A model generated the notes under the pieces. The model was given only the letters and a program-made list of their open reading frames with translations, was not told where the DNA came from and made no database searches. The position numbers and the translations under genes are program-made. 12,340 bases of DNA from Bdellovibrionia bacterium. Its GTDB lineage: Bacteria > Bdellovibrionota > UBA1018. This document shows, piece by piece, positions 1-12,340 of this stretch (position 1 is its first letter; the number at the start of each line of letters is the position of its first letter). The stretch spans positions 1 to 12,340 of the forward strand of contig JBMSSC010000084.1 in the NCBI GenBank assembly GCA_049424145.1, in the 5' to 3' direction.

Positions 1-206
1 CTCATTTTCAACTCAATCCAAACTCAGCACACAATTGATAGTGTCTAAAAGGGGAAAAAACAAATACAATCTTTCATCTCCTAGCCTCAGATAGGCTTGG
101 TCGAGAGGGGCAAGCAGGATACTTTGGATCAGCCTCATCACTGGGGCCCTTGAAAAACAGAGTGAGAAACTATGAATTGCCGTTTACTGTCAAGCCAAGG
201 GGGATC

Positions 207-1940
207 ATGTTGAAAAACCACATCAGAACTTCACCTCGATCAACACTCACTCCCATCGAGACTCAACTCCAAAATCGATGGGTTCAAGCCCACTGGGTGG
301 TGCGTCAAATCTTCCAAAACCTGACCACAGAACCCTTCTATCAGACCATCACGGATCTGATCGCCACTCATGCCCCTGAAGGAAGCTCCGTGAGCGTCGG
401 GCTTTGGCTCCCTCAGAAAAACTCAACTTGGGTTTTAGTGGCCCAAAGCTCTCCTCAGGGCTGGAAAAACCCTTCTCCTTTCACTCCCGGGCAAACCCGA
501 GAAGCTCCCTCCCAGCGTTTCTCTCCCCGATTCACACTCTCCAAAGACTCCGATACCTTCGAGTGGGAGATCCCTCTTGGCTTGCGCTCCGAGCTTGAGG
601 GGATACTCCAATGGACTCATTTTTCTCCTCCCCTCGCGAGATCCTCAAATCAGCCTCGCCCTGAATCGACGAGCCCTACTTTTTCTACCGAGTGGGAGCG
701 CTTCATCTTGGAATACCTAGCCCAAAGCCTCGCTGCGGCTCTGGAATTAAGAAAGCTCTCAACCCCCTCCCAAAACTCTATCGGCGATCGCATCACCCGG
801 ACCACCCCAGGACGCGAGCCCACTCTTCTTTTTAAGGAGCGCACACCGATGCTTTCCTCCTCGCCCCTTTGCTTTTCAAGGACGCCCACCCAAACCCGAA
901 AAGCGGAGGCCCGAGTCAACCTGAGCGCCCCTCCCTCCGAAGCGTGCCCGGGGTCTTTTCCACCCAGCGACCTGAGTTCTGAGATCATTGGGCAAAGCCC
1001 CTCACTCATGAACATCCTCTCCATGGTGGATAAGATTGCGCCCACGGATGCTCCCGTTTTAATTCAAGGAGAAAGTGGAACAGGCAAAGAGCTCATCGCA
1101 CGTCGCCTGCACAACAGAAGCACTCGAGCGTTGCATCCCTATGTGGTGGTGAGTTGTGGAACCTTACAAGAGTCCCTGCTGGAGTCTGAGCTGTTTGGTC
1201 ATGAAAAAGGCGCATTCACCGGAGCCACGCACCAAAAGATCGGACTCGCTGAGGCAGCCCACAGCGGCACCCTCTTTCTCGATGAAATCGGAGAGCTTTC
1301 TCTCGGCATCCAATCCAAGCTCCTGCGCTTTTTGCAAGAAGGCGAGTTTTACCGCATTGGGGGCAAGGCCCCAATCCGAGTCCAAGTCCGAATCCTGAGC
1401 GCAACGAATAAGGACCTAGAAACCGAAGTCCAACAGGGCCGCTTTAGGAAAGACTTGTTCTACCGTCTCAACACCATTACTTTACCCCTCCCCCCCCTCC
1501 GAAGACGAAAAGAGGACATCCCCGCTTTGGCTGACTTCTTCCTGAAAAACTCCCGGTTTGGAAAGACCAAGCACTCCATTAAACGCATTCAACCCCAAGC
1601 CCTTCATCTTCTTCAGCATTATCCATGGCCTGGAAACATTCGAGAGCTTCAAAACACGATGGAACGCATTAAAATTCTCTCGGAAAATTCAGAAATCCGA
1701 TCCCAAGACATCCCGCTTCAGATTCGTTCAGCAGGACTCACGACTGAGGCCCTTGACCCAGGCTTGGAGCTGTCCCTAGAAGAAGTGGAAAAAAATCATA
1801 TCTTAAGGACTCTTGCCCACAATCATGGTAATAAAACCAAAACTGCTCGGGTGTTAAAAATTACGATCAAGACGCTCTACAATAAATTACACAGCTACGG
1901 AATTTTAGCGCGCAACCCTCCTTCTCCAGAGGGAGGTTAG
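207..1940 (+). CDS. Sigma54-dependent Fis-family transcriptional activator (bacterial enhancer-binding protein) with a degenerate GAF-like N-terminal domain
   Basis: Walker A GESGTGKE, ESELFGHEKGAFTGA (GAFTGA loop), Walker B LFLDEIGE, RILSATN, FRKDLFYRL, WPGNIRELQN and a C-terminal HTH GNKTKTARVLKITIKTLYNKL. Start placed at ATG 207 (preceded by AAGGGGG) rather than TTG 150; the start is uncertain. Confidence 0.93.
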   Translation: MLKNHIRTSPRSTLTPIETQLQNRWVQAHWVVRQIFQNLTTEPFYQTITDLIATHAPEGSSVSVGLWLPQKNSTWVLVAQSSPQGWKNPSPFTPGQTREAPSQRFSPRFTLSKDSDTFEWEIPLGLRSELEGILQWTHFSPPLARSSNQPRPESTSPTFSTEWERFILEYLAQSLAAALELRKLSTPSQNSIGDRITRTTPGREPTLLFKERTPMLSSSPLCFSRTPTQTRKAEARVNLSAPPSEACPGSFPPSDLSSEIIGQSPSLMNILSMVDKIAPTDAPVLIQGESGTGKELIARRLHNRSTRALHPYVVVSCGTLQESLLESELFGHEKGAFTGATHQKIGLAEAAHSGTLFLDEIGELSLGIQSKLLRFLQEGEFYRIGGKAPIRVQVRILSATNKDLETEVQQGRFRKDLFYRLNTITLPLPPLRRRKEDIPALADFFLKNSRFGKTKHSIKRIQPQALHLLQHYPWPGNIRELQNTMERIKILSENSEIRSQDIPLQIRSAGLTTEALDPGLELSLEEVEKNHILRTLAHNHGNKTKTARVLKITIKTLYNKLHSYGILARNPPSPEGG

Positions 1941-1943
1941 CGC

Positions 1944-1972
1944 TTGCCTTCCGGATTTGAGAGCGTTAAAAG
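1944..1972 (+). promoter_or_regulatory. Candidate sigma70-type promoter for the structured leader and downstream hypothetical gene
   Basis: TTGCCT (1944-1949), 17 nt spacer, TAAAAG (1967-1972). The predicted start at ~1978-1980 coincides with the 5' edge of the first hairpin. The -10 lacks the conserved final T. Confidence 0.35.
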
Positions 1973-1977
1973 AAAGG

Positions 1978-2285
1978 TCGTTCTTTGATATCACAGGTAC
2001 AAAGTTCCCCCGTTAGCAAAAGATCGCGCAAAACTGATGAGGGGGTGAAATCTGTGAAAGCACGAAGACGGTTTTAGAAACTTGGCGCTTCGTGAGTTCG
2101 AGATGACAAGTTTCTAAAAACGTCACCCACGGAAGGTGGGAAAGTGCGCGCAGAGGGCAGAATCAGTCAAGATGAGGATGAGATATTCCGAAAACTGCAA
2201 GCCCGGAGAAACGCGAACCGGGCTAATCCCCGGGAAGCTCTGGTCTTTAGGCCGGAGAGCTCTTCACGAAATGAAGGAGATTCAA
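1978..2285 (+). ncRNA. Putative structured ncRNA or cis-regulatory 5' leader, family not recognised
   Basis: Six consecutive stem-loops read by eye: TCACAGG 1991-1997/TCTGTGA 2051-2057 enclosing CCCCCGTTAG/CTGATGAGGGG; an 18-bp IR at 2067-2084/2107-2124 (1 mismatch); CCCAC-GGAAG-GTGGG 2126-2140; AGCCCGG/CCGGGCT 2200-2224; CTCTGGTC-TTTA-GGCCGGAG 2238-2257; CTTCA-CGAAA-TGAAG 2262-2276. G-U pairs and A-rich loops favour the + strand. Confidence 0.5.
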
Positions 2286-2714
2286 ATGACCCCAAAAACT
2301 GCCACGAAACCCGCTGCTAAAAAACCAAAAAAAGGATCCGATTCAGCTGAGATGGCCGCTGTTGGAAAAAAAACCAAAGCCCCAGCCCGAGACGAACTCG
2401 AGACGGACTCCAGTGATGATGCGGCTGAATCCGTTGAAACACAACTGGACGAAGCCGAGGAACTCGAAGAGCAGCAAGAAGAAGTTGCCGCTCGTTCTTC
2501 GGCTCAAAGTGGCCACGCTGCAGCCCTGGCAGCCGCCTCAGGGAATTCATCTGAGATGTCCGCTTCGTTTAAAAACTTTAGACATCACCCCGATATGGAA
2601 AACTTTTATCGCTTCATTTTTGAGAACGACTTAAGACATGAAGCCTTAGCCATTATTGACGAAATTATCGTTCAAAAAGCAGAGAAACGCTCCGGAAAGC
2701 CAGGTAAAAACTAA
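2286..2714 (+). CDS. Hypothetical protein (142 aa): Lys/Ala/Pro-rich N-terminus, acidic disordered middle, short helical C-terminal domain
   Basis: Strong SD AAGGAG (2274-2279) before ATG 2286, in frame with ORF 2136..2714. Sequence runs MTPKTATKPAAKKPKK...DEAEELEEQQEE...FKNFRHHPDMENFYRFIFENDLRHEALAII. Confidence 0.85.
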   Translation: MTPKTATKPAAKKPKKGSDSAEMAAVGKKTKAPARDELETDSSDDAAESVETQLDEAEELEEQQEEVAARSSAQSGHAAALAAASGNSSEMSASFKNFRHHPDMENFYRFIFENDLRHEALAIIDEIIVQKAEKRSGKPGKN

Positions 2715-2774
2715 ATACCCCTGCTGCTAAAAGCCGAATCATCGATCGATCCGATGCCCTGTGAGGATGCACTC

Positions 2775-3929
2775 TTGAAAAAACACTACTTACTTGCACC
2801 TGGTCCCACTCCCATCCCTGAATCCGTCTTAGGCATTTTTGCTCAACCCATCATTCACCATCGAACTCCCGGGTTTCAGAAACTCTTTGAAGACGTGCAG
2901 CAGAACTTAAAATACGTGTTTCAAACTCAGCAAGAGGTCTTAGTCCTCTCCGCGACAGGTACGGGCGCTATGGAGGCAGCTCTGAGCAACCTCTTTTCTC
3001 CAGGCGACTCAGTGATTGTTGTTCAGGGCGGCAAGTTTGGAGAGCGCTGGGCTCAGTTAGCCCGGGTGTTTGGCTTAGAACCTCAGGTCATCCGAGTGGA
3101 GCCAGGTTATGCGATTCAACCCCAGGCACTCCGGCATGGGGTTGAAGCCCATCCTCAAGCGAAGGCTATTTTATTTCAAGCCTCCGAGACATCCACCGGG
3201 GTTCAAATGCCCACCCAAGAGATCTGCCAAATTGCGCGTGAAGCCGGAATGCTCTCCGTATGCGACGCGATTACGGCCTGTGGGGTCTTTGATTTGCCCA
3301 TGGACCGGTGGGGAATCGATGTATTAATCACGGGTTCTCAAAAGGCCATGATGATCCCCCCAGGGCTTGCCATGATTGCCCTCAGTGAGCGAGCCTGGGC
3401 TCAAGCCGAAATCTCACGCCTGCCTAAGTTCTACTTTGATCTCAAAAAAGAGCGAAAGGCTCAAAAAAAGGGACAAACCGCATGGACACCGGCCATCTCG
3501 CTGATTCAAGGCTTGCATGAAAGCCTCAGACTCATGCGCGAAGAAGGACTGGAGGGGATTTTTGCCCGTCATGCGCTGCTTGCCAAAGCCACTCGAGCCG
3601 GGGTCGAAGCACTGGGCTTGACCCTTTTTGCCCAAGACAGTCCCTCTCCTGCCGTCTCAGCGGTGCGAGTTCCCCCCTCCATCCCAGATGGAAAGAAAAT
3701 CCCCTCCCTCATGCGCAATCGGCATGGAGTCACCATCACCGGAGGGCAAGACGAGCTTGAGGGCAAGATCTTTCGCCTCTCTCATTTTGGGTACTGCGGT
3801 CCTTTTGACATCACCACGGGACTGGCCGCATTGGAGTTAGTCCTCCACGAGCTTGGACATCCGTTGGTCGAGTTTGGAAAAGGCGTAGGAGCCGCGCTTC
3901 GCGTTTTTTCAGAAGCGGATAAAAAATGA
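2775..3929 (+). CDS. Class V PLP-dependent aminotransferase (alanine/serine-glyoxylate, serine-pyruvate aminotransferase family)
   Basis: LLAPGPTP, HHR, GTGAMEAA, GKFGERW, SETSTGV, DAIT, PLP-lysine motif GSQKAMMIPPGL, FYFDL, GGQ..L.GKIFRLSHFG. Probable TTG start at 2775 after SD GAGGA (2763-2767); the ORF track starts at ATG 2754. Confidence 0.93.
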   Translation: MKKHYLLAPGPTPIPESVLGIFAQPIIHHRTPGFQKLFEDVQQNLKYVFQTQQEVLVLSATGTGAMEAALSNLFSPGDSVIVVQGGKFGERWAQLARVFGLEPQVIRVEPGYAIQPQALRHGVEAHPQAKAILFQASETSTGVQMPTQEICQIAREAGMLSVCDAITACGVFDLPMDRWGIDVLITGSQKAMMIPPGLAMIALSERAWAQAEISRLPKFYFDLKKERKAQKKGQTAWTPAISLIQGLHESLRLMREEGLEGIFARHALLAKATRAGVEALGLTLFAQDSPSPAVSAVRVPPSIPDGKKIPSLMRNRHGVTITGGQDELEGKIFRLSHFGYCGPFDITTGLAALELVLHELGHPLVEFGKGVGAALRVFSEADKK

Positions 3930-5230
3930 CCAAAAACAGGGTCGTCGTGGGAGCCCAATGGGGAGACGAGGGAAAGGGGAAAATCGTTGATCTCCTGAGT
4001 GCCCAAGCAGACCTCATCGTTCGCTACCAAGGCGGCAACAATGCAGGACACACGCTCGTGGTGCAAGGCAAAAAAACGGTCTTGCATCTCATTCCAAGCG
4101 GAATTCTTCACCCGGGAAAAACGTGTCTGATCGCCAATGGCGTTGTTTTTGACCCCACTGTTTTTTTTCAAGAAGTGGAGCTCTTACAAAAAGCTGGAGT
4201 CTTAGGCGATGCGCCTCATGAGCGGCTTCGCGTCGCCGAAAGAGCGCATGTGATTTTACCTTACCATCGACTCTTAGACCAGCTTCGCGAAGAACGCGCG
4301 GCCTCAGGAAAAATTGGGACCACAGGTCGAGGCATTGGCCCTGCGTATGAAGACAAAGTGGCACGTCGCGGAGTTCAAGTGATGGACCTCCTCCGAGCGG
4401 AGGTTTTAAAAACGAAACTTCAAAAGGCCCTCGAAGAAAAAAACACGCTTTTTCAATCCCACTTCAACACCGCTCCCATTGAATTTCATGCTTTGTATGC
4501 TCAGTGCGTGAAACTGGGAGAGGCACTAAGACCCTATGTCAGCGACGTGAGACTCCAACTCATGGAGGCCATCCAAAACCAAAGGCCCATTTTAATTGAA
4601 GGCGCCCAAGGCACGCTGCTCGATGTGGATCATGGGACGTATCCCTATGTGACTTCATCCAATACGGTTGCGCCTGGAGCTTTAACGGGCTCAGGGCTGG
4701 GCATGAACTGCATCGACGAAGTCCTGGGCATCACTAAAGCCTACACCACGCGAGTAGGAGCGGGGCCTTTTCCAACCGAATTGAAAGACGCAGAGCAAGC
4801 CACCGGAGAGTGGATTCGAAAGGTGGGTCAAGAATTTGGAGCCACCACGGGACGCCCCAGAAGAACAGGATGGCTCGACCTTGTGGCCCTCAAGTATGCC
4901 GTTGAGGTCAATGGACTCACGGGGTTGGCTTTCATGAAAGCCGATGTCCTAAATGGCTTAGATCATCTGAAGGTTTGCACGGGCTACCAACTGGGAAGCA
5001 CCACGTTTTTTGACCTCCCCTCGTCAGTCGAAGACTTAGAGAAAGTGGAGCCCATCTATGAAGTGATGCCGGGTTGGTCAACCTTTGACTCCCAAAAGAT
5101 CAAAACTCGAGATGACCTTCCGATTGAGCTTCAAAACTACATGGACTTCATCCAAAAGCACTTAGGCGTTCCGATCCGCATCCTGAGCACGGGACCTGCT
5201 CGGGAGGAGACTCTGTTTTTAGACGCCTAA
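3926..5230 (+). CDS. purA: Adenylosuccinate synthetase
   Basis: GAQWGDEGKGK, RYQGGNNAGHT, LHLIPSG, IGTTGRGIGPAYEDK, EGAQGTLLDVDHGTYPYVTSS, KAYTTRVGAGPFPTE, EFGATTGRPRRTGWLD. ATGA overlap with the upstream gene at 3926-3929. Confidence 0.99.
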   Translation: MTKNRVVVGAQWGDEGKGKIVDLLSAQADLIVRYQGGNNAGHTLVVQGKKTVLHLIPSGILHPGKTCLIANGVVFDPTVFFQEVELLQKAGVLGDAPHERLRVAERAHVILPYHRLLDQLREERAASGKIGTTGRGIGPAYEDKVARRGVQVMDLLRAEVLKTKLQKALEEKNTLFQSHFNTAPIEFHALYAQCVKLGEALRPYVSDVRLQLMEAIQNQRPILIEGAQGTLLDVDHGTYPYVTSSNTVAPGALTGSGLGMNCIDEVLGITKAYTTRVGAGPFPTELKDAEQATGEWIRKVGQEFGATTGRPRRTGWLDLVALKYAVEVNGLTGLAFMKADVLNGLDHLKVCTGYQLGSTTFFDLPSSVEDLEKVEPIYEVMPGWSTFDSQKIKTRDDLPIELQNYMDFIQKHLGVPIRILSTGPAREETLFLDA

Positions 5231-5286
5231 AAAAAGTGCTGCCGATTTAAAATCCCCAGGTGATTTCTTTTTTCCTCGATTCCTGC

Positions 5287-5315
5287 TTGCACAATCGCTC
5301 AGTCTCTGATACCCC
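5287..5315 (+). promoter_or_regulatory. Candidate promoter for tRNA-Lys
   Basis: TTGCAC (5287-5292), 17 nt spacer with extended -10 TG (5307-5308), then TACCCC (5310-5315). The -10 match is weak. Confidence 0.3.
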
Positions 5316-5350
5316 ATAGGAAATTTCGCGAAAGCGTAAATCATGTAGGT

Positions 5351-5426
5351 GAGTCCATAGCTCAGCCGGTAGAGCAATACACTTTTAATGTATGGGTCGA
5401 TGGTTCGATTCCATCTGGACTCACCA
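5351..5426 (+). tRNA. tRNA-Lys (anticodon UUU)
   Basis: Full 76-nt cloverleaf: acceptor GAGTCCA/TGGACTC, D arm GCTC/GAGC, anticodon arm ATACA-CTTTTAA-TGTAT (TTT at 5384-5386), T arm GATGG-TTCGATT-CCATC, discriminator A and encoded CCA at 5424-5426. Confidence 0.98.
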
Positions 5427-5527
5427 TTTTCATGATTTCCAAAATTTTACAATCCTTCATCATTTCCCTAAAAAATCAGCAAACTGACTCAATCCAACAG
5501 ATCCATTTGTCTGGGTAAATCCCATCG

Positions 5528-6043
5528 TTAATCACCCCGTCCACCGCGGGAGCGAGAAGACCGAGAGACTTGAGCACTAATTTCGATGTGCACCTCTCCC
5601 TCTCGACATAAAAACGGAATGACCACCACCTGAGTCGCACTGGGATCATGACGCTGCTCAAGCTGCCCCCCTGAAATCACTTCAGGGATCGCAGGTTGAA
5701 GCGTCTCTCCCTGCTCATTTAAAACCACCTTAGCAAAGCCAAAGATTTGATTCAGTAGCTCTGCTGCACCATCCCTCAGCTCGGGAGTCATCTCGGTAAT
5801 CGACTCACCGAACATATGGCTCATGGCCGTGAGATACATTTTCTCAGGCAAGCAAATCACCACATGTCCTGTAAACCGATCGCTCTGCAATCCAATTCGG
5901 CTTGAGATGCCAAATCGGGGCTGACGCCGCGAGCCTCGAATGAATGGCTTTTGCGGCGTCAACTGCAACTGACAGTTCACCTGAAAGACGTGAATCACAC
6001 CGTCGATAAATGGTCTAAAAAAAGCTGGTTGAAGACTCCCCAT
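5528..6043 (-). CDS. cheX: CheX-family (CheC-like) chemotaxis/response-regulator phosphatase, 171 aa
   Basis: N-terminal FFRPFIDGVIHVF, IGLQS..FTGHVVICLP, catalytic ExxN motif DGAAELLNQIFG, AIPEVISG, VVIPF....GEVHIEI. ATG at 6043 follows SD-like AAGGGAG; the longer ORF to 6211 is probably an over-extension. Confidence 0.88.
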   Translation of the reverse strand: MGSLQPAFFRPFIDGVIHVFQVNCQLQLTPQKPFIRGSRRQPRFGISSRIGLQSDRFTGHVVICLPEKMYLTAMSHMFGESITEMTPELRDGAAELLNQIFGFAKVVLNEQGETLQPAIPEVISGGQLEQRHDPSATQVVVIPFLCREGEVHIEISAQVSRSSRSRGGRGD

Positions 6044-6064
6044 GTCCCACTCCCTTCTTTTTTC

Positions 6065-6093
6065 AGTATAATCTGGGCTCTCTCGTTTTTCAG
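6065..6093 (-). promoter_or_regulatory. Candidate sigma70 promoter of cheX
   Basis: Minus strand CTGAAA (6093-6088), 17 nt spacer, TATACT (6070-6065), about 21 nt upstream of the cheX ATG. Confidence 0.5.
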
Positions 6094-6155
6094 AAGAAAT
6101 TGACCCGGGAGTGAAGGCTTTTTTCTCCCCACTGACGTCTGAGAGAAAAACGAGA
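6081..6155. repeat. 11-bp perfect inverted repeat with 53-nt spacer
   Basis: TCTCGTTTTTC (6081-6091) and GAAAAACGAGA (6145-6155), extendable with TGGG/CCCA outside. Confidence 0.7.
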
Positions 6156-6323
6156 CCCATCCGAACCCACTGTGACATCCACGGCCCCCTGCACCCCCTT
6201 CTCCCAGGCACGCTCCTTGAACTGCTCTGACTGTGAAAGGGATCGATTGAGCTCCGAGAAATTCAAGGCAGTGCGCTTGCATCTCGACCTTCGCCCCCAA
6301 AACGGGATGCGACCCACCTTGAG

Positions 6324-6351
6324 GGGTGGACAGGGACCCACCTGTCCACCC
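6324..6351. repeat. GC-rich 11-bp perfect hairpin upstream of folB
   Basis: GGGTGGACAGG (6324-6334), loop GACCCA, CCTGTCCACCC (6341-6351). No U-tract on either strand. Confidence 0.75.
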
Positions 6352-6407
6352 TCCCTGCCGGATAGCGCTTGACTCCACTTTAAAATTCAAGGACAACGGC
6401 ATCCGAA

Positions 6408-6794
6408 ATGGATCCAAAAAAGACCAGCCTTTTGAGCTCAGTTGCAATTTCAGGCCTCAGACTCCCTGTCCACTTAGGATGTTCCGCAGACGAGAGAGCC
6501 ACACCCCAATGGGTCTCCGTCCACGCCGAGGTGAGATTCCAAAAACTCCCCCAAGGCTGCTTTAGCGATGATTTGGAACAAACCCTTTGTTATGCCCAGA
6601 TGGCCGATCAGATTCGTAGAGTTTGCCTAGGCCAAGAGTTTCATCTGATCGAAAAATTGGGCTGGGAAGTCTACTCAGCGATTCAAACGCTCCTGCCCTC
6701 ATCCGCAGCCCTGCGCGTGCAGATTGTAAAAGAAAAGCCACCGATCGCTGACCTTCACAACGGATCGATCTTTACCCTAGGAGATTGGATTTAA
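6408..6794 (+). CDS. folB: Dihydroneopterin aldolase
   Basis: 128 aa. ISGLRLPVHLGCSADERATPQ (G...E...Q), DDLEQTLCY, FHLIEKL and catalytic Lys region VKEKPP. First gene of a folate cluster. Confidence 0.9.
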   Translation: MDPKKTSLLSSVAISGLRLPVHLGCSADERATPQWVSVHAEVRFQKLPQGCFSDDLEQTLCYAQMADQIRRVCLGQEFHLIEKLGWEVYSAIQTLLPSSAALRVQIVKEKPPIADLHNGSIFTLGDWI

Positions 6795-6801
6795 GCGTCT
6801 C

Positions 6802-8256
6802 ATGGTTGTTCTTGGACTTGGAACCAACTGCGGAAATCGTCTGGAGTACCTCCAACGAGCCCTTCGAGAACTCAAAGCTCAAGGCATCCACCAAACGCTT
6901 CGAATTCTCAAAATTGCTCCTCTTTACGAATCCCAGGCCCTTTTGCCTGAAGGAGCCCCGGAGCACTGGAATCAACCCTACTTAAACACCGTTGCTCTGT
7001 GCGAGACCAAGCTTGACCCCCATGAGCTCTTAAGCCTCCTAAAGAGCATTGAACTGAAGCTAGGACGCCAAAACCGCGGGCGCTGGGCTCCCCGAGAAAT
7101 TGACCTGGATCTGATTGACATGGATTCCAGGCAAATTCAAACGCCTACCCTTCAGATCCCTCACCCTGAGGCCCTCCATCGACCCTTCGTGTTTTTACCC
7201 TGGGCTGAGCTAACCCCGGATTGGCCCATCTCCCCTCCGCAATCCCCCGGTAGCACCCTTCGTCTTCGTGAGTATGCTCAACGCTGGAAATCTCAAACCT
7301 CAGCCTCACAGCAAACCACCCAACGCATTCCCACCCCCTTATGCCAGCTCGTGGGGATCTTAAACCTCACGCCTGATTCGTTTTCCGACGGAGGATTGTT
7401 TCAATCCGAATCCGCAGCTCTCGAGCAAATCCAAACCCATCTCCAAAACCACGTCCGTGTGCTTGAGCTCGGAGCAGAGTCCACACGCCCGGGAGCAACC
7501 CCCATCTCGCCAGAAGAAGAGTGGAGCCGTCTTAAACCCCTGCTCGTGCAAACGCTCAGACTCAAAGAGAAAGCCCAGGATTCAAGCTTCTTTCCTCAAA
7601 TCAGTGTGGATACACGCCACCCCAGCGTTGCCAAACAAGCCCTAGAACAGGGTGTCGATTGGATCAATGACGTCAGTGGGCTTAGAAACCCCAGGATGCT
7701 TGAGGTGATTCTAAATCGCACCCGGCCCCCCACTTCTGACCACCACACCCCTCGGGTCGTCCTGATGCATAGCCTATCGGTCCCACCCGTGCGCTCGGAG
7801 ACCCTTGCTCACGAGGAAGACCCCCTGCTCACCCTGCGCCTCTGGGCCCAGGAGAAAATCCAATCCTTAAAAAGCGAAGGTTTAACCCCAGATCAAATCA
7901 TTTTTGATCCTGGACTCGGTTTTGGAAAAACCCCGGAACAGTGCTTTGAAATCCTCAGACGCGCTCACGAGCTTCATGACCTAGGCGTCCCCCTTCTGAT
8001 CGGACACTCTCGAAAATCTTTCTTAAACGTTCTTCCAAGCGCCTCTCTGAGCCGAGACCGAGACCCTGAGACGCTCAGTGCCTCCCTCCTCTTAGCCCAA
8101 CGCGGCATCGAGTACCTACGTATCCACAACTCGGGCCTTCACGCCAAAGCCCTGAGCACCTGGGCTCTGACCCACGGGATCACTCAGTTCCACCCCGAAG
8201 GCCAAACTCCGAGTGTTCAAATCCCCTTCCCCACCTCTCTCCGAAAGACGCCATGA
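6802..8256 (+). CDS. folKP: Bifunctional HPPK-DHPS fusion (2-amino-4-hydroxy-6-hydroxymethyldihydropteridine pyrophosphokinase / dihydropteroate synthase)
   Basis: HPPK part: LGLGTN.GNR, YLN, IELKLGR, RWAPREIDLDL, IPHP...HRPFV. DHPS part: GILNLTPDSFSDGG, GAESTRPGA, ISVDT, INDVSG, VLMH, DPGLGFGK, IGHSRKSF, LRIH. One uninterrupted frame. Confidence 0.96.
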   Translation: MVVLGLGTNCGNRLEYLQRALRELKAQGIHQTLRILKIAPLYESQALLPEGAPEHWNQPYLNTVALCETKLDPHELLSLLKSIELKLGRQNRGRWAPREIDLDLIDMDSRQIQTPTLQIPHPEALHRPFVFLPWAELTPDWPISPPQSPGSTLRLREYAQRWKSQTSASQQTTQRIPTPLCQLVGILNLTPDSFSDGGLFQSESAALEQIQTHLQNHVRVLELGAESTRPGATPISPEEEWSRLKPLLVQTLRLKEKAQDSSFFPQISVDTRHPSVAKQALEQGVDWINDVSGLRNPRMLEVILNRTRPPTSDHHTPRVVLMHSLSVPPVRSETLAHEEDPLLTLRLWAQEKIQSLKSEGLTPDQIIFDPGLGFGKTPEQCFEILRRAHELHDLGVPLLIGHSRKSFLNVLPSASLSRDRDPETLSASLLLAQRGIEYLRIHNSGLHAKALSTWALTHGITQFHPEGQTPSVQIPFPTSLRKTP

Positions 8257-9557
8257 ACTTCAACCCCTCCTACCGGAAAGTCGTCCAAGAGCTTGAATCG
8301 CGCACGGTGATGCCGGAACGCCCCCCAAGCCTCCTTCCCACCAAGCAGGGACTGGCTCGCATCCTCCACCCCTCTCAATTCAAGCCCAAGACCACCCTCG
8401 TAGTGGCAGGAACCAATGGCAAAGGCAGCGTGTGCGCCCTCCTCGAAGCCCTCCTGCTCAGCGCAGGAAAGACAGTAGGACTCTTCACCTCTCCTCATCT
8501 GGAGGAAACCACGGAGCGCTTTCGGATCGGAGGCGTGGACGTCTCCCAAGACGCGTTCTGCGCTGCTTATGCGGAAGTGGCCCAAAAGACAGAGGATCTG
8601 GGCCTTTCCCACTTTGAAACCCTGACCCTCATGGCCGCTTGGCTGTTCTTCTCAGGCCAGCTTTTTCCTCCTCTGGAGTATACGATTTTTGAGGTGGGCT
8701 TAGGGGGGCTTTGGGACTCCACCAATGCCATCCCCCATATCCCCTGCATCATTACGGCCTTAGGCTATGACCATCAAAACCTATTAGGCAACACTCTCGT
8801 GGAGATTGCTGCTAATAAGTTTGGAATTGTTCAACCCCAAGCGAGAGTCGTGCATGCCCCTTTTCCCAAGGAAACGGAAGCCTCACACCTGGCTCTTTGC
8901 CAGTTGGCCCGACAAGTTCAACAAAAGACCCACAGCCACTGGCGAGAGAGAGAGCCCTTTGAATTGAAAGTGATCCCAGGGGAAAACCTGCCTGGCATAA
9001 AACGCGAGCCCCAGTTCACGCTCCGGACTGCCTGGGGGGAAGCTCCCCTCAGCCTTCCTGGCACCCGCGCAGCCGAAAACGCCTCCACGGCTCTCACCAT
9101 GTTTCACGAATTAGGGTTTCCCCCACAAGATCACCTTCAAGCCCTGCAAAACGTTCGTTGGCCAGGGCGAATGGAGAAAGTGGCTGATGAAAGCCCCTGC
9201 TCAATCTATCTTTCAGGAGACCACAACCCCCCGGGCATTGAAAGCCTCATTGAGCTCTTGCAGTATTACCCCAGACGCCACCTTCATGTGATGCTGGGAT
9301 TGGGCAAAGACAAGGACTTAGAGGGCGTGCTTGCTCCCTTGTTTCGCCTCCCCGATACTTCCATCTCCCTGACGGAAACGCCGTTTCGAGGAAGGCGGCT
9401 TACCGAGTACGGACCGTGGCTTCAGCAAGCAAAAAACAATGACCCCCAACCGCTTGCCCTCCTTCGGAATATCCAATCCCAGGCAAAGCCTGAGGATCTC
9501 ATCGTCATCACAGGATCCCTCTACTTGGTGGGATTTCTTCGGTCACAGACCATTTAG
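8253..9557 (+). CDS. folC: Dihydrofolate synthase / folylpolyglutamate synthase
   Basis: P-loop VAGTNGKGSV, GLFTSPHL, ERFRI, FEVGLGG..DSTN, DH...LGNTL.EIA..K.GI, WPGRME, ITGSLYLVG. ATGA overlap with folKP at 8253-8256. Confidence 0.95.
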   Translation: MNFNPSYRKVVQELESRTVMPERPPSLLPTKQGLARILHPSQFKPKTTLVVAGTNGKGSVCALLEALLLSAGKTVGLFTSPHLEETTERFRIGGVDVSQDAFCAAYAEVAQKTEDLGLSHFETLTLMAAWLFFSGQLFPPLEYTIFEVGLGGLWDSTNAIPHIPCIITALGYDHQNLLGNTLVEIAANKFGIVQPQARVVHAPFPKETEASHLALCQLARQVQQKTHSHWREREPFELKVIPGENLPGIKREPQFTLRTAWGEAPLSLPGTRAAENASTALTMFHELGFPPQDHLQALQNVRWPGRMEKVADESPCSIYLSGDHNPPGIESLIELLQYYPRRHLHVMLGLGKDKDLEGVLAPLFRLPDTSISLTETPFRGRRLTEYGPWLQQAKNNDPQPLALLRNIQSQAKPEDLIVITGSLYLVGFLRSQTI

Positions 9558-9679
9558 AATCTTTTCACGGCAGCCTTGAATCGGCTAAACACAGCTGAGA
9601 GTGCTTGAGACTCAGAAAAACGCCCCTTCCTCCATAAGCTCTCACTCCCCGTGTGCGCGGCCCGAGGCACCAACCCAAC

Positions 9680-10300
9680 TCAAAAAAACCGAGAGGAGGG
9701 GCGTTGGATTCTCCCAGGAACTAACTTGGGGTCTCGAGAATTTCTGAATTCCTGATTTTTTATATGTTTTGGATTTATATCTTGAGAATTAAGCTCCTGC
9801 TTAGCCCCAAGCGAATTCTGAGACTTCCGGTTCATCTGAAATGCCTTCATCTGTTCTAAAAGATGCACCGTGTGAGCGCGAGTCCCAGGATCAGCGCTAT
9901 TGAGTCCTTTTTCTAAAAACTTGCGTTCCTTCTCTCCTTGCGATCGAGCAAGGGAGCTCAGTGCCGATTGGGCTAAAATCGTATCCGGATGAGCATCGGC
10001 AAAATGCTTTAAAAATTCAACGACCTTGGGATCATCAAACCAGGCTAAGCCATCCAGCAAACGAATTTTGCGATAAACGCGCGTCTCAGACTGAATCATC
10101 TCGATCATCACTTCAGGAGCAGAGGGCCCAAGCGACTGCCACCACTCACCTGTTTCTTGTGGGTGCCGCATGGAAATCGTACTTTCAATACTCTCTCGGA
10201 GTTCCGCTCGACTCAACGCCCAAGAAGACGCCTCAAAAAAAACCCAAACGAACCCCATCCATCCAAAAATGAATATCCAGGTCCTTTTTTTAAAACTCAT
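9680..10300 (-). CDS. Secreted or membrane-anchored HEAT-repeat-like alpha-helical protein
   Basis: Strong SD GAGGAGGT. Basic N-terminus plus hydrophobic stretch ending ASSWA (signal-peptide-like). Helical-repeat-like segments RIRLLDGLAWF.DPKVVEFL-type (KIRLLDGLAWFDDPKVVEFL), ALSSLAR, FLEKGLNSADPGTRAHTVHLL. Low-complexity C-terminal tail. Confidence 0.7.
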   Translation of the reverse strand: MSFKKRTWIFIFGWMGFVWVFFEASSWALSRAELRESIESTISMRHPQETGEWWQSLGPSAPEVMIEMIQSETRVYRKIRLLDGLAWFDDPKVVEFLKHFADAHPDTILAQSALSSLARSQGEKERKFLEKGLNSADPGTRAHTVHLLEQMKAFQMNRKSQNSLGAKQELNSQDINPKHIKNQEFRNSRDPKLVPGRIQRPSSRFF

Positions 10301-10359
10301 GAGCGCACCTCCTCACTGAATCCTGTTTCACCCAATAACAGAGCAACGACACCCCTAAA

Positions 10360-12111
10360 TTACTGCACAATTGGGTGGTAATTAATAACTTTCCCTTGAT
10401 TCTCTGAGAACAAATTCCCATCTGAAGTTCCTTGGGAGGCTGAAAAATTCTTAGTCGTCCACCACATCATGTAGTTGAATTGACACTCCAGAGCATTAGG
10501 ACAAAAAACCCCACTACTCGAATTATAGGACGAACACACGGTCGAGCAGGTATTTCCCGTGGAAGCCAATGAATTGGTATCTGAGACACGACAGGAATTC
10601 ACGGTAATCCGCCCAGTGCCCATAAAACTCTGGGTTGCAGTGCAGATGGGCGTATCATTGACCGAGTCATGAGTCTCTCCATCGTACTCACTTAAGTGAT
10701 TCAGTCCCAGAAAATGTCCCAATTCATGCGCAACGGTTGCTCCGAGCTCAAATGAATCAGGCTCCTGTTCATTGAGCGCACAAAGGGAGGCCGTAGCACT
10801 GCAGTTTGAATTCAAAACATCCAGATCGTCAAACGTTGAAACAGCCACACCACTGACCGCTGTTGCATTCATCAAAGGTCCTGGAATCGCTCCATCAATC
10901 CCTAGGATCGTTAAATTGGATCCAGAGCTCTCAGCATCCGTGATGCGGCTTACGAAAAAAACGTTCACCGCCTGATTCACGAACTGAGAAGGAAGGGCAG
11001 AGGACGCTGTAACAAAAAAATTTGAAAGTCTGGAAACATCTAAAGTTGAGTAATCGATTCCGCCTGAGACACAGGACCACTCGAAAGCATGAATGGCCCC
11101 AATTTTTACTCCGACGTTAGCGTGGGAAAAGTAATCTGAAACCGCTTTGACAATCGTGTTTAAATTCCTTCTTCCTACTTGAGTCCGAGAGGCTTTGATA
11201 TTTTTATCCCCCACGAAAACAAGATTTAAATCCATCGCGCCTCCCTGCACACCCCCGAAGCTGGCGCGCGTAGAGGTTTTTTTAAGCACCTGAACTTGGA
11301 GCCCTGCTGTATAGGAACTTCCAACCGAAGCGTAACTATCGGCGACCAGAACATACTTAGCCGTGTAGGTGACGCCGGGCCCTGACCTCAGTTTCTTAGA
11401 AGTTAGGGAAGAGAAGAAATGGGTATTAAACGCGCAAGATGGATCACTAGCACTCCCTGCAGTGCCTCCACTCCAGTTGCAGGTTGGAAATACGTTCACA
11501 CTGGGTAAGTTTTCGGCTGAAGAAAAAGCCCCTTGCCTGATTTCCCAGGTGTTTCGGTCCAAGTAGGCACTGGGTGTATTGATGCTACAGTCCGGATTCA
11601 CCACACACGATCCAGAGGAGCAAGTATAAAAACCCGCCTGTGCGCAATCCCCCGAGGATCCTGAACGGGCTAAATTAATATACTCATTTTGTCCATCGTG
11701 AAGGGAAACGAGGTAGGCAAATGCACTCCCGGATAAGGATGAAGGGAAGTTGGTGACCTGTGCCGTAAGCGTGATGGAGCCAAACTCCCCCAAATCATCG
11801 GGCATACTAAAACTCACGCTCACTTCTTTATTTGAAATCCCCTCAGAGAGTCCTACGACGGGACCCGAAGCCTGGATCACACTCGAGCTCAGAGATACCG
11901 TGGCATCGTGATGAGAGCTTGAGACGCCTGGAACGTTTGGCTCCCAAGAACTCACGGTCGCCTTCGAGCAAGCCTGCCCTTGACTTCCTGAATCTGAAGA
12001 TTGTGAGCTACAGGAGGATAAAGCAAGAGATAACAAAAAAAACCAACCCGTGCCCATCCAAGTCAAACGAAGACTCCTAGAGCCAAATGAAAGACGCGCA
12101 AGATGGATCAT
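10360..12111 (-). CDS. Cys-rich lipoprotein with a C-terminal metzincin zinc metalloprotease domain (M43 pappalysin/ulilysin-like)
   Basis: Lipobox LALSS-C followed by a Ser-rich tether. Zinc motif HELGHFLGLNH (10696-10728), followed by D.V.DTP.C and a Met-turn candidate NYMM, as in M43 peptidases. 17 Cys in total. Confidence 0.82.
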   Translation of the reverse strand: MIHLARLSFGSRSLRLTWMGTGWFFLLSLALSSCSSQSSDSGSQGQACSKATVSSWEPNVPGVSSSHHDATVSLSSSVIQASGPVVGLSEGISNKEVSVSFSMPDDLGEFGSITLTAQVTNFPSSLSGSAFAYLVSLHDGQNEYINLARSGSSGDCAQAGFYTCSSGSCVVNPDCSINTPSAYLDRNTWEIRQGAFSSAENLPSVNVFPTCNWSGGTAGSASDPSCAFNTHFFSSLTSKKLRSGPGVTYTAKYVLVADSYASVGSSYTAGLQVQVLKKTSTRASFGGVQGGAMDLNLVFVGDKNIKASRTQVGRRNLNTIVKAVSDYFSHANVGVKIGAIHAFEWSCVSGGIDYSTLDVSRLSNFFVTASSALPSQFVNQAVNVFFVSRITDAESSGSNLTILGIDGAIPGPLMNATAVSGVAVSTFDDLDVLNSNCSATASLCALNEQEPDSFELGATVAHELGHFLGLNHLSEYDGETHDSVNDTPICTATQSFMGTGRITVNSCRVSDTNSLASTGNTCSTVCSSYNSSSGVFCPNALECQFNYMMWWTTKNFSASQGTSDGNLFSENQGKVINYHPIVQ

Positions 12112-12127
12112 ATGTATAGTTTATCTG

Positions 12128-12169
12128 TTATTTATTTTTTTTCATTTTTTAAATTAAAAAAATAAATAA
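12128..12169. promoter_or_regulatory. AT-rich 14-bp perfect inverted repeat overlapping the probable promoter of the lipoprotein protease gene
   Basis: TTATTTATTTTTTT (12128-12141) and AAAAAAATAAATAA (12156-12169), 14-nt spacer. Minus-strand ATGAAA-16 nt-TAAACT lies 6 nt before ATG 12111. Confidence 0.5.
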
Positions 12170-12340
12170 TAGGTCTCACTTCTAAAAACAAACAATTGAG
12201 TCAATCTAATCAATGATTTGAAGAAGGAGTGTGGTTTTCCCCTCGAGTGCCTGAGCCTCAGAGCTAACTCGACGCGTTAGATCTCAGATGAGCTCTTGGC
12301 GTGATCCGTCCTTCTCCCTCAGAAGTGAGCAAGAACAAGA

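Follow-up and report, generated by a model that had tools for sequence, protein, structure and literature searches.

PATEs, the gene-less mini-elements of the IS200/IS605 family, were described in haloarchaea (Dyall-Smith et al., 2011, PMC3119063), and both a transcribed PATE (PMC4615843) and stand-alone omega-RNAs (PMC10691335) have been reported. In Geobacillus stearothermophilus, it was proposed that TnpA mobilizes protein-free omega-RNA copies of the ISGst elements and that TnpB uses them in trans, and the principle of DNA guide pairing is set out in the same preprint (Meers et al., bioRxiv 10.1101/2023.03.14.532601). The omega-RNA of ISDra2 TnpB has also been described (Nakagawa et al., 2023, PMC10097598), and in the same phylum as the DNA studied here one further system is of interest, merRNA, one RNA of 445 nt in which a riboswitch can be recognised (Karunker et al., 2013, PMC3627812).

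The locus analyzed here lies in a stretch of 12,340 nucleotides from a Bdellovibrionia bacterium (contig JBMSSC010000084.1), referred to below as the window. An earlier note, made from the letters of the window alone, had proposed a novel multi-hairpin RNA at positions 1978–2285, between a sigma-54 activator and a hypothetical gene. The present analysis indicates that the region is very likely a non-autonomous IS200/IS605-family element (PATE) that has lost both genes and consists of an IS605 left end, a structured spacer of ~175 nt and, from a tnpB element, the omega-RNA together with the right end. The features of the locus are as follows:

150–1940, + strand: sigma-54-dependent activator with AAA+ and Fis HTH domains (Pfam PF00158, E 2.9e-68, and PF02954); its variable C-terminal tail is interrupted by the element
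1902–2267, + strand: putative gene-less IS200/IS605 mini-element (PATE, family I); nhmmer model positions 1–364 map to 1903–2267, the left boundary being eroded and the right one exact
2268–2285, + strand: host flank between the element and the ATG, with TGA at 2272–2274 and the AGGAGA ribosome-binding site at 2275–2280
2286–2714, + strand: conserved 142-aa Bdellovibrionota hypothetical protein; 438 homologues, with a shared N-terminal start that places the true start at 2286

The strong folding proposed for 1978–2285 was reproduced (-104.2 kcal/mol, z -3.71, 0 of 100 dinucleotide shuffles as good), and the hairpin at 1991–2057, the long stem at 2067–2124 and the short downstream hairpins were all present in the MFE structure. 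The minus strand of this region also folds (z -3.12). None of the known Rfam families reached its gathering score there, and the sole overlapping match was Transposase-2 at 2208–2261 (23.7 bits, with the cut-off at 42.7; E 0.32). When permissive thresholds were applied to the window, 12 family-I loci and 6 further loci, nothing but tRNAs exceeded the cut-offs; one tRNA gene is located at 5351–5423 of the window (+ strand, 74 bits), between purA and an ORF labelled by eye as CheX-like. The boundaries of the unit had to be redrawn from 1978–2285 to about 1902–2267, that is, from inside the last codons of the activator to 18 nt before the ATG at 2286.

These 18 nt read GAAA-TGA-AGGAGA-TTCAA, and the last codons of the activator (LARNPPSPEGG) together with its TAG stop (1938–1940) are supplied by the left end of the element. 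Judging from the sequence, the TGA/AGGAGA of 2268–2285 is probably the original stop-RBS junction of the activator; we infer that the element landed in the variable tail of this gene because 2268–2285 resembles the stop-AGGAGA-ATG junctions of two orthologous loci (L038 and L032). A longer ORF starting with GTG at 2136 passes through the element and into the 2286–2714 gene, which is followed in the locus by a class-V aminotransferase gene and purA. No Pfam family above the cut-off was found in the 2286–2714 protein; a homologue is present in 58 of 61 genomes, and several of the 438 homologues are named Bdellovibrionota, in agreement with the lineage that had been guessed from the letters. The protein shows a lysine-rich N-terminus, an acidic middle and a nearly invariant SFKNFRHHPDMENFYRFI.ENDLRHEAL segment, and its gene occurs once per genome in the order (40 of 40 high-quality genomes), nearly always directly downstream of the sigma-54 activator.

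To compare the locus with its relatives, 30 orthologous loci were returned and 29 were retained once that of the window's own genome was left out. The element was absent from all 29, all of them in other genera (best nhmmer E 0.2), and conservation of a leader at orthologous loci, the point on which the earlier proposal had staked itself, was thus not observed. The activator was located upstream of the 2286-gene orthologue in 28 of the 29 loci. The gap between the two genes ranged from -4 to 65 nt in 23 of the 26 loci with a called start, and the remaining three contained 279–678 nt of unrelated sequence. At the right junction, a contig from a second study (record 14 of sequencing run X2) spans 2162–2347 without any difference, and in runs X1 and X3 loose contig ends fall exactly at 2267 with other flanks. 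Record 3 of run X1 reads 1943–2135, also without difference. No joint of a same-species empty allele was seen in four sequencing runs, and since the listed sequencing pieces do not cover 1811–1942, the left junction is without read support.

Dispersed copies were detected by a DNA search of 61 genomes, which gave matches in the window's own genome only (11 matches). With an iterated nhmmer profile, 26 matches at E<=0.05 were obtained in this genome; subtracting 5 cross-hits to another family left 21 pieces, and as two loci were split in two, these correspond to ~19 loci. Nine copies of family I are near-whole, with a mutual identity of 58–86%. The copies adjoin unrelated ORFs, the downstream ORF lying on either strand. 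With crude ORF calls, eight of the nine near-whole copies are co-directed with the nearest upstream ORF; for tnpB, the absence of such a bias is reported by Meers et al. (bioRxiv 10.1101/2023.03.14.532601). A relative's metagenome contig (L067) also contains a diverged gene-less copy of family I, at another locus. This contig carries tandem units of ~49 nt (1600–1790) just upstream of the PATE copy, and repeats of 8–9 aa within a methyltransferase-like ORF (3135–3440).

The termini of these copies were inspected at 10 left and 11 right junctions. In the window copy they are:

1902–1943, + strand: left end, with a T-tract, the guide-position tetranucleotide CAAC (1913–1916) and a sub-terminal hairpin (1914–1938)
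2234–2267, + strand: right end, with the guide GAAG (2234–2237), a hairpin (2238–2257) with a TTTA loop (2246–2249) and the terminal TTCAC (2263–2267)

The flanks at the junctions are unrelated, and neither target duplication nor terminal inverted repeats were seen. Nine of the 11 right ends terminate in TTCAC after GAAG and the TTTA-capped hairpin, and eight of the 10 left ends are preceded by TTGAT (five) or TTGAA (three), the exceptions being the window copy and C94. The window copy is devoid of the TTGA(A/T) target and of ~5–8 first bases that are found in other copies. Under the pairing rule for the guides of IS608 and ISDra2, GAAG fits TCAC, and CAAA or CAGA fits TGAT. At the left end, the CAAA/CAGA guide expected from this rule fits in four of the five TTGAT copies; the expected CAAT guide is missing in the three TTGAA copies and also in the window copy, which has CAAC. 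The two hairpins at 1914–1938 and 2238–2257 constitute near-terminal palindromes. The right end is common to the full IS605 elements L069, L098–L100 and L105, its GAAGCTC...TTTAG...TTCAC form being present on L098, L099, L100 and L105, and the left-end layout TTGAA...CAAT-hairpin also occurs in L098 and L105. By this architecture, the ends of the element are IS200/IS605 ends. The 366 bp of the element contained no Pfam family in 15 translated frames and no TnpA or TnpB score above those of shuffled sequences. None of the nine copies had a self-target (TTGAW plus 12-nt flank).

As PATEs are defined in the available text of PMC3119063, the element is one of them. It differs from those elements in its host, Bdellovibrionota instead of haloarchaea, and in a covarying module common to families with different ends, a feature that is not described in that text. 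With the PATE-like ISGst elements of G. stearothermophilus it shares TAM/TEM ends with DNA guides and the TTCAC terminus; by contrast, active tnpA and tnpB are described in the same genome for ISGst (Meers, bioRxiv 10.1101/2023.03.14.532601), whereas none cognate or intact was found here and the copies are 58–86% identical.

The origin of the 3' half was then traced to tnpB, and the corresponding feature is:

2122–2267, + strand: predicted TnpB omega-RNA (reRNA) scaffold, from collinearity with the tnpB 3' end in genome G091 (L069), pair counts and the independent model R2

Among 74 family genomes, a clear DNA match to 2100–2267 was found in G091 alone (E 4.2e-6), and this match is the tail of a tnpB (PF07282, PF01385) followed by its right end; the G091 tail aligns collinearly with 2122–2267 (nhmmer E 3.9e-10). 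Weak DNA matches in G035 and G077 were dropped, as nhmmer gave E>=0.12 or nothing. One frame of 2122–2267 still reads THGRWESAR, to be compared with THGTWESAR in the tail of a related TnpB. The predicted stems of the scaffold are located at 2127–2139, 2147–2150/2212–2215 and 2155–2158/2201–2204, with a hairpin at 2218–2233, and a predicted pseudoknot pairs GAA 2140–2142 with 2263–2265. When an ISDra2-like structure was imposed on 14 sequences (8 gene-less copies and 6 full elements), 79% of cells were paired and 22 of 32 pairs showed two-sided change (no shuffle of 500 as high; slid controls 27–49%); such shuffle controls overstate covariation, because the sequences are related and the structure was chosen by the analyst. 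In the own-genome copies alone, 89% were paired with two-sided change at just 4 of 32 pairs. The pseudoknot was 100% paired in 7 copies and nearly invariant, and it is therefore uninformative.

Additionally, a non-circular test was carried out with model R2, built from six distant full elements without any PATE and without G091. Over the whole genome at E<=1 it gave two matches, both of them family I copies ending at TTCAC (E 0.002 and 0.075). G091 was matched at E 5e-9, but three matches outside any element outscored the window copy, which reached only 9.6 bits (E 0.51). Rfam Transposase-2 (RF03015) gave 8 matches in the genome, among them the final ~55 nt of five family-I copies; all 8 fall below the gathering score (best 25.3 of 42.7 bits). 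As judged from sequence and modelled structure, 2122–2267 is a TnpB omega-RNA scaffold. It has in common with the ISDra2 omega-RNA, in the structure description available for the latter (PMC10097598), the overlap with the 3' end of tnpB, the TTGAT target, nested stems, a pseudoknot between a terminal UUC and an upstream GAA, and a UUUA tetraloop near -20; it differs in its length (~145 nt against 116 nt), in the extra hairpin at 2218–2233 and in the TTCAC end. The full IS605 elements of the related TnpB clade (L069 of G091, L098–L103 on plasmids and L105 of G400, a relative in the phylum) share the right-end architecture and a collinear omega-RNA, and differ in that they carry tnpB, most also tnpA, and are without the 5' module described below.

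Since the minus strand folds too, and IscB omega-RNAs start at the transposon right end (Meers, bioRxiv 10.1101/2023.03.14.532601), an IscB/IsrB-type, HEARO-like omega-RNA read on the minus strand from the right end was also considered. It is extremely improbable: the HEARO model and, for an IStron, the group I intron model gave no match in the window or in 12 copy loci, the consensus fold of 1940–2125 in 8 copies favours the + strand (-19.8 kcal/mol against -8.1 on the minus strand), and in G091 the 3' half trails a tnpB on the + strand.

A point against the PATE reading is the 5' half, which is not accounted for by remnants of tnpA or tnpB. The best score for such remnants was 4.7 bits, with 5 of 50 shuffles as high and no Pfam match, so that they were set aside as unproven; TnpB-like words read by eye are YRFYPT (minus strand) and LKFRYP (in a second family, family II, presented below). 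The features of this half are:

1944–1972, + strand: weak promoter-like TTGCCT-17-TAAAAG, a candidate read by eye inside the element and not called by the consensus scan
1977–2067, + strand: conserved 5' module, with boxA-like GTTCTTTGATA at 1980–1990, a stem at 1994–1998/2050–2054, an internal loop and a stem at 2006–2013/2037–2045
2067–2124, + strand: second long stem, ~9 bp of it conserved among copies and the rest specific to the window copy

In the consensus of 1940–2125, 87% of pairs were formed (0 of 500 shuffles as high). An alignment of 14 sequences of the 5' module gave 89% of cells paired and two-sided change at 9 of 13 pairs, again with 0 of 500 shuffles as high. The model of the module matched 18 places in the window's own genome. 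Among 74 family genomes it was present in two: G073 has it in three PATE copies, and G095 once, in a context that is not a PATE. It was not found in 150 phylum-wide genomes, and no full IS605 element matched it at E<0.8. The G095 copy (C281; L121:1500–1685) has no PATE left end, lies ~120 nt behind an ORF that resembles an IS4-type transposase by eye, and is followed by further hairpins up to the contig end.

Two other PATE groups with different ends have the first 90 nt of the 5' half as well, in the same position behind the left end. The first group, family II, is younger and of higher copy number, with a TTAT-type target and a GTCAA end. Its members are ~415 bp long and mostly 88–98% identical; 20 left-end and 16 right-end matches were found, and the family breaks the assembly at many contig ends. 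Its left end shows a 71% match over 70 nt to the tnpA element of the same genome, and its members terminate in GGATGTCAA. The second group consists of older relatives of family II, which also occur as gene-less copies in another genus (L120, L123 and L125 of G073). Copies in the window's own genome are:

C70:11451–11863 (L112), + strand: family II
C114:7810–8178 (L113), - strand: family II
C2:38620–39040, - strand: older family II relative
C27:18040–18440, + strand: older family II relative
C48:2440–2800, - strand: older family II relative

The module begins GTTCTTTGA(A/T)A, which resembles the boxA of Myxococcus (GCTCTTTGAAA) and of Bacillus (AUGAUCUUUGAAA) as these are given in the available literature text. 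Set against GCTCTTTGAAA / GNTCTTTAANA, the candidate word at 1980–1990 is GTTCTTTGATA, and it occupies the same position across PATE families. Only this fixed position counts, because the boxA-like word is common in the genome (58 seen against 55 expected) and decayed in some copies. At the end of another contig (C77:1–200, - strand), a promoter-like TTGCAC-17-TAAACC was observed together with TGCTCTTTGACAAT; by sequence, this would probably be the leader of an unassembled rRNA operon. A thin literature search found nothing that joins boxA and TnpB, which is not proof of absence from print. A wider proposal, which we put forward as speculative and on balance doubtful, is that Bdellovibrionota PATEs are modular, self-sufficient guide-RNA cassettes. 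Their 5' expression module (promoter, boxA antiterminator and covarying stem-loop) would be retained, or exchanged among IS605 families that differ in ends and omega-RNAs, and would allow an untranslated guide RNA to escape Rho over its full length, like rRNA and CRISPR leaders, and to serve TnpB in trans.

Covariation in the 5' half, the significant folding of 1978–2285, the module copy outside a recognisable PATE in G095 and the precedent of merRNA in the phylum (PMC3627812) could all be read in favour of the earlier interpretation of a novel riboswitch, leader or merRNA-like stand-alone RNA. Structured non-coding sequence is indeed present, with folds that covary across copies. The proposed riboswitch, leader or merRNA-like RNA is not supported, because the sequence is absent at the orthologues, multicopy beside unrelated genes, bounded by IS200/IS605 ends and homologous in its 3' half to the 3' end of tnpB, and we consider this reading very unlikely. 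The claimed echoes of c-di-GMP-I and B12 riboswitches were not recovered, as the c-di-GMP and cobalamin models of Rfam matched neither the window (E<=10) nor any of 12 copy loci (E<=5). The word GCAAAA does occur twice in the window copy, but it is not conserved: the c-di-GMP echo is copy-specific, because the first GCAAAA is found in the window copy alone among 8 aligned, the others having at this position a 4-bp hairpin of the GCRA-(R/C)GA-TYGC type. Similarly, the 18-bp stem at 2067–2124 exists in the MFE structure of the window, and only ~9 bp of it persist in the 8-copy consensus structure. The promoter placed just before the region was not called by the promoter scan either; the scan lists no site at 1940–1978, and its single match, at 1854–1883, is at chance level (1 found against 0.6 expected). 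A hammerhead-like CUGAUGA...GAAA at 2034–2050 was rejected, being present in the window copy only. With merRNA the element shares the phylum, a similar size class and a GCAAAAC-like word; unlike that single RNA, it is multicopy and mobile, and without an Rfam riboswitch match (PMC3627812, as far as its available text goes).

Moreover, the assembly and several collections were searched for the parent of the element. Neither a cognate TnpB, with the G091 protein as query, nor an intact TnpA was found in the assembly, where five Y1 transposase matches and five other TnpB-domain matches were detected; those of the latter with readable ends differ from the end of family I. Because the assembly (95% complete, 193 contigs) is interrupted at repeats, absence of TnpB and TnpA from the genome is not established. 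The longest tnpA of this genome (C10:4136–4459, - strand) carries a frameshift close to its 5' end and has an end that matches another PATE family; the longest tnpB (C157:3558–4664, - strand) has an internal stop and a non-TTCAC end. The tnpB of G091 in L097 (1650–1890, - strand) is decayed at its 5' end. The tnpA elements of the own genome were rejected as the parent, having a different end and matching family II instead. No full-length element combining this left end with this right end, as a parent would, was found in plasmids, phages, viral contigs, metagenomes or genomes. Blastn against plasmids and phages gave no match, and no TnpB was confirmed in viral contigs. The candidates from pattern scans were discarded: 15 viral matches were unrelated by nhmmer, one metagenome match was L067, another gene-less copy, and one genome match was short and attributed to chance.

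From IS605 biology, the PATE reading suggests the following course of events. A TnpA acting in trans would have peeled the top strand out at TTGA(T/A) and TTCAC by means of the sub-terminal hairpins and guide tetranucleotides, and the single strand would have been pasted 3' of a TTGA(T/A) target without duplication, here in the C-terminal tail of the activator. The target, the initial bases of the left end and the former activator tail may later have been lost through a small deletion. Transcription of the + strand might come from read-through of the activator operon or from the element's own weak promoter, and 2122–2267 would then fold as an omega-RNA. Its guide would be the host flank from 2268, which could lead a cognate TnpB, acting in trans, to alleles left empty by excision. 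To judge by its sequence, the window copy is probably immobile, because its left junction has been lost, and the scaffold is most likely an orphan today, because the assembly yielded no cognate TnpB; it is unlikely that a nuclease is still loaded by this copy.

A copy of the same origin could also have been co-opted by the host, so that its internal promoter, boxA-like motif or stems set the expression of the hypothetical-aminotransferase-purA genes. The insertion lies inside an operon that is tightly coupled in relatives, the RBS has been kept, no + strand terminator is present in the element, and the right junction is identical in the sample of the second study. In its folding the window copy also equals the best copies (z -3.0), and its two long stems contain fewer imperfections than those of other copies. 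However, quasi-palindromes can lengthen through replication errors without selection; the element is in none of the 29 relatives and its other copies adjoin unrelated genes. Co-option is regarded as improbable.

These results remove a false riboswitch candidate, whose structure stems from a transposon end and a TnpB guide scaffold, and add to an already described kind of element a PATE family of Bdellovibrionota, for which TTGA(T/A) is the predicted target. Of interest to specialists is the 5' module of 90 nt, which three PATE groups have in common in spite of their different ends. Should this module be a promoter-plus-boxA cassette, it would account for the production of RNA from protein-free omega-RNA elements after loss of the tnpB mRNA.
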